Shown: piece after piece, positions 1 to 64,000 of the stretch
How positions within the stretch are numbered: position 1 is the stretch's first letter
Layout of the letters: every line of letters begins with the position of its first letter
Assembly: GCA_002688355.1 (NCBI GenBank)
Contig: NZCT01000025.1
Location: forward strand, 27,175 to 91,174
Reading direction: 5' to 3'
DNA: 64,000 nucleotides
Source: an archaeon
GTDB lineage: Archaea; Nanobdellota; Nanobdellia; SCGC-AAA011-G17; GW2011-AR20
Made by a program: the position numbers and the translations under genes
The notes under the pieces: generated by a model
What the model was told of the DNA's origin: nothing
The model's input: only the letters and a program-made list of their open reading frames with translations
Database searches by the model: none

Positions 1-139
1 AGAAAAACACATCTCTACCAGTTAATCTATTCCATCTAGCTAAAACATCAACTGAAATAGTGGTGTAAGAACTACCTATTGTGGGTTCTGCATTTATGTA
101 ATAGATTGGTGTTGTAATTAATAATTTTTTATTAGCCAT
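1..139 (-). CDS. Methionyl-tRNA synthetase-like protein, N-terminal fragment; the gene continues beyond the window start
   Basis: Reverse-strand translation from ATG at 139-137 gives MANKKLLITTPIYYINAEPTIGSSYTTISVDVLARWNRLTGRDVFF. This closely resembles the MetRS N-terminus (TTPIYYVNAEPHLGHAYTT..ADFLARWHRL.G..VFFLTGTDEHG), but the HIGH signature reads TIGS. Confidence 0.5.
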   Translation of the reverse strand, partial: MANKKLLITTPIYYINAEPTIGSSYTTISVDVLARWNRLTGRDVFF

Positions 140-175
140 AAAAGATTTAACAAAACTCAATATAAAAATCTTTTG

Positions 176-907
176 TTATTCTAAAATATTAATTAATTCT
201 TCCCACTCTTTGAAGTTAAGCGTGTAACTTTTCTTATCTAGAAATTTTAAACTTGGCAATTTAGCTTTGGCTTCTCTTTTACTTAACTTATAAATTTTAC
301 AAAATCCATCAATAATGGAATTTGAAATTTTTTTATTGCTCTGTAAGTAGATCTCTCTAATCAATATAGATTTTCTGTTTATTTTTTTATTTGTAATTCT
401 AATAGCTTCTGATTTAACTTTTGGCATTGGGTCAAAGGATTCTTCATTTACAATAAGTAATCTTTCAATATTAAAAAATATATTCATTAATAATTTTAGA
501 GAATCACTTTTCATGAAACCTTTGGAAACAGTAAACACAGCTAATTCAAATTCACTATTAACTAGAATTCTCATCAAACTTTCTAAAATAGAGTAAGGTA
601 AGTTCCCAACAATCTTATCATAATTTAACTCTCTATAATCTAAAATATTTTTATTTATTATTTTGGCATTTTTATACTTTGATTTTAGATCTAAACAAAG
701 TTCATAATCAATCTCGACAACAGTTAGATTTTTATTTTTTTTTAGAATTTCCTCTGTTAAAACTCCTTTGCCCCCACCAATCTCCAATATTGTTTCGGAT
801 TTATTAATATTAAGAAAACTAACAACCTCTTTAATTAATTCTTCATCTATCATAAAATGTTGATCAAATTTCATATGAATTTCTAAAATAGTTAGATTTA
901 TAAACAT
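176..907 (-). CDS. ksgA: 16S/18S rRNA adenine dimethyltransferase (KsgA/Dim1/RsmA); the true start may be the internal Met at about 874
   Basis: QHFMIDEEL, SAM-binding ILEIGGGKGVLTE, VVEIDYEL, and VGNLPYSI motifs. Confidence 0.85.
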   Translation of the reverse strand: MFINLTILEIHMKFDQHFMIDEELIKEVVSFLNINKSETILEIGGGKGVLTEEILKKNKNLTVVEIDYELCLDLKSKYKNAKIINKNILDYRELNYDKIVGNLPYSILESLMRILVNSEFELAVFTVSKGFMKSDSLKLLMNIFFNIERLLIVNEESFDPMPKVKSEAIRITNKKINRKSILIREIYLQSNKKISNSIIDGFCKIYKLSKREAKAKLPSLKFLDKKSYTLNFKEWEELINILE

Positions 908-940
908 ACTTTTTGCCCAATTATCTGCAGAAAGAACAAA

Positions 941-1210
941 ATGGCAAACTACGCAATAACTTTAAAGGCAAATACTAATCCTGAATTTTTCAAGAATTGT
1001 GAAGAAGTTTATCGCAGGGTTTTTGGATTTAATGATGGGTTAATAAGTTATTCCGCTGATAATGGGGAGCAAAGATTAGAGTTAAATGGATTATACGTAG
1101 ATGATAGTACAATGATGTGCTCAGTTGGATCTTCACCAGTAATAGATTTTAGCATTTTAGAAAAAATAGTAAAAGAAAAAAGATTAAAGATATCTCTTGA
1201 AGAAGTTTAA
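941..1210 (+). CDS. Hypothetical small protein (89 aa)
   Basis: Clean ORF between ksgA and the convergent AAA ATPase gene; no recognisable motif. Confidence 0.3.
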   Translation: MANYAITLKANTNPEFFKNCEEVYRRVFGFNDGLISYSADNGEQRLELNGLYVDDSTMMCSVGSSPVIDFSILEKIVKEKRLKISLEEV

Positions 1211-2421
1211 CCAATATAAGAAGCAAATTTCTTTAAATCGTTTCTATCTCCCTCTAACAAACTAGTTTCCATTAAATCCTTACCTTTATCAACCATTTCA
1301 GCAGCTTCTAAAAAATGTTTCATCTTAATTGTTTTATCTTTGTTGTCTAAAGATTCATTTGCAGCAAGTCTAGCAGAGTTAAGGATAACATTTTTAATAT
1401 CTCCTCCAGAAAAAGAATACTTATCTGCAAGTTCACCAAAATCAACATCAGAATCCAATGGCATTTTATCTCCAATTAACACATTATAAATTTTCTCTCT
1501 TTCTTCTTTTTCAGGTAAGCCAAAATAAATGTGGGAACTAATTCTTCTTTCAAAAGCTTTATCGATATTTGAAGCTAAGTTTGTAGAAAATATAACAACT
1601 CCTTTGAAAGTTTCTAATTTTCTTAACAAAATACTTTTATCCATATTAATTAAACTATCGGTTGAATCTAGAACATTAGTTCTTGTAGATATTATTGCAT
1701 CTGCTTCATCGAAAAACAAAACTGCATCATTATTAGAAGCATACTCAAAAGCTAATTTAATATTTTTCCCAGTCTCTCCAATATAGCTATCAACTAAATT
1801 AGAATATTGAACAACATGCAATTTTTTATTTAATTCATTTGCAATCACTTCTGCTGCTAATGTTTTTCCAGTTCCAGGCATCCCAATAAAATTTAAGGAT
1901 ACTGAAGTTCCATAATCATGTTTTTTACCAAGGCCCCAATCATTAAAAATTAAATCATGATTTTTTATTTGTGCTAAAGAGATATCCATCTGTTTTTTTA
2001 TCTCATCATTAATTATAATGTCCTTAAATGTTTTTTTAGGTTTAATTACTTCAACAGTTTCATTCAAATCATCTAAATACTCTTCACCTTCACTTTCAAC
2101 ATATTCTTTGATAAAATCATCTTTAATATCATCTATTTCATTTTTGAAATGTTTAAACTCAGATTTAGGTAATCTTATATCTACATTATTTTTTTGAAAA
2201 AAGATTTTTACTGAATCTTTCTTATAGCATTTAATTAAGCAAACATGTCCTTTTATATCAACAATTTTTTCATTATCTAATTTAGAAATGTCTTTTTTGA
2301 ATTTCATGAACTCATCTAATTTTAGAGTTATACTAATCTTATTATGTCTAAAAATAACATTCAATAAAGATTCCTCATTAACCTTATCATACCACAATTC
2401 GAATGTTTTTCCTTTATACAT
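1207..2421 (-). CDS. AAA ATPase, classic/meiotic-clade-like (Vps4/katanin/spastin-like C-terminal module) with a unique ~180-aa N-terminal domain
   Basis: Walker A GMPGTGKT, Walker B LFFDEAD, SRH-like FSTNLASNIDKAFERRISSHIYFGLPE (cf. Vps4 [26 protein letters not shown]), and a C-terminal lid helix. Confidence 0.8.
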   Translation of the reverse strand: MYKGKTFELWYDKVNEESLLNVIFRHNKISITLKLDEFMKFKKDISKLDNEKIVDIKGHVCLIKCYKKDSVKIFFQKNNVDIRLPKSEFKHFKNEIDDIKDDFIKEYVESEGEEYLDDLNETVEVIKPKKTFKDIIINDEIKKQMDISLAQIKNHDLIFNDWGLGKKHDYGTSVSLNFIGMPGTGKTLAAEVIANELNKKLHVVQYSNLVDSYIGETGKNIKLAFEYASNNDAVLFFDEADAIISTRTNVLDSTDSLINMDKSILLRKLETFKGVVIFSTNLASNIDKAFERRISSHIYFGLPEKEEREKIYNVLIGDKMPLDSDVDFGELADKYSFSGGDIKNVILNSARLAANESLDNKDKTIKMKHFLEAAEMVDKGKDLMETSLLEGDRNDLKKFASYIG

Positions 2422-2487
2422 TTTTTAGAATAATTTACCTCTTACTTTTAGTATAGTAAGAAGATATTTAAATCTTTTTCTTAAAAT

Positions 2488-2562
2488 TGCCCCAGCCGAG
2501 ATTTGAACTCGGGTCTCGACCTCGAGAGGGTCGCATCCTGGACCGGGCTAGACTACTAGGGC
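2488..2562 (-). tRNA. tRNA-Glu (anticodon CUC), CCA not encoded
   Basis: Reverse complement folds as acceptor GCCCTAG/CTGGGGC, T-arm CCGAG-TTCAAAT-CTCGG, anticodon stem CGACC/GGTCG with loop CTCTCGA. Confidence 0.6.
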
Positions 2563-2564
2563 AT

Positions 2565-2646
2565 TAGCTCTGCCAGGGGTCGAACCTGGGCCATAAGATT
2601 TCTCCTAAATCCAGAGTCTTATATCATTCCACTAGACTACAGAGCT
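2565..2646 (-). tRNA. tRNA, isotype undetermined; enlarged D-loop or small insertion; abuts tRNA-Glu with a 2-nt spacer
   Basis: Reverse complement has 7-bp acceptor AGCTCTG/CAGAGCT, D-stem GTCT/AGAC, and T-arm CCAGG-TTCGACC-CCTGG. The anticodon arm is ambiguous; GGATT/AATCT with loop TAGGAGA is one option. Confidence 0.45.
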
Positions 2647-2735
2647 TTAAGTTTTTATATTTAACTAACTTTATAAATATTAATAATTAAAGCAAAAAAA
2701 GAAGTTTTAAAAATACATTTATTCAATATTATACA

Positions 2736-3353
2736 ATGAATTTCATAGAAAAAATATTCAAAAATCAAGTAGACGAGGATATACATAAGCAATTCACTAG
2801 ATTCAGTAAAGGAACTTTTGAAGACAGAGCTTTAACAAGAATAAAGAAAACAAAAAATAAAATCACAGTAAAAGTAAGTTATGATTTATCAAAGTTCTTA
2901 GTTGAAGTATTCTCCGATTTAATTACAGAATCAGAGATATCTGGAAAGTTAGTAAAGAAAGGTAAAAAGTCAGAAATCAATGAAAAAGTAAATTCTGAAC
3001 AATTAAAAACTTTATTAGAAGAAAACGATTATTGTTTAATTGATACTTCAACTGAAAAGTACAAACTAAAATGTAAAAAAGCAGTTCCAAAACCTGGAAA
3101 AGCATTAGACACAAAATTCTGCTCAGCAACACTACCTATGGACAAATCAAAAGAATTTCTTTTTGATACTGATGAAGATTTCAAAGACGCAGAAATCACA
3201 CACACATTCATTATAGAAGAGATAGTTGTACCAAAAGAGTATGAAAATAACCCTGAAGAAGCAAGATTAAACGCAAAGAGAAAGGGAAAACTAATAAGAA
3301 AAATAATTTTAGACGACAAAGAGACAGTTAAGGAAAAAGAAATAGAGATTTAG
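2736..3353 (+). CDS. Hypothetical K/E-rich protein
   Basis: ORF only; lies immediately upstream of the ribosomal operon. Confidence 0.35.
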   Translation: MNFIEKIFKNQVDEDIHKQFTRFSKGTFEDRALTRIKKTKNKITVKVSYDLSKFLVEVFSDLITESEISGKLVKKGKKSEINEKVNSEQLKTLLEENDYCLIDTSTEKYKLKCKKAVPKPGKALDTKFCSATLPMDKSKEFLFDTDEDFKDAEITHTFIIEEIVVPKEYENNPEEARLNAKRKGKLIRKIILDDKETVKEKEIEI

Positions 3354-3405
3354 TTTATGAAAAGCATTTAAATCCTTCTATACACGGTTATTTGTAATAA
3401 GAACG

Positions 3406-3413
3406 TTTATAAA
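3406..3413 (+). promoter_or_regulatory. Candidate archaeal TATA box (TTTATAAA) about 30 nt upstream of the L3 start; leaderless or short-leader operon promoter
   Basis: TTTATAAA positioned 29-36 nt before ATG 3442 at the head of the ribosomal operon. Confidence 0.3.
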
Positions 3414-3441
3414 TCTTTAAAAATCGTTTTTTATATTTAAG

Positions 3442-4389
3442 ATGGGTAAAACAAGTAAACCAAGAGCAGGATCTTTGCAGTTTTGGCATAGAAAGAGAGC
3501 TAGAAGAATCTATCCAAGAATAAGATCATGGACAAAATTAAGCAAATCTCCATTATTAGGTTTCATTGGATACAAAGTTGGAATAACACAAGTTCAAGGC
3601 TTAGATCAAAACCCTGCAAAAAAATCAAAAGAACCAATTGTTACAGCTGCAACAATAATAGAGTGCCCACCAATTAAGACATTATCTATAAGATACTATC
3701 AAAAGTCCTACAAGGGTTTAAAAGTTGTAGGAGAAAAACTTGCAGAAAAACTTGACAAAAGTTTAGATAAAAAATTAAGATTACCTAAAAATCCAAAAAA
3801 CAAAGAAATAAAGGAATTTGATGATATAAGATTAGTATTATACACTCAACCAAAACTAACAACTATAAATAAAAAGAAACCTGAAATTTTCGAAGTTGCT
3901 TTACCAGGAAAAAAAGAAGAAAAACTAGAGTTAGCAAATAAATATCTTAATTCTGAAATTAAAATTTCTGAAATTTTCGAAGAAAATACATTAATAGATG
4001 TTCATGCTGTAACAAAAGGAAAAGGATTCCAAGGAGCAGTAAAAAGATTTGGAATATCTCTAAAATCTCACAAATCTGAGAAGAAAAGAAGATCGGCAGG
4101 AAACATGGGTGCTTGGACGCCTAAAAAAGTTTCATTCAGAATACCACAAGCAGGACAAACAGGATATCACACAAGAACAGAACACAACAAATTAATATTC
4201 AAAATAAGTGATAAGTTAGAAGAAATAAATCCAAAAGCTGGGTTTACCCATTATGGTAATGTTAAAAACGAATACATAATTGTTAAAGGCTCAATCCCTG
4301 GCGCTATTAAAAGACCAGTAAGATTAACAGCAGCAATGAGACCTCAAAAAAACATTTCACAATTCCAATTACAAGAAATTAAAAAATGA
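3442..4389 (+). CDS. rpl3: Ribosomal protein uL3
   Basis: N-terminal KPRAGSLQFWHRKRA..., C-terminal QAGQTGYHTRTEHN; canonical operon position. Confidence 0.9.
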   Translation: MGKTSKPRAGSLQFWHRKRARRIYPRIRSWTKLSKSPLLGFIGYKVGITQVQGLDQNPAKKSKEPIVTAATIIECPPIKTLSIRYYQKSYKGLKVVGEKLAEKLDKSLDKKLRLPKNPKNKEIKEFDDIRLVLYTQPKLTTINKKKPEIFEVALPGKKEEKLELANKYLNSEIKISEIFEENTLIDVHAVTKGKGFQGAVKRFGISLKSHKSEKKRRSAGNMGAWTPKKVSFRIPQAGQTGYHTRTEHNKLIFKISDKLEEINPKAGFTHYGNVKNEYIIVKGSIPGAIKRPVRLTAAMRPQKNISQFQLQEIKK

Positions 4390-5207
4390 AAATAAATATA
4401 CTAGATTTAACAGGAAAAGAAATTAAAAAAATAGATACTCCTGAACAATTTAATGAAGAATATCATCCAAATTTAATCAAAAGAGCAGTTCAAGTAATTC
4501 AAGCTAATAAGAGATCTGCATATGGTGCAAAACCTAGGGCAGGGAAAAGATCTTCATCTAAATTATCAAGAAGAAGAAAAGATTACAAAGGTGCATATAA
4601 CCACGGAATGTCAAGAGTCCCAAGAAAAGTATCTTGGAGAAGGGGAATGCAGTTTGGATATGTTGGAGCATGGGCACCTGGAACTGTTGGAGGTAGAAAA
4701 GCACATCCACCAAAAGCAGAAAAAATCTGGTCAAAAAAAATAAACATAAAAGAAAAAAGAAAAGCTATTAGATCATCTCTATCTGCAACACTAAATTTAG
4801 AAATAATAAAAGAAAGAAATGAAATAGTTCCTAAAAATTTTCCATTTTTCGTATCTTCAGATGTAGAAGATTCAAAAAAGACAAAAGAAGTTTTAACATT
4901 CTTAAATAAATTAGGGTTTAAAGAAGAATTAGAAAGATCTAGTAAAAAAAATGTAAGAGCAGGAAAAGGTAAAATAAGAAATAGGCCTTACAAAAAGAAA
5001 TTAGGTCCTTTAATCGTTGTTTCAAAGAAATGTTCATTACTAAAATCTGCATTAAACTTGCCTGGAGTGGATATAGTGGAAATTAAAAACATAAATTCAG
5101 AATTGTTAGCACCTGGAACTCAACCTGGTCGTTTAACACTTTATACTGAAAATTCAATAGAAATTCTAAACAAAGAAAGATTATTTCTGGACAAAAATAC
5201 AAAATGA
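4386..5207 (+). CDS. rpl4: Ribosomal protein uL4
   Basis: L4/L1e-like sequence and operon position; overlaps the L3 stop (ATGA). Confidence 0.85.
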   Translation: MKINILDLTGKEIKKIDTPEQFNEEYHPNLIKRAVQVIQANKRSAYGAKPRAGKRSSSKLSRRRKDYKGAYNHGMSRVPRKVSWRRGMQFGYVGAWAPGTVGGRKAHPPKAEKIWSKKINIKEKRKAIRSSLSATLNLEIIKERNEIVPKNFPFFVSSDVEDSKKTKEVLTFLNKLGFKEELERSSKKNVRAGKGKIRNRPYKKKLGPLIVVSKKCSLLKSALNLPGVDIVEIKNINSELLAPGTQPGRLTLYTENSIEILNKERLFLDKNTK

Positions 5208-5473
5208 AAAATAAAGATCCTTACTCAATCATAAAAAATCCAATCTCTACTGAAAAAGCTGTTAGAATAATGGAGACAGATAATAAATTAACTTTCGTAG
5301 TAAATAGAAAGTCAACTAAATCAGAAATTAAAAAGTCTCTTGAAGATATTTATAGTTTAAAAATAACTAAAGTAAATACAGCTGTTACAAACAAAGGTAT
5401 TAAAAAAGCATATATAAAATTACCAAAAGACGTAATTGCTTTAGATATAGCAACTCAGATCGGCATAATGTAA
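5204..5473 (+). CDS. rpl23: Ribosomal protein uL23
   Basis: PISTEKAVRIMETDNKLTFVV...KITKVNT. Confidence 0.85.
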   Translation: MKNKDPYSIIKNPISTEKAVRIMETDNKLTFVVNRKSTKSEIKKSLEDIYSLKITKVNTAVTNKGIKKAYIKLPKDVIALDIATQIGIM

Positions 5474-5474
5474 A

Positions 5475-6188
5475 ATGGGAAAACCCTTAATTCAACAAAG
5501 ACGTGGAAAAGGATCTATAAGATTCAGATCACCTAGTCATAATTATAAAACAAAGATAAATTTCCCTACCATAAATGAACCTATGTTGGGAATAGTAGAA
5601 GATTTTATTCATGATTCTTCTAAAAATGCACCTGTAGCAGAAGTTAAATTTAATAATAAGGAAAAAATTTTCCTACCAGCTATAGAGGGTCTAAAAATAG
5701 GAGACAAAATTAATTATCTAAATAAGAATAAAGCTAAAGGTAGTATATTAAGATTAAAAGAAATTGCAATAGGTGCTAATATTTCCAGTATAGAGAAAAT
5801 ACCAAACTCTCCTCAAGGTTCTTTCTGTAGATCTGCAGGATCAACTGCAACAATTTTTGCAAAAACAAAAAAATCAATTACAATTTTATTTCATTCAAAA
5901 AAGAAAAAAACATTTCATCCAGAGTGTAGAGCTATGTTAGGGATAGTCGCAGGATCTGGAAGATTAGATAAACCAATCGTTAAAGCTGGAAAGAAACATC
6001 ACATGATGAAAGCTAGAAATAGATTCTGGCCTAAAGTTTCTGGTGTTTCTATGAATGCAGTAGCACATCCATTTGGTTCTGGAAGAGGAAAACATTTAGG
6101 AAAACCAAAAACACCGCCAAGATTTGCATCACCTGGAAGAAAAGTAGGTCAAATCCACGCAAAGAGAACAGGAAGGAAGAACAAATAA
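5475..6188 (+). CDS. rpl2: Ribosomal protein uL2
   Basis: MGKPLIQQRRGKGS...; C-terminal GKHLGKPKTPP. Confidence 0.9.
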   Translation: MGKPLIQQRRGKGSIRFRSPSHNYKTKINFPTINEPMLGIVEDFIHDSSKNAPVAEVKFNNKEKIFLPAIEGLKIGDKINYLNKNKAKGSILRLKEIAIGANISSIEKIPNSPQGSFCRSAGSTATIFAKTKKSITILFHSKKKKTFHPECRAMLGIVAGSGRLDKPIVKAGKKHHMMKARNRFWPKVSGVSMNAVAHPFGSGRGKHLGKPKTPPRFASPGRKVGQIHAKRTGRKNK

Positions 6189-6189
6189 A

Positions 6190-6585
6190 ATGGCTAAAGA
6201 ATTTACTTACAAAGGTCACAATCTAGAACAATTAAAGAAAATGGAAGTAGAAGAGCTAATGAAAATAATGCCTTCTAGTAAAAGAAGATCTTTGAAAAGG
6301 GGATATTCAGAAGAACAAAATAAGCTTCTTAAAAAAATAGACAGAGTAATAGAAGGATCTTATAAAAAACCAATAAAAACTCATTGTAGAGATATAATTA
6401 TAATCCCAAAAATGGTTAATTTAACAATTCATGTTCATAAAGGAAACGCATTCATCCCTGTACATATTGCTCCAGAAAGCATTGGAATGTACTTAGGAGA
6501 ATTAGTTCTAACAAGACAAAGAGTTCAACATTCTGCACCAGGGGTTGGAGCAACAAAATCAAGTGCTTCTGTATCTGTAAAATAA
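6190..6585 (+). CDS. rps19: Ribosomal protein uS19
   Basis: RRSLKRGYSEEQNKLLKKI, GHN/HVHKG motifs. Confidence 0.85.
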   Translation: MAKEFTYKGHNLEQLKKMEVEELMKIMPSSKRRSLKRGYSEEQNKLLKKIDRVIEGSYKKPIKTHCRDIIIIPKMVNLTIHVHKGNAFIPVHIAPESIGMYLGELVLTRQRVQHSAPGVGATKSSASVSVK

Positions 6586-6586
6586 A

Positions 6587-7039
6587 ATGGAATCAGCAAA
6601 ACTACATGTTAAAAATTTACCAATATCAACAAAGAATTCTGTTGAAATATGCAAGTTTATTAGAAATTTAGAATTAAATAAAGCTAAAACTATTCTAAGT
6701 AATGTTGTTCAAAAGAAACAAGCAGTACCTTACTTTAGGTATAGAAAAGATACCCCTCACAAACCAGGATTAGCAGCTGCAAGATTTCCCGTAAATGCTT
6801 CTCAACACATATTAAAATCACTTGAAAGCGTGGAACAAAATGCTTTGAAATCTGGAATGTCCACAAACTTAATAATTTCACATATTTCTGCGAGTAAAGG
6901 AGCGGTCCAGTGGCACTATGGAAGACAAAGAAGAAGAAAAAACAAAGCGACAAGTATAAGAATAATACTTAATGAAATAAAAGAAACAAAAAAGGAAAAG
7001 CCTAAAAATAACACAAAGAAAGTTGAAACTAAAAAATGA
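6587..7039 (+). CDS. rpl22: Ribosomal protein uL22
   Basis: Operon position between S19 and S3; L22-like sequence with a K-rich tail. Confidence 0.8.
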   Translation: MESAKLHVKNLPISTKNSVEICKFIRNLELNKAKTILSNVVQKKQAVPYFRYRKDTPHKPGLAAARFPVNASQHILKSLESVEQNALKSGMSTNLIISHISASKGAVQWHYGRQRRRKNKATSIRIILNEIKETKKEKPKNNTKKVETKK

Positions 7040-7740
7040 TTGAAAAACAAATAGTATCTAAAAAGGTAAAAGAAAATCTGTTAGAAGGATATGTTGCAGA
7101 ACAAATTTCTTCAAAGGCTTATAGTAAAATAGAAATTAAAAAAACTCCATTGGGAGAAAGAATTTTAGTTTATACTTCTAAACCGGGATTAGTTGTGGGT
7201 AGAGCAGGATCAAATATAACTAAATTGACTAAAAACTTAAAAACAAAATTTGATATGGAAAATCCACAAGTGGAAGTTGTAGAACTTGAAAATCCTGACT
7301 TAGATGCAAAATCCATAGCAGATAGAATAGTTTCTTCTTTTGAAAGATATGGTCCCAAAAGATTCAAATCTATTGGCTATAGAAGTCTACAAAACATTAT
7401 GGATGCGGAAGCATTAGGTGCAGAAATAGTAATCTCTGGAAGAGGCGTTCCAAGTAGCAGAACTAAAACTTGGAGATTTTCAGCAGGACATCTAAAAAAA
7501 TCAGGAGATATATCAGAAAATCACATGGAAAAAACAATATCAGTTGCACATCTTAAATCAGGTTCAATAGGCATCAAAGTAAGCATATTAACTCCAGATG
7601 TTAAATTACCAGATGACATTAAAATAAGAGAATTAGAAAAAGAAGAAAAGGAAATTAAAGTTGAAGAAAAAAATGAAGAGCCGAAAGAAGAAAAAACTGA
7701 AAAGGAAATAAAGGAAAATGGTAAAAAAGAAAGACCTTAA
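7036..7740 (+). CDS. rps3: Ribosomal protein uS3
   Basis: KH domain GLVVGRAGSNITKLT; K/E-rich C-terminal tail. Confidence 0.9.
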   Translation: MIEKQIVSKKVKENLLEGYVAEQISSKAYSKIEIKKTPLGERILVYTSKPGLVVGRAGSNITKLTKNLKTKFDMENPQVEVVELENPDLDAKSIADRIVSSFERYGPKRFKSIGYRSLQNIMDAEALGAEIVISGRGVPSSRTKTWRFSAGHLKKSGDISENHMEKTISVAHLKSGSIGIKVSILTPDVKLPDDIKIRELEKEEKEIKVEEKNEEPKEEKTEKEIKENGKKERP

Positions 7741-7939
7741 AAAGCTTACAGAACAAGGATTAAATGAAAGATTAGAAGAATTAAGAAAAGAAATGATTAA
7801 AATAAATGCTCAAATTTCAACAGGAACTCCTCCAGAAAATAAAGGTGGAGTTAAACAAGTTAAAAAGAATATAGCTAGAATATTAACTTATCTCAATCAA
7901 AATAAATCAAGTATAAAATCACAGGGGGTCAAGAGTTAG
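7718..7939 (+). CDS. rpl29: Ribosomal protein uL29
   Basis: [27 protein letters not shown]. Confidence 0.8.
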
Positions 7940-7941
7940 AT

Positions 7942-8256
7942 ATGGCTAATACATGCCCAAAATGTGGGTTAAACTTAGAGCTATGTGTTTGTGAAACAAT
8001 AGCAAAAGAAGGACAGCAAATAAAAATTTATACTGTTAAGAAAAGATTTGGAAAACTATCCACCATGGTAGAAGGTATAGATTCCAAAGATATAAATCTA
8101 AAAGATTTAGCTAAAAAATTAAAATCAAAGTTTGCATGTGGTGGAACAGTTAAAAATAATATTATTGAGTTACAAGGAGATCATGTTAACAAAATAAAAG
8201 AAGAGCTAGTTCAACTAGGTTTCGCAGAAAATACAATAAACGTAAACAGAAGATAA
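7942..8256 (+). CDS. sui1: Translation initiation factor SUI1 (aIF1)
   Basis: N-terminal C-x2-C...C-x-C zinc knuckle plus SUI1 core [18 protein letters not shown]. Confidence 0.8.
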
Positions 8257-8444
8257 TGGCCACCAAATTACCAGAAATAACATTGATAGGATCAAAAATA
8301 AAAGTTAAAGACTCAAAAAACAAAACATTAATTGGCCTTCAAGGAAAAGTCATTGATGAAACTAAAAACACAATTACAATCGAACACAATAACAAAGTTA
8401 AAAAATTAATAAGATCACAAGTAAAAATCGAAAAAATAAAATGA
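8256..8444 (+). CDS. rnp1: RNase P protein subunit Rpp29/Rnp1 (short form)
   Basis: Sm-like LIGLQGKVIDETKNTITIEHNNKVKKLIRSQVKIEK; conserved position between SUI1 and S17. Confidence 0.55.
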   Translation: MATKLPEITLIGSKIKVKDSKNKTLIGLQGKVIDETKNTITIEHNNKVKKLIRSQVKIEKIK

Positions 8445-8773
8445 AAGCAAAAACAAAAAATATAGGGTTGGGTATTAAAGCACCTAAAGCTAGTTGTAAT
8501 AGTGTAACCTGTCCGTTCCATGGAAATTTGAAGATAAGAGGAAGATTATTCAAAGGAGATCTAATTAAAAAAGATATATCTAACACAGCTATAATGTCTT
8601 TCTCTTATTATAATTATTTAAGAAAATATGAAAGGTATGAAAAGAAGAGAACAAGAATTAAGGTTCATAATCCAACCTGCATAGATGCAAACATAGGGGA
8701 TAAAGTATTAATTGGTGAAACAAGACCAATATCTAAAAATAAAAATTTCGTAATACTAGAAATAATAAAATGA
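8441..8773 (+). CDS. rps17: Ribosomal protein uS17
   Basis: GNLKIRGRLFKGDLIKK... and operon position. Confidence 0.85.
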   Translation: MKAKTKNIGLGIKAPKASCNSVTCPFHGNLKIRGRLFKGDLIKKDISNTAIMSFSYYNYLRKYERYEKKRTRIKVHNPTCIDANIGDKVLIGETRPISKNKNFVILEIIK

Positions 8774-9171
8774 AAGCAATTGAAGCAAGAATAACAAAAT
8801 CACTTCCATTTGGTGCAAGACTGAATGTTTGTGATAACTCAGGATCAAAGATAATTAGGATATTCTCTGTTTACAAACATAAAACTGTAAAAGGGAGATA
8901 TCAGGCAGCAGGTGTTGGAGACATGGTTAATTGTTCAATTATAAAAGGTAAACCTGGAACAAAGAAAGAAACAGTACAAGCAATTATAGTTAGGCAAAAA
9001 AAAGAATTTAGAAGAAAAACAGGAGAAAGAGTGAAATTTGAAGACAATTCAGCAGTGGTTCTTAAAGATGACAAAGGCAATCCGAAAGGAACAATAATCA
9101 AAGGGCCTATAGCAAAAGAAGTAGCAGCTAAATGGCCAGCAGTAGCAAAAATAGCAAGTGCCATACTATAA
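8770..9171 (+). CDS. rpl14: Ribosomal protein uL14
   Basis: LNVCDNSGSKIIRIFSV... Confidence 0.9.
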   Translation: MKAIEARITKSLPFGARLNVCDNSGSKIIRIFSVYKHKTVKGRYQAAGVGDMVNCSIIKGKPGTKKETVQAIIVRQKKEFRRKTGERVKFEDNSAVVLKDDKGNPKGTIIKGPIAKEVAAKWPAVAKIASAIL

Positions 9172-9173
9172 AA

Positions 9174-9554
9174 ATGAAGACACAATTTTCAAAAACATGG
9201 GTAGCAAGTAAACAAAGAAGAAAGCAAAAGAAATACAGACTTAATGCTCCTTTGCATATTAAACATAAATTCTTATCAGTAAATTTATCAAAAGAATTAA
9301 GAGCAAAACATAAAAAGAGAAGTTTTCCACTAAGAAAAGGCGATTTAATAAAAGTTTTAAGAGGAAAATACAAAGGTAAATCTGGAAAAGTCGAAGCAGT
9401 TTTACTTAAAAGAACTAAAGTACATATAGAAGATATTCAAAGAGCAAAACATGATGGAAGTAAAAAATTCATTCCATTAGAACCTTCAAACTTACAAATA
9501 ATAGAATTAGATTTAACAGATAAAGTAAGGGTAAAAGCATTAGAAAGAAAATAA
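9174..9554 (+). CDS. rpl24: Ribosomal protein uL24 (KOW); start trimmed to the ATG after the L14 stop
   Basis: LRKGDLIKVLRGKYKGKSGKVEAV KOW motif. Confidence 0.85.
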   Translation: MKTQFSKTWVASKQRRKQKKYRLNAPLHIKHKFLSVNLSKELRAKHKKRSFPLRKGDLIKVLRGKYKGKSGKVEAVLLKRTKVHIEDIQRAKHDGSKKFIPLEPSNLQIIELDLTDKVRVKALERK

Positions 9555-9555
9555 A

Positions 9556-10251
9556 ATGGTACACATATCAAGACAAAGCACTCCCAAAGGTTGGCAAATT
9601 AGTAGAAAGGAAACTAAATGGATAACAAGACCAAGCCCAGGACCACATCCAATAAATAAAGCAATGCCTCTAACATTAGTAGTTAAAAATTTGTTAGGTC
9701 ACGCTAAAACAACAAGAGAAGTTAAAAATATTCTAGAAAATAAAAATATTCTAATTAATAAAAAAGTAAGAAAGGATCATAGATTCCCAATTGGAATTTT
9801 TGATGTTATTGAAATTGAAAAAACAAATGAATATTTTAGATTGTTCCAAGATCAAAAATTAAATTTCATATTGCATAAAATCTCAAAGGAAGAATCAAAT
9901 ATAAAACCTTCAAAAATAATTAATAAAACTAAATTAAAAAAAGGATTAACCCAAATTAATCTTTCTGATGCAAAGAATATGATTGTAAAGGAAGATAAAT
10001 ATAAAGTTGGAGATACTCTAATTATAGATTTAGATAAAAATTTAATAAAAAAACATATAAAACTAAGCGAAGGATCAAGAATATATTTAATGGATGGAAA
10101 ATATACTGGAAGATTTGCAAAAATCAAAAGTATAACAAATAAAAAAGATCTTAACCCTTCCAAAATAACATGTGAATATGGGAGTAAAACATTTCAGACA
10201 TTAAAGAAATATGCATTTGCAATTGAAGATGGAATCACAACACCAAAATAA
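9556..10251 (+). CDS. rps4e: Ribosomal protein eS4
   Basis: MVHISRQSTPKGWQISRKE... Confidence 0.85.
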   Translation: MVHISRQSTPKGWQISRKETKWITRPSPGPHPINKAMPLTLVVKNLLGHAKTTREVKNILENKNILINKKVRKDHRFPIGIFDVIEIEKTNEYFRLFQDQKLNFILHKISKEESNIKPSKIINKTKLKKGLTQINLSDAKNMIVKEDKYKVGDTLIIDLDKNLIKKHIKLSEGSRIYLMDGKYTGRFAKIKSITNKKDLNPSKITCEYGSKTFQTLKKYAFAIEDGITTPK

Positions 10252-10253
10252 AA

Positions 10254-10774
10254 TGAAGCAAGAACAAGTTGAGAAGATAACTCTCAATATTGGAGTGGGT
10301 AGTCCTGGAGACAAATTAACGAAAGCTAAAAAACTGTTAGAAGTAATATCAGGATCAAAAGCAGTTGAAACAAAAACTATGAAAAGAATTCCAACGTGGG
10401 GATTAAGACCAAATCTTGCTATAGGTGTTAAAGTTACATTAAGAGGAGAAAAAGCAGAAAAATTGTTAATAAGATTATTCAGTTCATTAGATAACAAACT
10501 AAATATTAAAAATTTCGATGATTATGGAAACTTTTCATTTGGGATAAAAGAATATATTGATATTCCAGATGTTGAGTATAATCCTGATTTTGGAATGATT
10601 GGATTAGAAGCAGCAGTAACTCTTGAAAGACCAGGATTTAGCATTAAAAAGAGAATGAAAAAAACAAAAATACCATTTAGACACAAAATCAAAAAGCAAG
10701 AAGCAATGGATTTCATAAAATCAAAATTTAAAATAGAAATAGTTGAAGAGGAAGATCAAAATGACCTACAGTAG
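10254..10774 (+). CDS. rpl5: Ribosomal protein uL5; start trimmed to the ATG after the S4e stop
   Basis: [16 protein letters not shown]... L5 signature. Confidence 0.85.
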
Positions 10775-10991
10775 CTTTAGCAAATCAACAAAACAATTGG
10801 AAAATAAACCAGCGAAGCTAAAAAAATTTTTAAAACACAATTCTCCAAAAGATAGAAAATTTGGAGTGACAACAAGAAAATGCAAAATTTGTGGAAGAAT
10901 AGGGGCACATTTAAGAAAATACACTATAGGATTATGCAGACAATGTTTTAGAGAACAAGCAAAAAATTTAGGATTTAAAAAATACTCATAA
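10761..10991 (+). CDS. rps14: Ribosomal protein uS14 (zinc type)
   Basis: [25 protein letters not shown]; overlaps the L5 end. Confidence 0.8.
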
Positions 10992-10992
10992 A

Positions 10993-11385
10993 ATGGCACT
11001 AAACGATCCCTTATCAAATGTCCTTTCCCACATAAATAATTGTGAGAAAACAGGAAAAATAGAATGTACTACTAAACCAACCTCTAATACAATTTTAAAA
11101 GTCTTAGAAATAATGAAAGAACACCATTATGTTGGTGATTATGAGATTATAGAAGATGGAAGGGGCAATATTATCAAAATAAACTTACTAGGAAACATAA
11201 ATAAGTGTAATGTAATAAAACCTAGATTTTCATTTAAACTAAATAATTTGGAAAAATTTGAGAAAAGATTTCTTCTAGCAAGGGATTTCGGATTAATAAT
11301 AGTATCAACAAATAAAGGTTTAATGACACATATGGAAGCTAAAGAGAAAAAATTAGGTGGAAGGCTGATTGCATATGTTTACTAG
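10993..11385 (+). CDS. rps8: Ribosomal protein uS8
   Basis: MALNDPLSNVLSHINNCEK... Confidence 0.85.
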   Translation: MALNDPLSNVLSHINNCEKTGKIECTTKPTSNTILKVLEIMKEHHYVGDYEIIEDGRGNIIKINLLGNINKCNVIKPRFSFKLNNLEKFEKRFLLARDFGLIIVSTNKGLMTHMEAKEKKLGGRLIAYVY

Positions 11386-11445
11386 AGAAAATTAGCATTG
11401 ACATAACCTTTATAAAACTTAATTTTCTAAATTTACTTTGTTAAA

Positions 11446-11991
11446 ATGGTTAATAATTTCATAGAAGAAAAAATTGAAATACCCTCAGATATAGAGATTT
11501 CTATAGAAGATTCTTTAGTTAAAGTAAAAGGACCTAAAGGAGAAAACGAAAGAAAATTTATTATGCCTCTAATAAAAATATCTAAAGAAGAAAACACAGT
11601 TTTATTAAAATCTAATAGAAAAACAAAAAAAGAAAAAAGATATCTAAACACAATAAAATCTCATATTCAAAATTTAATTAATGGAACAATAGAAAAATAT
11701 ACCTGCACATTAAAAGTTCTTTCAAGCCATTTCCCCATGACTATTGCTATTGAAAATAATGAATTAGTAATTAAAAATTTCCTTGGTGAAAAAATTCCTA
11801 GAAGGGCAAAAATTCTTGAAGGGACAGATGTTAAGATTGAAGGAGATATCATAACAGTTACAAGCACAAATATAGAATCAGCTGGACAAACTGCTGCTAA
11901 TATGGAACAAGCATGTAGAATAACAAATAAAGATAGAAGAGTTTTCCAAGATGGTTGTTGGGTAACTAGTAAAACAAAAGATAAAAAATGA
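11446..11991 (+). CDS. rpl6: Ribosomal protein uL6
   Basis: L6 fold repeats; operon position. Confidence 0.85.
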   Translation: MVNNFIEEKIEIPSDIEISIEDSLVKVKGPKGENERKFIMPLIKISKEENTVLLKSNRKTKKEKRYLNTIKSHIQNLINGTIEKYTCTLKVLSSHFPMTIAIENNELVIKNFLGEKIPRRAKILEGTDVKIEGDIITVTSTNIESAGQTAANMEQACRITNKDRRVFQDGCWVTSKTKDKK

Positions 11992-12530
11992 GATTAATAA
12001 AAAAACCAAAATTTGTAAGAACAGATGTAACTAATGTTCCTGGATTAAAAACTAAATGGAGAAAACCAAGGGGGCAACAAAACAAAATCCGTTTACATAG
12101 AAGAGGAAAAAACAAAATGCCAAAAATTGGATTTTCTAATAGCAACTCATTAAAGTTCAAAATTGAAAAACTTAATCCACACATAATCAAAAATTTAAAA
12201 GATTTAATTTCATTAAAGAAAGATCAAGACATAGCAGTCCTTTCTAAAAGTTTAGGAAATAAAAAAAGAATAGAGATAATCAAAAAATCAATTGAATTAG
12301 ATATGAAGGTAGCAAATTTCAAAGATTTAAAATTATATTTAGCAGATTTAGAAAAGGATTTAGAATCAAGAAAAGAGAAAAAGAAAGCTAAACAACAAGA
12401 AAAATCTAAAACAGAAGAAACTAAAAAGGAACCTGCAAAGGAAGAGGAAACAAAGAAAGAAGAAAAAACTGAAGAAGAAGTGAAAGATAAACAAGAACAA
12501 GATAAAAAACAGGTATTAGAAGGAAAATAA
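11988..12530 (+). CDS. rpl32e: Ribosomal protein eL32 with K/E-rich C-terminal extension
   Basis: KPKFVRTDVTNVPGLKTKWRKPRGQQNKIRLHRRGK. Confidence 0.85.
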   Translation: MRLIKKPKFVRTDVTNVPGLKTKWRKPRGQQNKIRLHRRGKNKMPKIGFSNSNSLKFKIEKLNPHIIKNLKDLISLKKDQDIAVLSKSLGNKKRIEIIKKSIELDMKVANFKDLKLYLADLEKDLESRKEKKKAKQQEKSKTEETKKEPAKEEETKKEEKTEEEVKDKQEQDKKQVLEGK

Positions 12531-12531
12531 A

Positions 12532-12990
12532 ATGTCACTAAAACTACAAAAAAGATTAGCATCGTCATTGATGAAAATATCACAGAAAAAGATTCAATTT
12601 GATCAAGAGAAGCTTTCAGAAATAAAAGATGCAATTACAAAAGTGGATGTAAGGAAATTAATAAGTAATAAAAGCATTAAGAAAAAAAAGGGAAACTCCC
12701 AATCAAAATACAGGGCAAGAAAAAACCTTTTACAAAAGAGAAAAGGAAGGCAAACAGGAGTAGGATCTAGAAAAGGTAAGAAAACTGCAAGAACTCCAAA
12801 TAAAACAACCTGGATGAATAAAATTAGAAAACAAAGATTATTCTTAAAAATTTTAAAAGATAAAAATCTTATATCAACCCAAGAATACAGAGGATTATAC
12901 ATGAAATCCAAAGGCGGTTTCTTCAGAAGCAAAAGGCACTTAAAAGGGTATTTAGAAGAACATAATATTATCAAAGATGGCAAAAAATAA
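12532..12990 (+). CDS. rpl19e: Ribosomal protein eL19
   Basis: MSLKLQKRLASSLMK...GRQTGVGSRKGK. Confidence 0.85.
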   Translation: MSLKLQKRLASSLMKISQKKIQFDQEKLSEIKDAITKVDVRKLISNKSIKKKKGNSQSKYRARKNLLQKRKGRQTGVGSRKGKKTARTPNKTTWMNKIRKQRLFLKILKDKNLISTQEYRGLYMKSKGGFFRSKRHLKGYLEEHNIIKDGKK

Positions 12991-13558
12991 AAAATTCACA
13001 GTATTGTACAGAAGGAAGAGAAACAATAAGACAGATTACAAAAAAAGATTAAGATTACTTGTTTCAAGAAAACCAAGACTAGTTGTAAGAAAAGGACTTA
13101 GAAATATAACTGCTCAAATTATTGAATATTCTCCTACTGGAGATAGAATAATAGTTTCTTCAAATACAAGAGAAATTAAAAATTTAGGTTGGAAAGGCGG
13201 TCTTTCAAATATCCCTTCAGCTTATTTATTAGGTTTAAAGATAGCAGAAAAAGCAAAGGAAAAGAAAATAGAATTTGCTATCTTAGATAAAGGAATACAT
13301 CAATCCATAAAAGGATCTGCAATATACGCTTTAGTTAAAGGTGCTGTTGATAATGGATTAAATGTACCCCATAGCAAAGATATTTTCCCAAGTGAAGAAA
13401 GAATTTCAGGAGAACATATTAAGAATTACGCAGAAAAAATAAAAAATACAGAAAAATATGCAAAACAATTTTCAAATTATGAGAAAAATAATTTTAATGT
13501 AAGTAATATATCAGAAGAATTTAATAAAATAAAATCACAAATAATGAAAAATGGCTAG
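12977..13558 (+). CDS. rpl18: Ribosomal protein uL18
   Basis: RLVVRKGLRNITAQIIEYSPTGDRIIVSSNTRE. Confidence 0.85.
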   Translation: MAKNKKFTVLYRRKRNNKTDYKKRLRLLVSRKPRLVVRKGLRNITAQIIEYSPTGDRIIVSSNTREIKNLGWKGGLSNIPSAYLLGLKIAEKAKEKKIEFAILDKGIHQSIKGSAIYALVKGAVDNGLNVPHSKDIFPSEERISGEHIKNYAEKIKNTEKYAKQFSNYEKNNFNVSNISEEFNKIKSQIMKNG

Positions 13559-14273
13559 AAAAGACGATGCTCCAAGAGGAGTTGCAATGGAAAAGGAATT
13601 TGATAAGGAAGCTTGGATCCCTAAAACAGATTTAGGTAAGAAAATAAAATCTGGAGAATTTAAAACAATAGACGAAGTTATTAAATCAGGGAAAAAAATA
13701 CTTGAGAGTGAAATTTCTGATTACTTAATCGAAGATCTATCCTCAGAAATAATCGCAATAGGCCAATCTAAAGGAAAATTTGGTGGTGGAAAGAAAAGTA
13801 TTTGGAGACAAACTCAGAAGAAAACAAGTGAAGGAAACAAACCAAAGTTTGCAACTTTAGTAGCTGTAGGAAATAATGATGGTCTAATCGGCATCGGCAC
13901 TGGAAAATCAAAAGAAACAATGCCTGCAAAGGAAAAAGCACTAAGAAACGCTAAATTAAATGTTAAAAAGATCAAAAGAGGCTGTGGTTCGTGGTCATGT
14001 TACTGTGGGAAATCACATTCAATTCCATTTACAGTAATAGGTAAATGTAGTAGCACAATTGTAAAACTTATGCCTGCACCAAAAGGAACAGGATTAATGA
14101 TAGATTCAGAACCTCAAAAAATCCTAAAATTAGCAGGAATAACAGATGTATATTCTGATTCAAAAAATACAACAACAAAAATTAATCTAATGAATGCTTT
14201 ATTTGATGCTCTTAAAAAATTATCAAAAACAAAAGTTAATGAAGAATTCTCTAAAAAGGCAGGTATTGTATAA
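13551..14273 (+). CDS. rps5: Ribosomal protein uS5
   Basis: S5 dsRBD and C-terminal domain motifs (GIGTGKSKE...). Confidence 0.85.
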   Translation: MARKDDAPRGVAMEKEFDKEAWIPKTDLGKKIKSGEFKTIDEVIKSGKKILESEISDYLIEDLSSEIIAIGQSKGKFGGGKKSIWRQTQKKTSEGNKPKFATLVAVGNNDGLIGIGTGKSKETMPAKEKALRNAKLNVKKIKRGCGSWSCYCGKSHSIPFTVIGKCSSTIVKLMPAPKGTGLMIDSEPQKILKLAGITDVYSDSKNTTTKINLMNALFDALKKLSKTKVNEEFSKKAGIV

Positions 14274-14743
14274 TGACAAAGGTTGCAGTAATAAGAATAA
14301 AAGGAAAGATTGGATTGAAAAGAGGAATTAAAGATGCGTTAAATATTTTAAGATTATATAACAAACATACTTGTGTAATTATTGACAATACTGAAAATTA
14401 TATTGGGATGCTGAAAAAAGTTAAAGATTATGTAACTTGGGGGGAAATAGATGGAAGCACATTCAAATTACTAATAAGTCAAAGGGGTAGAATTGCTGGA
14501 AAAATAAGATTAACAGAAGAATATGCAAAAGATAAATTAAAATTTAATATTGATGATTTTATCAAAGATTTCTTTTCTGGAAAGAAAAAATTCAAAGATA
14601 TTCCGGGATTCAAACCTTTTTTCAAACTAAAACCACCTACAAAAGGTTTTGAAAGAGGCGGAATTAAAAAACCATTCTCTCTTGGAGGGGTTTTAGGATA
14701 TAGAAAAGAAAAAATTAATGATCTAATTCAAAGGATGCTCTAA
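14273..14743 (+). CDS. rpl30: Ribosomal protein uL30
   Basis: AVIRIKGKIGLKRGIKDALNILRL. Confidence 0.8.
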   Translation: MTKVAVIRIKGKIGLKRGIKDALNILRLYNKHTCVIIDNTENYIGMLKKVKDYVTWGEIDGSTFKLLISQRGRIAGKIRLTEEYAKDKLKFNIDDFIKDFFSGKKKFKDIPGFKPFFKLKPPTKGFERGGIKKPFSLGGVLGYRKEKINDLIQRML

Positions 14744-14744
14744 A

Positions 14745-15203
14745 ATGGCAGTCAATAAAAGAAATAAAAATAAAAGATTTAGAGGCTCTATGACACATGG
14801 ATGGGGTTCTAAAAAGAAACACAGAGGTTCTGGAAATAGAGGTGGATTTGGTATGGCTGGAACTGGAAAGAGAGCTGACCAAAATAAAATCTCAATCTTA
14901 AAATACAGAGGTCATGAATACTTTGGAAAGAAGGGTTTCAAAAGACCTCAGAAAATATTAAAGAAATCAAAAACAATTAACATTGGATTAATAGAACAAA
15001 AGCTTAAATATTACTTGTCCGTAAAAAAAGTAAAAGAAGATAATGGAAAGTTTATTATTAATTTAAAAGATCTAGGTTATGATAAACTTTTAGGCTCCGG
15101 AAAAGCAAAATCCAAAATGGAAATAACTGGAGAAAAAGCATCAAAAAAAGCAATGGATAAATTAGAAAAAATAGGTGGTAAATTTACATCACAAGCAAAG
15201 TAA
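14745..15203 (+). CDS. rpl15: Ribosomal protein uL15
   Basis: HGWGSKKKHRGSGNRGGFGMAG. Confidence 0.85.
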   Translation: MAVNKRNKNKRFRGSMTHGWGSKKKHRGSGNRGGFGMAGTGKRADQNKISILKYRGHEYFGKKGFKRPQKILKKSKTINIGLIEQKLKYYLSVKKVKEDNGKFIINLKDLGYDKLLGSGKAKSKMEITGEKASKKAMDKLEKIGGKFTSQAK

Positions 15204-15205
15204 AA

Positions 15206-16584
15206 TGTCTCTTAGAAATTTTCTTACAAGCTTACCAGAAGTTAGAAGACCAGATCAGAAACATCGACCATTTAAGTCAAAATTAAAATGGACATTGATG
15301 ATGCTCCTAGGTTATTTTTTACTTGGAGTAATACCATTATATGGTCTTGGAGAAAATTCTTTACAACAATTTGAATTCTTATCTATAATTTTGGGAGCAC
15401 AGTTTGGTTCATTAATATCTCTAGGTATTGGACCAATCGTAACAGCATCTATCGTATTACAATTATTAGTTGGTTCAGGTTTACTAAAGCTAGATACAAC
15501 AAAACATGAAGATAGAATTTATTTTCAAGGTATACAAAAAGTTCTAGCAATATTTTTCATAGTTTTCGAGGCAATTATTTATGTTTTCATGGGTGGGCTC
15601 TCTCCCGCAGCAGGGTTTTCTCCATGGATTTTAATATTCCAACTTCTACTAGGTGGATTACTGATATTATTCATGGATGAAGTAACAAGCAAATGGGGCT
15701 TTGGTTCAGGTGTGTCATTATTCATTGCAGCAGGAGTAGCTTCACAAATAGTAATAAGTGCATTCTCTCCATTAACAACATCAGGACAATTAGCATTTGG
15801 TTCAGGACAAGCACCAGTTGGAAGAGTTTTTGTTCTTTTCATCTCTTTATTTCAAGGAAATATACTAGAAGCATCTCTAGCATTTTCTGCCATCCTAGCA
15901 ACGATAGTAGTATTTTTATTAGCTGTTTATGCCCAAGCTATGAAAGTAGAAATTCCATTATCATTTGGTAGAGTAAGAGGTTATGGAATAAGATGGCCTC
16001 TAAATTTTATTTATACAAGTAATATTCCAGTTATATTAGTGGCCGCGTTATTAGCAAACGTTCAATTATGGGCTAGTTTATTAGAAAGAGCAGGGCATCC
16101 TTTCTTAGGAACATTCTCAGGACAAGTTCCTGTAACAGGTGTAGTGGCATGGTTATATTCTCCAAATTTAATTCAAGATTTATTAACAGGAAGTTTTGTA
16201 GGCATAAGCATAGCTAAATCTTTGATATATGTTTTATTTATGGTAGTTGGTTCCGTAATTTTCTCCATATTTTGGGTACAAACAGCAGGTATGGATGCAA
16301 AAAGTCAAGCAAAGCAAATTATGGCTTCTGGTTTACAAGTTCCAGGATTTAGAAGAGATGAAAGAGTCTTAGAACATTTATTAAAAAGATATATTGGTCC
16401 TCTAACAATAATGGGTGCAATAACAGTGGGAGTTCTAGCCGCGATGGCTGATTTAACAGGAGCTTTGTCAAGAGGAACAGGAATTTTATTAGCAGTAATG
16501 ATAATCTATAAATTATATGAAGATATTGCACAACAACATATGATGGATATGCATCCAGCATTAAGACAATTTATGAAAAAATAA
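15206..16584 (+). CDS. secY: Preprotein translocase subunit SecY; start trimmed to the ATG after the L15 stop
   Basis: 10-TM SecY pattern and conserved operon position. Confidence 0.9.
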
Positions 16585-16623
16585 AATAGTTAACTTTAAA
16601 AAAACAAATAAAAACATAATAAA

Positions 16624-17052
16624 ATGGCAGAACTTATAACAGGTTTTACAATATGGGCTCAGGCAATGCCTTTGTATAGTTTAATAGTTATTTCATTTGT
16701 AATAACATTACTAACAACAATAGCTTACAAATATTTTTCAGATCAAAAGGCAATAAAATTTCTAAAAGATGAGATAAAATCTTTAAGCGATCAAATGAAA
16801 GAATTAAAAGATAATCCTCAAAAGATGATGGAAAAACAAAAGGAATTAATGGAAAAAAATCTAAAAATGATGAAATATTCTTTAAAACCTAGCCTTTATA
16901 CTGCAATACCATTAATTGCAATTTTTTACTTCATTAGAAACATTTATGAAGATTCTGGTGCTATAATTTTTAGCTTAACATGGATATGGATATACATTAT
17001 TTTATCTATTGTTTTCAGCATAATCTTAAGAAAAGTATTGAAAGTACACTAA
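16624..17052 (+). CDS. DUF106-family membrane protein (archaeal YidC/Oxa1-like)
   Basis: TM, amphipathic coiled region, then 2 TM topology; conserved archaeal position downstream of secY. Confidence 0.55.
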   Translation: MAELITGFTIWAQAMPLYSLIVISFVITLLTTIAYKYFSDQKAIKFLKDEIKSLSDQMKELKDNPQKMMEKQKELMEKNLKMMKYSLKPSLYTAIPLIAIFYFIRNIYEDSGAIIFSLTWIWIYIILSIVFSIILRKVLKVH

Positions 17053-17053
17053 A

Positions 17054-17326
17054 ATGACAGCACCAAGATTTAGATCAAGAACGTTTAGAAGAATTTACAC
17101 AAGGATTCCTAGCTCTAAAGTTGTAATACACTATAAAACAAGAAAACCAAGTAATCATAAATGTGGCTCTTGTAGAATTGTACTAAAAGGTGTAAAATCA
17201 AATATATCTAAAACTATTAAAAAACTTACAAAATCCAAAAAAACAGTTAAAAGAATGTTTGGTGGAAGTTTATGTTCAAAATGTTCAAGAAGAGAAATTA
17301 TAAGTAGGACTAGAAAAAATGGCTGA
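17054..17326 (+). CDS. rpl34e: Ribosomal protein eL34
   Basis: TAPRFRSRTFRRIYTRIP...CGSC...CSKC. Confidence 0.8.
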   Translation: MTAPRFRSRTFRRIYTRIPSSKVVIHYKTRKPSNHKCGSCRIVLKGVKSNISKTIKKLTKSKKTVKRMFGGSLCSKCSRREIISRTRKNG

Positions 17327-17666
17327 TTTAATTGGAAGACTTTGTGTTAAAACAACAGGTAGAGAATCTGGAAGAGAATGTGTTATTGTTAATGTAGAAA
17401 ATGATGCTTTTGTAACTATAGATGGAAATGTTAAAAGAAGAAGATGTAATATAAATCATTTAGAATTTCTTAATAAAAATGTTGATATAAAGAAAGATGA
17501 ATCAACTGAACAAGTAAGAAAAGCAATGGAAAATTTAGGCATAAAATTAATGACAAAAACAAAAAAAGAAAAATCTACTACAGAGAAACCAAAAAAACAG
17601 AGACAAAAAGAAGAAGAAAAACAAAAAGAAGTGAAAGAAGAAAAGCCTAAGAAATCAAAGAAATAA
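17319..17666 (+). CDS. rpl14e: Ribosomal protein eL14 (KOW) with K/E-rich tail
   Basis: RLCVKTTGRESGRECVIV...VKRRRCNINHLE. Confidence 0.75.
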   Translation: MADLIGRLCVKTTGRESGRECVIVNVENDAFVTIDGNVKRRRCNINHLEFLNKNVDIKKDESTEQVRKAMENLGIKLMTKTKKEKSTTEKPKKQRQKEEEKQKEVKEEKPKKSKK

Positions 17667-18058
17667 TGGAAGAAAAAAATCAAGATCAAGAAAAATATTT
17701 ACAATTACAAATTCTCACGCAACAAATACAATATTATCAAGAGAATATTCAAGTAATAGAACAAAATCAAATTGAGTTACAAAATCTTAAGAATAGTTTG
17801 GATGAATTTAAAAAGATTGAAAAAAATAAAAAAATTTTAGTTCCTCTAGGTCAAAATATTTTCTCTAAAGCAACTTTAGAAAACTCTGAAGATGTTATAA
17901 TGGGTGTAGGCTCTAGTATATTAATTAAAAAAACTTTAGAAGAAGCTAAAGAATCTATAAAAAAACAAGAAGAAGAACTAAACGTAGTCTTTAAACAACT
18001 ACAAGAAGAAATGCAAAAAACTTATTCTAAGTTTGAAGAGTTACAAAAAGATTCTTAA
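17666..18058 (+). CDS. pfdA: Prefoldin alpha subunit
   Basis: Coiled coil, double beta-hairpin (ILVPLGQNIFSKATLENSEDVIMGVGSSILIKK), coiled coil. Confidence 0.65.
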   Translation: MEEKNQDQEKYLQLQILTQQIQYYQENIQVIEQNQIELQNLKNSLDEFKKIEKNKKILVPLGQNIFSKATLENSEDVIMGVGSSILIKKTLEEAKESIKKQEEELNVVFKQLQEEMQKTYSKFEELQKDS

Positions 18059-18102
18059 TTAATATAACAAAAATTTATAAATATTCAATCTAAGCTAGTT
18101 TA

Positions 18103-19374
18103 ATGAAAAAAATAGGTGTTTACATAGGTTTACTAGTATTATTCTCAATATCAGTTCTAGCACAATCTAATTCTCCAGTAGCAATAGCAGGAGAAGATCT
18201 AACTACAACACCAGGGAGAATAATAATCTTAGATGCATCACAATCATATGACTTAGATAATGATATAACAGAAAGTTCATTTAAATGGTATGAAAATGAA
18301 CAACAAATAGGTCAAGGAAAAATATTAAGGTTAACATATTCTGAAACAGGAAGACACTTTATAACTTTAAGATTAACAGATTCAAAAGGATTATCTTCTG
18401 CTGATATAGTATCAATAAAACTAAAAGAGAAAGAGGTTTGCACAAAAACAAAAGCAGTGTACTTTCCTCAAGATACAATATGTAATAGTAAATGGCCTTC
18501 TCAAGATGGCGATAAAATGTTCATAAATAGTGAGGATTTCTCGTGCAATTTAATAGAAGTTTGTAGTGATGAACTAGATCCAATAGTGAAAGATTCAATC
18601 AAATGTTGTAGTTCTGCCATATTAGATAGTTCTTCTAAAGATTCTTCATGTAGCTTTGCACAAAGAAAATCAAATGGAAACTTCAAAAAATGTCAAGCTC
18701 TATATGTTACCAAAGGTCTTGGTACTGACCAAACATATATGGAAGGTTATTTTGAAGCAGAAATGTGTTGCTCGGCCATAGAAGGTTTATGTTCTAATCA
18801 AAGAAATTTTTATTCTCTTAAACCAATTCCCAGAACAAATACAAACACAGATTTTAGAAGATTTAATTGTGGGTCCACTCCAGAATACAACCCTCCTGGA
18901 GAATGGGTATCAAATTTAGATTTAAGTAAAAACAATTTAGCACTATCGGATTTACCCCCAAGTGTAACTATAAATACAATAGGAACAGGAACTTGTGTTG
19001 ATTTTAGTCTATCAATAACAACATTACTGAGAAAAATTGGCTACAAAAGTGATGAAATTTATTCAGTCTCAACAGAAAATCATGCATTTAACTTAGTTAA
19101 ATTTCCCTTAGATAGAAAATTCACAATCATTGACACAACAGGAACATCCCAAGATATTAGATTAGGTAAAAAGCCCTCTAGTTATGAATATTGTGAAGAA
19201 TTAGATAAATGTTGGAATGACTTAGGTCAAGTAGCATGTCCAGCTCTTTCCAATATAGTTGGTTGTGAAGGAGTTCCAGAAGATTTTTTCAGAAAAACAG
19301 AGAGAACTAAATTCAAAATTACAGATACGTCAAAGAAAATAATACGTGCAATAGCAAAGGAGGCATCATTTTAA
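18103..19374 (+). CDS. Secreted protein with N-terminal PKD-like domain and C-terminal transglutaminase-like cysteine protease core
   Basis: Signal peptide; PKD-like PVAIAGEDL...ILDASQSYDLDNDI...FKW...; Cys/His/Asp triad context GTCVDFS, ENHAFNLV, IIDTTG. Confidence 0.55.
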   Translation: MKKIGVYIGLLVLFSISVLAQSNSPVAIAGEDLTTTPGRIIILDASQSYDLDNDITESSFKWYENEQQIGQGKILRLTYSETGRHFITLRLTDSKGLSSADIVSIKLKEKEVCTKTKAVYFPQDTICNSKWPSQDGDKMFINSEDFSCNLIEVCSDELDPIVKDSIKCCSSAILDSSSKDSSCSFAQRKSNGNFKKCQALYVTKGLGTDQTYMEGYFEAEMCCSAIEGLCSNQRNFYSLKPIPRTNTNTDFRRFNCGSTPEYNPPGEWVSNLDLSKNNLALSDLPPSVTINTIGTGTCVDFSLSITTLLRKIGYKSDEIYSVSTENHAFNLVKFPLDRKFTIIDTTGTSQDIRLGKKPSSYEYCEELDKCWNDLGQVACPALSNIVGCEGVPEDFFRKTERTKFKITDTSKKIIRAIAKEASF

Positions 19375-19400
19375 AAACTTAAAATGTATATTAATAAAAA

Positions 19401-20153
19401 ATGAGGTACAAACCAATATTACTTTTAGCATTTATATTTTTACTTCAACTTTCTATAGTAAATGCTCAAGAGGTAACTGTAGACAGAGTATTACTAAACG
19501 AAGTAAGATATAATGAAGATTTAAGAATATCATTATCATTAACAAATAATCTAGCAGTAAAGAAAACATTTGAACTAAATGAAAGACTTCCTGTAAATGT
19601 AGAACTAATACAACCAGCTCAACCAACAGAAGTAAAAAATTTTAATGCTGTTGAAGTAATGTTCCTAAAATGGGATGTTGAATTAAACCCTTCTGAAAGT
19701 AAAGTAGTTTCATATACAATTAGACCTCAAAGAGTTGGGGAATTCACAATAGTCGGAGCTGAAGTTCTTGATCTTACTTCAGCCAGTACATATTCAGGCA
19801 TACAATCTCCTTTTGATGTTTCTTGTATATTAGATAATATTTGTAATTTAGATATAGGTGAGAATTATCAAACATGTGTTGCTGATTGTGACACAGGACT
19901 TGGGGATGGAATTTGTAATGCAATTCCTGATAATCAATGTGATCCTGATTGTACAAGTGATCCAGACTGTACTGGATCTGGGTTTAATATCTGGTATGTT
20001 ATCATTCCAGTTATTCTTGTCATAATAGGTTTCTTAATATATTTCTTCAAAAAACCAAATCAAGGTATTCCTGATGCAGAGCAACCTCGCCAAAATAATC
20101 AACCACAGAATCCTAAACAACCTCAAAAACCGAATGATATAATGTATAGCTAG
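19401..20153 (+). CDS. Surface protein: signal peptide, Cys-rich module, C-terminal TM anchor and Pro/Gln-rich tail
   Basis: N-terminal signal MRYKPILLLAFIFLLQLSIVNA; CxxxC-rich DCDTGLGDGICN...CDPDCTSDPDC; TM VIIPVILVIIGFLIYFF. Confidence 0.5.
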   Translation: MRYKPILLLAFIFLLQLSIVNAQEVTVDRVLLNEVRYNEDLRISLSLTNNLAVKKTFELNERLPVNVELIQPAQPTEVKNFNAVEVMFLKWDVELNPSESKVVSYTIRPQRVGEFTIVGAEVLDLTSASTYSGIQSPFDVSCILDNICNLDIGENYQTCVADCDTGLGDGICNAIPDNQCDPDCTSDPDCTGSGFNIWYVIIPVILVIIGFLIYFFKKPNQGIPDAEQPRQNNQPQNPKQPQKPNDIMYS

Positions 20154-20198
20154 TTTCTATATAAATTTATATAAAGAATAGAGGTTTTATATTAGAAA

Positions 20199-21659
20199 AT
20201 GAACATCCCTTTATTATTGAATTACTATTCTAGAAAAGATGTGCAAGAAGAACTCTTAAATTTTTCTAAGAATAAAGAATTCGTACCTAAATTTAAAGAT
20301 AGCTTTGGTAAAAGACCAGATATGGTGCAATATCCTAGAGATATTCTAGAACATGTCAAAAAAGGTGCAACTTCTTTTCACGTATCTGAAGAGAGATGGA
20401 AAGACCCTTTATCTCTAAAAACAGGTTTAACAAAAAAAGATCTAGATAAATTAAGAATTTCATGGGATTTCGTAATTGATGTAGATTTTGAAGTTTTTGA
20501 ATGCTCCAAGATAATAGCAAACAATATAGTAAAAGCTTTAGAAGAACATAAAATAAAAAATATCTTTGTAAAATTTTCAGGTAACAAAGGATTCCATATT
20601 TTAATCCCTTTTGAATCTTTTCCAGAATCAATTAAAAAACATAACGTTAAAGATTTATTTCCTGAAGCTCCCAAAGATTTACTTTTTTACATAAACAATT
20701 ACATAGATAATGAAAAAAATAACTTTAAGTTAACAAAAGAAATTGTTTCTAATAATTATTTTCAAGAATATCTAAAAACTAAAAAGAAAAAAGAAAGCGA
20801 TTTCATTCAAAATTTGTGTTCTAAATGTAACAAACCTAAAGTAAGTGGGGAAAAAATAGAATTTGTTTGTCCTTATTGTAATGAAACCTATTTTGAAGAT
20901 CCAAAAACTAAATTCAAAAAATGCAAAATGTGTAAAAAATTCACACAGAGAATGACGGATTTAAAATCAAAATGCTCTTGTGGAAATAGAAAATTCATTA
21001 AAAGAATAAATCTAGCTTTAGATACTATACTAATTTCAAGTAGACACTTATATAGAGCACCATATTCAATACATGAAAAATCAGATTTAGTTTCCCTACC
21101 TATAGATAAAAATAAAATTTTAGATTTTAATAAAGACGATGCAAAACCAGAAAACATTAAAGAAATAAAACCTTTTGTAGATGAATCTATAATCATTAAA
21201 GAAGAAGCTAGAACGTTAATGAATAGGGCTTTCAGTATTCAAAAAATTGAACAAAAAAAAGAAATAAAAGAATTTGATATACCTAAATCTCCTATAAAAA
21301 TCCAAAATTTTCCACCTTGCATTCTTTTAGGGTTAAAAGGTCTAGAAGATGGAAAAAAGCGTTTCTTATTCATATTGTTAAATTTCCTAAAATCTTCAGG
21401 TTATAATCACTCTCAGATAAAAGATATAATTTACGATTGGAATAAAAGAAATAAAGAACAATTAAATGAAGGATATGTATTATCTCAGTTAAGTTGGCAT
21501 CAAAGACAAAAACAAGTCCCTCCTCCAAATTGTCCTTCTAATTCAAATCTAGGGTATTACACTGATTTAAACATTTGTAAACCAGATAATCTATGTAAAA
21601 CAATCAAAAACCCTGCACAGTATACATTAAAGAAAAGTAAAACAAAACAAAAGAAATAA
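20199..21659 (+). CDS. priS: DNA primase, fused PriS catalytic domain plus PriL-CTD-like Fe-S domain
   Basis: PriS motifs DFVIDVD and FSGNKGFHILIP, R..PYSIHEKS; two CxxC zinc knuckles; C-terminal FPPC motif plus three further Cys. Confidence 0.75.
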   Translation: MNIPLLLNYYSRKDVQEELLNFSKNKEFVPKFKDSFGKRPDMVQYPRDILEHVKKGATSFHVSEERWKDPLSLKTGLTKKDLDKLRISWDFVIDVDFEVFECSKIIANNIVKALEEHKIKNIFVKFSGNKGFHILIPFESFPESIKKHNVKDLFPEAPKDLLFYINNYIDNEKNNFKLTKEIVSNNYFQEYLKTKKKKESDFIQNLCSKCNKPKVSGEKIEFVCPYCNETYFEDPKTKFKKCKMCKKFTQRMTDLKSKCSCGNRKFIKRINLALDTILISSRHLYRAPYSIHEKSDLVSLPIDKNKILDFNKDDAKPENIKEIKPFVDESIIIKEEARTLMNRAFSIQKIEQKKEIKEFDIPKSPIKIQNFPPCILLGLKGLEDGKKRFLFILLNFLKSSGYNHSQIKDIIYDWNKRNKEQLNEGYVLSQLSWHQRQKQVPPPNCPSNSNLGYYTDLNICKPDNLCKTIKNPAQYTLKKSKTKQKK

Positions 21660-21717
21660 CATATAGTTAAGTTTAAATAATAAAATTGTCTTTATCTTCT
21701 ATATTAAAAAGAGGAAA

Positions 21718-23319
21718 ATGAAATTTAAGAATTATATAATCTTATTGGCCTTACTTATAATAATACCAATAGTTTCCTCTCAATCTAATCAGGATTCACT
21801 TAATTGGATACAAACAAACATAAATTGGCAAGACGATAGTATCCATGATACAGTATTTTCTATATCGTCTTTAAATTTAAACAGCATAGAAACAAATACA
21901 CCTTCAAATATTTTATTACAAAGACAAGATTCTCAAAGCACTGAAGAATGTTATCCAAAAGGAAATTGTAATGTTAAAGATACAGCACTTTCACTTTTAT
22001 TTCTTAATCAAATATGGAAAGACAATAATAAAACATTAACTTGGCTAGCATCTGCTCAAACAAAAGCTCCAGTTTCTGGTAGCTGGCTAATACAGATAGT
22101 TTCTAGTAAAAATGGAACTTGCGTAATTGAACATAAAGGAAAGAATATAAATCATACAATATCTATTGACGAAAATAACAAAATCCAGCCATTTAACGTA
22201 GATTGGTTAGATATTGAGAGAGATTTACAAACAAGTTTGACTAATCCTGTAGAATTTTTATCTGTAGATTGTAGTAATCTTAAAAGTTCAAATGTTTTGA
22301 TTTCTTTATTAAGAAGATCTGGAAGTGAAATACACATTGTTCAACAAGAAAACAGAGATAAAGCAATATTGGAGGTTAATAATGCATGTTATCCTTTTTC
22401 AAAAGGAGGTCAGTGTGATTTAGATTCAACTTTCTTAGCATCTTGGGCCCTACATAAAACATCTGCAAAATTAGTGACAGTTCCTTATCTAGAAGATAAT
22501 GCTCAAACTAATTTACATAATGCTATTTTATACCAAATAACAGCAAATCCTAGATACGAAACAAAACTATCTGATAATGTAAACACAGATGGTTTCTGGG
22601 ATGATGTGTATACAACTTCATTTGTTATTAATTCCTTACAATCAAGAGCTCCAAATACTCAATTACTTAGTAATGCAAAATCTTGGCTAGACACTCAAAA
22701 GGATAATTCAACAAATAGGGGTTCTTTTAATGCAAATTTAAGAGATACTTCAGCAGCAACATATTTGGTTCTAAGTGGAGGTGGAAGTTTCACTCCGCCA
22801 TTAGACAGATCTACAAGAGAAGTACTAGAAACTTGTGGAGATGGCACAGTACAAACTTTTAATGATCAAGGTATATCTGAACAATGTGAAGCTGATAATG
22901 ATTCTTTATGTCCAGGACTATGTAATGTTAATACCTGTCAATGCATAACTTCTCAAACAACTACTACATCTTCTTCTACCTCTTCAACTTCTATTAGAGA
23001 TAATGATGGTTCTGGTGGAGGAGAAGATAATGGAGATCCTGACGATGAGGGTGGTTCAATATTCTTCAAAGTAATATTACCTATTCTTATTATTCTGATT
23101 ATTGGTGCAGGAGTATTCTTATATCTGAGATATGCGAAAAAGCCAAAACACAAAGATGAAGATCTTTTTGGAAATTACAGTCCTCCAAAAGAAGAAAAAT
23201 CAAGAGAACAACCAAGAAGAGAACCAAGAAAATACCAACCAAGTCCACGAGAAAATGCTATAGAAAGAGAATTAGATAAATCATTAGATGAAGCCAAAGA
23301 ATTATTTAAAAAGAAATAA
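21718..23319 (+). CDS. Cell-surface protein with prenyltransferase-like alpha/alpha-toroid repeats, Cys-rich domain, Ser/Thr linker, C-terminal TM anchor and basic tail
   Basis: Signal peptide; repeat CYPKGNCNVKDTALSLLFL; TM ILPILIILIIGAGVFLYL; paralogue of 60747-62879. Confidence 0.6.
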   Translation: MKFKNYIILLALLIIIPIVSSQSNQDSLNWIQTNINWQDDSIHDTVFSISSLNLNSIETNTPSNILLQRQDSQSTEECYPKGNCNVKDTALSLLFLNQIWKDNNKTLTWLASAQTKAPVSGSWLIQIVSSKNGTCVIEHKGKNINHTISIDENNKIQPFNVDWLDIERDLQTSLTNPVEFLSVDCSNLKSSNVLISLLRRSGSEIHIVQQENRDKAILEVNNACYPFSKGGQCDLDSTFLASWALHKTSAKLVTVPYLEDNAQTNLHNAILYQITANPRYETKLSDNVNTDGFWDDVYTTSFVINSLQSRAPNTQLLSNAKSWLDTQKDNSTNRGSFNANLRDTSAATYLVLSGGGSFTPPLDRSTREVLETCGDGTVQTFNDQGISEQCEADNDSLCPGLCNVNTCQCITSQTTTTSSSTSSTSIRDNDGSGGGEDNGDPDDEGGSIFFKVILPILIILIIGAGVFLYLRYAKKPKHKDEDLFGNYSPPKEEKSREQPRREPRKYQPSPRENAIERELDKSLDEAKELFKKK

Positions 23320-23362
23320 TTTTATTAAAGATTAACTTTAAATAAACTATTATTAGATTATA

Positions 23363-23626
23363 TTGATAAAAATGGAAACAGAGAAAAAAAATCACATTCG
23401 AGTTTATAGTACAGATTCTTGTAGTTGGTGTCACAAAGTTAAAGAATTCCTACAAGAGAATAAAATAGAATTTGAAGATATCAATGTAGGAGAAGATCAA
23501 AAAGCAGCTGAAGAAATGATTGCAAAATCAGGACAGTCAGGTGTTCCTGTTGTAGAGATAAATGATGAGATAATTGTTGGCTTTGATCAAGAAGCAATAA
23601 AAAAAGCTCTGAAAATAAAAAACTAA
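23363..23626 (+). CDS. Glutaredoxin-like protein
   Basis: CSWC active site in a thioredoxin-fold context; GVPVVEI. Confidence 0.7.
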   Translation: MIKMETEKKNHIRVYSTDSCSWCHKVKEFLQENKIEFEDINVGEDQKAAEEMIAKSGQSGVPVVEINDEIIVGFDQEAIKKALKIKN

Positions 23627-23671
23627 AAACATATAAACATTAGAAGTTTTCTATTTCTAAAAAGAGGTAAT

Positions 23672-24691
23672 ATGAAATTTTTATTTAAACTAATGGAAGC
23701 CTTCGGAACTTCAGGTAATGAAGAATCTGTTAGAGCTATGATCTCCAAAGAAATTAAACCATATGTAGATGATCTTTCTGTTGATAAATATGGTAACTTA
23801 ATAGCACACAAAAAAGGTGCTCTACCAAAAGTAATGCTTGCAGCTCATATGGATGAAGTAGGTTTAATGATTAAAAGTATAGATGACAGAGGAAGAATTG
23901 CTTTCTCAAATGTTGGAGGCATAGAACCACTAGTTTTAGTAGGTCATGCTGTCCATATAAATAAAAAAGGAAATAAAGTACATGGTGTTATAACAACAGA
24001 AGAAGTAAGTAATGATTTTTCAGTTGAAAAAATGCCTAAAATAGCAGATTTATTTGTAGATACAGGTCTATCAAAAACAGCATTAACAAAATTAGGTGTA
24101 AAACCAGGAGAATATTTAATGTTAGATCATAAAGTAAATCATCATTTAGGAAATAAAAATCTTATAGCCGGGAAAGCCTTAGATGATAGAATAGGTTGTT
24201 ATATTCTAACAGAATTAATTAAAAAAATAAAAAGTTCGAAAAATGAAATTTATTTTGTCTTTACAGTTCAAGAAGAAATTGGATTATATGGAGCAAAAAC
24301 CTCTGCCTATAAAGTAGAACCTGATTGGGCCATTGCTGTTGACGTCACAAATTCAGATGACAGAGCACCACAACCAACAATAGAATTAGGCAAAGGACCT
24401 TGTCTAACTATAAAAGATGCAGATATGATTTCCAATAAATGTTTAAACAATCATCTAGAAAATATAGCAAAAAAAATTAAGATACCAATACAATATGATG
24501 TTTCAGATTTTGGAGCTACAGATGCTGCAAATATTTCCATATCCAAAGAAGGCGTTTCCTCAACAGTCGTTTCTGTTCCAGTAAGAAATTTACACTCCAC
24601 GATAAGCATAGCACATAAAAATGATATAGAAAATTCAATTACACTTCTAAGAGAATTATTAAAGAACCCGCCAAAATTATGTTTAACCTAG
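23672..24691 (+). CDS. M42 family (TET/FrvX-like) aminopeptidase
   Basis: MLAAHMDEVGLMIKSIDDRGRIAF..GGIEP, ALDDRIGC, QEEIGLYGAKT. Confidence 0.85.
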   Translation: MKFLFKLMEAFGTSGNEESVRAMISKEIKPYVDDLSVDKYGNLIAHKKGALPKVMLAAHMDEVGLMIKSIDDRGRIAFSNVGGIEPLVLVGHAVHINKKGNKVHGVITTEEVSNDFSVEKMPKIADLFVDTGLSKTALTKLGVKPGEYLMLDHKVNHHLGNKNLIAGKALDDRIGCYILTELIKKIKSSKNEIYFVFTVQEEIGLYGAKTSAYKVEPDWAIAVDVTNSDDRAPQPTIELGKGPCLTIKDADMISNKCLNNHLENIAKKIKIPIQYDVSDFGATDAANISISKEGVSSTVVSVPVRNLHSTISIAHKNDIENSITLLRELLKNPPKLCLT

Positions 24692-25327
24692 AACTAATCT
24701 TGCATCAACTACAGTTGCTTTATCATCATGCATTATAATTGGATTTATATCTAATTCTTGTAAATTATCGTGCTTTAAAGGAATTCTAGATATTTGTATT
24801 AATATTTTCTTTAGCAATTTAATATTAACAGGTTTTTCTCCCCTTACACCATATAAAATAGATTTAGCTTTCAATTCATCAATTAACTCTTGAGCATTTT
24901 TATCATCTATAGGACAAACTCTAAAATTAACATCTTTTATAACTTCTGTAAAAACTCCTCCAAAACCAAATCCAATCACATGTCCAAAAACATCATCTTT
25001 TTTTAACCCAATAAACAATTCTTTACCCTTTTTAAATTCCTGAACTAAAATACCTTCAAATTTTTTAACCTTTAATTTTTTAACAATACTCATTATCTCT
25101 TCATATTCTTTTTTAACATCATTAATATTATAACAAATTCTAACACCACCAACATCACTTTTATGTAAAACTTCTGTAGACATAATTTTTAAATCAATAG
25201 GAAATCTAATTTTTTTAATTGCATCTAAAACTTCTTCATAAGAATTTGTTAAAAATCTTGTAGATACCGGTATTTTATATTTTAATAAAAATTCTTCTGC
25301 TTGATACTCTGTATAAATTATTTGCAT
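24683..25327 (-). CDS. acdB: Acetyl-CoA synthetase (ADP-forming) beta subunit (ATP-grasp)
   Basis: ATP-grasp pattern LKYKIPV...KIMSTEVLHKSDVGGVRI...; partner alpha subunit at 27704. Confidence 0.7.
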   Translation of the reverse strand: MQIIYTEYQAEEFLLKYKIPVSTRFLTNSYEEVLDAIKKIRFPIDLKIMSTEVLHKSDVGGVRICYNINDVKKEYEEIMSIVKKLKVKKFEGILVQEFKKGKELFIGLKKDDVFGHVIGFGFGGVFTEVIKDVNFRVCPIDDKNAQELIDELKAKSILYGVRGEKPVNIKLLKKILIQISRIPLKHDNLQELDINPIIMHDDKATVVDARLVLG

Positions 25328-25385
25328 TATAACTTAAACTAAAAACAATTTATAAAGATTGTATACTATTTAATAATTAAAACAA

Positions 25386-26132
25386 CTATCTCATAAACTT
25401 CCATTCATCTTTCTTAAATTTATTTTCAATCAAATTTTCAGCTCTTTTTAATTCATCCTCAGACCAAGTATCAAAAGTAAACTCTTTATCTTTTGTAAAA
25501 CCTTTAATTAAAGAATTAATTACTTCATCTTTAGTTAAATTATTATGATCTAAAACACAAGTAACTCTTTCCTTAACATTACTAATCATTTTATCAGAGA
25601 TCTTCTCTTTTCCAACATTCAAATATGAAAACATTTTATTTACATCCAAACTATAAATTAAAGTTCCATGTATTAAAACACAATTATTCCTTATTGTTAA
25701 GGCATTACCAGAAATTTTCTTATTATCAACAATAATATCATTTATTGGTTTAAACTCCCCTTTTAATCCTATTAATCCTAAACTGTCAATAATCCAATCT
25801 CCAACTATTTTATAGCATTTAGTTATATCATTAGTAAAGTACTTTGTTGGGACTGCAACACTAAAAGTTAATCCACCATCATTATCTTGGTAAACAGCTC
25901 CACCACCAGAAATTCTCCTAACAAAATCCACATTATCTTCTTTACATTTTTCTATATTAACTTCATCTTTAATTTTCTGAAAATAACCAATAATTACAGA
26001 ACTATTCTTCCAGCCATAAAATCTTATAGTGGGTTTAACTAATTCTTTTCCAACATATTCTGTTAGCACCTCATCTAAAGCTAAATTCATATTTGGTTCA
26101 TTTAACTCTAAATTAATTACTCGCCATTTCAT
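25386..26132 (-). CDS. lplA: Lipoate-protein ligase A, catalytic N-terminal domain (LplA)
   Basis: BPL/LPL catalytic domain RRISGGGAVYQDNDGGLTFSV; K...isGnA motif KKISGNAL. Confidence 0.75.
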   Translation of the reverse strand: MKWRVINLELNEPNMNLALDEVLTEYVGKELVKPTIRFYGWKNSSVIIGYFQKIKDEVNIEKCKEDNVDFVRRISGGGAVYQDNDGGLTFSVAVPTKYFTNDITKCYKIVGDWIIDSLGLIGLKGEFKPINDIIVDNKKISGNALTIRNNCVLIHGTLIYSLDVNKMFSYLNVGKEKISDKMISNVKERVTCVLDHNNLTKDEVINSLIKGFTKDKEFTFDTWSEDELKRAENLIENKFKKDEWKFMR

Positions 26133-26412
26133 TTTTAGTTGCCTCTTTTATTAGTTCTGCTAAATCTTCTTCTTGAAAACCAATTATCTCAATTTTATTG
26201 GATTCTATGAAATCTTTTAGCTTGTTTACTATAATTTCATTTTCTATATTTACTTCTAAATTTAGTAATGAGTTCTCAATATCTTTTATTGATTCTTCAG
26301 GGTGTATAAAAAAATCTCCAGAAATTTCCAATTTGTTTATTTTATTATCATAATCTACAATAACTTTTACTAATTTACCATTCACAATTTTTTTACTTGC
26401 ATTTCCTATCAT
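26113..26412 (-). CDS. lplB: Lipoate-protein ligase C-terminal accessory domain as a separate polypeptide (LplB)
   Basis: Small ORF overlapping the lplA start by 20 nt (co-transcribed) with an LplA-C-terminal-domain-like sequence; split arrangement known from Thermoplasma. Confidence 0.5.
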   Translation of the reverse strand: MIGNASKKIVNGKLVKVIVDYDNKINKLEISGDFFIHPEESIKDIENSLLNLEVNIENEIIVNKLKDFIESNKIEIIGFQEEDLAELIKEATKNEMASN

Positions 26413-26750
26413 TTTTCTTTAAGTTTTCTAATTTTTTTTATTATAGAATCTTGGTATAATCTAAATGCTTTCCTATTCTCTTTTTCATATATGTAAGCAT
26501 TTCCCAATGTTTCATCACATTTTTTACATTTTAATAAGGAAATTTCTTTAATTGACTTTTTTCCTAAATCAGTTAAATTTTTAGGTGAAAATATTCTATC
26601 TAAATATAATCTTCTTAAATTTCCTGGTCCATCTTTTTGATATGTTAGCACAAAACTTTCACATTTTCTACAAGAAATATTCAAGATACGTGAATGACTG
26701 CCCCTAGAACTTTTGTATTTATCTTTCTTTATTTTTATGTTAGATCTCAT
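26409..26750 (-). CDS. Hypothetical zinc-ribbon protein
   Basis: Two CxxC pairs (CRKC...CKKC); basic. Confidence 0.35.
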   Translation of the reverse strand: MRSNIKIKKDKYKSSRGSHSRILNISCRKCESFVLTYQKDGPGNLRRLYLDRIFSPKNLTDLGKKSIKEISLLKCKKCDETLGNAYIYEKENRKAFRLYQDSIIKKIRKLKEK

Positions 26751-27607
26751 TTTATTTCTATTCTTTGAATTTCATTCTTACATCTTCTTGAGCAACAGTT
26801 ATCAAATTTAGCATAACATTTTTCACAAACAACAAAGAACTTATCACACTCAACTTTAGCACAATTCTCTTGATTATCTGAAGGGATATGACAAATTGCA
26901 CATTGTGAAATTAATTTTGGTTCTTCTTCATTAATGCTAACAGCCCCTCTATGATCAAATACAAAACATTTCCCTTCCCAATGATCTACACCAACAGTTT
27001 TACCATATCTTATGATTCCACCATGTAGCTGTTTTACATTAGTAAATCCTTGTTCCACCATATAAGCAGATGCTTTCTCACATCTTACTCCTCCAGTACA
27101 GTAAGTCACAATTAATTTCTCTTTATTTTTTCCTAGTTTAGAAACTGCTTTTGGCCATTCAGAAAACACATCTATCTTCGGCGTAATAGCATTCTCAAAT
27201 CTTCCAATTTCAGATTCATAAGCATTTCTAGCATCCACCATTATTACTTCATCTTTAGAGTCTAACAGTTTCTTCAATTCTTTTGGTTCAATATATTCGG
27301 CTTTATTTTCCAAATTGCTTTTGTAATGTGTTGAAATAATTTCATCTCGTATTCTAACAAACATTTTTTTAAATGTGTGTTTCAAAACTTTACTTTCCTT
27401 AAATTCAACTTTTCCAAATTTCAAAGTAATATAATCTTTAATTTTTTTTATATCCTCATCTTTTCCAGAAACACAACCATTAACACCTTCTTTAGCAATT
27501 AGAATCTTTCCCAATAAACCAAGGGATTTACTTTTAGATAACAATTCTTCCTGTAATTTCTTTAGTCTATTTACATTAGTATACTTATAAAATAAAATAT
27601 TTTTCAT
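26747..27607 (-). CDS. trhO: Rhodanese-domain protein of the TrhO/YceA (tRNA U34 hydroxylase) family with C-terminal Cys-rich extension
   Basis: IVTYCTGGVRCEKASAYM (cf. CTGGIRCEKAS), upstream VDARNAYE. Confidence 0.7.
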   Translation of the reverse strand: MKNILFYKYTNVNRLKKLQEELLSKSKSLGLLGKILIAKEGVNGCVSGKDEDIKKIKDYITLKFGKVEFKESKVLKHTFKKMFVRIRDEIISTHYKSNLENKAEYIEPKELKKLLDSKDEVIMVDARNAYESEIGRFENAITPKIDVFSEWPKAVSKLGKNKEKLIVTYCTGGVRCEKASAYMVEQGFTNVKQLHGGIIRYGKTVGVDHWEGKCFVFDHRGAVSINEEEPKLISQCAICHIPSDNQENCAKVECDKFFVVCEKCYAKFDNCCSRRCKNEIQRIEIK

Positions 27608-27703
27608 ATAAATAAAGATAAAATTACACTTATAAATATTGTCTTAAAAACAGTAAGTTTAAATTCTATAATATTTTCTAATAAGTAATAAAAAGAGGTA
27701 AAA

Positions 27704-29062
27704 TTGGATTTAAATAAGTTTTTCAAAGCCAAATCTATAGCCATAGTTGGCGTCTCAAAAACTCCTGGAAAAGTTGGACATGTAATTTTTAGAAATTTAA
27801 TAGATGCTCATTACAAAGGAGAATTATATGTTGTAAATCCAAATGCAAAAGAAATTCTAGGCTACAAATCTTATAAAAAAGTTCAAGATATTAAAAAACC
27901 AATAGACCTAGTAGCAATAGCAGTTCCAGCTGTTTTAGTTTTAAAAGTTTTACAAGATTGTCAAAAAGCTAAAGTAAAAAATGTAATAATTGTAACTTCT
28001 GGTTTCAGAGAAACAGGAAATGAACAACTAGAAAATAAATTAAGAAATTTCTTAATCCATAATAGGATGAATGCTATCGGTGTTAATTGTTTAGGTGTCT
28101 TGGACACTTACACAAATGTAGATACTTTATTCTTACCAAGATTTAGACTAAAAAGACCCAAAAAAGGCGGAATAGCTTTTATCACTCAATCTGGAGCAGT
28201 TGGTTCAACAATCTTAGATTTAGCTTCTAAGAATAATTATGGTTTCTCAAAATTTGTAAGTTATGGTAATGCAACACAAGTAGATGAGGCAGATATTATA
28301 GAATACTTAGCTAATGACAAACAAACAAAAGTAATCTGCATGTACATAGAAGGTGTTGTAGATGGGAAAAAGTTCATGAGAATAGCATCAAAAGCTTCAA
28401 AGAAAAAACCAATCTTGGTTCTAAAAGGTGGAACTTCAAAAGAAGGACATAAAGCTACAATTTCTCATACAGGTTCTTTAGCTGGAAATGAAAAAATATA
28501 CAATGGGGTTTTCAAACAAACAGGAATTATACAAGTAGAAACTTTAGAAGATATGTTTGATTACGCAAGATTATTAGAAAAATCAATGAAACCAAAGGGA
28601 AAAAGAATTCAAGTTATAACAAACGGTGGTGGTTTTGGAATAATAACTACTGACGCTTTAGTTAAGAATGGGTTAGAACTTGCAACTTTATCAAAAGATT
28701 CTGAACGAATATTAAAGAAAAACTTCCCACCAATCGCTCAGATACAAAATCCATTAGATGTTTTAGGAGACGCTACTACAGATAGATATAAATTATCAAT
28801 TGAAACTTTCCTATATGATAAAAACATAGACATTATTTTAGTTATAGCTTTATTACAGACTCCATTAATAACAGTAGAAATAGTAGATACAATAACAGAA
28901 TTAAATTCATTAAATAAAAAACCAATAATTGTAGTTTCAACAGGTGGAGATTTTACAGAAGTGCTAAGAAATTCTTTAGAAGAAAATGGAGTTCCAACAT
29001 TTGTTTTTCCAGAAAATTCAGCTAGAGCAATTAAAGCTTTAGTAGATTATAATTCAAACTAA
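27704..29062 (+). CDS. acdA: Acetyl-CoA synthetase (ADP-forming) alpha subunit
   Basis: CoA-binding AIVGVSKTPGKVGH; phosphohistidine loop ISHTGSLAG. Confidence 0.8.
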   Translation: MDLNKFFKAKSIAIVGVSKTPGKVGHVIFRNLIDAHYKGELYVVNPNAKEILGYKSYKKVQDIKKPIDLVAIAVPAVLVLKVLQDCQKAKVKNVIIVTSGFRETGNEQLENKLRNFLIHNRMNAIGVNCLGVLDTYTNVDTLFLPRFRLKRPKKGGIAFITQSGAVGSTILDLASKNNYGFSKFVSYGNATQVDEADIIEYLANDKQTKVICMYIEGVVDGKKFMRIASKASKKKPILVLKGGTSKEGHKATISHTGSLAGNEKIYNGVFKQTGIIQVETLEDMFDYARLLEKSMKPKGKRIQVITNGGGFGIITTDALVKNGLELATLSKDSERILKKNFPPIAQIQNPLDVLGDATTDRYKLSIETFLYDKNIDIILVIALLQTPLITVEIVDTITELNSLNKKPIIVVSTGGDFTEVLRNSLEENGVPTFVFPENSARAIKALVDYNSN

Positions 29063-29064
29063 AG

Positions 29065-29880
29065 TTACAATCTCTTATTGATAACATTAAAAACTTCTTC
29101 AAAAAATAGAATATTAAAATCTTTATTTCTAAAATTCTTAAAATATAATTTCTTTAATTTGTTAAATGATCTTTCAGTTTCTTTTAACTTAATAGAATAA
29201 TTCTTTTCAATAGTATTTTTTAAAATATCAAAATTATTAGTTTTAAATTTCTCCAAAGACCAAACTACACTTAATAAAGATAATTCAAATTTCAAAATAT
29301 TTTCTTTTGAACCTTTTTTAAATAATACAGCAGAATTAACTTTTTTAGAGAATTGTTTTAGATAATATGTAATTAATTTATCTGAAAACTTTTTCTTAAC
29401 CAATAATTCATTAGCATACAACTCCTTTAACAATAATTTAGAATAGTTCATCATTCTAATTATAATTTCAAAATCATCTTTATGAATATTTAATTTGTTT
29501 ATGTTTTCAAATAAGACTTTCTTTAAATCTAAATTTATTTTCTTATTAAAATCATGAGAAAATTTAGAATGCATCAATTCATGCAATATCAAACCTTCTA
29601 AAGCAACGCTATCATCCAACAAATAGTTTTCATTTTTAATATCAATAATTATGTAATTATCTTCATTATGAGAATATGAAAAGGAAACATTCCTTTTACA
29701 AACATTATTGAAGTCTTTCTTTAATTCTTCAGATAAATTATTAGAAATAGGTCCACAATCCTCTTTATCTTCAATTATATAAAATACAACATTCTCAGGG
29801 ATTTTAATTCTTTTATTTATATTAGAGATTACATTTTCAAAATACTTTTTATCTAACCCTTTTTTTACAACTAGATTCAT
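29065..29880 (-). CDS. Putative zinc metallopeptidase (HExxH)
   Basis: LILHELMHSKFSH motif; no signal peptide. Confidence 0.4.
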   Translation of the reverse strand: MNLVVKKGLDKKYFENVISNINKRIKIPENVVFYIIEDKEDCGPISNNLSEELKKDFNNVCKRNVSFSYSHNEDNYIIIDIKNENYLLDDSVALEGLILHELMHSKFSHDFNKKINLDLKKVLFENINKLNIHKDDFEIIIRMMNYSKLLLKELYANELLVKKKFSDKLITYYLKQFSKKVNSAVLFKKGSKENILKFELSLLSVVWSLEKFKTNNFDILKNTIEKNYSIKLKETERSFNKLKKLYFKNFRNKDFNILFFEEVFNVINKRL

Positions 29881-29940
29881 ACTATAAAATTAGTATATTT
29901 TATATATAAGTTTATTTGATTTAATCAAGAGGTGAAATAG

Positions 29941-30951
29941 TTGAAGTTTTTATACAAATTAATGAATGCATTTGGTGTTTCTGGTTCAGAAGAAGAAGTG
30001 AGAGATATTATAAAAAAAGAAGTAAAGAAATATATTTCTGATATTAAAGTTGATAAATTAGGGAACTTAATAGTGCATAAAAAAGGTGATCAACCAAGAA
30101 TTATGGTTGCAGCTCATATGGATGAAATAGGCTTAATAATAAAATCAATAGATCATAAAGGAAGAATTCGTTTTTCATCTCTTGGAGGAATAGAACCTCT
30201 AACATTATTAGGACAAAGAGTACATATTTTTACAAAAAGAGATTTCATAAACGGATTTATTTCTTTAGATGAGATAAGTAATGATTCTATTTTACATAAA
30301 CTACCAGACATGCAAGATCTTTTCATAGACACAGGATTAAATAAAAAAGAATTAACTGAATTAGGAGTAGAAATAGGTTCTTCTTTAGCAACAGGACAAA
30401 GAAGAAATTTTAACCTAGGCAAAAAAGATATAATAGCAGGAAAAGCTTTAGATGATAGGATAGGTTGTTTTATCTTAATAGAATTAATAAAAAAAGCATA
30501 CAGATTCAAAAATGAAATTTACTTTGTCTTTACAGTTCAAGAAGAAATTGGTCTTTATGGGGCAAAGACCTCTGCTTACCAAATTGATCCAGAATATGCT
30601 CTAGTAGCAGAAACAACATCTTCAGATGACATGAAGTTTGAACCTTCAATAGAAATAGGCAAAGGACCTTGTTTAACAATTAAAAATGCTGAAAGTGTTA
30701 CAGATAAAAAAATAAACAAATGGATTAAAGAGACTGCAAAGAAAAAAGATATACCTTTACAATACGATATTAATGATATTGGAACAACAGACGCAATGAC
30801 AATCAGCATTTCAAAAGGAGGCGTTCCATCTTCAGTAGCTTCTGTACCAGTTAGAAACATCCATAGTGCAATGGGCATTTCTCATAAAGATGATATTGAA
30901 AATGCTATTATATTATTTGAAGAACTTCTTAAAAATCCCATAAAATATTAA
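29941..30951 (+). CDS. M42 family aminopeptidase, paralogue of 23672-24691 (TTG start)
   Basis: MVAAHMDEIGLIIKSIDHKGRIRF, ALDDRIGC, QEEIGLYGAKTSAY. Confidence 0.8.
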   Translation: MKFLYKLMNAFGVSGSEEEVRDIIKKEVKKYISDIKVDKLGNLIVHKKGDQPRIMVAAHMDEIGLIIKSIDHKGRIRFSSLGGIEPLTLLGQRVHIFTKRDFINGFISLDEISNDSILHKLPDMQDLFIDTGLNKKELTELGVEIGSSLATGQRRNFNLGKKDIIAGKALDDRIGCFILIELIKKAYRFKNEIYFVFTVQEEIGLYGAKTSAYQIDPEYALVAETTSSDDMKFEPSIEIGKGPCLTIKNAESVTDKKINKWIKETAKKKDIPLQYDINDIGTTDAMTISISKGGVPSSVASVPVRNIHSAMGISHKDDIENAIILFEELLKNPIKY

Positions 30952-30952
30952 T

Positions 30953-31885
30953 ATGAAAAATAAAACTATAATTATCGCTTTAGGTGGAAATGCTTTAATC
31001 AAAAAAGGAGAAAAACATACTTCTAGGAATCTTGTTAAGAACATTTCTAAAGTTTGCAAAAATATAATTCCAATTATAAAAGATAATAAAACAATTATTT
31101 CTCATGGTAATGGTCCAGAAATAGGTTACCTATTATTGCAAAATGAAGCTTCTAAAAAATTACCACAAATGCCTCTAGATATTTTAGGAGCACAATCTCA
31201 AGGATTAATCGGTTATCCTTTGGAAGAACAATTATTAAATGAATTAAGAAAGAAAAACATTAAAAGAAATATTTCCACAATACTTACACAAGTTCTCGTA
31301 GATAAAAAAGATCCTGCTTTTAAAGAACCAACAAAATTCGTTGGTCCATATTACACAAAACAACAAGCAAAAAAATTATCTAAAAAAGGAATGAAAATAA
31401 AAGAGGATTCTAAAAAAGGATACAGAAGAGTAGTTCCTTCCCCAAAACCAATTAAAATCATAGAAGAAAATACAATTAAGAAATTAGTCAATAAAAATAA
31501 CATAACCATAGCAGCAGGTGGTGGAGGAATTCCAGTAATAAGGAAAAATAATTTGCTTCAAGGAATAGAGGCTGTAATAGATAAAGATCTAGCAAGTTCA
31601 TTATTAGCAAAATCAGTAAAGGCTAGTTTATTGTTAATATTAACAGATATACCTAAGGTTGCAATTAATTTTAAACAAAAGAATCAGAGATTTTTAAGTT
31701 CAGTAGATATAAAAACAATCAAGTTATACAAAGAGCAAGGACATTTTCCTCCTGGAAGTATGGGTCCAAAAATTGATGCAGCAATAGATTTTTTAGAGAA
31801 CAAAGGCAAAAAAGTCATAATAACAAATCCAGAAAATGCTTACAAAGCTTTATTAGGTAAAGCTGGTACAATAGTAACTAAATAA
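30953..31885 (+). CDS. arcC: Carbamate kinase
   Basis: IIALGGNALI, HGNGPEIGY. Confidence 0.85.
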   Translation: MKNKTIIIALGGNALIKKGEKHTSRNLVKNISKVCKNIIPIIKDNKTIISHGNGPEIGYLLLQNEASKKLPQMPLDILGAQSQGLIGYPLEEQLLNELRKKNIKRNISTILTQVLVDKKDPAFKEPTKFVGPYYTKQQAKKLSKKGMKIKEDSKKGYRRVVPSPKPIKIIEENTIKKLVNKNNITIAAGGGGIPVIRKNNLLQGIEAVIDKDLASSLLAKSVKASLLLILTDIPKVAINFKQKNQRFLSSVDIKTIKLYKEQGHFPPGSMGPKIDAAIDFLENKGKKVIITNPENAYKALLGKAGTIVTK

Positions 31886-31893
31886 AAAAGAGG

Positions 31894-33216
31894 TTGATGA
31901 TGAGTAAAATAAATGTTATAATTGCAGGTGCAGGTGGCAGAGATTTTCAAAACTTTTTAGTTTATTTTAAAAATAACTCAAACTTCAATGTAGTTGCGTT
32001 TACAGCAACACAAATCCCAGGTATAGAAAAAAGACATTTTCCTAAAGAACTTTCAGGATCTAAATACAAAAAAGGAATAAAAATCTACCCTGAAAAAGAT
32101 CTTCCAAATTTAATAAAAAAATTAAATGTAGACTATGTTTACTTATGTTATTCTGATTTAAGTCATCAACAAGTTGGAGATATTGCTTCTGTTGTTTTAG
32201 CAAATGGCGCAAATTTTGGTTTACTTGGAACAGAACAAACCTGGATCAAATCTAAAATTCCAGTAATAAGTGTTTGTGCTGTTCGTACAGGTTGTGGTAA
32301 ATCTAGAGTTACAAGAAAAATTGGACTTTACTTAAAAAGTAAAAATAAGAGATTTGTAATTTTAAGACATCCAATGCCTTATGGAGATTTAAACAAACAA
32401 GCTGTTCAAAAATTTTATACTTATGAAGATCTAATAAAGGCAAAATGTACTGTAGAAGAATTAGAAGAATATGAACACCATATAAGGCAAGGGTTTCCAG
32501 TATTTGCAGGTGTTGACTATGAAAAAATTCTAAGAGAAGCAGAAAAAGAAGCAGATGTAATATTATGGGATGGTGGAAATAATGATTTTTCTTTCATAAA
32601 ACCAGACTTGAATTTAGTTTTGGTAGATCCTAGAAGAGCTGGCCATGGTTTAAGCTATTATCCTGGAGAGGTTAACTTACGTATAGCAGATATTGTTATT
32701 GTTAATAGAATGTTTGGGATTACTAATGAACAAATTCAAAAAGTAAAAGATAATGTAAAATCAGTAAATAAAAATTCAAAAATTGTTGATGTTACTTCTT
32801 TAGTTTTAGTAGAAGATCCTAAATTAATTAGAAATAAAAAAGTTTTAATTATTGGAGATGGACCTACATTAACTCATGGTGGTATGGCAACAGGAATTGG
32901 AACAGCGGCTGCTATTAAATATAAAGCAAAGAAAATTGTAGAACCAAGAAAATATGCCGTAGGTTCAATAAAAGAAACTTATGAAAAATTCCCACATCTA
33001 AAGTCAGAATTATCTGCAATGGGTTATAGCAAAAAACAATTAAAAGATCTTGAGAAATCTATAAATAGAGTTCCTTGTGATATAATAATTGATGGAACTC
33101 CTTCAGATATTAAGAAATTAATTAAAATAAAAAAAGAAGTTATTTACTCTGGATATGATATAGATGAAAAAACATTAGGTCCAATATACAAAGCAATTGA
33201 TAAAATAATAAAATGA
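31894..33216 (+). CDS. P-loop NTPase-domain protein of unknown function (possibly COG2403 / cyclic-2,3-diphosphoglycerate-synthetase-like)
   Basis: N-terminal Rossmann-like VIIAGAGGRD; Walker-A-like AVRTGCGKSRVT; translationally coupled (ATGA overlap) to the downstream carbamoyltransferase. Confidence 0.35.
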   Translation: MMMSKINVIIAGAGGRDFQNFLVYFKNNSNFNVVAFTATQIPGIEKRHFPKELSGSKYKKGIKIYPEKDLPNLIKKLNVDYVYLCYSDLSHQQVGDIASVVLANGANFGLLGTEQTWIKSKIPVISVCAVRTGCGKSRVTRKIGLYLKSKNKRFVILRHPMPYGDLNKQAVQKFYTYEDLIKAKCTVEELEEYEHHIRQGFPVFAGVDYEKILREAEKEADVILWDGGNNDFSFIKPDLNLVLVDPRRAGHGLSYYPGEVNLRIADIVIVNRMFGITNEQIQKVKDNVKSVNKNSKIVDVTSLVLVEDPKLIRNKKVLIIGDGPTLTHGGMATGIGTAAAIKYKAKKIVEPRKYAVGSIKETYEKFPHLKSELSAMGYSKKQLKDLEKSINRVPCDIIIDGTPSDIKKLIKIKKEVIYSGYDIDEKTLGPIYKAIDKIIK

Positions 33217-34115
33217 GACATTTACTTTCAATAGAAGAATTAGAAAAAAAAGATATCTTAGATATTATAAATTTAGCAATTAAAATTAAAAAAAAATCAA
33301 AACACTATTCTAAATTAATGTACGAGAAATCTTTGTTAATGATTTTTGAATTACCATCGTTAAGAACAAGAATATCTTTTGAAACAGCAATGACTCAAAT
33401 GGGTGGTCACGCAATTAACTATTATACAATACATTCTCCATGGGGAGTGGGTAAAGAATCTATTGAAGACGTAGGTAATGTTGTTTCTCGTTATGTAAAT
33501 GCTGTAATGACAAGAATAAAAGATCATAATGAAATAGTTAAGCTAGCACAAAATTCACAAGTTCCAATAATAAATGGATTATCAAATAAAGAACATCCTT
33601 GCCAAATATTAGGAGATTTATTAACAATATATGAAAAAGGAAAATTAAAAAATTTAAAATTAGCTTATCTTGGAGATGCAAATAATAATGTAACATATTC
33701 TCTAATGCATGCTTGTAGTAAAATGGGCATACAAATGAGTATAGCTTGTCCACAAACAGAAGAATTTCTTCCATCCGAAGACGTAATAAGAAAAACTAAA
33801 ACTAAAGTTTTCAAAAATCCAGGAGATGCTACAAGAAACGCTGATGTTGTTTACACAGATTCTTGGATGAGTTACTCAATTCCTAAAAAAGAAAAAATAA
33901 GAAGAACTAAAGCTCTTAAAAGATATCAAGTCACTAAAGATTTAATGGGAATAACAAAAAAAGATTCTATATTTATGCACTGTCTTCCTGCTTTACGTGA
34001 ACACGAAGTTACTAAAGATGTTATAGACGGATCTAAAAGTGTAGTGTTTGATCAAGCTGAAAATAGAATGCATATACAAAAAGCAATTATTACATGGTGT
34101 TTGGGAAAGCTTTAA
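33213..34115 (+). CDS. arcB: Ornithine/putrescine carbamoyltransferase family protein
   Basis: SLRTR carbamoyl-phosphate motif, HCLPA motif; C-terminal DxW-S-M box diverged. Confidence 0.75.
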   Translation: MRHLLSIEELEKKDILDIINLAIKIKKKSKHYSKLMYEKSLLMIFELPSLRTRISFETAMTQMGGHAINYYTIHSPWGVGKESIEDVGNVVSRYVNAVMTRIKDHNEIVKLAQNSQVPIINGLSNKEHPCQILGDLLTIYEKGKLKNLKLAYLGDANNNVTYSLMHACSKMGIQMSIACPQTEEFLPSEDVIRKTKTKVFKNPGDATRNADVVYTDSWMSYSIPKKEKIRRTKALKRYQVTKDLMGITKKDSIFMHCLPALREHEVTKDVIDGSKSVVFDQAENRMHIQKAIITWCLGKL

Positions 34116-34139
34116 AAATATTATAATTAAACTGTTTTT

Positions 34140-34460
34140 ATGATTAAGTTAGATATTGAAAGAATAATAGAAGAAGCTGATCCTGAAAAACCAATAAAAT
34201 TATCTTGGAATACTTATGTAATTAAACACGGAAATTCTTACGAAACATGTACAATGGATAATACACACCTAAGAATTAGTTTTTTTGATAAAAGAGGACA
34301 GGAAAAAAATTATATCAGTCAAAGATTCGAAACAATTATCACTAAAACAAGAACAGTAATAGAATATTTTTCCGTAAAAAGAAAGTTAAATCAATTTGAT
34401 TTAACTGTTGAAACTCCAAATGAAATAGGCCATAATTTTCTTTATCCAAAAACCTTTTAA
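34140..34460 (+). CDS. Hypothetical protein
   Basis: ORF only. Confidence 0.3.
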   Translation: MIKLDIERIIEEADPEKPIKLSWNTYVIKHGNSYETCTMDNTHLRISFFDKRGQEKNYISQRFETIITKTRTVIEYFSVKRKLNQFDLTVETPNEIGHNFLYPKTF

Positions 34461-34484
34461 ACCATTCTTTACAATTTTTATAAA

Positions 34485-34994
34485 ATGGGTATGTACAAAT
34501 ATATTCAAAAAATCTGGAAAAAGCCAGTTGAAAATCTTGGTGAAACTCTAAGAAATAGAATGATAGAGTGGAGAACATCAGAAACTGTTGTTAGAGTTGA
34601 AAAACCAACAAGATTAGATAGAGCTCATGCTCTTGGCTACAAAGCAAAGAAAGGATATATTATTGTTCGTGTTCGTGTTAGTAAGGGTAGAAGAATGAGA
34701 GAAAAACCTGCAGGTGGTAGAAGGTCTAAACATTCTGGAAGAAGAAAAGTTGTTTCTAAAAGTTACCAATGGATTGCAGAGGAAAGAGCAAATAGAAGAT
34801 ATGTAAATTGTGAAGTTCTTAACAGTTATCCATTGATCTCAGATGGAAAATTCCATTTTTTTGAAGTTATATTGTTAGACAGAGTAACTGCAGCTAAATA
34901 TCCAAAAGCTAGCTGGGTAATTAACAATCAAGGTAGAGTTTACAGAGGTAAAACAAGCGCTGGCCAAAAATCTAGAGGATTAAGAAAAAAATAA
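34485..34994 (+). CDS. rpl15e: Ribosomal protein eL15
   Basis: MYKYIQKIWKKP...RLDRAHALGYKAKKGYIIVRVRV..GRR. Confidence 0.85.
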   Translation: MGMYKYIQKIWKKPVENLGETLRNRMIEWRTSETVVRVEKPTRLDRAHALGYKAKKGYIIVRVRVSKGRRMREKPAGGRRSKHSGRRKVVSKSYQWIAEERANRRYVNCEVLNSYPLISDGKFHFFEVILLDRVTAAKYPKASWVINNQGRVYRGKTSAGQKSRGLRKK

Positions 34995-35025
34995 TCTTAT
35001 AAACTAATTCTTTATCTAATACTAT

Positions 35026-36045
35026 ATGATATCTCTTAAAAAAATTAAAGATCAATTAGAAAAATCAGAAAATCCATTAATATTATATGATGATGATCCT
35101 GATGGGTTATGTTCCTATTTATTATTAAAAAGATCATTCCCAAAAGCATCTGGTTTTATTGTAAAAAGTTCTCCTTACGTTACAGAAGAAATAGTTCCAT
35201 TAATTAGAAATTATTATCCTGATTTAATTGTAATAGTAGATAAACCTGTAGTAACACAAGATTTCGTAGATAAAATAGCTGTTCCAATAATTTGGATAGA
35301 TCACCATCCAATCATAAAACTAAAAGGTGTAACTTATTTTAACCCAAGATTAAAAGATCCAGAAGATAATAGACCAACAACACATTGGTGTTATAATTTA
35401 GTCAAAAAAGATATGTGGATAGCAGCTATAGGGATAATATCTGATTGGGCAAAGCCAAGTTTCTTCAAAAAATTCGTAAAAGAATATCCTGGTTTAGCAG
35501 ATGAAAACGCAAAAAAAGAAGACGTATTATTCAGCTCAGAATTAGGAAACCTAATCAAAATATTTGATTTCATCTTAAAAAATAATACTTCCACAATCAA
35601 TAAATGTGTAAATGTTCTAACAAGAATAGAAACACCATATGAAATAATTAATCAAGAAACAAAAGAAGGAAAATATATTTACTCAAATGCTAAGAAGTTC
35701 GCAAAAAGATACGATGACTTATTCGCTAAGGCAATTAAAATCAAACCAGATGGAAATATAGTAATCTTTACTTATACAACAAAACTAACTAGCTTCACTG
35801 GAGAGATAGCTAATGCATTAAACTATAAACATAAAGACAAAGTTATTTTCGTAGGAAGACAAAAAGAAGATAGAATTAATTTTAGTCTAAGAAGTGAAAA
35901 AATAAAAGTTCGTCCTATCTTAGATAAAGCAATAAAAGGTTTAGATGGTTCTGGTGGCGGACATGATTTTGCTTGTGGCGGTAATATATTATCAAGAGAT
36001 TTTTCAGAGTTTATAGAAAAGGTAAGAAAATACGTAAACAAATGA
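35026..36045 (+). CDS. DHH-DHHA1 phosphoesterase (NrnA / small archaeal RecJ-like)
   Basis: DDDPDGLCS (motif I), IWIDHHP (DHH), DGSGGGHDFACGG (DHHA1 GGGH). Confidence 0.7.
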   Translation: MISLKKIKDQLEKSENPLILYDDDPDGLCSYLLLKRSFPKASGFIVKSSPYVTEEIVPLIRNYYPDLIVIVDKPVVTQDFVDKIAVPIIWIDHHPIIKLKGVTYFNPRLKDPEDNRPTTHWCYNLVKKDMWIAAIGIISDWAKPSFFKKFVKEYPGLADENAKKEDVLFSSELGNLIKIFDFILKNNTSTINKCVNVLTRIETPYEIINQETKEGKYIYSNAKKFAKRYDDLFAKAIKIKPDGNIVIFTYTTKLTSFTGEIANALNYKHKDKVIFVGRQKEDRINFSLRSEKIKVRPILDKAIKGLDGSGGGHDFACGGNILSRDFSEFIEKVRKYVNK

Positions 36046-36584
36046 GACAAAATAGAATATTATTAATTATTGCAGCTATTATATTATTTGTCTTATCTTT
36101 ATTATATGATAAACAGATATTATTATTCGTAACTCAAAATAGAATTGAACTTTTAAATCCAGCATTTATATTCTTAGATAAAATAAATGGATTAGCAATA
36201 TTCTCAATTTTCTTAATATATTTCTTAATAAAAAAACAATATAAAACAATAAAACCTTATCTACTCAATATAGTAATAGTAACAATAATAACATACGGGT
36301 TGAAGTTTTTAATTTCTAGACCTAGGCCAACTGAAGAATTCTTACCTCTAATAATCAAATCTGGATTATCCTCAAACTTCTCTTTTCCAAGTGGCCATAC
36401 AACTGCAGCATTCTCAATATTATTATTCTTAGAAACAAAGGAAGAGATAATAACGTGGATTATTATATCATCTTTCTTAGCAATCTTAAGATTATATTTA
36501 GGTGTTCATTACTTATCTGATGTACTTTCGGGAGTAGTTTTAGGACTGTTTTTAGCATATATAGCCAAGAAATCAGTAAAATAG
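36042..36584 (+). CDS. PAP2-family membrane phosphatase
   Basis: KxxxxxxRPRP, FPSGHT, LGVHYLSD motifs; multi-TM. Confidence 0.75.
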   Translation: MRQNRILLIIAAIILFVLSLLYDKQILLFVTQNRIELLNPAFIFLDKINGLAIFSIFLIYFLIKKQYKTIKPYLLNIVIVTIITYGLKFLISRPRPTEEFLPLIIKSGLSSNFSFPSGHTTAAFSILLFLETKEEIITWIIISSFLAILRLYLGVHYLSDVLSGVVLGLFLAYIAKKSVK

Positions 36585-36672
36585 TAACATTATTAAACAA
36601 AAATTCTCCATCGTTAACTTTATAAATGTTTTTAACTCTAAAATAACAACACTAATAGGGGGAATTATAATA

Positions 36673-38637
36673 ATGAAATACACTAAAATTTTATTCGCAA
36701 TAATATTTATATTAGCTTTATTTACAGGCTTAGATCAAGTTAGTGCATTAACAATTACAAATCCAAGTAATGTAAATGCTGATCCAAGCACTACAGCAAG
36801 TTTAACTTTTAACATAGATAATAGCGCAGTAACTGATATAGAAAAAACATTGTCATTTACAAGTTCAGTATTAAAACTTACAAGCGATAATACAAAAACA
36901 ATAACAGGTCCAACTATAGCAACCCAAACGTTTGCTATAAATACTGTGAGAGACGTGTCTTTTACAGTAGTAATACCTTCAACACCAGCTGGAACATATT
37001 CTGGAACTATAACTCCAAATGATGGTGCAGCAGATCTTGAAGATTTAACATATTCTGTTATTGTTAATTCTAAAGAAGATTTTTCTTTAGATAAAACAAA
37101 TTTACTAATAGGTGTACAAACAGATGGTGAAAATACAGGAGTCTTTACAGTAACAAACAAAGGTAGTGTAGATTTAACAGCAGATGTAGCAATTATTGGT
37201 ACTTTTAAAGATTCAAGTGAAAATGAACTTAAATTTGATCCAATAACTCAATTTACATTAGCAATAGGGGCTACAAAAGATATAACAATAAGAGTAACTG
37301 AAGAAGACGATATTGATTTAGGAACTTATACAGGATTAATAAGAGTAACTTCAACACAAAGCTTAGTAAAAGAAATATCAACATTTAGTGTTTTAGTTGA
37401 TCCAGAAATTTGTTCTGAAGGAAGAACAAAAAACAACATAAGAGTACCTTCATCTTCAGACCCTATTTTAAAAATCGATATTAAAGAACCAGGTTCTGGT
37501 GACGATCTTTACCCTGGTGACGAAATCGAAATCGAAGTTGATGTAGATAACCAAGGCCCAGATGATCTAGACGTTACAGTTGAAGCTATTCTTTTAAACT
37601 TAGATGACAACGATGAAGTTGAATCTGTTGAAGTAACTGAAGGAGTAAACGAAGATAAAGAAGAATCTTTCAAATTACTATTAACAGTTCCAGTTGATGA
37701 AGATATGACTGATAAAGATGATTATTCAATCTACATAAAAGCATATGATGATGATGACGAAGATTCAGATTGTAACTATGACAACGTTGATGTTGATTTC
37801 AAAAGAAGATCAAATGATGTTTTAATAAACAACTTCAATATTGAACCAACAATAGTATCTTGTAACTCTAATATTAGATTTACTGTTGATGTTGAAAATG
37901 TAGGTAAGAAAGAAGATAGCAATGTACAACTTAAAATATTAAATTCAGAATTAGGAATAAATCTAATTTCAGATGTATTCTTCTTGGATGAATTTGATAG
38001 ATCTGACAACATAGCTAAGAAATCATTTTCTCACTTCCTACCAGCGTCAGTAAAACAAGGAATCTATTCAATGGAAGCAATTGTCTTCTATAACAAAGGT
38101 TCAAAAAGTAGAAGTGAATTCACAGATCTAGAAGTAACTTGTGGTGACTCAGGTACAGGAACTGGAACAACAGGATCTGTAAACTTACTACAAAGTACAT
38201 TTTCAGCTACAGAAGGACAACAATTATCTGTTCCTGTTAAAATTATGAACCCAACAAGTTCAGCAGTAACATATACTGTAGAATTAATTCCAACAGGGAA
38301 TTGGGCAGATGTAGTGTCTCAACAAGAATCTGTACAAGCTGGTCAAGAGTCAACAGTATTTGTCTATCCTTTAATTAAACAAGGAACACAATCAGGCACA
38401 TACACAGGTGCAATAAACTTAAAGGAAGGAAGCAATATTCTATCTACTTCAAGTATTAGTGTTAACATACCACAAACAGGTACAGAATCTAATGCGGGAA
38501 CAGGTGGAGCAGTATTCCAACCAACAGGTTCATTTGTTCAAGACTGGATTGAAAACGGAAGAATATTCTGGATACTAGGAATAGTAGTACTAGCATTACT
38601 AGTAGTATTATTTGTTAGAATTATATTCAGAAAATAA
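36673..38637 (+). CDS. Large surface (S-layer-like) protein: signal peptide, Thr-rich Ig/CARDB-like domains, acidic D/E stretch, C-terminal TM anchor
   Basis: Signal MKYTKILFAIIFILALFTG; CARDB-like NNFNIEPTIVSCNSNIRFTVDVENVGKKEDSNV; TM IFWILGIVVLALLVVLFV + RIIFRK. Confidence 0.6.
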   Translation: MKYTKILFAIIFILALFTGLDQVSALTITNPSNVNADPSTTASLTFNIDNSAVTDIEKTLSFTSSVLKLTSDNTKTITGPTIATQTFAINTVRDVSFTVVIPSTPAGTYSGTITPNDGAADLEDLTYSVIVNSKEDFSLDKTNLLIGVQTDGENTGVFTVTNKGSVDLTADVAIIGTFKDSSENELKFDPITQFTLAIGATKDITIRVTEEDDIDLGTYTGLIRVTSTQSLVKEISTFSVLVDPEICSEGRTKNNIRVPSSSDPILKIDIKEPGSGDDLYPGDEIEIEVDVDNQGPDDLDVTVEAILLNLDDNDEVESVEVTEGVNEDKEESFKLLLTVPVDEDMTDKDDYSIYIKAYDDDDEDSDCNYDNVDVDFKRRSNDVLINNFNIEPTIVSCNSNIRFTVDVENVGKKEDSNVQLKILNSELGINLISDVFFLDEFDRSDNIAKKSFSHFLPASVKQGIYSMEAIVFYNKGSKSRSEFTDLEVTCGDSGTGTGTTGSVNLLQSTFSATEGQQLSVPVKIMNPTSSAVTYTVELIPTGNWADVVSQQESVQAGQESTVFVYPLIKQGTQSGTYTGAINLKEGSNILSTSSISVNIPQTGTESNAGTGGAVFQPTGSFVQDWIENGRIFWILGIVVLALLVVLFVRIIFRK

Positions 38638-38652
38638 TTCTATTTTCTTTTT

Positions 38653-39405
38653 TTATTTCTTTATATTTTTTATTATAAACTCAGAAATTAGTTTAATCAT
38701 TTTATTAAAATCCTTTTCTTCAGAAAATCTATGATTAGCACCTTCTATAATTTCTAATTTACAGTCTTTTATTATCTTAGAAACCTTCTTACTTTGTTCT
38801 ACTGGAACGGCTTCATCCTTATCACCATGAACTATTAAAGTAGGAATATTAATACTCTCAGCAGCCTTATAACCGTCTATATTAACAGAATCTTCATAGA
38901 ATGAATAGTTTAATCTAAGATTTTTTTGATATTCTAAAAAGCCTTTTTCCTTCCACTTTTCAGGGCTTATTCTATAACCTTTAGTTATTAATTCTTCCAT
39001 ATGATTAGATACAGGACACTTTAAAACTAATAGATAAATCCCATTACCTAATTTAGAAGCAGCTAAAATACTAACAATACCACCAAAACTTCCTCCAACA
39101 AGACCTAATTTCTTGTATCCTTTTTCTTTCAAAAATTTAACACAATTTAGAACTTCATCAACACCTTCAGATATTGTAATATTTTCAAACTTACCTTCAC
39201 TTTCTCCATGTCCATAAAAGTCAAACCTAAATGTAGAAATATTATTTTCATTTAGAACTTTTTCTAGTTCAATATTTGTGCTACTTTCTTTACTTGAAGC
39301 AAAACCATGAGATAATATAATTAAAGGATTCTCTTTATTAGAGCTTGACAAAATCCCACAGAGTTTATCCCCTTTACTATTTTCAAAATATATTTTTTCT
39401 TGCAT
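38653..39405 (-). CDS. Alpha/beta hydrolase (dienelactone hydrolase / S9-like)
   Basis: GxSxG nucleophile elbow LVGGSFGG; VHGDKDEAVP; terminal His region. Confidence 0.7.
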   Translation of the reverse strand: MQEKIYFENSKGDKLCGILSSSNKENPLIILSHGFASSKESSTNIELEKVLNENNISTFRFDFYGHGESEGKFENITISEGVDEVLNCVKFLKEKGYKKLGLVGGSFGGIVSILAASKLGNGIYLLVLKCPVSNHMEELITKGYRISPEKWKEKGFLEYQKNLRLNYSFYEDSVNIDGYKAAESINIPTLIVHGDKDEAVPVEQSKKVSKIIKDCKLEIIEGANHRFSEEKDFNKMIKLISEFIIKNIKK

Positions 39406-39414
39406 TTTAATAAA

Positions 39415-39519
39415 AGGATCCAGCCGGATTTGAACCGGCGATGACCGCTATCTCCCAATGGACTGCAGGTTGAACTAACAAATTGTTATCGGTTCCCTTG
39501 ACCACTTGGGCATGGATCC
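39415..39519 (-). tRNA. tRNA gene with a ~30-40-nt insertion (probable intron) in the anticodon region; isotype undetermined
   Basis: Reverse complement has acceptor GGATCCA/TGGATCC, D-arm CCCA-AGTGGTCA-(A)GGG, T-arm GCCGG-TTCAAAT-CCGGC; 105 nt total. Confidence 0.55.
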
Positions 39520-39568
39520 ATTAAGATATCCACATAGTAGAACTTTATAACCTTTTTTATAATTTAAG

Positions 39569-39676
39569 CGGGCCTGACGAGATTTGAACTCGCGACCCCT
39601 TGCTAACTTCAAAAGTTAGAAGGCAATCAAGCCAGTTTTTAAGCTGTGTGCTCTATCCAAGCTGAGCTACAGGCCC
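39569..39676 (-). tRNA. tRNA gene with a long insertion (probable intron); anticodon-like loop CTTAAAA (UAA, Leu?) present but stem unclear
   Basis: Reverse complement has acceptor GGGCCTG/CAGGCCC, D-arm GCTC-AGCTTGGATA-GAGC, T-arm GCGAG-TTCAAAT-CTCGT; 108 nt; internal hairpin CTAACTT-TTG-AAGTTAG. Confidence 0.55.
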
Positions 39677-39734
39677 ATGTTATGTTAAAAGTAAAGAATA
39701 TATTTGTTTAAAAGCTTTTTTACAACAAAGAAAT

Positions 39735-40427
39735 TTAAAAATTTATACCTGCTCCAACACGTCCTGAGACACGTCTTATGATTTTATTTTTTTCAATGTT
39801 ATCATCAAAACCATTAGTATAATCTCCAGAAACAACTATGTAAAATTTACTGCCTTTTTTTTCTTTATTTACTAAGTAAAACCTAATTCCACCACCAACA
39901 TGATAACTTGTTATAGTCATTCCATCGCTATCTATAGATTCACTAGATTCTCCAACTCCAAATCCTAAATTTGCAAAAATATTTTCGTAAGAAGAAGTTA
40001 ATCTGTTACTTTCAACTCCACCAGATATAAATGGAATAACTTTTCCCTCTTGTGCAAAATTAAGCCATGCTTCGAATCCAATACTCAAGTTTTCTAAAGT
40101 TTCTTTTTGCGAACTTAAACTTCCACCGAAAAATCTATTACTGGAAGCACGAAAAATATCTCCATGTTTAACGAATTTATCAAAAACTCCTCCAAATCCA
40201 ATATAATTATTCTCAGCGCCTATTAAAACTCTAGTTGAAATGTCATCTGGTTGATTATTAAAATCTTTAAATTCTTCACTTAATAGATTTGTAACTCCTG
40301 CACTACCTTGCATAATTAATCGAAATTTATTTTCTTGAGCTTCAACATTATTTATAGGATATAATAAATTAGATAATGCAATACTTCCATAAACAATACC
40401 TTTCTTTATAGTATTTGTTAAACTCAT
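39735..40427 (-). CDS. Bacterial-type outer-membrane beta-barrel-like protein (OmpA/OmpW/PF13505-like)
   Basis: Signal peptide with AQ cleavage context; repeated amphipathic beta-strand dyads (IGFGGVF, FGGSLSS, ISGGVES, LGFGVGES, YHVGGGIRFYL, VSGRVGAGINF); C-terminal aromatic Phe. Confidence 0.5.
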   Translation of the reverse strand: MSLTNTIKKGIVYGSIALSNLLYPINNVEAQENKFRLIMQGSAGVTNLLSEEFKDFNNQPDDISTRVLIGAENNYIGFGGVFDKFVKHGDIFRASSNRFFGGSLSSQKETLENLSIGFEAWLNFAQEGKVIPFISGGVESNRLTSSYENIFANLGFGVGESSESIDSDGMTITSYHVGGGIRFYLVNKEKKGSKFYIVVSGDYTNGFDDNIEKNKIIRRVSGRVGAGINF

Positions 40428-40476
40428 TTTGTTACTATTATAGAATTGTAAATCCTTTATAAAGCTTTCTAATTCA

Positions 40477-42921
40477 ATGACAACATTAAAAAACTATTTC
40501 TCTTTACTAATTAAAACAAAAATGGATTTTAAGAAAATAGAACAAAAATGGCAAGAAAAATGGGAACAGGACAAAGTTTTCAAGTCCATAGAAGATAAGA
40601 AAAAGAAATTCTATTGCCTAGAAATGTATCCCTACCCAAGTTCGGCTGGGCTGCATATGGGTCATGCATTGAATTATGGCATAGGAGACATATATGCTAG
40701 ATTTAAACGAATGAACAATTTTAACGTTTTATACCCGATGGGCTTTGACTCATTTGGTTTACCTGCAGAAAATGCAGCTATTAAAAATAATTCTCATCCA
40801 AAATTATTCACAGAATCAGCTATCAAAAATTATATTAAGCAAATGAAAGCTCTTGGTTTAAGTTATGATTGGGACAGAACCTTAATGAGCCACGATCCTA
40901 ATTACTACAAATGGAATCAGTATTTCTTTATTAAATTCTTGGAAAATGGATTAGCATCCAAAAAAAAATCAAGTGTAAATTGGTGTCCAGATTGTAATAC
41001 TGTTTTAGCAAACGAACAAGTAAATGAAGGTAAATGTTGGAGACACAAAGAAACAGAAGTTCAAATAAAACAATTAGAACAATGGTTCTTGAACACAACA
41101 AAATATGCTGATGAACTCCTTAAAGATATTGAAAAGTTAAATTGGCCAGAACGTATTAAAATAATGCAGAAAAATTGGATTGGTAAAAGTCACGGTTCTG
41201 AAATAATATTCAAAATTGAAGATGAGGATTGGAAAATATTCACAACAAGACCAGATACATTATTTGGAGTTACGTTTATGGTTATCTCTGCTCAACATAC
41301 AAAATTAATGTTCTTAGTTACAGAAGATCAAAAAGCAGAAGTTGAAACTTTCTTAAAAAAATTAAATTCAACAAAGGATGAAGATATTGATCAATTAGAA
41401 AAAGAAGGGGTTTTTACAGGAACTTATGCACAACATCCATTAACTAACGAAAAGATTCCAATTTATGCAGGAAACTTTGTCTTAGCTGAATATGGTTCTG
41501 GGATGATCATGGCAGTTCCTGGACATGACAAAAGAGACTTAGAGTTTGCAAAAAAATATGACTTACCAATTAAAGAAGTAATAAATGATTCTAATATTTT
41601 AATTAATTCAAAAAAGTTCAATGGTTTAACAGCTGAAGAAGCCAAAGATAAGATTACAAAAGAATTACAAAATAAAAATCTAGGAAAAAAAACAATTCAA
41701 TTCAAGATTCGTGATTGGCTAGTCTCAAGACAAAGATACTGGGGAACTCCTATTCCAATTATTTATTGTGATTCTTGTAATATAGTTCCAGTTCCAGAAA
41801 AAGACCTACCGGTTATACTCCCTGAAGATGTTAAATTTGGGGAAGGAAATCCATTAGAAACAAATGATGAATTTTTAAACGTTACTTGTCCAAAATGTGG
41901 CAAAAACGCTAAAAGAGAAACAGATACAATGGATACTTTCTTTGATAGTAGTTGGTATTTCTTAAGATACACAGATAACAAAAATAACAAAAAACCTTTT
42001 GAGAAAAGTAAAGTTGATTATTGGTTACCTGTTGATCAATATATTGGAGGAGCAGAACACGCAGTAATGCATTTAATTTATGCAAGATTTTTTACAAAAG
42101 CTCTAAGAGATTTAAAATTCCTAAATATAGATGAACCTTTTCCTAAATTATTTAATCAAGGGATGTTACATTTAGATGGTTTTGTTATGAGTAAAAGTAG
42201 AGGTAATGTTATCCTACCAGAAACTGTTTCAGAAAAATATGGGATAGACACAGCCAGATTATTTTTAGTTTCAGTAGCCTCTCCAGATAAAGATACAGAA
42301 TGGAATGAAAAAGGCGTAGAAGGAAGTCTAAGATTCATTAATAAAATCTTCAATTATTTTGAAACTGTTAAATTTGGAAAATCAAGTAAATCTCTAGAAA
42401 GTAAATTGAATAAAACTATTATAGATATATATGAAGATATTGAAAACTTTAGATATAATTATGCTGTCATTAAAATTAGAGAATTATTCGATTCGTTTGA
42501 AGAAGAGATTAATAAAAAAGATTTAGAATCTTTCATTAAAATATTAAGCCCTTTCTGTCCACACATCTCAGAGGAATTATGGGAAAAATTAGGAAATAAA
42601 ACATTCATCTCAAAAGAATCTTGGCCTAAAGCAGATAAAACTAAAATTAATAAAAAATTCGAAGAACAAGAAAAAATCTCAAATAATTTAATTAATGATA
42701 TAATTCATGTTGTAAACATAATAAAATCCAAAGGAAAGCAACCTGGAAAAGTTTATGTTTACGTTATCCCAAAAGAATTAACTCTTTACAATAAAGAATA
42801 TCTTGAAAAGAAATTAAACATAACTTTAGAAATTTATTCAGTTGCAGATCCAAAAAAACATGATCCTGAAAACAAATCTAAAAAAGCTAAACCAGGAAAA
42901 CCAGCACTATATGTAGAGTAA
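40477..42921 (+). CDS. leuS: Leucyl-tRNA synthetase (archaeal type, compact)
   Basis: HMGHALNYGIGD (HIGH), VMSKSRGNV (KMSKS), CPxC zinc motifs. Confidence 0.9.
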   Translation: MTTLKNYFSLLIKTKMDFKKIEQKWQEKWEQDKVFKSIEDKKKKFYCLEMYPYPSSAGLHMGHALNYGIGDIYARFKRMNNFNVLYPMGFDSFGLPAENAAIKNNSHPKLFTESAIKNYIKQMKALGLSYDWDRTLMSHDPNYYKWNQYFFIKFLENGLASKKKSSVNWCPDCNTVLANEQVNEGKCWRHKETEVQIKQLEQWFLNTTKYADELLKDIEKLNWPERIKIMQKNWIGKSHGSEIIFKIEDEDWKIFTTRPDTLFGVTFMVISAQHTKLMFLVTEDQKAEVETFLKKLNSTKDEDIDQLEKEGVFTGTYAQHPLTNEKIPIYAGNFVLAEYGSGMIMAVPGHDKRDLEFAKKYDLPIKEVINDSNILINSKKFNGLTAEEAKDKITKELQNKNLGKKTIQFKIRDWLVSRQRYWGTPIPIIYCDSCNIVPVPEKDLPVILPEDVKFGEGNPLETNDEFLNVTCPKCGKNAKRETDTMDTFFDSSWYFLRYTDNKNNKKPFEKSKVDYWLPVDQYIGGAEHAVMHLIYARFFTKALRDLKFLNIDEPFPKLFNQGMLHLDGFVMSKSRGNVILPETVSEKYGIDTARLFLVSVASPDKDTEWNEKGVEGSLRFINKIFNYFETVKFGKSSKSLESKLNKTIIDIYEDIENFRYNYAVIKIRELFDSFEEEINKKDLESFIKILSPFCPHISEELWEKLGNKTFISKESWPKADKTKINKKFEEQEKISNNLINDIIHVVNIIKSKGKQPGKVYVYVIPKELTLYNKEYLEKKLNITLEIYSVADPKKHDPENKSKKAKPGKPALYVE

Positions 42922-42960
42922 ACCATAGCATTTATAAATATAAATCTTCTAAAAAATAAT

Positions 42961-43494
42961 ATGAATATATGGCATGATTTAGATCCGGGAAAGAAAGCTC
43001 CAGAAGAAATTACTGTAGCAATAGAAGTTCCAACTGGATCACAAAACAAATATGAACTTGATAAAGAATCAGGAATGGTTAAATTAGATAGAGTTCTTTA
43101 TAGTCCAATGCATTATCCTGGAGATTATGGTTTAATTCCAAAAACATTATGGTTAGATGGAGATCCTTTAGATGTTCTAGTTTTAACTACAAATCCTTTA
43201 TTACCTGGAGTTTTAGCAGATGTTAGACCTATCGGAGTTTTAAAAATGGTAGATAATGGAGAAGAAGATGATAAAATTATAGCAGTTCCAATAGAAGATC
43301 CAAGATTCAATGAAATTAAAGATATTAAACATATCTCAGAACATAAAAGAAAGGAAATAAAACATTTCTTTGAAGTGTATAAACATCTACAAAACGTAAA
43401 AGTTACAGTACATGAAGAATTTCTAAATAAGAAAGAAGCAATTAAAGTAATTAAGAAAGGTTTAGAACTTTATAAGAAAGAATTTAACAAATAA
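42961..43494 (+). CDS. ppa: Inorganic pyrophosphatase (family I)
   Basis: YPGDYGLIPKTLWLDGDPLDVLVL metal-binding Asp cluster. Confidence 0.85.
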   Translation: MNIWHDLDPGKKAPEEITVAIEVPTGSQNKYELDKESGMVKLDRVLYSPMHYPGDYGLIPKTLWLDGDPLDVLVLTTNPLLPGVLADVRPIGVLKMVDNGEEDDKIIAVPIEDPRFNEIKDIKHISEHKRKEIKHFFEVYKHLQNVKVTVHEEFLNKKEAIKVIKKGLELYKKEFNK

Positions 43495-43523
43495 ATTTAT
43501 AAATATAGAAATTCTCCAAGTTT

Positions 43524-44045
43524 ATGAAAAAAGTATTATTTTCAATATTAATCTTAACAAGTTTATTTATTTTAGGTTGCACGACTGAAACTACCACAAC
43601 CACATTACAAGAAACTACTACAACTACAGAAGAAACTACAACCACAATAGAACCAAAGATGAAGAATATTGATGTACTAACAAATAAGGAACTTTACTTT
43701 CGAGCAGATGACGTAGAAATAAGTGTAAGAAACAATGGCCAAGAAATAGTAACCTTAACAGCAAGTAATGGCTGTGAAGATTTTTTCAAAATAACAAATC
43801 AAGATACTGGTAAAACTGTTCTTTTATACGATCACGAAGCTTTCTGTACTCAAGCAATTAAAGAATTAACAATAGAACCTGGCAAAACTGAAGTAATAGG
43901 AAATTGGGATCAAATTGATTTTACATCTAAAACATGCACTTATGGGGAATGCGATCCAGGCAATGCTGCCTTAGGAACATATAAGATACAAGTAAATGGT
44001 GCATCAAAAATAATAACTCTTATGATTCAACAAACTAATCTATAG
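43524..44045 (+). CDS. Putative lipoprotein, Thr-rich linker
   Basis: Signal plus lipobox-like LFILGC; poly-Thr; small beta-rich domain with paired Cys. Confidence 0.45.
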   Translation: MKKVLFSILILTSLFILGCTTETTTTTLQETTTTTEETTTTIEPKMKNIDVLTNKELYFRADDVEISVRNNGQEIVTLTASNGCEDFFKITNQDTGKTVLLYDHEAFCTQAIKELTIEPGKTEVIGNWDQIDFTSKTCTYGECDPGNAALGTYKIQVNGASKIITLMIQQTNL

Positions 44046-44106
44046 TTTCAATCTATTTCGTAGCTTTAAACAGGTTTATAAGTTAATCTTTCTATAATTA
44101 TTTAAA

Positions 44107-44727
44107 ATGGCTAAGCAAGAAAAATTCTTACTTTTATCTTTAGAAGAAGACAAAGCAAAAGAACTAGCTAACGCTATAAGCAATGAAACTTCGAGAAAAA
44201 TTCTAAATTACTTAACTGAAAAAGAAGCTTCAGAACATAAATTAGCTAAAAACTTAAAATTACCAGCTTCAACTATAAACTACAATATTAAAAATTTATT
44301 AAAAGCAAATTTAATTGAAGTAAAGGATTTTTATTGGAGTGAAAAAGGAAACAAAATAAATATGTACCAGGTTGCAAATAAATTAATTGTTATCTCTCCA
44401 AAACATGATGTTAATGAATTAAAAGTTAATATCAAAAGAATTTTACCAGTTGCTTTATTATCTTTTATAACCACAGGATTTATTTACATATTTACAAAAA
44501 CTAAAAATTTAGTAAGTTTTGGAGTGCAAGCACCACAAAAAGCTTTAGACTCTTCTAGGGGTTTAGTTGCAGAATCCGCTTCAATAACACAAGATACTTC
44601 TCAAACACCAACAGAAATATTTCAACAAATTATTCATGAACCCAATTACGCTTTGTGGTTTTTCCTGGGTTCCTTGTTTGTTATTGTAGTTTATGTTTTA
44701 ATTAATTTAATTAGAAAAAAGAAGTAA
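44107..44727 (+). CDS. ArsR/TrmB-like winged-helix regulator with C-terminal transmembrane segments
   Basis: HTH segment ISNETSRKILNYLTEKEASEHKLAKNLKLPASTINYNIKNL; two C-terminal TM helices. Confidence 0.5.
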   Translation: MAKQEKFLLLSLEEDKAKELANAISNETSRKILNYLTEKEASEHKLAKNLKLPASTINYNIKNLLKANLIEVKDFYWSEKGNKINMYQVANKLIVISPKHDVNELKVNIKRILPVALLSFITTGFIYIFTKTKNLVSFGVQAPQKALDSSRGLVAESASITQDTSQTPTEIFQQIIHEPNYALWFFLGSLFVIVVYVLINLIRKKK

Positions 44728-45955
44728 GTTTAGGTTGTTTTAATTCTTCATACAATAGACTTTTCTTTAACATCAAATCTAAGTTATATCTGAATTTTCT
44801 TAAAACAGTATTTCTAAGATAAGAAAACATTAGCTCTTTATTCTCAAAGCTTAAAGGATTATTTTCCATTGCTTTCCTTGCACTAGTCCTCGTAACCCAA
44901 ACTCCTAAGGGAACAGAGTAATCTTCTGTAACAAATCTAAAAACTATAGCAGAAGCTTTTCTCTTAATATTATTCAAATATTCTAGTATTCCCAACCTAA
45001 CAGTATAATAACCACCTGCAGTAGAATCAGCATATTTCGTTCTTCCTTTATATCCCTCATAGTCGGAACTAAAATTTAAAATCCCAGTGTGATTTTTAGG
45101 AGAATAAGTCTCAAATAACTCATAACTAAAACTATCTGGAAATAATAAAATATAATAATGATTACCAAAATATTCTGCATAATGTAATTGACAATTATCA
45201 ATTTGCTCATTAAATTTAATTAACTTAATAAAATTCTTACCTAACTGATCATCTACTGCAGTTATGCTCCATTTTGTTGGAACTAATTTTCTATTTTTTT
45301 TAAGACCAACAGAACCAACACTTAATACTTGTTGTAAAAACTGCTCATCAAAACCTTTCTTTTGTAAATAGTTCAAAGCTTCAACAGCCTTTAAATCCGT
45401 ATCATTAGTAACTTTATCAACACTTCTTTCTATCTTAACGTTAGAAGTTAGAGAAACTTTTTTCATAGGAGCACTTGGACCCATTGGCATTGCAATTTCT
45501 TCAAAATTAACTCGCATACTAGGTTTTTTCTTTAGTTCAACTTCAACATCTACTTTTTTACTAGCAACCCCAACATCTTTCATTAGCTCAATTAATCTAT
45601 TATCTTTCTGAATCTCAAATACATTTGTACTAGTTCTAGAATTAATCAAACTAGTTCTATATCTTACAATTTGAGCAATATTAAAATTATTCTTAACCCA
45701 GTAATTAACATCACTATAAATAGAAACATCCTTATCATGAAATCCAGGGCTCAGTATACCAACATTAACTTTAGGATATGCTAACTTACTTCCAACAAAG
45801 ATATTAGGAGGTGAAGAACCATAGAATGATTCTTTATCTAAACTCTTTACAGTATTATAGTAATATTCGTTCTTAGCACAAACAGGACAAAAGTTCCCTG
45901 AATAGTAAATCTTATGATGTTTATTCTCACATTTAACGTTAGGAAAATCAACCAT
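44711..45955 (-). CDS. nreA: NreA-like archaeal DNA-repair-associated protein with C-terminal PCNA-interacting (PIP) box
   Basis: N-terminal Cys4 (C..H..C..C); extreme C-terminus QPKLTSFF matches QxxLxxFF. Confidence 0.4.
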   Translation of the reverse strand: MVDFPNVKCENKHHKIYYSGNFCPVCAKNEYYYNTVKSLDKESFYGSSPPNIFVGSKLAYPKVNVGILSPGFHDKDVSIYSDVNYWVKNNFNIAQIVRYRTSLINSRTSTNVFEIQKDNRLIELMKDVGVASKKVDVEVELKKKPSMRVNFEEIAMPMGPSAPMKKVSLTSNVKIERSVDKVTNDTDLKAVEALNYLQKKGFDEQFLQQVLSVGSVGLKKNRKLVPTKWSITAVDDQLGKNFIKLIKFNEQIDNCQLHYAEYFGNHYYILLFPDSFSYELFETYSPKNHTGILNFSSDYEGYKGRTKYADSTAGGYYTVRLGILEYLNNIKRKASAIVFRFVTEDYSVPLGVWVTRTSARKAMENNPLSFENKELMFSYLRNTVLRKFRYNLDLMLKKSLLYEELKQPKLTSFF

Positions 45956-46041
45956 CTTACTTAGATTATATTAAAATATATAAATATTTATCAAGACTAA
46001 AATTATCTTTTAATCTAAGAAAAATATATAAAAGAGGTAAA

Positions 46042-46776
46042 ATGCTGAAAATTCAGAAAGATATCAATAATCTCAAAACATATCTAAATAGACTAAGTAA
46101 TACAAATAAAATAAAAGATATTAAAACAAAAAGAATTCTAAAATTTAATACTAGTAACAAATCTCTAGTTCAAAAAAATATTCAATATACAATATCATCT
46201 ATAAAAAACAATTTTTGGGAATTTTCTGATAATTTAGCAAAAGATGAAACTAATATAAAAATACTAAATAAAGTATATGATGGCGTTAAAACTCTAAATT
46301 ATAAAGATACAGATACTACTATTGACGCTTTAATACAAATAGAAGACGAACTTAAAAAAATTAAAACAACTCCAGATTTAAAAATAACTTTTGATGCTAA
46401 AAAAATCCCTTTAGAAATTAAAGAAGAGATAGTAACAGATTTTAATGAAGCTCACAGATGCTATCTTTCTGGAAATCATAGAAGTTCAATTATTTTATGC
46501 GGTCGTGTTTTAGAGATAGTATTACACAGAAAATACTTTGAATTAACTTCTCTAGATATTTTAGAAAAAAACCCTGGAATTGGTTTAGGTACATTAATAG
46601 CTAAGTTACAAGATAAAAACATAAATTTTGATCCAGGGGTTACTCAACAAATTCATCTAATAAATCAAACTAGAATTCATTCAGTTCATATTAAAAAAGA
46701 AACATTTTATCCTACAAAATCACAAAATCAAGCTATTTTACTCTTAACACAAGATATTTTAGAGAAGTTATTCTAA
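46042..46776 (+). CDS. HEPN-like (DUF4145-type) domain protein, predicted RNase / defence effector
   Basis: C-terminal helical domain HRCYLSGNHRSSIILCGRVLEIVLHRK ... QTRIHSVH (Rx4H HEPN motif). Confidence 0.45.
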   Translation: MLKIQKDINNLKTYLNRLSNTNKIKDIKTKRILKFNTSNKSLVQKNIQYTISSIKNNFWEFSDNLAKDETNIKILNKVYDGVKTLNYKDTDTTIDALIQIEDELKKIKTTPDLKITFDAKKIPLEIKEEIVTDFNEAHRCYLSGNHRSSIILCGRVLEIVLHRKYFELTSLDILEKNPGIGLGTLIAKLQDKNINFDPGVTQQIHLINQTRIHSVHIKKETFYPTKSQNQAILLLTQDILEKLF

Positions 46777-46784
46777 AAACCTTT

Positions 46785-46815
46785 ATATATACGTACATAT
46801 ACGTACAATATACTC
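46785..46815 (+). promoter_or_regulatory. Tandem direct repeats ATATACGTAC x2 (each with palindrome TACGTA) within an AT-rich promoter upstream of the RHH gene; putative operator
   Basis: Sequence tatATATACGTACATATACGTACaatatac read directly, 6-30 nt upstream of ATG 46821. Confidence 0.5.
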
Positions 46816-46820
46816 AAAAA

Positions 46821-47063
46821 ATGGAAGAAGGTGATCTAAATCTATACAGAAGAAAAAGACTTAATATAACGATAAATGAGAAGGTTCTAACTGATTTTAA
46901 ATCTCATTCTAGAGATAATAGTGTAAATATATCAAGATTCGTAGAAAATAAGATGTTAGAAGAGATGATGGCAAAAGACGTAAAGCAAAAAGATATGACT
47001 ATGGTAGCAGGAGCGTGGAGTGATTTATCTAATAAAAATTTCTTAAAGAAAAAAACAAAATAA
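46821..47063 (+). CDS. Ribbon-helix-helix (CopG/antitoxin-like) DNA-binding protein
   Basis: KRLNITINEKVLTDFKSHSRDNSVNISRFVENKMLEEM fits the RHH strand-helix-helix pattern. Confidence 0.5.
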   Translation: MEEGDLNLYRRKRLNITINEKVLTDFKSHSRDNSVNISRFVENKMLEEMMAKDVKQKDMTMVAGAWSDLSNKNFLKKKTK

Positions 47064-49562
47064 CTATTTCTTCAAATCTTTCAAAAACCTACTAACAGTA
47101 TTAACTAAATGTTCTTTTTGAGTTTTTAGAACTTGAGTTAATTTCTCTAAAACTTCTTCATCTCCTAGTTTACTTTCTACTTTACTCTCAAGTACAAAAA
47201 CTTCATCAGAACCTTTCTTAACAATTCTCTTCCACTTACTAAATAATTCCTCAACTCTCCCAATTAAATATTTCTTATCAATATTTAAAATCTCAGATAA
47301 TTCACCAATCAAGTTCTTTTCTTTATTCAAATAATTTTGAGCTTTCTGTCCTGCAACATATTCTAACCTTACAACAGAATCAGAAATTTTGCTAGATTTA
47401 GTAATTTTAATCAACTTAACCGTCGAGGTATTCTCAGAATGCGTGCCACCACAAGCCTCAACATCAAAACCTTTAATACTCACAATTCTCAAATATTTTC
47501 CAGGAATTGCACCACCTTGATAAATTCCCATTCCAAATTCTTTCTCAGCATCATTTCTCAAAACAATATCACTATCTATAGAAATTCTCTTATCAATAAT
47601 AGCATTTGCACAATCTTCGATTTCTTTAATCTCCTCTTCTTTCAAAGACTGATAATGTGTAATATCTAAATGTCCTTTTTCTGTATCTTTAAACGCAGAA
47701 GCTTGATTAATATGATTACCTAAAACCTTTTTAGCAGCTCCATTTAAAATATGTGCAGCATCATGGTGTACAGTTAATAACAATCTTCTTTCTAAATTTA
47801 TTTTTACACTAACAGTATCATTAACTTTAAAATTAGGTTTCTCTTTTAATTTATGTAAAATAACATTACCTTGTTTAATTACATCTATAATTTCTATTCC
47901 ATTCACTTTTCCAAGATCATGTAACTGTCCTCCAGAAGTTGGATATGCAACTGTCTTATCTAAAACTACTAAATCTTTTATAATCTTCAAAATTTTTCCT
48001 TTATTTTCAGTTTTCTTATAATCTTTTAAATACAAAGCTTCAGTTTCTTGTACATTATCTAAAGATAAATCACTTTTCTTAGTTTGATGTTTTTGTTCTT
48101 TCTTTTCATTTAATTCTGAAACTTTCAAATAAAAATCGTCGGGGATATCAACCTTCTTTTTTAATTTAGAAGCTTCTTCTTTTATTAATTCTGGATTAAT
48201 ACCTTGACTATTATAAACTTCTAATAATAAATTTTCATCAATATTTTTCTTTATCAATCCAGAAATTAGTTTCCTAGATTTCTCCTTAGTATTTTCATAT
48301 TTAGATTTCTCTACATCCAAAATCTTTTGAACATCATTTAAATTTTCACTCAATTCGGGAAATAAAGGTCTCAAATAATTAGCGTGTTCCTCCACTAACG
48401 AAAGAAAATCAACCTCCCAATTATATTGATCTATAAAACTTAAAGCTCTTCTATATAAAATTCTTAAATTATATCCTCCTCCAACATTAGATGGTAGGGC
48501 TCCATCACTTAAAGAAACTAATAATGCTCGAGAATGTTCACCAATAGAATACATAGCGCCCAATTCTAAGATTTTATTTTTCAATTCAGAAACATCATAT
48601 CCAACTTTCTTAGAAATATCCTTCCAAGTCTTATCAATATTATCAACTTCATCAATATTCAAATAAGAAGAATATGGTAAAAAGTTTTTCATCAAATCAT
48701 TATCAACTTTAATATTAGTTATTTTTTTTAACTTACGAACAATAGTTGGAAATGTAGTCTCGTAACTTGTAGATTTTCCTTGCGAGAACCAAGAAACTCT
48801 TTCATGACCCATCCCCATATCTAAAACTTTTATTTTTAGCTCTCGTAAACCTTTATCTAAAACTTCATATTGCATATAAACTTGATTAGCTAATTCTAAA
48901 CCTCTAGAAAAAAACTCACAGCTTACACCAGCATTACCACCACCAGTCCAAGAATCTGGCATAATATACAACTCATCTTTTGGTATTTTTAATCCACGTA
49001 AAAAAAACTCATGTAAATCCGAAAAATATTTACCAATATCATATTTTTCACTTGGAACAAAGGCATGTTGTCCTGACATTAAAAAACAACTATAATGTGC
49101 TCCTGTTATCCCAACATTATCAATATCATTAAACCTCATACATAATTGAGGAACAATTAAAGGGTTTGCAGGAGGTTCTACTTCGCCACTAACTACGTAA
49201 GGTTGAAAATCATAAATAGAAGCACCAACCCAGTACTCATCTTTTCTCCATCTTGCTACAACAGGATATCTTTTTATCTCAGCATAACCTTTCTTCTTTA
49301 AAATATTTGAAAATTCTTTCCATGCTCCAATATAATCTAATTTATTTCTAGCAGGACTGTCGTTAATAAATCTAAATCCACCAGAACAATTACCCTCTCC
49401 ACACAAATCTTTTTCTTCTAAAGTATAAAATATTCTTTTACAATTTTTACATTTATTTAAAATATATCCCAAACTTTTTAAAACATCAACAGGATAATAC
49501 TTTTCAGGTTTAGAAAAAGCCTTCTTTCTTAAATCTTCTTTTATCTTTTTATTATCTAACAT
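47064..49562 (-). CDS. alaS: Alanyl-tRNA synthetase (archaeal type)
   Basis: Class II core; editing-domain HxxxH...CGGTH motifs (HHDAAH, CGGTHSEN). Confidence 0.9.
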   Translation of the reverse strand: MLDNKKIKEDLRKKAFSKPEKYYPVDVLKSLGYILNKCKNCKRIFYTLEEKDLCGEGNCSGGFRFINDSPARNKLDYIGAWKEFSNILKKKGYAEIKRYPVVARWRKDEYWVGASIYDFQPYVVSGEVEPPANPLIVPQLCMRFNDIDNVGITGAHYSCFLMSGQHAFVPSEKYDIGKYFSDLHEFFLRGLKIPKDELYIMPDSWTGGGNAGVSCEFFSRGLELANQVYMQYEVLDKGLRELKIKVLDMGMGHERVSWFSQGKSTSYETTFPTIVRKLKKITNIKVDNDLMKNFLPYSSYLNIDEVDNIDKTWKDISKKVGYDVSELKNKILELGAMYSIGEHSRALLVSLSDGALPSNVGGGYNLRILYRRALSFIDQYNWEVDFLSLVEEHANYLRPLFPELSENLNDVQKILDVEKSKYENTKEKSRKLISGLIKKNIDENLLLEVYNSQGINPELIKEEASKLKKKVDIPDDFYLKVSELNEKKEQKHQTKKSDLSLDNVQETEALYLKDYKKTENKGKILKIIKDLVVLDKTVAYPTSGGQLHDLGKVNGIEIIDVIKQGNVILHKLKEKPNFKVNDTVSVKINLERRLLLTVHHDAAHILNGAAKKVLGNHINQASAFKDTEKGHLDITHYQSLKEEEIKEIEDCANAIIDKRISIDSDIVLRNDAEKEFGMGIYQGGAIPGKYLRIVSIKGFDVEACGGTHSENTSTVKLIKITKSSKISDSVVRLEYVAGQKAQNYLNKEKNLIGELSEILNIDKKYLIGRVEELFSKWKRIVKKGSDEVFVLESKVESKLGDEEVLEKLTQVLKTQKEHLVNTVSRFLKDLKK

Positions 49563-49607
49563 TACTTACGTAAAAACGTAACACTTTTTATTATTTCCTA
49601 TAAAGAA

Positions 49608-50033
49608 CTAAATCTTAATTCTATCTAGTCTATTTCTTAAATCGCTTAATTCTCTCTGTAAAGGATCTAAAACAATTTTTGGTTTATGATGTACTACAGG
49701 TTTTACTTTATGTGGTTTAGGAACTTTAATATGAACTTTTTTATGTTGAACATGCGCTCTAGGTTGTTTAATATAATCTCCAAAATTAATATTAGGTAAA
49801 TCTCTTTTAAAATGGGTTAAATCTTTATGAATAGTATCACAACATTTCTTTAACTCATTTAACAAAGTTGTCTTATGTGATTTAATTTCTCTTATATTTT
49901 CATATTTTTGTAAAATCTTAACAGAATCCATACTTGTTTCTAATATCTCTCTTCTTAAATCTACAGAGTTTCCTATTGAAGTATACACAGGATTACTCTT
50001 TCTATGAGTCTTGTGTTTTGTTTTATGTTTCAC
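49608..50033 (-). CDS. Hypothetical basic His/Lys-rich protein
   Basis: ORF overlapping the upstream gene by 11 nt (operon). Confidence 0.35.
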   Translation of the reverse strand: MKHKTKHKTHRKSNPVYTSIGNSVDLRREILETSMDSVKILQKYENIREIKSHKTTLLNELKKCCDTIHKDLTHFKRDLPNINFGDYIKQPRAHVQHKKVHIKVPKPHKVKPVVHHKPKIVLDPLQRELSDLRNRLDRIKI

Positions 50034-50472
50034 TTTCGAATAATTTCTTATCTATTTCAAGAAGTCTATCTTTTAATCTTCTTACTTCATCATGCCATGC
50101 ATTTAGTTCTTTAGCTTCAGCTTCTCTAATATCGTTTAATTTTTCTAGAACTTCATCAGTTCTACTTAATTCATCTTTTACTCTTGCTATAGTTTTCATA
50201 GCATCTTTGTAATGTTCAATTCTTACAAATAATGGCTTTTCACTTCCATTTACCTGAGAACTAGAAGACATTGATGATAATGAAGGCTCTTTTTTCCTAA
50301 AACTTGCACCAGAATCTAAACTTGGCGCTGGAAATGATGGAGCATAACTCGGAAAGTTTCCTGCTGATCCATTACTATTGCCTTTAGGATCTGGAAAATC
50401 TGGTAATTTCGGAACCATTGGCTCTAATTTATGTTCTTTACTGCTTTTTTTTGAGAATGAAAATAATCCCAT
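50023..50472 (-). CDS. Hypothetical protein: Pro/Ser-rich disordered N-terminal region plus C-terminal coiled coil (start set at MGLFSF...)
   Basis: ORF; coiled-coil heptads at C-terminus; the ORF-track N-terminal extension runs into the AT-rich promoter and is discarded. Confidence 0.35.
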   Translation of the reverse strand: MGLFSFSKKSSKEHKLEPMVPKLPDFPDPKGNSNGSAGNFPSYAPSFPAPSLDSGASFRKKEPSLSSMSSSSQVNGSEKPLFVRIEHYKDAMKTIARVKDELSRTDEVLEKLNDIREAEAKELNAWHDEVRRLKDRLLEIDKKLFESET

Positions 50473-50604
50473 ATAGTTACACCTCCGATTTCTTACTATA
50501 AAATAAATTATAATACTTATTAAAGCTTTCCTTATTATTTTAAAATGGTAAAAAATTTTAAGCAAAGGTTTTTAAATTAATATGGCGTAATATATATAAT
50601 CAAG

Positions 50605-51324
50605 ATGAAGAATTTTAATGATATAGTGAAGCAACTTATCAAAGAGATTATCAACGAAAAAGGCGTTTCTCTTTATAATTTTATATGGAATAAACGAAAT
50701 GTATCAGAATTTGTGATTTCTGAAGTTCTAGAAATAACAGTAAATCAAGTAAGAAATATCCTGTATCAATTTTCTGCTTATAATTTAGTTTCCTTTACTA
50801 GGCAAAAAGATAGAGAAAAAGGCTGGTATATCTATTATTGGACTATAAACTTTAACGAAGTACGATCATTATTAGTTCAAAGAATGAATGTTAATTTAAA
50901 CTCTCTATATAATGAATTAAAAACAGAAAAAGACAATAAATTCTATTATTGTGAACGTGACGGTTCTAAATTAGAATTGGAAGAAGCAATGGCCTTTAGC
51001 TTCAAATGTCCTGAGTGTGAAGATATTTTAGTCAATCTTCCAAATACTAAGAGAATTGAATCTATTGGAAGTGAAATAAAAGAAATTAAACAAGATCTAG
51101 AAAATATATCTAAAGATGATTTCGTTAAAGAAATAACTTCCCAACAAACAGAAGAAGGATTACCTAAAGAAAAATCTAAAAGAAGAAAGAGAAAGACAAC
51201 TAAGAAACCTACTAAAAAGAAAGCAAAGAAGACCAAGAAGAAAGTAGCTAAAAAGAAACCTAAAGTAGCTAAAAAGAAAGTAGCTAAAAAGAAACCTAAA
51301 AAATCAAAGAAAAAGAAAAAATAA
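50605..51324 (+). CDS. tfe: Transcription factor E (TFIIE alpha homologue) with K-rich C-terminal tail
   Basis: Winged-helix N-terminus, zinc ribbon YYCERDGSKLE...FKCPECEDIL. Confidence 0.75.
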   Translation: MKNFNDIVKQLIKEIINEKGVSLYNFIWNKRNVSEFVISEVLEITVNQVRNILYQFSAYNLVSFTRQKDREKGWYIYYWTINFNEVRSLLVQRMNVNLNSLYNELKTEKDNKFYYCERDGSKLELEEAMAFSFKCPECEDILVNLPNTKRIESIGSEIKEIKQDLENISKDDFVKEITSQQTEEGLPKEKSKRRKRKTTKKPTKKKAKKTKKKVAKKKPKVAKKKVAKKKPKKSKKKKK

Positions 51325-51326
51325 TA

Positions 51327-51524
51327 TTATTCACTTCTCATATCACTTAAACCTACGAAAATCATTAATAAACCTATTAAGATTACAGATATTAAAAGTC
51401 CGCCTTTAACAAGTTCAATCACAGCTCTTCCCCATGAACTAGCAACAATACCTATCCATCCAACAATTATTAATAGAATTATTCCTACAATGATTTTAAA
51501 TAAGTTATTTGCTACGTTTACCAT
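51327..51524 (-). CDS. Small hypothetical membrane protein (2 TM)
   Basis: Hydrophobic 65-aa ORF. Confidence 0.3.
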   Translation of the reverse strand: MVNVANNLFKIIVGIILLIIVGWIGIVASSWGRAVIELVKGGLLISVILIGLLMIFVGLSDMRSE

Positions 51525-51955
51525 TTTATATACAAAGGATGAGAATGTTTAAAAGTGTTTTTATGAAATTAAATTATATGGATAATCTAAAAAGTATACA
51601 TGAAAATATTTTAAAAAAGATAAAAGGGGAAGGGGCATTAGAAGGAATACTCACATATAGAGAACATAAGGAGATATATGAAAAACTGCCTACAGAACAT
51701 GCTGAATTCTATTGGAGAGAAATATTCCAAGCAATAGAGAAGAAAGAGAATTTACAACCCATAAGTATCTTAGCAAAAGATGATCCTTTTAATGATGTAG
51801 ATCTATTTTCTCTAGCTGAAGATGAATTACTAGAAATAAGAAAATATAGGCAAAATTTACCTCTTGATATTAGTTTAGCAAATTATATTTTTGATGTATA
51901 TGAAAACTCTATAAAATTATTTCATAAATGGAAAGAAATACCTATTTCAAATTAA
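51509..51955 (+). CDS. Hypothetical protein
   Basis: ORF only. Confidence 0.3.
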   Translation: MLRLPFYIQRMRMFKSVFMKLNYMDNLKSIHENILKKIKGEGALEGILTYREHKEIYEKLPTEHAEFYWREIFQAIEKKENLQPISILAKDDPFNDVDLFSLAEDELLEIRKYRQNLPLDISLANYIFDVYENSIKLFHKWKEIPISN

Positions 51956-53021
51956 CAATAGTCTTAGTTCCTTTTATACCTAAACTTACTTCTTTAAAAT
52001 TTATTAACTTCAAATCTCGTAATTTATTTAGTTTAGATTCTTTAAATCTCCTATATTTTATTTCTTTATCACTCTTTCCCAAGTATAATTCATATATTTC
52101 TTTACTACTTTTGCTTTCATTATCTTTAATAATTTCTAATAGTAATCTTTCATCATCATTTAAACTTTTACTCTCAGAATTTTTATTTAATTCACCACTA
52201 GAAACTTTAATTTTATCAATAGCTTTCTTAGCATAATCTAAAGTTATTTTTTTACTAGAATTTTCTTCTGCAATATTCCCACTTTCCTTTAATAAAAATA
52301 AACCAGTTCTTAAATCATTTACATTATGAGTATATGAACTTATCTCATCTAAAGACTCTTTATCAAAAATATTACTAACAAAAGCATACTCAATTCTCTT
52401 ATCTAAAATACCTTTCACTTCTGTTAAATTATATGCTCTAAAATCTAAATTTTCTAAAGTTAATCTAGATCTTAATCTATTGTCTAATTTAATCAACCAT
52501 TCTTTATTATTTGTAATAAATATTAGTGTTTTATTATAAATTTGTTCTAAAACCATGTAGATCACAGAAATATCTTCTATCTTATCACATTCATCAAAAC
52601 AAATAACAGCAGATTTCCTATTTAATTTTTTTTTAATTTCATCAAATAATTCATTAGTAGTCTTATTATGTGTAAATTTATATCCAATAGCATCACATAT
52701 ATCTAAAGCAATTCTATGACTACTAGAGTCCTTCCAACAATTAATATAAATAGGTTTAACCTCTTCATCAAAACCATCATCTTCCAATTCTTTAAAAACA
52801 GCTTTTACAGCTAAAGTCTTTCCAATTCCTGGGCTTCCAGAAATAACAATATTTTTCCCATTTCTATTATGGAATAATGGTTTTATACATTCTGCAATAT
52901 ATTTTTGTTCATTTTCTCTGTATTGAATTATTGGAGGAAAGAAACTAATATCTAAAGCTAAGTGATTCTTAAATATAGATTCATCTCCTTTTAAAAAATC
53001 TCTATTAAATAAATCTGGCAT
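51942..53021 (-). CDS. orc1: Orc1/Cdc6 replication initiator
   Basis: AAA+ Walker A ISGSPGIGKTLAV, Walker B CFDECD, C-terminal winged helix. Confidence 0.85.
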   Translation of the reverse strand: MPDLFNRDFLKGDESIFKNHLALDISFFPPIIQYRENEQKYIAECIKPLFHNRNGKNIVISGSPGIGKTLAVKAVFKELEDDGFDEEVKPIYINCWKDSSSHRIALDICDAIGYKFTHNKTTNELFDEIKKKLNRKSAVICFDECDKIEDISVIYMVLEQIYNKTLIFITNNKEWLIKLDNRLRSRLTLENLDFRAYNLTEVKGILDKRIEYAFVSNIFDKESLDEISSYTHNVNDLRTGLFLLKESGNIAEENSSKKITLDYAKKAIDKIKVSSGELNKNSESKSLNDDERLLLEIIKDNESKSSKEIYELYLGKSDKEIKYRRFKESKLNKLRDLKLINFKEVSLGIKGTKTIVNLK

Positions 53022-53132
53022 TTTACAATATTTAAATTAACAAATCTTTTATACATTATTGTATTTTAGAATATACTTTAAACAAAACTTTTTTTACGTT
53101 AAATATATAAATTAATATGATTTAACAATAGT

Positions 53133-53333
53133 ATGGAAGTTAAAGTAATTTTAGAAAAACAAAAAGAAGGCGGTTACACAGTTTACGCTCCTTCATTATC
53201 AGGTTGTATTTCTCAAGGTGAGACAAAAGAAGAATCTCTAAAGAATATAAAAGAAGCTATAGAGTTATACTTAGAAGTTGATGAAAATGAAATAATTGTA
53301 TATGAAGGGGAGATTGCTGAAATTATAGTATGA
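53133..53333 (+). CDS. hicB: HicB-family antitoxin
   Basis: KQKEGGYTVYAPSLSGCISQGETKEESLKNIKEAIELYLE. Confidence 0.75.
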   Translation: MEVKVILEKQKEGGYTVYAPSLSGCISQGETKEESLKNIKEAIELYLEVDENEIIVYEGEIAEIIV

Positions 53334-53545
53334 AGCTTCCACAAATTTCTGGAAAAGATTTGATTAAAATTCTACGTAGAAATGGTTTTGTTGTTGTAAG
53401 ACAGAAAGGATCACATATAAGATTAGAGAAAAATACTGAAAAAGAAACTATTAAGATTACAGTACCAAATCATAAAACTATAAAAAAAGGAACATTAAAT
53501 CAGATTATAAAAGTATCAGGGTTAAAAGAAGAAGATTTGATATAA
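53330..53545 (+). CDS. hicA: HicA-family toxin (mRNA interferase)
   Basis: LIKILRRNGFVVVRQKGSHIRLEK...ITVPNHKTIKKGTLNQIIK; 4-nt overlap with hicB. Confidence 0.75.
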   Translation: MKLPQISGKDLIKILRRNGFVVVRQKGSHIRLEKNTEKETIKITVPNHKTIKKGTLNQIIKVSGLKEEDLI

Positions 53546-53546
53546 A

Positions 53547-53957
53547 ATGAAAAAAACTCAAAGCGCAGGTGGAATTGTTCTTTCTAGTAAAGGATTAATC
53601 TTAGTTGTAAATCAAAAAGGAACTTCTTGGTCTTTACCAAAAGGACATATTGAAAATAATGAAACTCCAATAGAAGCAGCAAAAAGAGAGATCTATGAAG
53701 AATCTGGAATAAACGAGCTAGAATTAATAAAAGAATTATCAACATACCAAAGACATAAGATAGGACTTCGCGAAGATGAAGATAAAACAGAATTAAAAAC
53801 AATTCAAATGTTCTTATTTAAAACAACCCAAGAAAACTTAAAACCAATTGACCCACACAATCCAGAAGCAAGATGGGTTCCCAAAGATAAAGTAGAAAAT
53901 TTACTAACACATAAAAAAGATAAAGAATTTTTCTTAAATCATATTAATGAAATATAA
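53547..53957 (+). CDS. NUDIX hydrolase
   Basis: Perfect Nudix box GHIENNETPIEAAKREIYEESGI; start 1 nt after the hicA stop. Confidence 0.85.
   Translation: MKKTQSAGGIVLSSKGLILVVNQKGTSWSLPKGHIENNETPIEAAKREIYEESGINELELIKELSTYQRHKIGLREDEDKTELKTIQMFLFKTTQENLKPIDPHNPEARWVPKDKVENLLTHKKDKEFFLNHINEI
53907..53957 (+). repeat. 51-bp direct repeat, copy A (3' end of the nudix gene)
   Basis: acacataaaaaagataaagaatttttcttaaatcatattaatgaaatataa; 49/51 identical to 54471-54521. Confidence 0.8.
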
Positions 53958-54012
53958 CAATATTATTTTAAGCTTCGATAGAATTAAATAGATAATAATT
54001 TTTATTGATGAC

Positions 54013-54450
54013 ATGAAACCAAAGTTTCTTTATCATGGAAGCAATGCATTGATTAAGGAAAAATTTCTCAAAGAAAATACACCTACGGACAAGACTTCTA
54101 TTCATAATTATTTTTTTGGTGTTTACGCAACTGACAATAAGGATATAGCAAAAGGAATGGCTTTGGCTGGTTTTAGATTTACAAAAAGCTTTGGAGATTA
54201 TTCTAAAAAACCATTTAAAATTATTTTTGTTAGAGGAAAACCAAAAGGAAGATTTGTATATGTGTACAAAGTTTCATCATCATCATTTATTGAAAATCCA
54301 AAAAGATCGCATCAATGGATTTCTAGGAAAAATGTTAAAATCATTAATGTTGAAAAATTTTCAGTTGATTCTTTAAAGGAGTTTTGGCGAGGGGCAACAG
54401 CAAAAGAGAAATTGTGGTACTATAAACAGAAATCTAAAAGTTCAAGATAA
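54013..54450 (+). CDS. Small ADP-ribosyltransferase-fold (PARP/Tpt1-like, H-G-S type) protein, putative
   Basis: FLYHGS (cf. PARP LLWHGS, Tpt1 LYHGT) followed about 30 aa later by YFFGVYATD (cf. PARP GKGIYFAD). Confidence 0.35.
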   Translation: MKPKFLYHGSNALIKEKFLKENTPTDKTSIHNYFFGVYATDNKDIAKGMALAGFRFTKSFGDYSKKPFKIIFVRGKPKGRFVYVYKVSSSSFIENPKRSHQWISRKNVKIINVEKFSVDSLKEFWRGATAKEKLWYYKQKSKSSR

Positions 54451-54470
54451 ATGGACATAAGAGTAAATAT

Positions 54471-54521
54471 ACACATAAAAAAGATAAAGAATTTTTCTTA
54501 AATCATATTAGTGAAATTTAA
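54471..54521 (+). repeat. 51-bp direct repeat, copy B (duplicate of the nudix 3' end)
   Basis: acacataaaaaagataaagaatttttcttaaatcatattagtgaaatttaa. Confidence 0.8.
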
Positions 54522-54585
54522 AGCTTTGTTATTCAAAAGATATGTATTAGAAAACTTAATAATGTAAGGGAATTATTGTTTTAAT

Positions 54586-55332
54586 ATGACAAAAGATATT
54601 AAAAAGTGGTGGAATGAAGTATCAAAGAGTTATCAAATAGATTCAAAGATTAGAACTAAATCTGCCCACTACGGTCCATATTCTCCAGATGAAAAAAAGC
54701 TTAAATTGTTAGGAAACGTTAAAGGTAAAAAAATTTTAGAAGTTGGTTGTGGGGGTGGACAATGTTCTATTGCATTTGCAAAACAAGGAGCAAAATGTAC
54801 GGGTTTAGATTTGTCAAAAGAACAACTTAAGCATGCAGAAGAACTAGCAAAAAAAGAAAAAGTTTCAGTAAAATTTCTTAAACATGATATACAGACACTT
54901 AAAGGAATTAAATCAAAAGAGTATGATATTGTTTTTACTGCTTTTGCCCTACAATATATCCCAAATCTTACAAAATGCTTCAAGGAAGTGCATCGAGTCC
55001 TAAAAAGAAATGGTTTATTTGTTCTAAGTTTAGATCACCCTTTCTTCATGGTGATAGACACAAAAACAAACAAAATTAAAAGAAGTTATTTTAAAACAGG
55101 AAAAATAGAAGAAATTGATGTTTGGCCAGATAGTAGTAAACATAAATTTGTAATTTATAGAAGAAAGATAAGTGATATCTTTAATAGTTTAACTGAAGCT
55201 AAATTTTTTGTAGAGAAAATAATAGAGCCCTTATCAAAAAATGCAAAATCATGGAAATGGGAAGAAATTTATCCAAAAGAACTAGTTAAATTAGTTGGTC
55301 CAACAATAATTTTCAAAACAAAAAAGAAATAA
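54586..55332 (+). CDS. Class I SAM-dependent methyltransferase
   Basis: ILEVGCGGGQCSIAFAKQGAKCTGLDLS. Confidence 0.75.
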   Translation: MTKDIKKWWNEVSKSYQIDSKIRTKSAHYGPYSPDEKKLKLLGNVKGKKILEVGCGGGQCSIAFAKQGAKCTGLDLSKEQLKHAEELAKKEKVSVKFLKHDIQTLKGIKSKEYDIVFTAFALQYIPNLTKCFKEVHRVLKRNGLFVLSLDHPFFMVIDTKTNKIKRSYFKTGKIEEIDVWPDSSKHKFVIYRRKISDIFNSLTEAKFFVEKIIEPLSKNAKSWKWEEIYPKELVKLVGPTIIFKTKKK

Positions 55333-55362
55333 TCCTAGCACAAATATTTGAGGTTATGAAAT

Positions 55363-55719
55363 TTAAACTTCTTCAACACCATCTTTTGTCAATGCTAAAA
55401 ATCTTATGCCAATTCCTAATTTCAATAAAGCAGACATTAACGCCATATGTTCTTTCCCAGTTCCAGAAACAAAATTCACAGCAACTTCTGATTCTTGAAT
55501 TCTTTTGCCTAGTTTTTCTTTAATCTCATCTCTTAATTCAATTAAACCTTGACCCATATTAACATTTATCAATTCTGTTTTATCATTACTATTAAAATTC
55601 TCCTTCCCATAATCATTAGTTATCAAATAAATTTTAGTCCATTCTTGATCTTGCATTAATCTAGCTACATGGCCCCAAGTTCCTTTTCCAGTTGATAAAC
55701 AAGCTATTAATTCTGCCAT
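55363..55719 (-). CDS. Hypothetical conserved small protein
   Basis: ORF; GKGTWGHVARL and VSGTGKEHMALMSALLKLG segments. Confidence 0.3.
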   Translation of the reverse strand: MAELIACLSTGKGTWGHVARLMQDQEWTKIYLITNDYGKENFNSNDKTELINVNMGQGLIELRDEIKEKLGKRIQESEVAVNFVSGTGKEHMALMSALLKLGIGIRFLALTKDGVEEV

Positions 55720-55766
55720 TTTCTATTTTAAAAAATCAAGATAATAGTTATAAAAGCTTTTTGGTG

Positions 55767-56384
55767 TTATTTCTTTTTTTCATTAAGAACTTTTTCTATT
55801 AATGGCTTCAAAGAAGAACTCAAAGCAACTCCAACAGCTATAGCTAATATTAATCCTAATGTATATAACCCAACTCTAAATATTTCAAGAAATGGAGTAA
55901 CCTTAACTCCAATAGCTTCTAAAGCAGATAGTATAGTTGCATATATAAAGACAATTTCTAAAAATTTAGCTAATAAGTTATTATGATTAAATTCTATAGA
56001 TCTTATTTTTCTAGATAAAACATTAGTAATAATTAATCCAATAACAATAATAAAAAATGCAATAGCTAATTTAGGAACAAAATTAATTGACAATCTTAGA
56101 ATTTCATCTAATAAATAGATCTTAAAAGCAGACAATGCCTGTAAAAAGAACATTAAAATAATAACCCATTGAACCACATCAGCTACTAAATTAACTCCAG
56201 AAACCGTTCTTTTGTACAATCCTGGAGATGTTTTTCTAACCCATGGGTATATGTTAATTTTAGCTATTTTCTTAATAATAACTTTAATCAAATAACCTAA
56301 AAATACTCCTAAAAACAGTAAAAAGCCTATCTTAAGCCATTCTGTTATTCCTATTTGAGGGATTGCTATGTCTGTTATTGCCAT
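55767..56384 (-). CDS. Hypothetical integral membrane protein
   Basis: 5-6 predicted TM helices. Confidence 0.4.
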   Translation of the reverse strand: MAITDIAIPQIGITEWLKIGFLLFLGVFLGYLIKVIIKKIAKINIYPWVRKTSPGLYKRTVSGVNLVADVVQWVIILMFFLQALSAFKIYLLDEILRLSINFVPKLAIAFFIIVIGLIITNVLSRKIRSIEFNHNNLLAKFLEIVFIYATILSALEAIGVKVTPFLEIFRVGLYTLGLILAIAVGVALSSSLKPLIEKVLNEKKK

Positions 56385-56385
56385 T

Positions 56386-56889
56386 TTAAACTCTTATTTT
56401 ACTTACTATTTTACGCTTTTTATTAGTTTCTATTTCGAATATTATATCTCTCTTCCATTCCATATATTCTTTCTGTATGTAATCTAGCTCCTTGTTAAGA
56501 TAGTTCTTTATCATTTCCCTAATCACACCACCATGAGATATAATAAGGCCTTCATTAAGATTATATTTTTCTTGAAAACTTAGAACTCTATTTTCAAATT
56601 CTTCTATGGTTTCAAAGTGATCTAACGGTTGAGTCTCTTCAAAATTTCTTTCTCTTAATAATTTTGTTACTTCAAGTTTAGAACCACTTTCTTTTTGAAT
56701 AGCCCTTGCAAGGTCTAAACATCTCTTCAAATCACTAGAGTATATTTTTTCTTTATAATTTCTGAAGTATCTAACTATTTTGTTAAATTGGTTTAAACCA
56801 TCTTCTGTATACTTTGTTTCTTCCCAACCCGTTAATTTATATTCCTTATTATGGATTGTTTCTGGATGTCTTACCAAATATAATCTCAT
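56386..56889 (-). CDS. Histidine phosphatase superfamily (PGM-like) protein
   Basis: LVRHPET (RHGE-type) and SHGGVIR motifs. Confidence 0.7.
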   Translation of the reverse strand: MRLYLVRHPETIHNKEYKLTGWEETKYTEDGLNQFNKIVRYFRNYKEKIYSSDLKRCLDLARAIQKESGSKLEVTKLLRERNFEETQPLDHFETIEEFENRVLSFQEKYNLNEGLIISHGGVIREMIKNYLNKELDYIQKEYMEWKRDIIFEIETNKKRKIVSKIRV

Positions 56890-56941
56890 ATAAATTTAGA
56901 TTATGGAAATCCTTAAATACCTTATCTAAATATTCTCAAAT

Positions 56942-57673
56942 ATGATAACAAAATCTACAGAAGAAATAAAAGATATTTATAACAATCAAGAAAATATATT
57001 CGATTCTTGGAGAGACAAAACAAATTATTACAAGATTGTAATTGAAATTCTTTACAATGCTATGGAAAATAATATTTCTTTTCCAACTAAAGAAAGAAAA
57101 GTATTAGATGCGGCGTGTGGTCCTGGAAGAAATATAAATGCTATTTTAGGTGCTGGTGCAAAAGAAGTAACGGGGTTAGATTTAACACCAAATTTGCTAA
57201 ATATAGCTAAAAAAAGATTTAAAAATAATAAGAATGTAAATTTTTCCCAACATAATTTAGAAAAAAAGTTACCTTTTGAAGACGAATCATTCGATGTTGT
57301 TGTCTGCTGCAAAGCTTTGCCCCATATAAAAAATATAGATCAAGTTTTAGGAGAATTCAAAAGAATTCTTAAAAAAAATGGGGTAATGTTTCTTGATTTT
57401 TATAGTCCTTATAGCTTCAGAAGATTATTTGCTGGTAAAAATTATTTAACATACACTAGATGGGATTCTGTCTCTAAAGTTAAAAGCTATTTGGAAAAAC
57501 AGAACTTAGAAATTAAAAAAATCTACGGTCAAAACACATTTATACCTAACGAATCTTTCCTTAACACTTTTAAACTTTTTAAGTTTTTTAGATGGTTAGA
57601 AAATAAATTCACAAATTCCTTCCTAAATAAATTTTCTGGATATTACAATGTTATAATAAAAAAAGATAATTAA
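56942..57673 (+). CDS. Class I SAM-dependent methyltransferase
   Basis: VLDAACGPGRNI...GLDLTPNLL. Confidence 0.7.
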   Translation: MITKSTEEIKDIYNNQENIFDSWRDKTNYYKIVIEILYNAMENNISFPTKERKVLDAACGPGRNINAILGAGAKEVTGLDLTPNLLNIAKKRFKNNKNVNFSQHNLEKKLPFEDESFDVVVCCKALPHIKNIDQVLGEFKRILKKNGVMFLDFYSPYSFRRLFAGKNYLTYTRWDSVSKVKSYLEKQNLEIKKIYGQNTFIPNESFLNTFKLFKFFRWLENKFTNSFLNKFSGYYNVIIKKDN

Positions 57674-58725
57674 GTAATTTTTTCTATTTCTTTTAAGAGA
57701 GATTCAACTGATTTATCCCAAGAGTATCTTTCTGCCTCTTTCCTTGATGCTTTACTCATTTTTTCTCTTAGTTTCTTGTTTCCAACTAAAAGATTAATTT
57801 TTTCAGACATTTCTTTCTCATCATTAACTAAGAATCCAGTTTTTCCATCCTTGATTATTTCATCAGAAGCTGTAGTAATTTTCTTACCATCTGGTCTAAA
57901 GGCAATACATGGAAGACCAGAAGCCATTGCTTCCAACAAGACTAGGCCAAAGGATTCATAGATTGAAGGCAAGACGAAAATTTTGGATTCTTGTAAATAT
58001 TTTAATGGATTTTTCTGTCCAAGTAATTGAATTTTATCTTTAACGTTGTTTTCTAATATTAATCTTTTGTAAGTTTTCTTCAGCTTACCATCTCCCAAGA
58101 TAATGAAATTAGATCTAGATTTTTTTGCAACTGATATCAACTTGTCGATGCCTTTTCTAGGATCAAAGTTAGCTACAGTGACAACATCATATTTTTTCTT
58201 ACTTTGTTTATTCGGTTTAAACTTATTTAAATTAACTCCATGAGGAATAACTATGCCTTTGACAAAATTGTATTCTTTCTGCACTTGTTTATTCAAAGAT
58301 TTACTAGAACAAATTAATTTTTTGCACTTCAAGATTCCATTTCTCTCAATTTCTGATATTCTCTCAATTTCTTTTTCGTTTTTAAATCTCCCATTCTCAT
58401 CCATAAATTTTATACTCATACTTCTAACTGACGGAATGATATAAATCACATTTTTAAAGTTATTAATTGCCTGTAAAAGGAATTTGTAATAACGAACTAA
58501 GATAAGGTCAAAATTATTTCTGTTTTCTTGCATAAATCCCATTATGTTTTTTTCTTCAACTCTATAAACTTTGACGTCCATTATAATTTCTTCTGTTTCA
58601 TAGTTTTTTTTTTGACATAGGATAGTTACTTCATGATTTTTACATAAGATTTTTGAAACATTCTGAGAATATTGGGCTATTCCTCTTAAACCTGGGTAAA
58701 CATCAGAACAAATTAGTATTCTCAT
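57670..58725 (-). CDS. Glycosyltransferase family 4
   Basis: C-terminal KIFVLPSIYESFGLVLLEAMASGLPCIA. Confidence 0.8.
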   Translation of the reverse strand: MRILICSDVYPGLRGIAQYSQNVSKILCKNHEVTILCQKKNYETEEIIMDVKVYRVEEKNIMGFMQENRNNFDLILVRYYKFLLQAINNFKNVIYIIPSVRSMSIKFMDENGRFKNEKEIERISEIERNGILKCKKLICSSKSLNKQVQKEYNFVKGIVIPHGVNLNKFKPNKQSKKKYDVVTVANFDPRKGIDKLISVAKKSRSNFIILGDGKLKKTYKRLILENNVKDKIQLLGQKNPLKYLQESKIFVLPSIYESFGLVLLEAMASGLPCIAFRPDGKKITTASDEIIKDGKTGFLVNDEKEMSEKINLLVGNKKLREKMSKASRKEAERYSWDKSVESLLKEIEKIT

Positions 58726-59477
58726 TTAAAATATATCCCTTTCTTTAATTTTTCTTTAATTACTTTGCTTGCAATAAGCTTTTTTCCTTTACTTACATTG
58801 CCTTTGTGAATTCTGTACCTATATGCAAGTATGTTTAATTTTTTAAGTTTAAAACCTTTACCAATAATCTTAAACCATAAATCATAATCTTGTGATGCTA
58901 CTAAATCTTCGTCAAAATGTACACTTTTAAATATTTCTCTTCTCATCATAACAGAACACCCTGGAATTAATTTCTTTCCTCTCTCGCTTAAAATTTCATA
59001 AGTTTTGATTTTCTCAAAATCTTTTCTTTTCACAGACCTTAGCATAATTTTTTTTGGATTTTCTTTAAATTCTATAGCATCTACAAATTCAAAATCTCCT
59101 TCTTCGTTAAATCTTTTCATATTTCCATAAACCAAATCTATTTTCATATTCTTCTCTAGAAATTTAGTTTCTTCTTCTAACATATTGGACATATAGATAT
59201 CATCCCCATCTAGAAAAGTAATATATTTTCCTTTAGAATTCTTAATTCCTGTGTTTAATGCTCCTGCTCTATATTTGTTTTCATTATGATTTATTAATTT
59301 AATTCTTTTGTTTTTCTTGCAATAATTTTGAGATATTTTCTTAGTGTTATCAGTTGATGCATCATTCACAATAACTAACTCCCAATCCACAAAAGTCTGA
59401 TTTATAACAGAGTTTATCGCTTCAGAAATATGTTTTTCTTCATTATACACAGGCATTATTATTGATACTTTTACCAT
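58722..59477 (-). CDS. Glycosyltransferase family 2
   Basis: VSIIMPVYNEEKHISEAINSVINQTF...LVIVNDASTDNT; DGDD. Confidence 0.8.
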   Translation of the reverse strand: MVKVSIIMPVYNEEKHISEAINSVINQTFVDWELVIVNDASTDNTKKISQNYCKKNKRIKLINHNENKYRAGALNTGIKNSKGKYITFLDGDDIYMSNMLEEETKFLEKNMKIDLVYGNMKRFNEEGDFEFVDAIEFKENPKKIMLRSVKRKDFEKIKTYEILSERGKKLIPGCSVMMRREIFKSVHFDEDLVASQDYDLWFKIIGKGFKLKKLNILAYRYRIHKGNVSKGKKLIASKVIKEKLKKGIYFK

Positions 59478-59478
59478 T

Positions 59479-60627
59479 TTACTCTAAGTGCATTAAAACA
59501 TCTGAAAGGCTTGAAATAATTTTACATTTTTCTTTTAACTTTATTGGTGAATTCTCAAAACAAAAAGCTACATCCACTTCATTAGCTAAATATTCAAACC
59601 CGGCTCTGCTAGCAACTAAAACACAATCTTTTAGTTCAAGATCATTTTTCTTAGCTATTTTTTTCACATAATACAAAATATTTTCTCCACTCTCTGTAGA
59701 ATTTATCCTTTTTACAGTATTAAAGTACTCTAATTTAGAATCTACATTTTTAGTTGTTAATAGCGCGATTTTAATTCTTTTTTTCATTAGAGTTTCTAAA
59801 AATAATTTACAATCTTCCTTTAAATCAAAACCCCTAAATAATATTCCTTCTGAAAAAATAATTAATTTATGTTTATTGTAAAATAATCCAGATTTTCTTA
59901 ACATAGTTTCCATAACTTCTCCAGACATTTTTGCAATCTCTTCGTCAGGACTTTTTTTATGAACTAATTCCCCTATATTTATCTCAACTACTCTTTGTCC
60001 TTGTTCTATTGCATCTAAGAAAATAGCAATGTCAATTCCCCATTTTGGTTCTATTGTTATATCTTTCAAAAAAGATTTTCTTCCTGCAAATTGTCCACTT
60101 ATCGGTTGTTTAAATTTTTGATCTGGGTAAAGAACTTTCATCATAGGTTTAACAGCAAATTCTGTAACTCTACCTCTACTTCTTGTAAATGAAGCTTTTG
60201 TAAAATCAGCTTTATTTTTCAAGATAGGTAATATTAATGCTCTTATTTTTTTATCTGTAATATTCTTCAAATCAGCATCTAAAAATAATATAATCTCTCC
60301 AGAAGCATGTGCTATTCCTGTTTTCAAAGCTTCTCCCTTACCCAAATTTTCATGATGGCTAACTACTTCAACACCTAAATTTCTAGAGATTTCTCCAGTT
60401 TTATCTTTACTTCCATCATCCACAACTATAATTTCTTCTATTTCTTTTACTAATTGAGCTTGTTTTATTACATAAGAAAGAGTCTTTTCTTCATTAAATG
60501 CAGGAATAACTAAACTAACCTTCTTTTCGCCAATTTCAAGCAAAGAAGACATAAAATCTCCAATTCCTTTTGCTATCGATTTAACCTTAATATCTTTTAC
60601 CATTATATTAAAATCATCAAATTTCAC
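59479..60627 (-). CDS. GT2 (DPM1/GpgS-like) glycosyltransferase with ~150-aa C-terminal extension (degenerate HAD-like?)
   Basis: VSLVIPAFNEEKTL...IIVVDDGSKDKTGEI, FLDADL; extension unassigned. Confidence 0.6.
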   Translation of the reverse strand: MKFDDFNIMVKDIKVKSIAKGIGDFMSSLLEIGEKKVSLVIPAFNEEKTLSYVIKQAQLVKEIEEIIVVDDGSKDKTGEISRNLGVEVVSHHENLGKGEALKTGIAHASGEIILFLDADLKNITDKKIRALILPILKNKADFTKASFTRSRGRVTEFAVKPMMKVLYPDQKFKQPISGQFAGRKSFLKDITIEPKWGIDIAIFLDAIEQGQRVVEINIGELVHKKSPDEEIAKMSGEVMETMLRKSGLFYNKHKLIIFSEGILFRGFDLKEDCKLFLETLMKKRIKIALLTTKNVDSKLEYFNTVKRINSTESGENILYYVKKIAKKNDLELKDCVLVASRAGFEYLANEVDVAFCFENSPIKLKEKCKIISSLSDVLMHLE

Positions 60628-60746
60628 TATAAAAAGTGAATTTATAGCTTTCTAAACGTAAACTACAGAAGGTTGTGATAATCTTATAAAATTATGTTTT
60701 TAACTAAATAACAAAATTAATAAGCAACTTCTAATTATTTAAAGAT

Positions 60747-62879
60747 ATGAAGAGAATCTTGTTTTTAACCCTAATTTTAGCTATTTTCTTAATTTCTAGT
60801 GTAAATGCTGCTAACATTGATATAATAACACCAAAAGACGATTATCTAGCAAAAGAGACATTTCAAGCAGAAATTATTCTAAATATAGATTCTTTAAGCA
60901 AGATTTCAACAAATAATTTAAAACTAATCAATGAAACTAATTCAATAATTCCAGTACAATACTTTTTAGAACAATTAACAAATAAACACTATTTTATCTA
61001 TTTTAACTTACCAAACATAGATCAAGGAATCTATAAATTTCAACTAGATAATATTCAATATAAGTTAGATAATTCCCTTAAAATAGAATCTCCATTTAAA
61101 GAATTTAACATAAAAAAACTAAATCCTGGATTTGACTATTTACTAGAAAATCAAAATTCTGATGGTTCTTTTAATTCAATTTCGGAAACAGCTTTAGCTT
61201 CCTTGGCGTTAAAAAATATTTATCCTTCTCAAGCTAAAAAATCATTAAATTACTTAGAAAATAATCAAGATCCTTTAGGTTGTTATCCAAAAGGAAATTG
61301 TAATATAAAAGACACTTCTTTTGCTCTACTTTCTTTACATAATTTTAACAAAGATACTACAAAAATAACAAATTGGTTATTAGGTGCACAAAATAATTTT
61401 GATATTGGTTCTTGGACCTTAACATTAAACTCTGGAAGTTCCTGTTTAGTAAATAATCAAAACTATCAAACTTCTCAATCAATAGATATAAATGTAAATA
61501 CTGAAAATTTAATAATATCTTGTGATGCAGAAACAGAAATAACATTAAAACATTCTTTCCTAGGAAACGTAAAAACAATTCAACAATTACAAGCTACTGA
61601 AGCAAATATAACAATTGACAATTCTCAATGCTTTGGAAAAAATTACAAATCTGAATGTGATTATGAATCTACTTCTTTAGCTCTTTATTCTTTAAAACAA
61701 ACTGGAAATACAATAACAACAAATTATCTCCAAGAAAATCCTTCAGATACAAAAACTCTAGATCAAGCTTTTTTAAATTTATTAAACAATAATCAATATT
61801 CAAAAGATTGGTTAGAAAATAATTTAATAACTAATCAAAACGCATGGTCCCTTTCCTCAGTTTCAATATCTCAAACCCCAGATGTTTACTCGACTATATT
61901 TGCAACACTTTCATTAAAAGATACAGAACAATATGAAAAATCTATAAAATACTTAGAAAAGCAAACAACGAATAATATTTTAAATTCTGCTTTAATTTTA
62001 CATCTTTTCTTAGCTGATCAACAAAAAGAACCAATAATTTCTATATTCCCTGCATTCATTAATAAAAAAGGATCATTTGATTTAATTATAAAAAACGAAA
62101 ATAATATTCCTACTTTAGTAAAAGTAAATTCTCCAAACTTTACAAACATTCCAGCTAGTTTCACATTAGAAAACACAAAAGTATTTTCAGTAAATGTTCC
62201 TAAAACCTCTAAAGATTTTAATATAGAAATAGATTATGGAAATAATTCTTACTCAATATCTGTAATAACTGGAAACTTAACTCAAGGCTCCAACGGAATA
62301 AAACCATTAATTCAACCACCAGAAAATTCAATCTTAATCTTAACAAAAGACCTTTCTGAAAAAACTTCATTAATTGCAACCTTACTCAAGGAAGATGAAA
62401 TAACTGATGATTTAAGAATAAAAAATAATTGGGACTTTATCTTAAATAACATAAAAATAGAATTAACAGGAAATTTAGCAGAAATAATAGAACTTGAAAA
62501 ATACAATTATAACACAATACAACCAAACGAGATATTAAAACAGAAAATAATTATTAATAAGAATAAAAATTCTCTAGGATTATTTGAAGGGGAATTAATT
62601 ATAACAACAGATGAACTAACTCTAACATCATTACCAATATCTTTAACATTTACAGAAGATGAATCTAAAGTTGATACTCTTGAAGATAATGATAAAGATG
62701 AAATTAACGAAACTGAAGAAGATAATGGACCTACAGAAGATGATGATAAAATTTCTCCATGGATATGGTTAATACCTTTCTTTATTTTAGTAACAATCGG
62801 TATAATAATTTTTATATATTCAAGAGGACCTAAAAATAATACATTTAATAAATATATAGAAGGTATAAAAAAGAAATGA
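60747..62879 (+). CDS. Cell-surface alpha/alpha-toroid-repeat protein, paralogue of 21718-23319, with C-terminal TM anchor
   Basis: Signal peptide; repeats LLENQNSDGSFNSISETALASLAL and CYPKGNCNIKDTSFALLSL; acidic linker; TM WIWLIPFFILVTIGIIIFIY. Confidence 0.6.
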   Translation: MKRILFLTLILAIFLISSVNAANIDIITPKDDYLAKETFQAEIILNIDSLSKISTNNLKLINETNSIIPVQYFLEQLTNKHYFIYFNLPNIDQGIYKFQLDNIQYKLDNSLKIESPFKEFNIKKLNPGFDYLLENQNSDGSFNSISETALASLALKNIYPSQAKKSLNYLENNQDPLGCYPKGNCNIKDTSFALLSLHNFNKDTTKITNWLLGAQNNFDIGSWTLTLNSGSSCLVNNQNYQTSQSIDINVNTENLIISCDAETEITLKHSFLGNVKTIQQLQATEANITIDNSQCFGKNYKSECDYESTSLALYSLKQTGNTITTNYLQENPSDTKTLDQAFLNLLNNNQYSKDWLENNLITNQNAWSLSSVSISQTPDVYSTIFATLSLKDTEQYEKSIKYLEKQTTNNILNSALILHLFLADQQKEPIISIFPAFINKKGSFDLIIKNENNIPTLVKVNSPNFTNIPASFTLENTKVFSVNVPKTSKDFNIEIDYGNNSYSISVITGNLTQGSNGIKPLIQPPENSILILTKDLSEKTSLIATLLKEDEITDDLRIKNNWDFILNNIKIELTGNLAEIIELEKYNYNTIQPNEILKQKIIINKNKNSLGLFEGELIITTDELTLTSLPISLTFTEDESKVDTLEDNDKDEINETEEDNGPTEDDDKISPWIWLIPFFILVTIGIIIFIYSRGPKNNTFNKYIEGIKKK

Positions 62880-63379
62880 TAAAAATGACTTTAAGGATAA
62901 TTTTTGTACTTGCGTTTATTATGTTCATAACAGCTCTAATTATAGATACAACAAATAATAGAACTCTAGAAAAACCATTTAACGATTTAGTTGATAAAGT
63001 AGTTTACAATGCTCAACCTTATCCCAAAGATAGAGTAAAAGAAGAACAGATAAGAATTTACGAAGATAGAATTGTTATTAATGTTGCAGATGCTAAATAC
63101 GCGTCCTTTGCAGATACCCATTCCCAAGAACCATTTTTTGGAGAAGGTTCTAATGCAATTCAAATAGCTCCTGAATCTCCTCAAGATATTCAATTAGGAG
63201 ATGTTATAACCTATAGATCTACAGATTCTGGAAGTTTAATCATCCATAGAGTAATAAGTATTAAAAATGATGAGAATGGTTTATATTACACATTAAAAGG
63301 AGATAACAATAAAAAACCAGATCCTGAACGTGTGAGATTTAACCAAGTTAAAAGCGTTTTAATAGGAGTGATATACTAA
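62876..63379 (+). CDS. Type I signal peptidase (archaeal Sec11-like), divergent Ser box
   Basis: N-terminal TM; LGDVITY (box C), LIIHRVISI (His box), LKGDNNKKPDPE (box E GDNN..D). Confidence 0.5.
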   Translation: MIKMTLRIIFVLAFIMFITALIIDTTNNRTLEKPFNDLVDKVVYNAQPYPKDRVKEEQIRIYEDRIVINVADAKYASFADTHSQEPFFGEGSNAIQIAPESPQDIQLGDVITYRSTDSGSLIIHRVISIKNDENGLYYTLKGDNNKKPDPERVRFNQVKSVLIGVIY

Positions 63380-63380
63380 A

Positions 63381-63623
63381 ATGAAAAGAGTAACATGGAT
63401 TTTAATTATAGTTTTGTTATTAGTAGCTTCTTCAATATTATTAATCAAAAATAGAAATGAATCTCGTGCTGTTGGTGCTGATTTTCTTACAGAAGATGAA
63501 ATAGAATTCCAAAAAGCAGATCTTAAAACATGCTGTTTCTATGAGGAAAATAATGAAAATAAAGCTTGTAGAATTTTAAAAAGATATGATTGTTCTGTAT
63601 GTAGTAGTAAGTGTGATAGTTGA
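63381..63623 (+). CDS. Small secreted/anchored Cys-rich protein
   Basis: N-terminal hydrophobic segment; 6 Cys in C-terminal 30 aa. Confidence 0.3.
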   Translation: MKRVTWILIIVLLLVASSILLIKNRNESRAVGADFLTEDEIEFQKADLKTCCFYEENNENKACRILKRYDCSVCSSKCDS

Positions 63624-63660
63624 TAATTAAACTTATAATATTATTCTCTTTATTTAAAAT

Positions 63661-64000
63661 ATGTCTTTTAACTTTAACATTAGAACTCTAGATGATGAGA
63701 AGGATATTCCCAAATTAATGGATTTCTTAGCAAAACAAGATTTAGGTTATCCAAATTATCAAGATTGGCTTCAAAGAGCAGAATATGAAATTTATATTGG
63801 TTATAAAAAACCAATTTTGGCATCCTTTGATAATTATTTCATAGGGGATCTTATCTATCAACCGCATAAAGAATTACCAAGAACAAGAGAATTAAAAAAT
63901 CTTAGAGTCCACCATGATTTTAGAAGAAGAGATATAGCTCATTTTATGTTAAACCAAGCTGAAGTTAATGATAGAGAAGAATACGATATGCTAATATGTG
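63661..64000 (+). CDS. GNAT-family acetyltransferase, partial (continues beyond the window end)
   Basis: ATG at 63661, open to the window end; LKNLRVHHDFRRRDIAHFML resembles GNAT motif A region. Confidence 0.4.
   Translation, partial: MSFNFNIRTLDDEKDIPKLMDFLAKQDLGYPNYQDWLQRAEYEIYIGYKKPILASFDNYFIGDLIYQPHKELPRTRELKNLRVHHDFRRRDIAHFMLNQAEVNDREEYDMLIC

Follow-up and report, generated by a model that had tools for sequence, protein, structure and literature searches.

The window, meaning the whole stretch of 64,000 nucleotides that was analyzed, carries three co-directional genes at positions 30953–34115, those of a carbamate kinase, a P-loop protein and a probable ornithine carbamoyltransferase (OTC). 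The open reading frames (ORFs) match the description in an earlier note on this DNA, in which arcC and an OTC-family gene flank a P-loop protein. The first gene, arcC (30953–31885, + strand), encodes a carbamate kinase of 310 amino acids that scores above the cutoff of the equivalog model TIGR00746 (395.1 bits against 358.25) and also matches PF00696.

The longest ORF of the middle gene, here called arcE, spans 31894–33216 on the + strand and gives the 440 amino acids of the earlier note when counted from a TTG codon. A GAGGT motif resembling a ribosome-binding site, read at 31890–31894 (+ strand), lies 5 nt ahead of an ATG at 31900; its overlap with the TTG makes the latter an unlikely start. 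A public protein that is 100% identical to the window protein (P0001, 438 amino acids) begins at this ATG, and the true product, from 31900–33216 (+ strand), is therefore most likely 438 amino acids long.

The start codon of the third gene and the stop codon of arcE share an ATGA at 33213–33216 (+ strand), confirming the junction noted previously, and the two genes are translationally coupled. This third gene, arcB/argF (33213–34115, + strand), encodes a 300-amino-acid protein that passes two OTC models, NF001986 (353 bits, cutoff 306) and TIGR00658 (320 bits, cutoff 281), and stays under the cutoffs of the putrescine model TIGR04384 (277.6 against 500) and the YgeW model TIGR03316 (37.6 against 500). 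The choice between ornithine, putrescine and YgeW-type enzymes thus falls to OTC by curated HMM cutoffs. The motifs SLRTR, HPCQ and HCLP are present, while the position of the SMG loop reads DSWMSYS; transferases of the DPANN branch have a D[ST]W[MFI]SY loop in place of the canonical ornithine loop DVWASMG. The best solved relatives are the OTCs of P. furiosus (1a1s) and Giardia (3grf), and since the SY loop also occurs in 3grf, the window transferase is most likely still an OTC.

Directly in front of arcC lies a gene for an M42-family aminopeptidase (29941–30951, + strand; PF05343, 279 bits), whose stop codon is 1 nt ahead of the arcC ATG and whose TTG start is 6 nt past a GAGGTG. Upstream of it, the divergent intergenic region is AT-rich, 60 nt long and includes a TATA-like TTTATATATA. 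The M42 gene, arcC, arcE and arcB are probably transcribed together from this region, near position 29900, with the M42 gene as the probable first member of the transcription unit, and an aminopeptidase encoded in the same operon would probably feed an arginine pathway. The closest solved relative of the enzyme is the leucine-preferring PhTET2, rather than the lysine/arginine-preferring TET3; an arginine-specific role was considered and is unsupported by this relationship. The neighborhood fits a catabolic role, with genes close by for two M42 aminopeptidases, the alpha and beta subunits of ADP-forming acetyl-CoA synthetase, a 2-oxoacid dehydrogenase and a lipoate ligase. Against such a role, the ~83 kb of window and flanks contain neither an antiporter for arginine and ornithine nor any other transporter of amino acids.

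The absence of arcA and of an agmatine deiminase from the 64 kb, as noted previously, holds and extends to ~19 kb of flanking sequence. The search for deiminases covered the window, ~9 kb upstream on the 110,960-bp parent contig and ~10 kb downstream on a co-linear sister contig. The Pfam-annotated gene tables for these ~83 kb contain neither PF02274 (arginine deiminase) nor PF04371 (agmatine deiminase), and unannotated large ORFs scanned directly with Pfam likewise gave no arginine or agmatine deiminase. The possibility that arcA lies just outside the window is thus not borne out within these flanks.

Identity of the middle protein

Scans of the middle protein with Pfam (2025) and NCBIfam (June 2026) gave zero matches, neither library having a model that recognizes it. 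Judged by its sequence, it nonetheless belongs to the family of arginine synthetase (ArcE; Thermococcus kodakarensis TK2200), an enzyme characterized by biochemical and genetic work in 2024 (PMC11032458) and 2026 (Michimori et al., Front Microbiol, PMC13260591). [quoted passage not shown] TK2200 is specific for L-arginine, rejects agmatine, depends on Mg2+ and prefers ADP over GDP (PMC11032458).

The comparison with TK2200 runs through metagenomic Thermococcus orthologues, recognized by primer matches and synteny, with the TK2200 in-gene primers taken from the supplement of PMC13260591. The exact 33-nt primer had no match in the metagenome contigs; a degenerate pattern based on it found six metagenome loci with 52–55% GC. 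The 449-amino-acid ORFs at these loci start with MAEKKKKRVLI and agree with the forward primer at 31–32 of 33 nt. Three are complete, two ending in KNCEKLKKE (L088 and L091) and one in KNCEKLRRE (L090), where the reverse primer implies KNCEKLKK followed by a stop. In L090, pyrB and pyrI lie ~2 kb downstream, in agreement with the locus tags TK2200 and TK2195/2196. The L091 ORF was taken as a TK2200 orthologue on the basis of its 32/33-nt match to dTK2200inF, its KNCEKLKK end (dTK2200inR) and the pyrB/pyrI genes in its sister L090.

The window protein aligns with the L091 ORF over 421 amino acids without a gap (E 5e-173) at 53% identity, a level which does not prove the same substrate specificity in the DPANN-like branch. 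The Thermococcus orthologues retain 81 of the 82 invariant columns in the family alignment of the window protein, which itself keeps 82/82. They score 774–777 bits on the HMM of this family and reach up to 72.5% identity to other members; the window branch diverges most within the alignment, with 51–53% identity to Thermococcus.

Three motifs stand out in the arcE product. The Walker A or P-loop sequence GCGKS (residues 131–135; 32290–32304, + strand) has G131, G133, K134 and S135 invariant in an alignment of 42 family members, and these residues are also present in the Thermococcus orthologues. DGGNND (residues 224–229; 32569–32586, + strand) is invariant from G225 to D229, with D224 conserved at 90% or more; in the AlphaFold2 (AF2) model it follows the beta-strand E220–224, a Walker-B-like position that may indicate its functional role. 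DGPTLTHGG, in the C-terminal domain (residues 320–327; 32857–32880, + strand), is invariant except for L324, with a conservation of 90% or more. It was picked automatically as a family-specific pattern, retrieved 599 confirmed relatives and is a candidate signature of the substrate site.

Relatives found in the pattern scan are spread over Caldisericia, Calditrichaeota, Acidobacteria, Bacteroidales, Planctomycetes, Nitrospirae, Clostridia, Bathyarchaeia and Asgard archaea. No Thermococcales were among the 80 best loci of the genome-contig scan, nor did Thermococcus names occur among the members of ten 50%-cluster representatives. Source databases label the homologues “GTPase”, “predicted GTPase” or, in some cases, “cyclic 2,3-diphosphoglycerate synthase”; “GTPase” is an uncurated name and, for the window protein, a mis-annotation. 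Both this annotation history and the taxonomic spread agree with the published description of arcE. The family is very large, tightly conserved and separate from cyclic 2,3-diphosphoglycerate synthetase (cPGS).

Gene linkage and direction of the pathway

Of the 80 best loci, which come from unrelated genomes, 24 have arcC and/or an OTC gene beside the arcE homologue, across phyla. A co-directional arcC lies no more than 6 kb away in 21 of the 80, and 14 have an OTC with 37% identity or more. The linkage is present in all four close relatives examined, and with this repetition goes far beyond chance. The order arcC-arcE-arcB recurs in DPANN-like relatives, three of which have the 4-nt ATGA overlap (L092, L093 and L094), and an M42 gene is found no more than 2.5 kb from arcC-arcE in L092, L094 and L095 and ~5.2 kb downstream in L012. 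The neighborhood conservation for which the earlier note had asked is therefore found, and its proposal that the P-loop protein is functionally tied to genes of carbamoyl phosphate and ATP generation gains support from both linkage and family membership. Its suggestion of a new accessory gives way to a known family of enzymes converting arginine to citrulline: ArcE stands in for the missing arcA.

We consider, with a probability of about 85%, that these genes specify the arginine synthetase pathway, an ATP-conserving variant of the arginine deiminase pathway. ArcE (31900–33216) would convert L-arginine, ADP and Pi into L-citrulline, NH3 and ATP; OTC (33213–34115) would then split citrulline by phosphorolysis into ornithine and carbamoyl phosphate, and carbamate kinase (30953–31885) would pass the phosphate of carbamoyl phosphate to ADP. 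The yield would be 2 ATP per arginine, compared with 1 by the deiminase route. The reaction of ArcE, its reversibility and its specificity for L-arginine are carried over from the literature on T. kodakarensis TK2200 and are presumed to apply here. The mechanism is most likely a phosphoryl transfer at the P-loop via an O-phospho-isourea form of citrulline, a proposal of ours that is absent from the papers. Arginine fermentation is most likely the function of the cluster, and the genes would run in the catabolic direction in this organism; as the ArcE reaction is reversible, with a Keq of about 10 at 80°C (PMC11032458), the genes do not fix its direction in vivo.

The enzymes could instead mainly supply carbamoyl phosphate from arginine for pyrimidines, with the gain of ATP being secondary, a role demonstrated for T. 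kodakarensis in 2026, in which, without a carbamoyl phosphate synthetase (CPS), disruption of arcE or arcB leads to pyrimidine auxotrophy (PMC13260591). The absence of carAB from the window and flanks would fit such a role, but pyrB and pyrI are absent from the same region, in contrast to the Thermococcus loci. Furthermore, arcC is dispensable for the anabolic role in T. kodakarensis and yet here forms part of the same tight string, which suggests that carbamoyl phosphate is spent on ATP. As the main function, pyrimidine supply is therefore rather unlikely, although it is compatible with ATP generation and the two are not mutually exclusive.

It is improbable that the same enzymes run backwards and make arginine where argininosuccinate synthetase and lyase are lacking, with carbamate kinase making carbamoyl phosphate, OTC making citrulline and ArcE aminating the citrulline with NH3 and ATP. 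ArcE does synthesize arginine in vitro and supports growth on citrulline in T. kodakarensis, its authors suggest a biosynthetic role in some bacteria without ArgG/ArgH, and neither argG nor argH was seen in the ~83 kb of window and flanks. However, the equilibrium lies on the side of deimination, and carbamoyl phosphate formation by carbamate kinase needs very high ammonium and bicarbonate. Ornithine-biosynthesis genes are absent nearby, whereas an aminopeptidase gene is joined to the cluster and a related locus (L094) has aldehyde dehydrogenase and class-III aminotransferase genes, typical of ornithine breakdown, downstream of arcB. Amino-acid biosynthesis is also generally missing from DPANN-type genomes, which counts against the reverse route.

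The putrescine pathway offered in the earlier note would require an ArcE-like enzyme with a different guanidino or ureido substrate, e.g., one that turns agmatine into carbamoylputrescine, together with a putrescine carbamoyltransferase. The unusual D[ST]W[MFI]SY loop and the divergence of this ArcE branch could be read in this way, but with both curated OTC cutoffs passed, the putrescine model failed (278 against 500), the SY loop shared with the Giardia OTC, every ArcE invariant kept and agmatine rejected by TK2200 (PMC11032458), we regard this as very improbable.

The AF2 model of the window protein (pLDDT 91) has as its best solved match in a Foldseek search of the PDB a cPGS (8oru; E 2e-18, 15% identity, TM-score ~0.45), followed by LpxK structures (4lkv, 4itn and 4ehy; E ~1e-7), while phmmer aligned it with the cPGS 9sxb over a single partial stretch (residues 211–320; E 9e-5, 24.7 bits). 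A P-loop core with the same solved neighbors was published for TK2200, for which LpxK 4EHY was named and similarity to cPGS was low (PMC11032458). Of the previous idea that a cPGS-like enzyme was recruited here, the distant kinship is thus upheld by the 8oru and 9sxb matches and the recruitment is not, the families being separate. That the protein is a cPGS or a COG2403-type “GTPase” unrelated to arginine is scarcely credible: some homologues are so named and cPGS is the nearest solved structure, but these weak or partial similarities stand against a gapless 53% identity to the TK2200 orthologues, the conserved neighbors are arcC and OTC rather than glycolytic or 2-phosphoglycerate kinase genes, and TK2200 favors ADP over GDP, the “GTPase” label being uncurated.

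Comparison with known systems

The cluster is most likely a case of a pathway already described, here in a small archaeon from the sea, and the gap that is filled is one of annotation rather than biology: an enzyme accounting for “arcB + arcC without arcA” was described in 2024. With no Pfam or NCBIfam model for ArcE and its misnaming in public records, reconstructions of DPANN and many uncultured lineages miss a fermentation of arginine that yields 2 ATP. The tight operon and its conservation in genomes labeled Woesearchaeota or Nanoarchaeota point to arginine as an important source of energy in these small archaea. DPANN are unmentioned in the two ArcE papers (PMC11032458; PMC13260591), and a literature search gave nothing on ArcE in DPANN. 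We put forward, tentatively, that small, low-GC, probably host-dependent DPANN-type archaea use an M42-arcC-arcE-arcB operon, with its own SY-loop subtype of OTC, as their principal ATP source at ocean temperatures, gaining 2 ATP per arginine from peptides or from the host. If true, ArcE would here be seen for the first time in a non-thermophile with a reduced genome, in parallel to the arginine deiminase system from which epibiotic Saccharibacteria benefit. The DPANN-branch enzyme is also a natural candidate for biochemical work on a mesophilic ArcE.

Of the structurally related enzymes, cPGS (8oru, 8ork and 9sxb) is of similar size, has a P-loop core and is the best solved match, but belongs to a separate family with a different substrate and different genomic partners. 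LpxK (4ehy, 4itn and 4lkv) shares the “compact P-loop” kinase core with ArcE, yet it is a lipid kinase of ~310 amino acids with 16% identity and is without the extra N- and C-terminal Rossmann-like domains of ArcE. Weak PF02606 matches are on record for some ArcE homologues.

The likeness to the ArcE pathway of T. kodakarensis is much closer, extending to the same family, length class (438 versus 449 amino acids) and P-loop, the partner enzymes (carbamate kinase and a probable OTC), and the lack of arcA (here in the ~83 kb examined). The genes in T. kodakarensis are scattered (TK2200, TK0871 and TK2158), whereas here arcC, arcE and arcB follow one another tightly in that order, with the ATGA overlap and preceded by an M42 gene, and the OTC has the variant SY loop. 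The hosts differ as well, T. kodakarensis being a hyperthermophile and the source of the window a low-GC (~28%), marine and probably DPANN-type archaeon. With the arginine deiminase pathway (arcABC) the cluster would share both downstream enzymes, a catabolic OTC and a carbamate kinase, and the overall conversion of arginine to ornithine, CO2 and 2 NH3 with substrate-level formation of ATP. It differs in that there is no arcD antiporter gene near it and that the PF02274 deiminase is absent, its place being taken by an unrelated P-loop enzyme that would save the energy released by deimination in the form of a second ATP.

Organization of the gene cluster

The interval 30953–34115 is filled by three co-directional + strand ORFs, as read from the window. 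The first, arcC (30953–31885), encodes a carbamate kinase of 310 aa (TIGR00746 equivalog, 395 bits, cutoff 358), and the last, arcB (33213–34115), a probable ornithine carbamoyltransferase (OTC) of 300 aa possessing both OTCase domains and passing two curated OTC cutoffs. Between them lies arcE (31900–33216), whose start is taken as the ATG of P0001, an identical public protein; a TTG-initiated version spans 31894–33216, with a GAGGT ribosome-binding-like motif (31890–31894) overlapping the TTG at 31894. The arcB start codon overlaps the arcE stop codon (ATGA, 33213–33216). An earlier note had described a carbamate kinase, P-loop protein and carbamoyltransferase cluster with this overlap, which the ORFs, HMM cutoffs and positions 33213–33216 confirm, although its middle ORF, while real, most likely encodes 438 aa from the ATG at 31900, two residues fewer than the 440 noted.

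Upstream of arcC, only 1 nt separates the end of an M42 (TET-type) aminopeptidase gene (29941–30951, + strand) from the arcC start codon (ATG). In front of this aminopeptidase gene lies a divergent intergenic region, 60 nt long and AT-rich, that carries a TATA-like element and a GAGGTG motif, and M42-arcC-arcE-arcB is therefore likely to be transcribed as a single unit. A 106-aa ORF without a family match (34140–34460, + strand) lies 24 nt past arcB and precedes ribosomal protein L15e (34485–34994); it is a called gene on the public contig, and was not seen after arcB in the related loci L092–L094.

The window comes from a Tara Oceans marine-metagenome contig of 110,960 bp (ERZ909131 k127_656826). 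Pfam-annotated gene tables for the entire window, ∼9 kb upstream on this parent contig and ∼10 kb downstream, taken from a co-linear sister contig, contained no arginine deiminase (PF02274), agmatine deiminase (PF04371), amino-acid antiporter, argG, argH, carAB or pyrB, and a direct Pfam scan of ten large unannotated ORFs gave nothing relevant. The claim that neither arcA nor an agmatine deiminase occurs in the 64 kb is thus borne out. Elsewhere, a HicB antitoxin/HicA toxin pair (53133–53545, + strand, 4-nt overlap) adjoins a Cdc6/Orc1-type AAA gene (51942–53021, – strand), and outside the window, ∼3 kb before its first position, the parent contig (L002) has a solitary LAGLIDADG homing-endonuclease ORF (14611–15438), flanked by tRNA-binding and topoisomerase VI genes.

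Of the transferase specificities considered for 33213–34115, that of OTC is the most likely: the protein exceeds the cutoffs of both OTC models (NF001986, 353 vs. 306; TIGR00658, 320 vs. 281) and scores far below those of the putrescine carbamoyltransferase (278, cutoff 500) and YgeW (38, cutoff 500) models. The SLRTR, HPCQ and HCLP motifs are present, and the "SMG loop" is a variant, DSWMSYS. All arcE-linked transferases of the DPANN-like loci (the window, L092, L093, L094 and the Woesearchaeota locus L012) carry D[ST]W[MFI]SY[SHQR]IP; bacterial arcE-linked OTCs retain DVWASMGQE, with the canonical ornithine-binding DVWASMG. The best solved matches of the window protein include the OTCs of P. 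furiosus and Giardia (PDB 3grf), and because the latter has the same SY variant, we read these transferases as a probable OTC subtype whose substrate would be unchanged.

Identity of the middle protein

Neither Pfam nor NCBIfam gives any match for the middle protein, and its family was instead identified through homology to orthologues of TK2200 from Thermococcus kodakarensis. At least 8000 candidates matched it in a word-indexed protein search (all E ≤ 1e-5), the best 120 of these being full length and 53–72% identical; members are present in at least 600 GTDB species genomes, and 369 clusters (50% identity) score E ≤ 1e-30. The family is very large and tightly conserved, with 82 invariant columns in a 42-member alignment, including GxGKS (131–135), GGNND (225–229) and DGPT.THGG (320–327). 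Its members are named "GTPase", "predicted GTPase" or occasionally "cyclic 2,3-diphosphoglycerate synthase" in the source databases.

The occurrence of arcC without arcA in many archaea was taken up by Michimori, Yokooji and Atomi (PNAS 2024, PMC11032458), who reported that the gap is filled by homologues of TK2200, previously annotated as hypothetical or putative GTPases, some of which adjoin arcB or arcC. Purified TK2200 catalyzes L-arginine + ADP + Pi ↔ L-citrulline + NH3 + ATP and was named arginine synthetase (ArcE) (PMC11032458). Comparison with TK2200 was made via metagenome orthologues located by published in-gene primers, of which dTK2200inF encodes MAEKKKKRVLI and dTK2200inR encodes ...KNCEKLKK-stop (2026, PMC13260591 supplement). 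The exact dTK2200inF sequence was absent from the metagenome collection; a degenerate pattern, this peptide followed by the family GA.GRD motif, retrieved six loci of 52–55% GC. Three of the six hold complete 449-aa ORFs beginning MAEKKKKRVLI (primer match 31–32 of 33 nt), two ending in KNCEKLKKE and the third, L090, in KNCEKLRRE. L090 also has pyrB and pyrI ∼2 kb downstream, in agreement with the numbering of TK2200 and TK2195/TK2196 in T. kodakarensis. From primer match, C-termini and synteny, these ORFs are taken as close TK2200 orthologues from Thermococcus.

The window protein is 53% identical to one of them, L091, over 421 residues without gaps (E 5e-173). The Thermococcus proteins retain 81 of the 82 invariant columns, score 774–777 bits against the HMM built for the family and reach 72.5% identity to other members, which places TK2200-type enzymes at the center of the family and the window protein on a more divergent branch. 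Rather than a possible new accessory, as first proposed, the P-loop protein thus belongs to the ArcE family, an enzyme described in 2024 (PMC11032458).

An AlphaFold2 model built from the family alignment (mean pLDDT 91, pTM 0.89) was compared with the PDB using Foldseek, returning first Methanothermus fervidus cyclic 2,3-diphosphoglycerate synthetase (cPGS; 8oru, E 2e-18, only 15% identity, TM ∼0.45), then Aquifex LpxK (4lkv, 4itn, 4ehy; E ∼1e-7), followed by DUF1611 proteins and MinD/CobQ-type P-loop ATPases. The modeled fold thus reproduces the neighbors reported for TK2200, for which 4EHY was informative and similarity to cPGS low (PMC11032458). The presence of cPGS and DUF1611 proteins among these neighbors explains the earlier suspicion of such a relationship, although the cPGS similarity is slight. 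The N-terminal strand (residues 3–10, KINVIIAG) resembles residues 311–319 (RNKKVLIIG), where the C-terminal domain begins, and in the model each opens a Rossmann-like beta-alpha unit, a possible sign of an internal duplication on either side of the P-loop core.

Gene neighborhood and proposed pathway

The best 80 genome loci, drawn from at least 600 species genomes, span archaea and many bacterial phyla. Of these 80, 21 have a co-oriented carbamate kinase gene no more than 6 kb away, usually directly downstream, 14 have an OTC (identity 37% or higher) near arcE, and 24 have one or the other beside arcE. Linkage is also conserved in four of the closest relatives (59–70% identity; those named are labeled Woesearchaeota or Nanoarchaeota): arcC is directly upstream of arcE in all four, and in three the arcE stop and the OTC share a 4-nt overlap identical to that of the window. 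An M42 aminopeptidase gene is found no more than 2.5 kb away in three of the four (L092, 8985–9839; L094, 2781–3791; L095, 3390–4403), while in L012 arcC, arcE, OTC and M42 (∼10576–11367) are scattered across 10 kb. This proximity to arcC-arcE(-arcB) is found in DPANN-like relatives and not in bacterial loci and, with the adjoining gene in the window, suggests that peptide-derived amino acids feed the pathway. An arginine preference of the M42 enzyme is unsupported, its closest solved relative being PhTET2 (leucyl).

The "arginine synthetase pathway" comprises ArcE, OTC and carbamate kinase and yields 2 ATP per arginine (PMC11032458). Family membership and genomic context suggest the same function here: ArcE would convert arginine to citrulline with formation of ATP, OTC would phosphorolyse citrulline, and carbamate kinase would provide the second ATP. 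No intermediate has been described for ArcE; one candidate, suggested by us, is citrulline in a phosphorylated isourea form at the P-loop.

Given family membership, the catabolic direction is favored with a probability of roughly 0.7, as it is the direction favored by the equilibrium (PMC11032458), arcC belongs to the same run of genes, and the neighboring genes fit a peptide-fermenting lifestyle. Just upstream of the cluster are a second M42 aminopeptidase (23672–24691, + strand), the two subunits of ADP-forming acetyl-CoA synthetase, encoded on opposite strands (ATP-grasp beta, 24683–25327, – strand; alpha, 27704–29062, + strand), and lipoate-protein ligase (25386–26132, – strand); 2-oxoacid dehydrogenase E1/E2 genes lie downstream of the window (19657–22133 in L003, a sister contig). 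Together these form an amino-acid-fermentation set that is unusual in so small an archaeal genome. Plausible ornithine-catabolic genes in the groundwater, Nanoarchaeota-labeled locus L094 (7003–10493) point the same way: arcB precedes genes for aldehyde dehydrogenase, an unknown protein and class-III aminotransferase, then lipoate ligase and 2-oxoacid dehydrogenase E2, which may extend the cluster catabolically from ornithine to glutamate and onward. Less probably, the cluster would supply carbamoyl phosphate, as the pathway does in Thermococcales (2026, PMC13260591), or would act anabolically in arginine synthesis, against the direction that equilibrium favors.

Comparison with known systems

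The practical point is an annotation gap, as neither Pfam (2025) nor NCBIfam release 20 holds a model matching arginine synthetase, and public names are misleading. The name ArcE was itself used earlier for an arginine/ornithine exchanger (PMC5300872, 2016), and since 2024 also denotes arginine synthetase. The nearest named relatives of the window archaeon are Woesearchaeota and Nanoarchaeota, and the names and synteny of its closest homologues point to a DPANN assignment; DPANN are not mentioned in PMC11032458, PMC13260591 or the other literature searched. The system has been known since 2024, and its discoverers already noted that it is widely distributed and at times clustered with arcB and arcC (PMC11032458). 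Modestly new are what appears to be a compact operon with translational coupling in a marine archaeon of low GC (∼28%), the recurrent M42 partner and the variant OTC loop.

Follow-up and report, generated by a model that had tools for sequence, protein, structure and literature searches.

The window analyzed here is the whole 64,000-nucleotide stretch, with a GC content of 28%. The locus under study consists of two neighboring genes, ORF A and ORF B, flanked by nreA and by the gene for an archaeal alanine--tRNA ligase (alaS). The nreA gene is divergent from ORF A across an 86-nt gap, and the NreA encoded in the window carries the PIP box QPKLTSFF at its C-terminus. The alaS gene is convergent with ORF B and ends flush against it. 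The features of the locus, in window positions, are as follows.

44711..45955, minus strand: nreA, containing Nre_N (Pfam, E 2.3e-79) and Nre_C (Pfam, E 1.6e-27)
46033-46038: Shine-Dalgarno-like element AGAGGT, 5' of ORF A
46042..46776, plus strand: ORF A, 244 aa; its N-terminal domain (aa 1 to ~120) has four helices and is variable, and its C-terminal domain is conserved and HEPN/DUF4145-like
46432..46776, plus strand: HEPN domain of ORF A (aa ~131 to 244), assigned from DUF4145 matches, Foldseek and topology
46573..46590, plus strand: PGIGLG loop of ORF A, part of the insert that separates helix 2 from helix 3
46672..46689, plus strand: predicted catalytic site, formed by the Rx4H motif R211-I-H-S-V-H216 where helix 3 ends
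46782..46789, plus strand: TTTATATA, TATA-box-like element of the ORF B promoter, read from the sequence
46787..46806, plus strand: two tandem copies of ATATACGTAC, the predicted RHH operator, placed after the TATA box and before the start of transcription, which is predicted at about 46811-46813
46790-46795 and 46800-46805: TACGTA palindromes within the two ATATACGTAC copies, so that TACGTA-N4-TACGTA spans 46790-46805
46821..47063, plus strand: ORF B (80 aa), from a family of RHH antitoxins that accompany Doc in DPANN archaea; this orphan copy is truncated at the N-terminus and ends in a unique 30-aa C-terminal tail
46842..46964, plus strand: RHH core of ORF B (aa 8-48), LYRRKRLNITINEKVLTDFKSHSRDNSVNISRFVENKMLEE
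47064..49562, minus strand: alaS (TIGR03683, E 3.8e-225)

A preliminary description of this DNA had read the two ORFs as a candidate toxin or defense module, with a HEPN protein followed by an autoregulated RHH gene. The elements on which that reading was built are present. The 244-aa frame contains QTRIHSVH at aa 209-216, in which R211 and H216 form the Rx4H motif, and two exact tandem copies of ATATACGTAC with TACGTA palindromes lie between the ORFs. The 80-aa frame was likewise found downstream of ORF A, at a spacing of 44 nt and not 45 as first stated.

The HEPN domain of ORF A and its family

The C-terminal domain of ORF A had been called HEPN/DUF4145-like, and the data support this assignment through weak but family-wide DUF4145 matches, HEPN fold matches, a canonical arrangement of helices, and an Rx4H motif kept in every aligned member. 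The DUF4145 model (PF13643) matched 53 of 62 family members at an E-value of ≤0.01, with a best E-value of 9.5e-7. The window copy scored 18.4 bits (E 0.0024) against a gathering score of 23.1. Most family members fell below the Pfam gathering threshold for this model, and precomputed annotations flag PF13643 in a minority of them. When the AF2 model of ORF A (pLDDT 84.7) was searched with Foldseek, the top matches, at a probability of 0.99, were the HEPN structures 1ufb, 1wol, 2q00, and 3o10, with target-normalized TM scores of 0.62 to 0.67 and weak E-values of about 0.3. PDB sequence searches with either the single sequence or a profile returned coiled-coil noise from the N-terminal domain alone, and PADLOC and NCBIfam gave no match for ORF A.

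The model places the four helices at residues 124-142 (H1), 146-169 (H2), 198-215 (H3), and 226-243 (H4), forming an up-down bundle. Two short helices at 173-176 and 182-191 make up an insert between H2 and H3 and flank the PGIGLG loop. A four-helix topology with the motif at the end of helix 3 is the published definition of the HEPN domain (PMC3710099). Both R211 and H216 were invariant in the 62 aligned family members, with H216 directly following the end of helix 3, giving the conserved Rx4-6H expected there. The residue after the motif arginine is isoleucine, whereas a polar N, D, or H is usual. An acidic residue in helix 2 within an Ex3[KR]-like arrangement was also found, with E158 invariant and followed by L161, H162, R163, and K164 (E-x3-H-R-K). 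In total, 25 residues of the C-terminal domain were invariant, R211 and H216 among them, and the mean pairwise identity within the family was 68% for this domain versus 21% for the N-terminal part. In the PGIGLG loop, P178, L182, and G183 were invariant and G179, I180, and G181 were at least 90% conserved across the same 62 members. Judged by its shape, the loop resembles a helix-hairpin-helix motif. Given the intact Rx4H motif, ORF A may cleave RNA independently of metal or otherwise process nucleic acids. Such an enzyme would serve a housekeeping function and, by analogy with other HEPN enzymes, probably act as a dimer.

The family comprises 580 proteins of near-uniform length (about 230 to 260 aa), with 449 representatives at 50% identity. 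Among GTDB species genomes it was found at 322 loci, all of them in DPANN archaea. Of these matches, 80 loci were kept, mostly with one family locus per assembly. No homologues were found in the phage, plasmid, or IMG/VR collections, and no second copy (paralogue) was found in the window. The family to which ORF A belongs is chromosomal, usually present in one copy, and spread throughout its DPANN lineage (Woesearchaeota/Nanoarchaeia, plus some members labeled Undinarchaeota). The family is uniform and syntenic and does not show the patchy distribution of a mobile toxin. Because it is lineage-wide, syntenic, without mobile-element homologues, and strongly constrained, ORF A has the profile of a gene conserved on the chromosomes of its lineage and not that of a mobile toxin.

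The neighbors of the family are housekeeping genes, of which nreA is the commonest, often in an operon-like arrangement. At 70% identity clustering, nreA adjoined the ORF A family gene in 14/61 clusters and lay within 3 kb in 22/61. In 12 loci it was co-directional at position -1 with gaps of -4 to 54 nt, and in four loci (L067, L077, L080, and L081) the nreA stop and the start of the ORF A homologue overlap or nearly overlap on the same strand. The gene alaS was downstream in 19/87 loci, and other loci adjoin RNase J, RtcB/archease, TBP, or unrelated genes. No MNT gene was seen next to the family gene in the neighborhood survey, the window neighbors being nreA and ORF B.

NreA has been described as a PCNA-binding repair factor for which no biochemical activity is known and which is expected to cooperate with some catalytic function (PMC4929162). 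The recurrent operon-like linkage may tie the ORF A family to NreA/PCNA DNA-damage repair. Taken further, ORF A would not process RNA in general but would work specifically with NreA in PCNA-linked DNA-damage repair, for instance as a nuclease or as a subunit that binds nucleic acids. We consider this possible but doubtful. It is consistent with nreA being the single most frequent neighbor family, often immediately upstream on the same strand, with the survival of the link after inversion to the divergent arrangement in the window's own clade, with the companion that NreA is expected to need, and with the conserved helix-hairpin-helix-like loop in the HEPN insert. However, the linkage is confined to 14 to 22 of the 61 lineage clusters, about a quarter to a third, and could instead be inherited synteny. 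In addition, the family gene elsewhere adjoins the other genes listed above, and the characterized catalytic HEPN domains covered by the 2013 review are RNases, not DNases (PMC3710099). Somewhat more speculative still is the suggestion that ORF A is a near-universal housekeeping HEPN nuclease of DPANN archaea (Woesearchaeota/Nanoarchaeia) that works with NreA, its Rx4H motif and loop giving the catalytic or nucleic-acid-binding activity that NreA seems to lack.

Whatever its partner, the gene represents a HEPN domain with an intact catalytic motif that has been fixed as a syntenic chromosomal gene, repeatedly linked to nreA, across a large group of DPANN archaea with reduced genomes. Most prokaryotic HEPN families in the 2013 survey were read as conflict or defense modules (PMC3710099), and a prokaryotic housekeeping HEPN protein with a possible link to repair would therefore be useful for biochemistry.

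ORF B, its relatives, and its promoter

The description of ORF B as an RHH-like protein was supported by weak Pfam matches of its own, by further RHH models matched in its relatives, and by a conserved core. Its own matches were below gathering, with 21.0 bits versus 27.3 for DUF6364 (E 4.7e-4) and 17.1 versus 22.4 for CcdA (E 0.007). Relatives also matched CopG_antitoxin (E 1.7e-5), RHH_1 (E 9e-4), RHH_3, and ParG. ORF B had no PADLOC match and a single below-threshold NCBIfam match attributable to chance. In the sequence, two helices come after a strand-like KRLNITI segment. The AF2 prediction, based on an alignment of two sequences, was of low confidence (pLDDT 58.7) and gave helices at 20-33 and 37-72 with an extended segment at 12-19, the strand not being formed.

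As a single query ORF B retrieved two proteins; the family surfaced with a degenerate-pattern scan of metagenomes and a profile search. It comprises 213 proteins, almost all of 77 to 90 aa and typically antitoxins of 79 aa. The RHH core is the sole part of ORF B that is homologous to these relatives, at 55 to 69% identity, and the DNA homology of the region to locus L006 starts at TATACAGAAG. In an alignment of the window copy with eight other sequences (A4), the core has 17 invariant columns, all kept in ORF B. The N-terminal helix is absent from the window copy alone, which lacks the ~27 to 33 N-terminal residues conserved in the other eight, and the 30-aa C-terminal tail is unique and non-homologous to the relatives. 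ORF B itself is known from one population only (P0121). A relative on L006 was considered for an abutment on alaS like that in the window, and the neighboring protein there proved to be unrelated.

In seven distinct loci of the family, a Fic/Doc gene of ~110 aa overlaps the start of the antitoxin gene. The encoded protein carries HxFEDGNKRTAA and scored 27.6 bits with Pfam Fic (gathering score, 24). A tblastn search with Doc found nothing in the 64 kb of the window. Since the toxin gene is present at the relatives' loci and absent here, ORF B is a member of the antitoxin family outside a complete cassette. A Doc gene could lie elsewhere in the genome, beyond the window. Toxin loss was seen at other loci as well, with only a Doc remnant in L100 and L103 and a solo antitoxin gene in L105.

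The tandem repeat was examined against this family. The element TTTATATA, which we take to be a TATA box from general knowledge of archaeal promoters, has an equivalent in related cassettes, where a TTTAAATA box precedes the same palindromes. Allowing ≤1 mismatch, TACGTA-N4-TACGTA gave 13 matches in nine distinct loci, all directly upstream of B-family genes or cassettes, and none elsewhere in 875 kb of fetched loci DNA. The two palindromes are 10 bp apart in the nine loci; spacers and flanks differ. Operator-like elements with variable spacers were found 5' of B-family genes or Doc-RHH cassettes in L094 to L098, L102, L105, and L106. The repeat is not statistically remarkable when taken alone: Tandem Repeats Finder reported 96 short arrays with a score of ≥30 in the window, the ATATACGTAC array scoring 47, and the motif with up to two mismatches is expected 0.87 times by chance. 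Its significance comes only from the comparison with related loci. TACGTA hexamers numbered 8 in the window against 2.6 expected, those outside the repeat being isolated, and no second operator site or regulon was found in the window. Both the many short arrays and the chance expectation of the relaxed motif would fit a repeat that arose by chance through slippage in AT-rich DNA and has no part in regulation, but such an origin is barely credible given the same palindromes at the same 10-bp spacing before B-family genes in nine distinct loci and nowhere else in the 875 kb. The proposal that the repeat is the operator of ORF B was thus strengthened by phylogenetic footprinting, through its conserved placement beside the TATA box, and palindromic sites at the gene's own promoter, as expected of an RHH protein, were identified by this comparison only. 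On these sequence grounds, the repeat is very probably the operator of ORF B.

Together, these data suggest that ORF B is the surviving part of a Doc-RHH type II toxin-antitoxin cassette of a kind common in the same archaea. The Doc gene and the N-terminal ~27 to 33 residues of the antitoxin would have been lost, and the RHH core and the cassette promoter/operator retained. RHH dimers would be predicted to bind the two palindromes, which come directly after the TATA box and, at a spacing of 10 bp, share one face of the helix. In this way the dimers would repress the transcription of ORF B itself.

Since it is known from one population only, ORF B could instead be a decaying, non-functional remnant (a pseudogene) of the cassette, its operator a fossil. 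The loss of the toxin and of about 30 N-terminal residues, in a family otherwise near full length, and the non-homologous tail point the same way. We regard this as unlikely, because the reading frame is intact, all 17 invariant core positions are retained, both palindromes are perfect and correctly placed after the TATA box, and B-family genes that stand alone behind an intact operator have appeared independently elsewhere (L105), a recurrence suggesting that such solo genes are maintained.

In these archaea, Doc-RHH cassettes have a clearly defined putative operator, TACGTA-N4-TACGTA, beside a TATA box. Their repeated decay to solo RHH genes with predicted autoregulation offers an example of antitoxins turning into orphan regulators, and the ORF B family together with this element constitutes a predicted operator/repressor pair ready for testing.

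Relationship between ORF A and ORF B

The proposal of a HEPN-RHH module was not upheld. A check set beforehand, on the conservation of the pair and of the repeat in homologous loci, came out against it: the pair was not co-conserved and the repeat was absent from homologous ORF A loci. An RHH or B-family neighbor was found at 0/86 other ORF A family loci. Conversely, a homologue of ORF A was found at 0/9 B-family loci from the metagenome scan, and none was annotated in L103 to L107. The closest syntenic relatives (62 to 68% identity, with the order nreA-A-x-alaS) carry a CorA-like gene at the position of ORF B and no repeat. ORF B was compared with that gene as a possible frame-shifted remnant of it, and no similarity was found. 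The TATA box and operator, at 46782-46805, lie between the two genes, downstream of ORF A and not upstream of both, and the operator therefore cannot regulate ORF A.

A new type II toxin-antitoxin or defense module, in which ORF A would act as a HEPN RNase toxin and ORF B would be the matching RHH antitoxin, accordingly seems very improbable. In its favor, 44 nt separate the two neighboring genes, which point in the same direction; HEPN domains often serve as toxins (PMC3710099); and ORF B comes from an antitoxin family and has a unique C-terminal tail to which a new partner might in principle bind. These points are outweighed by the lack of either gene at the other's loci, by the CorA-like gene in the syntenic relatives, by the operator lying 3' of ORF A, and by the lineage-wide, syntenic, strongly constrained character of a family not found in mobile-element collections. 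As far as genome comparison can tell, the module is largely refuted by the lack of co-conservation. A new toxin-antitoxin class pairing a HEPN toxin with an RHH antitoxin does not exist at this locus, which is therefore not a candidate defense system. The two genes are probably unrelated neighbors, ORF A belonging to a chromosomal HEPN family of DPANN archaea and ORF B being the leftover of a Doc-RHH cassette.

Comparison with known systems

The ORF A family is closest to the DUF4145 (PF13643) HEPN family (Anantharaman et al. 2013, PMC3710099), whose model matched the 53 of 62 members noted above. Most described DUF4145 proteins come from bacteria, where restriction-modification, helicase, TerD/McrBC, or Abi-type domains accompany them as fusions or as operon partners, and they have been read as conflict systems (PMC3710099). 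In contrast, the ORF A family is specific to DPANN archaea, keeps one domain arrangement, which includes a helical N-terminal domain of its own, lies among housekeeping genes, and is far more conserved than usual toxins. It also differs in the isoleucine after the motif arginine and in the conserved PGIGLG loop of the insert. With HepT/MntA, ORF A shares the HEPN fold with Rx4H, and 6m6u and 5yep were among the weaker fold matches. Unlike HepT, it has no adjoining MNT gene, is twice the size, has an extra domain, and does not have a patchy distribution. True MNT/HepT pairs are found near the ORF A locus of one relative (L007), separate from it.

The relatives of ORF B resemble Phd/Doc-type modules (Makarova et al. 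2009, PMC2701414) in forming overlapping two-gene cassettes with a small Fic/Doc protein containing HxFxDGNKR and an operator at the cassette promoter. The partners given for Doc are Phd, AbrB/MazE, and YhfG (PMC2701414), whereas the antitoxin of the ORF B family is an RHH protein with a C-terminal DNA-binding domain and a conserved N-terminal helix, and the toxin gene comes first. Compared with complete Doc cassettes, the window has neither the toxin nor the N-terminal antitoxin segment, leaving ORF B an orphan. Among RHH repressors (CopG/Arc/MetJ/CcdA-N/ParG), ORF B differs from typical members in that its own Pfam scores are all below gathering and its structure prediction is of low confidence. 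It resembles them in its strand-like KRLNITI segment and two helices, in its weak but consistent Pfam matches, and in its predicted target, tandem palindromes one helical turn apart that overlap the promoter.

Gene order at the locus and linkage of the two genes

The two open reading frames, the motif QTRIHSVH, and the tandem repeat between the genes, as listed in the preliminary description, were all present in the window, an AT-rich archaeal DNA with a GC content of 28%. The features of the locus were as follows:

44711-45955, minus strand: nreA, encoding the PCNA-binding repair factor NreA (Nre_N, 2.3e-79; Nre_C, 1.6e-27), with the C-terminal PIP box QPKLTSFF
46042-46776, plus strand: ORF A, 244 aa, containing QTRIHSVH (R211-x4-H216)
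46787-46806: tandem repeat of two exact ATATACGTAC units, directly 3' of a TATA-like box
46821-47063, plus strand: ORF B, 80 aa
47064-49562, minus strand: archaeal alaS, the alanine--tRNA ligase gene (TIGR03683, 3.8e-225)

The 44-nt spacer between ORF A and ORF B reads TAAAAACC-TTTATATA-TACGTA-CATA-TACGTA-CAATATACTCAAAAA-ATG.

The two genes had been proposed to form a new HEPN-RHH toxin or defense module. In the relatives closest to the window (62 to 68% identity; loci L001 to L003 and L007 to L010), the shared local order was HTH-nreA-A-x-alaS, where x is a 281-aa CorA-like gene at the place of ORF B in the window, and the TACGTA repeat was absent from the A-x spacer. No homologue of ORF A was found by tblastn in the nine ORF B family loci obtained by a metagenome scan, and none was annotated in the B-family loci found later. 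Across 87 A-family loci, no recurrent small RHH partner was observed. The proposed pair was not co-conserved, and the repeat is missing from homologous A loci, which is the outcome that the preliminary description itself had named as refuting the module. The linkage of the two genes was incorrect; what stands of the proposal is its reading of the components, namely, the HEPN protein, the RHH protein, and the operator.

The slot downstream of A appears to be variable, with CorA in the relatives and a decayed cassette of Doc (a Fic/Doc toxin) and RHH genes in the window genome. In L007 (positions 1973-3911; 65% identity), the genes 3' of A and CorA are two for nucleotidyltransferases (MNT) and one for a HepT-like HEPN protein; RelE-like and AbrB-like genes flank A in L014, and L024 has a HicB-like gene. 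Toxin-antitoxin cassettes appear to accumulate downstream of A in several genomes. On the nreA side, the window encodes a 173-aa predicted secreted or lipoprotein-like protein with a threonine-rich linker (TTETTTTTLQETTTTTEETTTT; 43524-44045, plus strand), at the place of which L001 has a 404-aa DUF6438 protein.

ORF A as a HEPN protein

ORF A is a HEPN protein of the DUF4145 type and represents a new subfamily found across DPANN; DUF4145 is itself an accepted HEPN family (PMC3710099). The DUF4145 match of the window protein was weak (E value of 0.0024; 18.4 bits with a gathering score of 23.1); across the family alignment, DUF4145 was matched by 53 of 62 members at an E value of ≤0.01 (best, 9.5e-7), and the Pfam HEPN model by 2 of the 62. 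An AF2 model, built from an alignment of 62 homologues (pLDDT 84.7), placed four N-terminal helices before a four-helix bundle with the following elements:

aa 124-142: helix 1
aa 146-169: helix 2, bearing the invariant E158
aa 173-176 and 182-191: short helices of an insert around the conserved PGIGLG loop
aa 198-215: helix 3, with R211 within it and H216 just past its end
aa 226-243: helix 4

A Foldseek search of the PDB with this model ranked HEPN structures first (1ufb, 1wol, 2q00, 3o10, 1o3u, and 2hsb), with probabilities of up to 0.99 and target-normalised TM scores of 0.62 to 0.67, the E values being weak (~0.3 to 5). Neither R211 nor H216 varied in the family alignment.

Two further features were observed. 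The nearly invariant PGIGLG loop (aa 178-183; window 46573-46590), between the two short helices of the insert, bears a likeness to the helix-hairpin-helix nucleic-acid-binding motif (cf. GIGxxxA). The C terminus QDILEKLF (window 46750-46773; family form xDxLEK[LMIF][FY]) has a loose likeness to a degenerate PIP box. This is probably coincidental, since family members do not share the Q and these residues belong to helix 4.

The family comprised 580 proteins at an E value of ≤1e-3. At 50% identity it had 449 representatives, of which 200 fell below 1e-30, and GTDB species-representative genomes contained 322 loci. Nearly all full-length members listed were ~230 to 260 aa long. Records with an informative taxon name were nearly all labeled Woesearchaeota, Nanoarchaeota/Nanoarchaeia, or Nanobdellota, with two labeled Undinarchaeota; many others are designated "uncultured Methanosarcinales," a label that we consider erroneous. 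Mean pairwise identity was 68% in the HEPN domain, compared with 21% in the N-terminal domain. No homologues were found in phage records, plasmid records, or IMG/VR, a PADLOC search gave no match, and no paralogue was found within the window. ORF A does not behave like a toxin, and the best reading is that it is a conserved housekeeping protein, predicted to be a HEPN nuclease.

Neighborhoods of ORF A and the association with nreA

Direct neighbors of A varied widely across the 87 loci. Clustering of the genes lying up to three positions from A identified NreA as the most common neighbor family (24/87 loci); it was co-directional at position -1 in 12 loci and divergent in 7. Second came alaS (19 loci). 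By tblastn, nreA lay ≤3 kb upstream of A in 30 loci, with gaps down to 2 to 4 nt or an overlap in L067, L077, L080, and L081. After A proteins were collapsed at 70% identity, 61 clusters remained; 14 of these had nreA adjacent to A, and 22 had it within 3 kb. The link was seen in L017, L021, L023, L030, L047, L059, L065, L067, L077, L080, L081, and L088; nreA often directly precedes A in the same orientation, its stop codon overlapping the A start codon or lying 2 to 54 nt from it, and in the clade of the window it is divergent from A (44711-45955, minus; 46042-46776, plus).

NreA is an archaea-specific, PCNA-binding protein required for repair of mitomycin C damage, and no biochemical activity is known for it (PMC4929162). 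The gene linkage suggests a functional connection between the HEPN protein and this repair factor. A specific partnership of ORF A with NreA is a plausible sub-hypothesis of rather low probability, and the joint reading, in which a HEPN nuclease with a housekeeping role works as the partner of NreA, is unlikely.

The neighbors of A in other clades include RNase J or, alternatively, RtcB/archease and TBP, encoded on the opposite strand. In one of these (L015, L026, L031, L033, L034, L036, L060, and L076), A is flanked by conserved 72-aa and 75-aa ORFs, preceded by RtcB and archease (RNA ligase and cofactor) and followed by TBP, all of them encoded on the strand opposite to A.

ORF B, its predicted operator, and the Doc-RHH cassettes

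A search with ORF B alone returned the protein itself (P0121) and one relative (P0122). The degenerate-pattern metagenome scan yielded nine loci, and a subsequent profile search yielded 213 proteins, almost all of 77 to 90 aa and from Woesearchaeota/Nanoarchaeia, a few of which carry the JGI name "post-segregation antitoxin (ccd killing protein)." A conserved N-terminal helix (NVxRAKxLIxRYPEVFESLxEFERTKKIPK) precedes the RHH core (LYRRKRLNITIDENxLRxFK...N[IM]SRxxExKM). RHH-clan Pfam models (DUF6364, CcdA, CopG_antitoxin, RHH_1, RHH_3, and ParG) matched the family consistently but weakly, and a low-confidence AF2 model of ORF B showed an extended segment followed by two helices. ORF B is without the N-terminal segment, its DNA homology to L006 beginning exactly at the LYRRKR codons, and its 30-aa tail is unrelated to the family. 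That it is a pseudogene is improbable; all invariant core positions are retained.

The repeat alone is not unusual, as the window holds 96 short tandem arrays and the relaxed motif is expected ~0.9 times by chance. Among 875 kb of fetched loci, TACGTA-N4-TACGTA with ≤1 mismatch occurred 13 times in 9 distinct loci, each time directly 5' of a B-family gene or cassette; in 89 A-family loci, it was found only in the window's own population. Doc-RHH cassette promoters read TTTAAATA-N4-TACGTA-N4-TACGTA-TAAAA-ATG, with both hexamers perfect in L095, L098, and L102 and one perfect and one singly mismatched in L094, L096/97, and L106. The solo gene of L105 has TTAAATATTTA-TACGTA-TATG-TACGTA, 16 nt, and ATG, laid out as in the window. 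The spacers vary (TTTA, TTTG, CTTA, TATG, and CATA), and the hexamers and their 10-bp register are constant. The repeat is thus predicted to be the operator of the B family. With one helical turn between them, the two palindromes could each accept an RHH dimer on a common face of the DNA. The start site is expected ~25 nt 3' of the TATA box, and the palindromes lie in this interval, a placement consistent with repression through a block to assembly of the transcription machinery. The hexamer itself occurs at 8 sites in the window (2.6 expected; no shuffle reached 8), one of them an isolated copy that precedes the alaS start codon by 5 nt (49567-49572); no second paired site was present in the window.

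A Doc-like gene was located 5' of the B-family gene in seven distinct loci (L094, L095, L096/97, L098, L099, L102, and L106/107), overlapping its start by ~14 nt and encoding ~110 aa with HxFEDGNKRTAA (Pfam Fic/DOC, 27.6 bits; threshold, 24). The cassette is toxin-first, with Fic/Doc followed by a 79-aa antitoxin comprising the conserved N-terminal helix and a C-terminal RHH domain. No Doc was found in the window. The forms observed were as follows:

L095 761-1337 and L106 2182-2740; also L094, L096 to L099, and L102: Doc-RHH cassettes
L100/L103 2820-3138: RHH gene with a 30-codon Doc remnant
L105 2469-2737: solo B-family gene, operator intact

Doc loss recurs in the family, as shown by the 30-codon remnant in L100, L101, L103, and L104 and by L105, where the B-family gene stands alone. 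Doc was lost independently and the RHH gene kept; it seems that cassettes of this family have repeatedly decayed to orphan regulators. Judged from its sequence, ORF B is a truncated orphan of this DPANN Doc-associated RHH antitoxin family, with its predicted autoregulatory operator retained. Unlike the DPANN cassettes, the Doc pairings given in PMC2701414 do not include an RHH partner.

Follow-up and report, generated by a model that had tools for sequence, protein, structure and literature searches.

The hicB-hicA pair discussed here has its closest described counterpart in HicAB type II toxin-antitoxin (TA) systems, particularly those with a short archaeal HicB/UPF0150-type antitoxin. The nearest characterized small NUDIX hydrolases are ApnA hydrolases, such as the Ap4A hydrolase of Aquifex aeolicus (3i7u) and Thermus Ndx1. 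Among ADP-ribosyltransferases (ARTs), the rifampin ADP-ribosyltransferase Arr is a stand-alone minimal ART of approximately 140 aa, often found as a mobile gene cassette. The RNA 2'-phosphotransferase Tpt1/KptA belongs to the H-H-h clade of the ART clan, and ARTs also occur in TA systems, including DarTG. In the H-Y-[EDQ] clade of ARTs, motif I has the form Hx[ST] and is located on beta-1, and the third residue may be Gln (PMC7955679). The mobile units with which the present locus may be compared are integron cassettes and cargo arrays bounded by att repeats at the 3' ends of genes or tRNAs. The recombination site dif has an 11-6-11 structure (PMC2958812).

We analyzed a stretch of 64,000 nt, hereafter referred to as the window, from a Woesearchaeota-like DPANN archaeon (28% GC). 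An initial annotation of this stretch proposed that hicB, hicA, a NUDIX gene, and a 145-aa ORF (ORF145) form a single ADP-ribosylation-linked TA/defence module. The gene arrangement that it described was accurate: the ORF coordinates confirmed the 4-nt overlap between hicB and hicA (ATGA), the start of the NUDIX gene 1 nt past the hicA stop (53545 to 53547), and the start of ORF145 55 nt past the NUDIX stop, and the motifs FLYHGS and GVYATD were both found in ORF145. The identities of HicB (HicB_lk_antitox, 3e-10), HicA (HicA_toxin, 8e-21), and NUDIX (8e-19) were upheld by Pfam. The identical gene order was recorded on 4 contigs; therefore, misassembly is unlikely. The features of the locus are as follows.

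53022..53132, + strand: Orc1/hicB intergenic region; putative ancestral NUDIX promoter region, from its alignment to the Orc1-NUDIX intergenic region of the relative L051
53111..53128, - strand: inverted copy of the 51-nt repeat core, 18 nt (17/18), TTGTTAAATCATATTAAT, just 5' of hicB
53133..53333, + strand: hicB, 66 aa; HicB-like antitoxin without a DNA-binding domain (PF15919, 3.2e-10; PHROG 497, HicB-like)
53330..53545, + strand: hicA, 71 aa; HicA-family toxin (PF07927, 7.7e-21, positions 1-58/58)
53547..53957, + strand: resident NUDIX hydrolase gene, 136 aa (PF00293, 7.7e-19)
53907..53957, + strand: direct-repeat copy 1; genuine last 16 NUDIX codons plus stop (...HKKDKEFFLNHINEI*)
53958..54470, + strand: inserted single-gene cassette, approximately 513 nt; leader, ORF145, and short tail (GGACATAAGAGTA...)
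54013..54450, + strand: ORF145; protein of minimal size with a probable ART fold; putative triad H8-Y38-Q101
54471..54521, + strand: direct-repeat copy 2; 3' end of NUDIX left as a non-coding vestige (...HKKDKEFFLNHISEI*), matching copy 1 at 49/51 positions
54586..55332, + strand: class I SAM-dependent methyltransferase gene (Pfam Methyltransf_11, 2e-23), between the NUDIX gene and ORF118

The proposal that the four genes constitute one module was not supported by comparisons with other genomes. The initial annotation stated that a lack of conservation of the hicBA-NUDIX linkage would count against it, and this adjacency was not conserved; moreover, ORF145 is located on what appears to be a separately inserted cassette. 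HicA, HicB, and ORF145 were detected by tblastn at 0 of 84 NUDIX-orthologue loci, a search that very divergent HicA and HicB homologues could escape, and the Pfam-annotated contexts of the NUDIX orthologues likewise contained no hicBA-NUDIX adjacency. The nearest hicBA pairs elsewhere, at loci L106 and L108, also combine a 66-aa HicB with HicA, and no NUDIX gene follows them. ORF145 homologues never adjoined NUDIX or HicAB genes at the loci examined, and no neighbor was conserved across 16 ORF145-family loci (15 besides that of the window).

A syntenic Woesearchaeota relative (L051) carries Orc1 (66% identity), an intergenic region of 100 nt, the NUDIX gene, and ORF118 (90% identity), and lacks hicBA, ORF145, and the methyltransferase gene. 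The region 5' of its NUDIX gene aligns with the region 5' of hicB in the window, in which an A/T-rich TATA-like stretch is located approximately 20-35 nt 5' of the hicB ATG. The methyltransferase gene at 54586..55332 is another lineage-specific gene. We consider it likely that genes were acquired independently on either side of a NUDIX gene already resident here, making the interval a mosaic rather than a single system. The ancestral order would have been Orc1/Cdc6, NUDIX, and the conserved 118-aa gene, with NUDIX as the original occupant. The hicB-hicA cassette appears to have inserted downstream of the NUDIX promoter and ahead of the NUDIX start codon, and hicB, hicA, and NUDIX are probably co-transcribed only as a result of this position. 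The ORF145 cassette appears to have inserted immediately past the NUDIX stop, in an event that would have duplicated the last 51 nt of the NUDIX gene.

We noted that the 4-nt overlap, the 1-nt gap, and co-transcription are also expected of a genuine operon, and local co-option is possible. Methyltransferase genes were evaluated as partners of ORF145 and rejected; they are located near ORF145 homologues at 4 loci, but their identities of 27-31% to the window methyltransferase reflect generic class I similarity.

The competing explanation is that hicB, hicA, NUDIX, and the ART gene form one conflict or nucleotide-signaling module, in which the ART uses NAD+ or modifies a target, the NUDIX enzyme processes ADP-ribose products, and HicA is the RNase effector. 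The tight, operon-like spacing and the ART fold of ORF145 are in line with this explanation, as is a weak, near full-length match of the NUDIX protein to the PADLOC single-gene defence candidate PDC-S07 (2.6e-10). However, the adjacency was conserved nowhere in the sampled genomes, the additional genes are missing from L051, ORF145 occupies its own, apparently inserted cassette with a leader and has no recurrent partner, the NUDIX protein resembles an ApnA hydrolase and not an ADPRase, and PADLOC provided no model for HicA, HicB, or ORF145. We regard a single module as very improbable, and the lack of conservation has already largely refuted it. The proposed ADP-ribosylation-coupled TA system does not hold up. 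Overall, we read the locus as an ordinary TA module, a generic NUDIX gene that was already resident, and a mini-ART that is mobile and stands alone.

The individual properties of hicBA and NUDIX agree with the mosaic interpretation. The HicA toxin domain was matched over its full length (PF07927, 74 bits vs a 27-bit cut-off), and the HicB antitoxin domain scored 40.7 bits (PF15919, cut-off of 27 bits). For HicA, 268 homologues were retrieved; among those with names, many are from Woese-, Pace-, and Nanoarchaeota, and a second hicA copy, 83% identical, is present in the same MAG. The closest hicBA pairs were located in a TA island or in another context. Judging from these domains and contexts, the hicB-hicA pair is a two-gene type II TA cassette of an ordinary kind, mobile and present in multiple copies.

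The NUDIX domain (PF00293, 68.5 bits) includes a NUDIX box (GX5EX7REUXEEXGU) readable in the translation as GHIENNETPIEAAKREIYEESGI. More than 2,200 homologues with 60-73% identity are distributed across bacteria and archaea. The link between this protein and ADP-ribose suggested in the initial annotation was not substantiated: no ADP-ribose pyrophosphatase model passed, and the closest solved relative is an Ap4A hydrolase (3i7u; E 2e-12, residues 1-130 vs 1-123). No NCBIfam equivalog passed its cut-off for the NUDIX protein (NudE, 27.9 vs 169). These similarities suggest a generic, very widely conserved small hydrolase, the nearest characterized relatives of which are ApnA hydrolases. The public annotation of this NUDIX protein as an ADP-ribose pyrophosphatase is generic.

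A 51-nt direct repeat flanks the ORF145 cassette. Positions 53907-53957 and 54471-54521 are identical at 49 of 51 nt, whereas the number of such matches expected by chance is 0. The region delimited in the initial annotation ended at 54521, which is the end of repeat copy 2, and the repeat was unnoticed there. Within the window, this direct repeat is unique, and its 18-nt core, with no more than one mismatch, occurs at just three places in the 64 kb. The INEI C-terminus of the window NUDIX protein matches many orthologues. DNA homology to loci L001, L090, and L091 (approximately 80% identity) is confined to 53963-54450/54460, namely, between the repeats. The leader upstream of ORF145 is conserved in these DNA homologues, and in the window it contains a TATA-like ATTAAATAG approximately 25 nt before the ORF145 ATG. 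In other genomes, the cassette, at this identity and with the same boundaries, occurs in unrelated contexts. From these sequence boundaries, we concluded that ORF145 rides, together with a promoter-like leader of its own, on a single-gene cassette of approximately 0.5 kb. We infer the insertion of this cassette from the repeats and synteny, and the empty site would read ...AATGAAAT(A/T)TAA joined directly to AGCTTTGTTATTC.

No GC or GC3 anomaly was found in the cassette. A 38-nt similarity at 42512-42547 is inside the leucyl-tRNA synthetase gene and was rejected as a chance match. An extension of the repeat past 51 nt and a resemblance of the leader to the sequence that follows copy 2 were both too weak to be retained.

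Repeats can cause mis-joins when MAGs are assembled from short reads, and the repeat and cassette may be considered to be an assembly artefact on this basis. However, the same gene order on 4 contigs, the two positions at which the repeat copies differ, and the fact that homology to other genomes ends where the cassette does make an artefact extremely unlikely. As an insertion, the ORF145 cassette would represent a clean case in which a single-gene unit was placed at the 3' end of a gene and a long stretch of the target was duplicated; a second genome offers a parallel. This case bears on how very small DPANN genomes acquire accessory genes.

The initial annotation read the FLYHGS and GVYATD motifs as a signature of PARP/Tpt1-type ARTs. 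Our results partly agree with this: ORF145 probably folds like an ADP-ribosyltransferase, and its features point to the H-Y-[EDQ] clade, but not to PARP, Tpt1/KptA, or DarT. HMM and structure searches with 54013-54450 returned an ART fold, the absence of which would have spoken against the annotation, through weak or sub-threshold matches only. The predicted structure of ORF145 displays the split beta-sheet of the ART fold, and Foldseek support was weak (Arr, E 0.04). Profile searches of ORF145-family alignments against PDB sequences revealed no sequence-level link to a solved ART. The Pfam matches of ORF145 in the window were weak (DUF3990, 0.006; ART-PolyVal, 0.016) and spanned the motif I-II region, and those of ORF145 and its relatives were confined to DUF3990 and ART-PolyVal, both of the ART clan, and DUF6886. 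Sub-threshold matches to DUF6886 (PF21820) were obtained for 36 of 83 relatives (best, 1.8e-6; P0164 scored 20.0 bits vs the gathering threshold of 27 bits), while ORF145 of the window had no DUF6886 match. On these profile scores, the ORF145 family is likely to be distantly related to DUF6886, on which no literature was found. PARP (PF00644) gave no match to ORF145 even at E values up to 1, the similarity being at the level of the fold only. ORF145 had no NCBIfam, PHROG, or PADLOC family, and its BFVD matches were all uncharacterized viral proteins.

The putative catalytic residues are distributed over three motifs. Motif I consists of H8-G9-S10 in strand 5-10, with H8 and G9 each present in 82/83 members and S/T in 77/83. 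Motif II contains Y38 in strand 36-40, followed by helix 43-51 (Y in 79/83 members and F in 4/83). In motif III, strand 101-104 begins with Q101; Q is present in 72/83 members and E in 9/83 (11%). The H, Y, and Q/E residues are strongly conserved, although the family averages only approximately 25% column identity. We propose H8-Y38-Q101 as a putative triad. This arrangement, in which strand 1 carries HGS, strand 2 carries VYAT, and a later strand begins with Q, would match the H-Y-[E/D/Q] class. With Gln in place of Glu at motif III, the protein may have low or altered activity.

A protein of this minimal size with Gln at position 101 in most members may also be a catalytically dead or non-transferase ART-like protein, such as an NAD+/ADP-ribose binder or a pseudoenzyme. 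The homologue at L099 (42%) carries Y instead of the motif-I His, and no characterized ART was matched at the sequence level. However, active ARTs with a non-acidic third residue are known, such as the PARP10-type H-Y-I enzymes. In addition, the H, Y, and Q/E positions are maintained in a divergent family, some members of which have Glu, and the recognized H-Y-[EDQ] clade explicitly includes Gln (PMC7955679). We consider the loss of catalysis to be doubtful. The fold, size, and lack of a conserved partner suggest that ORF145 most likely acts alone as an NAD+-dependent mono-ADP-ribosyltransferase, and the domains fused to its relatives (Zeta/AAA_33 kinase, nucleotidyltransferase, NT5C, and GNAT) are consistent with this. 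By analogy with Arr or Tpt1, the target may perhaps be a small molecule or a nucleic-acid end. The ORF145 family comprises approximately 450 sequence clusters and is compact (approximately 140 aa) and unannotated. A search with a narrow alignment of the family retrieved 13 loci from metagenomes and none from viral contigs, and tblastn searches of plasmid and phage collections yielded no match.

How the cassette moves may be considered from its ends. The discrete boundaries common to three contexts are consistent with dedicated site-specific recombination (integron-, Xer-, or tycheposon-like) with a recombinase acting in trans, in which case the 51-nt repeat would be an attL/attR pair and not the scar of illegitimate or homologous recombination. 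At L001 (GCA_053533595.1), the homologue is part of an array of small ORFs. Four copies of a multi-hairpin repeat with a conserved palindrome, ACATAAYnnnGTTATGT, and covarying stems lie between these ORFs, and the right end of the window cassette retains an ACATAA half-site. The 3' end of a permease gene at L004 is repeated ahead of two successive cassettes, and a Xer-like tyrosine recombinase is encoded directly 5' of the L099 homologue. However, a non-exhaustive search identified no recombinase near the window cassette, and the repeats at the three loci (window, L004, and L001) show no sequence relationship to one another. The window is not enriched in the L001 palindrome (ACATAAYGNTGTTATGT), and none of the other 107 loci contains it. 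Furthermore, the L001 repeats have no Rfam match and fold as three short hairpins, unlike the single long hairpin of attC. The 3' end of NUDIX was rejected as a recurrent att site, with duplication in 0 of 86 other NUDIX loci. Weighing these observations, we find dedicated site-specific recombination unlikely. The likeness of the L001 palindrome to dif was not established.

We speculate, with low confidence, that ORF145-family genes are the cargo of an undescribed DPANN cassette system, either with an integrase in trans or driven by homology. This system would add half-kb units of one gene each to the 3' ends of resident genes, leaving 30-80 nt of the gene end as direct repeats (NUDIX in the window and the permease gene at L004), and could also generate hairpin-repeat arrays (L001). 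Its cargo in this case would be a new Arr-/Tpt1-like H-Y-Q mono-ADP-ribosyltransferase acting on a small molecule or nucleic-acid end.

In comparison with known systems, the hicBA pair resembles HicAB type II TA systems in its HicA_toxin and HicB_lk_antitox domains, overlapping genes, multiple copies, and variable contexts, including TA islands. It differs in that the antitoxin gene comes first and the 66-aa HicB has no DNA-binding domain; a third gene follows solely through the insertion of the cassette upstream of NUDIX. The NUDIX protein has the same size as the Aquifex aeolicus and Thermus ApnA hydrolases, aligns over its full length, and has a canonical NUDIX box, but reaches no NCBIfam equivalog cut-off. 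Similar to integron cassettes and att-bounded arrays, the ORF145 unit consists of a single promoter-proximal ORF on approximately 0.5 kb that occurs in different contexts, with gene-3'-end direct repeats flanking cassettes (window and L004) and a repeat-separated array (L001). In contrast to integron cassettes, the repeats differ between loci, and no attC, a long imperfect hairpin with R''/L''-L'/R' boxes, was found in the window cassette, the tail of which spans approximately 20 nt and leads into the NUDIX-end repeat.

ORF145 shares with DarTG and other ART TA systems the presence of an ART-fold protein in a neighborhood containing a TA module; a DarT domain with an adjacent macrodomain antitoxin was not found. 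Unlike Tpt1/KptA, which has two lobes and an H-H-h / R-H-R-R active site, ORF145 is a single 145-aa domain without the N-terminal RNA-binding lobe, has Tyr rather than His at motif II, and has no PTS_2-RNA match in Pfam. In comparisons with DUF6886, DUF3990, and ART-PolyVal, all scores of the ORF145 family were under the gathering cut-offs. ORF145 differs from Arr in having no sequence-level similarity or Arr-ms Pfam match and in carrying Q at motif III, where Arr has D. The ORF145 family would add to the known minimal ARTs, which include Arr and AcrIF11.

Four genes on the same strand make up the interval considered here.

53133-53333, + strand: hicB, 66 aa (Pfam HicB_lk_antitox, 3.2e-10)
53330-53545, + strand: hicA, 71 aa (Pfam HicA_toxin, 7.7e-21, full length)
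53547-53957, + strand: NUDIX hydrolase gene, 136 aa (Pfam NUDIX, 7.7e-19)
54013-54450, + strand: ORF145, 145 aa, with FLYHGS and GVYATD motifs

ORF calling confirmed the positions of all four, Pfam the identities of hicB, hicA and NUDIX, and both motifs of ORF145 were present as previously claimed. By their ORF coordinates, hicB and hicA join in an ATGA overlap, 1 nt separates the hicA stop from the NUDIX start, and 55 nt lie between the NUDIX stop and ORF145. Misassembly is unlikely because four contigs on record show the identical gene order. The DNA derives from a MAG recorded as 'archaeon' in the Tara Oceans data (locus tags CL617_...) and has a GC content of 28%. The genes flanking the interval are archaeal (Orc1/Cdc6 and TFE, Pfam), and several window genes have their nearest relatives in Woesearchaeota or Pacearchaeota. 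The TFE (TFIIE-alpha) homologue (50605-51324) ends in a tail of approximately 55 aa that is almost purely lysine, alanine and proline (KKPTKKKAKKTKKKVAKKKPKVAKKK...).

The initial annotation suggested that these genes might form one ADP-ribosylation-linked system, with hicB, hicA and NUDIX co-transcribed. The loci compared in the present study argue against a real functional unit on present evidence. A tblastn search with HicA, HicB and ORF145 of the window gave no match in 84 NUDIX-orthologue loci with 3-kb flanks (0/84 for HicA/HicB), and no HicAB was found in the Pfam-annotated contexts of NUDIX orthologues. One of the 84, L051 from Woesearchaeota RIFCSPHIGHO2_02_FULL_32_10, shares synteny with the window: it has Orc1, a 100-nt intergenic region, NUDIX and a convergent 118-aa gene in this order; hicBA, ORF145 and a methyltransferase gene are all absent. 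Since the L051 sequence upstream of NUDIX aligns with the window sequence upstream of hicB, hicBA separates the NUDIX ATG from its former promoter. Co-transcription of hicB, hicA and NUDIX is probable, solely owing to the position of this insertion. The 118-aa protein (55363-55719, - strand) is 90% identical to its L051 counterpart, although Orc1 there is only 66% identical; it had no family in Pfam or NCBIfam searches and is thus a very strongly conserved protein without an assigned family.

Close homologues of HicA number 268; where an organism is named, it often belongs to the Woese-, Pace- or Nanoarchaeota, and a second hicA copy (83% identity) is present in the same MAG. The nearest homologues (80% identity) retain the same pair of 66-aa HicB and HicA, either with unrelated genes on both sides or as part of a VapBC/HicBA/MazE island, and none of these pairs is followed by NUDIX. 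Most likely, hicBA is a conventional RNase-toxin/antitoxin addiction module. At 15 further loci with ORF145 homologues, the sole recurring neighbours were generic class I methyltransferases (27-31% identity). Genes directly beside ORF145 homologues encode, among others, a permease, a GNAT protein, a tRNA synthetase, a RidA-like protein and an epimerase; none is ADP-ribose-related. The NUDIX, HicA and ORF145 loci compared show no linkage among the four genes.

The NUDIX family is very large, with >2,200 matches at 60-73% identity. Relatives with 57-73% identity occur in DPANN, CPR, Melainabacteria, Omnitrophota, Acidobacteriota and Gammaproteobacteria MAGs and others, with a strictly conserved C-terminal motif (LLTHKKDKEFF) and in unrelated gene contexts (the window and loci L006-L089). 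Conservation, or transfer, to this degree is unusual for a NUDIX protein. Among solved proteins, the closest relative of the window's NUDIX protein is the Ap4A hydrolase from Aquifex (full-length match, 2e-12), with other ApnA hydrolases next, and no curated ADPRase model in NCBIfam came close to the cut-off. Because the protein resembles Ap4A hydrolase and lacks an ADPRase match, the biochemical rationale for pairing it with an ADP-ribosyltransferase (ART), as an ADP-ribose-hydrolysing partner, is gone. NUDIX is most likely a resident housekeeping-type hydrolase, possibly with a dinucleoside-polyphosphate substrate. A PADLOC match to the defence candidate PDC-S07 was weak (38 bits) and was rejected as no better than generic NUDIX similarity. 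On one bacterial or archaeal contig, L103, a 72% NUDIX orthologue has a macrodomain gene (1993-2514) as its second upstream neighbour, an isolated case among >85 contexts.

ORF145 probably arrived separately. A second copy of the final 51 nt of NUDIX (53907-53957, encoding ...HKKDKEFFLNHINEI*) occupies 54471-54521 and is identical at 49/51 positions; chance predicts no match of this kind, and the 64-kb window has no other direct repeat of high identity. The duplication thus encloses a 513-nt insert (53958-54470) that carries ORF145. The first copy retains the orthologue-typical ...INEI C-terminus; the second, a remnant that is no longer coding, differs at two positions, one of them synonymous and the other non-synonymous. 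DNA homology of approximately 80% to three compared loci (L001, L090 and L091) runs from 53963 to 54450/54460, covering only the insert between the repeats and starting 50 nt upstream of the ORF145 ATG. This shared stretch contains a conserved ATTAAATAG box approximately 25 nt ahead of the start codon, which would fit an archaeal TATA box and transcription without a leader. Since this conserved leader belongs to the shared cassette, ORF145 is likely an independent transcription unit. The cassette showed no compositional anomaly, and searches of viral contigs, plasmids and phages did not detect it. The repeat core (TTCTTAAATCATATTAAT) also has an inverted 18-nt copy (17/18) just upstream of the hicB start, which is absent from L051; at <=1 mismatch, the core occurs in the 64 kb only at 53111-53128 (-), 53931-53948 and 54495-54512.

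Repeats or, at L099, a recombinase gene accompany ORF145 homologues at other loci.

L001 (GCA_053533595.1, JAIYMU010000124.1, 5878-7215): contig end; small-ORF array with a 77%-identical ORF145 homologue
L004 (JGI Ga0335114_10495687, 4682-6487; L005 is the same): amino-acid permease 3' end (...GMIIYWVTKKFH*) present three times
L004, 4682-4715: true 3' end of the permease gene
L004, 5506-5583: copy of 78 nt, 91%, upstream of a neighbouring 95-aa ORF
L004, 5941-5974: copy of 34 nt, 100%, immediately before the ORF145 homologue
L004, 5478-5512 and 6453-6487: interleaved perfect 35-nt repeat, overlapping the stop of a convergent NTP-transferase gene
L099, 34-774: gene for a Xer-like tyrosine recombinase of 246 aa (Phage_integrase, 5.5e-48); an ORF145 homologue follows directly in the same orientation

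Between the L001 ORFs lie four copies of an approximately 80-nt intergenic repeat, spaced by 552-582 nt and then 126 nt, without an Rfam match. It forms three short hairpins: a conserved palindrome (ACATAAYnnnGTTATGT), a GC-rich stem with a TTTAY loop and compensatory changes, indicating covarying stems, and a third small hairpin. Homology between the window and L001 begins right after ...GCGCAGAG|TTATTTT and ends within the next palindrome, and the right end of the window cassette keeps an ACATAA half-site. A partial copy of this repeat lies upstream of the cassette in L090. The L004 permease-end copies bracket the 95-aa ORF. Several candidate routes of insertion can be named: att-type integration might have used a recombinase supplied in trans, small circles with a fragment of a gene end might have integrated by Campbell-type homologous recombination, or the repeats might be the scar of an illegitimate recombination event. 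We consider a dedicated cassette-insertion system carrying a new minimal ART in DPANN archaea to be improbable: repeats at different loci are mutually unrelated, none of 86 other NUDIX loci has the NUDIX 3'-end duplication, and neither the window nor other loci show enrichment of the L001 palindrome.

The ART fold proposed for ORF145 is supported by an AlphaFold2 model (18-homologue alignment; mean pLDDT, 92.3; pTM, 0.86) and by conserved residues; the Foldseek match was weak (Arr, E 0.04). Pfam matches were all sub-threshold (DUF3990, 0.006; ART-PolyVal, 0.016); DUF3990 belongs to the Pfam ADP-ribosyl clan, and ART-PolyVal is a known ART domain family (PMC7955679). Sequence-profile searches with the family found no solved relative. 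Against 1.84 billion representatives, the profile retrieved 450 clusters at E<=1e-3 and 136 at E<=1e-10, for the most part proteins of 130-160 aa without further domains. Across 83 aligned members, whose mean column identity is only approximately 25%, H8 and G9 were each present in 82/83, S/T10 in 77/83, Y38 in 79/83 (F in the remainder), Y85 in 75/83 and F92 in 83/83, and position 101 was Q in 72 and E in 9. In the model, H8-G9-S10 lies on the first strand, Y38 on the second, followed by a helix, and Q101 at the start of a later strand. This pattern agrees with the H-Y-[E/D/Q] arrangement by which the PARP/diphtheria-toxin clade is defined, in which motif I is Hx[ST] on beta-1 (PMC7955679). 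ORF145 is thus modelled as an ART at the fold level and probably also at the active site, where H8, Y38 and Q101 are predicted to converge.

We propose that ORF145 probably works on its own as a mono-ADP-ribosyltransferase that depends on NAD+. Less probably, it is an ART-like protein that is inactive or only binds; the L099 homologue (809-1234, 42% identity) has Tyr in place of the motif-I His (LFYGS). Multidomain relatives join the domain to Zeta/AAA_33-type kinase, nucleotidyltransferase-like, NT5C or GNAT domains.

P0181, P0174, P0264, P0281, P0286 and P0279 (distant family members): fusions with Zeta-toxin/AAA_33 kinase, NTP_transf_5, cytidylyltransferase-like, NT5C and GNAT

The domain also occurs within giant, polyvalent-protein-like proteins of 1,200-1,600 aa. 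We tentatively favour a non-toxic modifier of a small molecule or nucleic-acid end over a classical toxin because no conserved partner (immunity protein, macrodomain or NADAR) was found, ORF145 is similar in size to Arr, it moves as a single-gene cassette, and its fused relatives bear small-molecule- or nucleotide-modifying domains (kinase, nucleotidyltransferase, GNAT).

Both HicAB and NUDIX represent known kinds of gene. The ORF145 family has no model in NCBIfam, PHROG or PADLOC; 36/83 members have sub-threshold matches to Pfam DUF6886 (best, 1.8e-6), for which no literature was found. ORF145 is no member of PARP, Tpt1, DarT or Arr by sequence or by the defining features of those families, and represents a new, unannotated family within the known ART superfamily, with a likely distant relationship to DUF6886.
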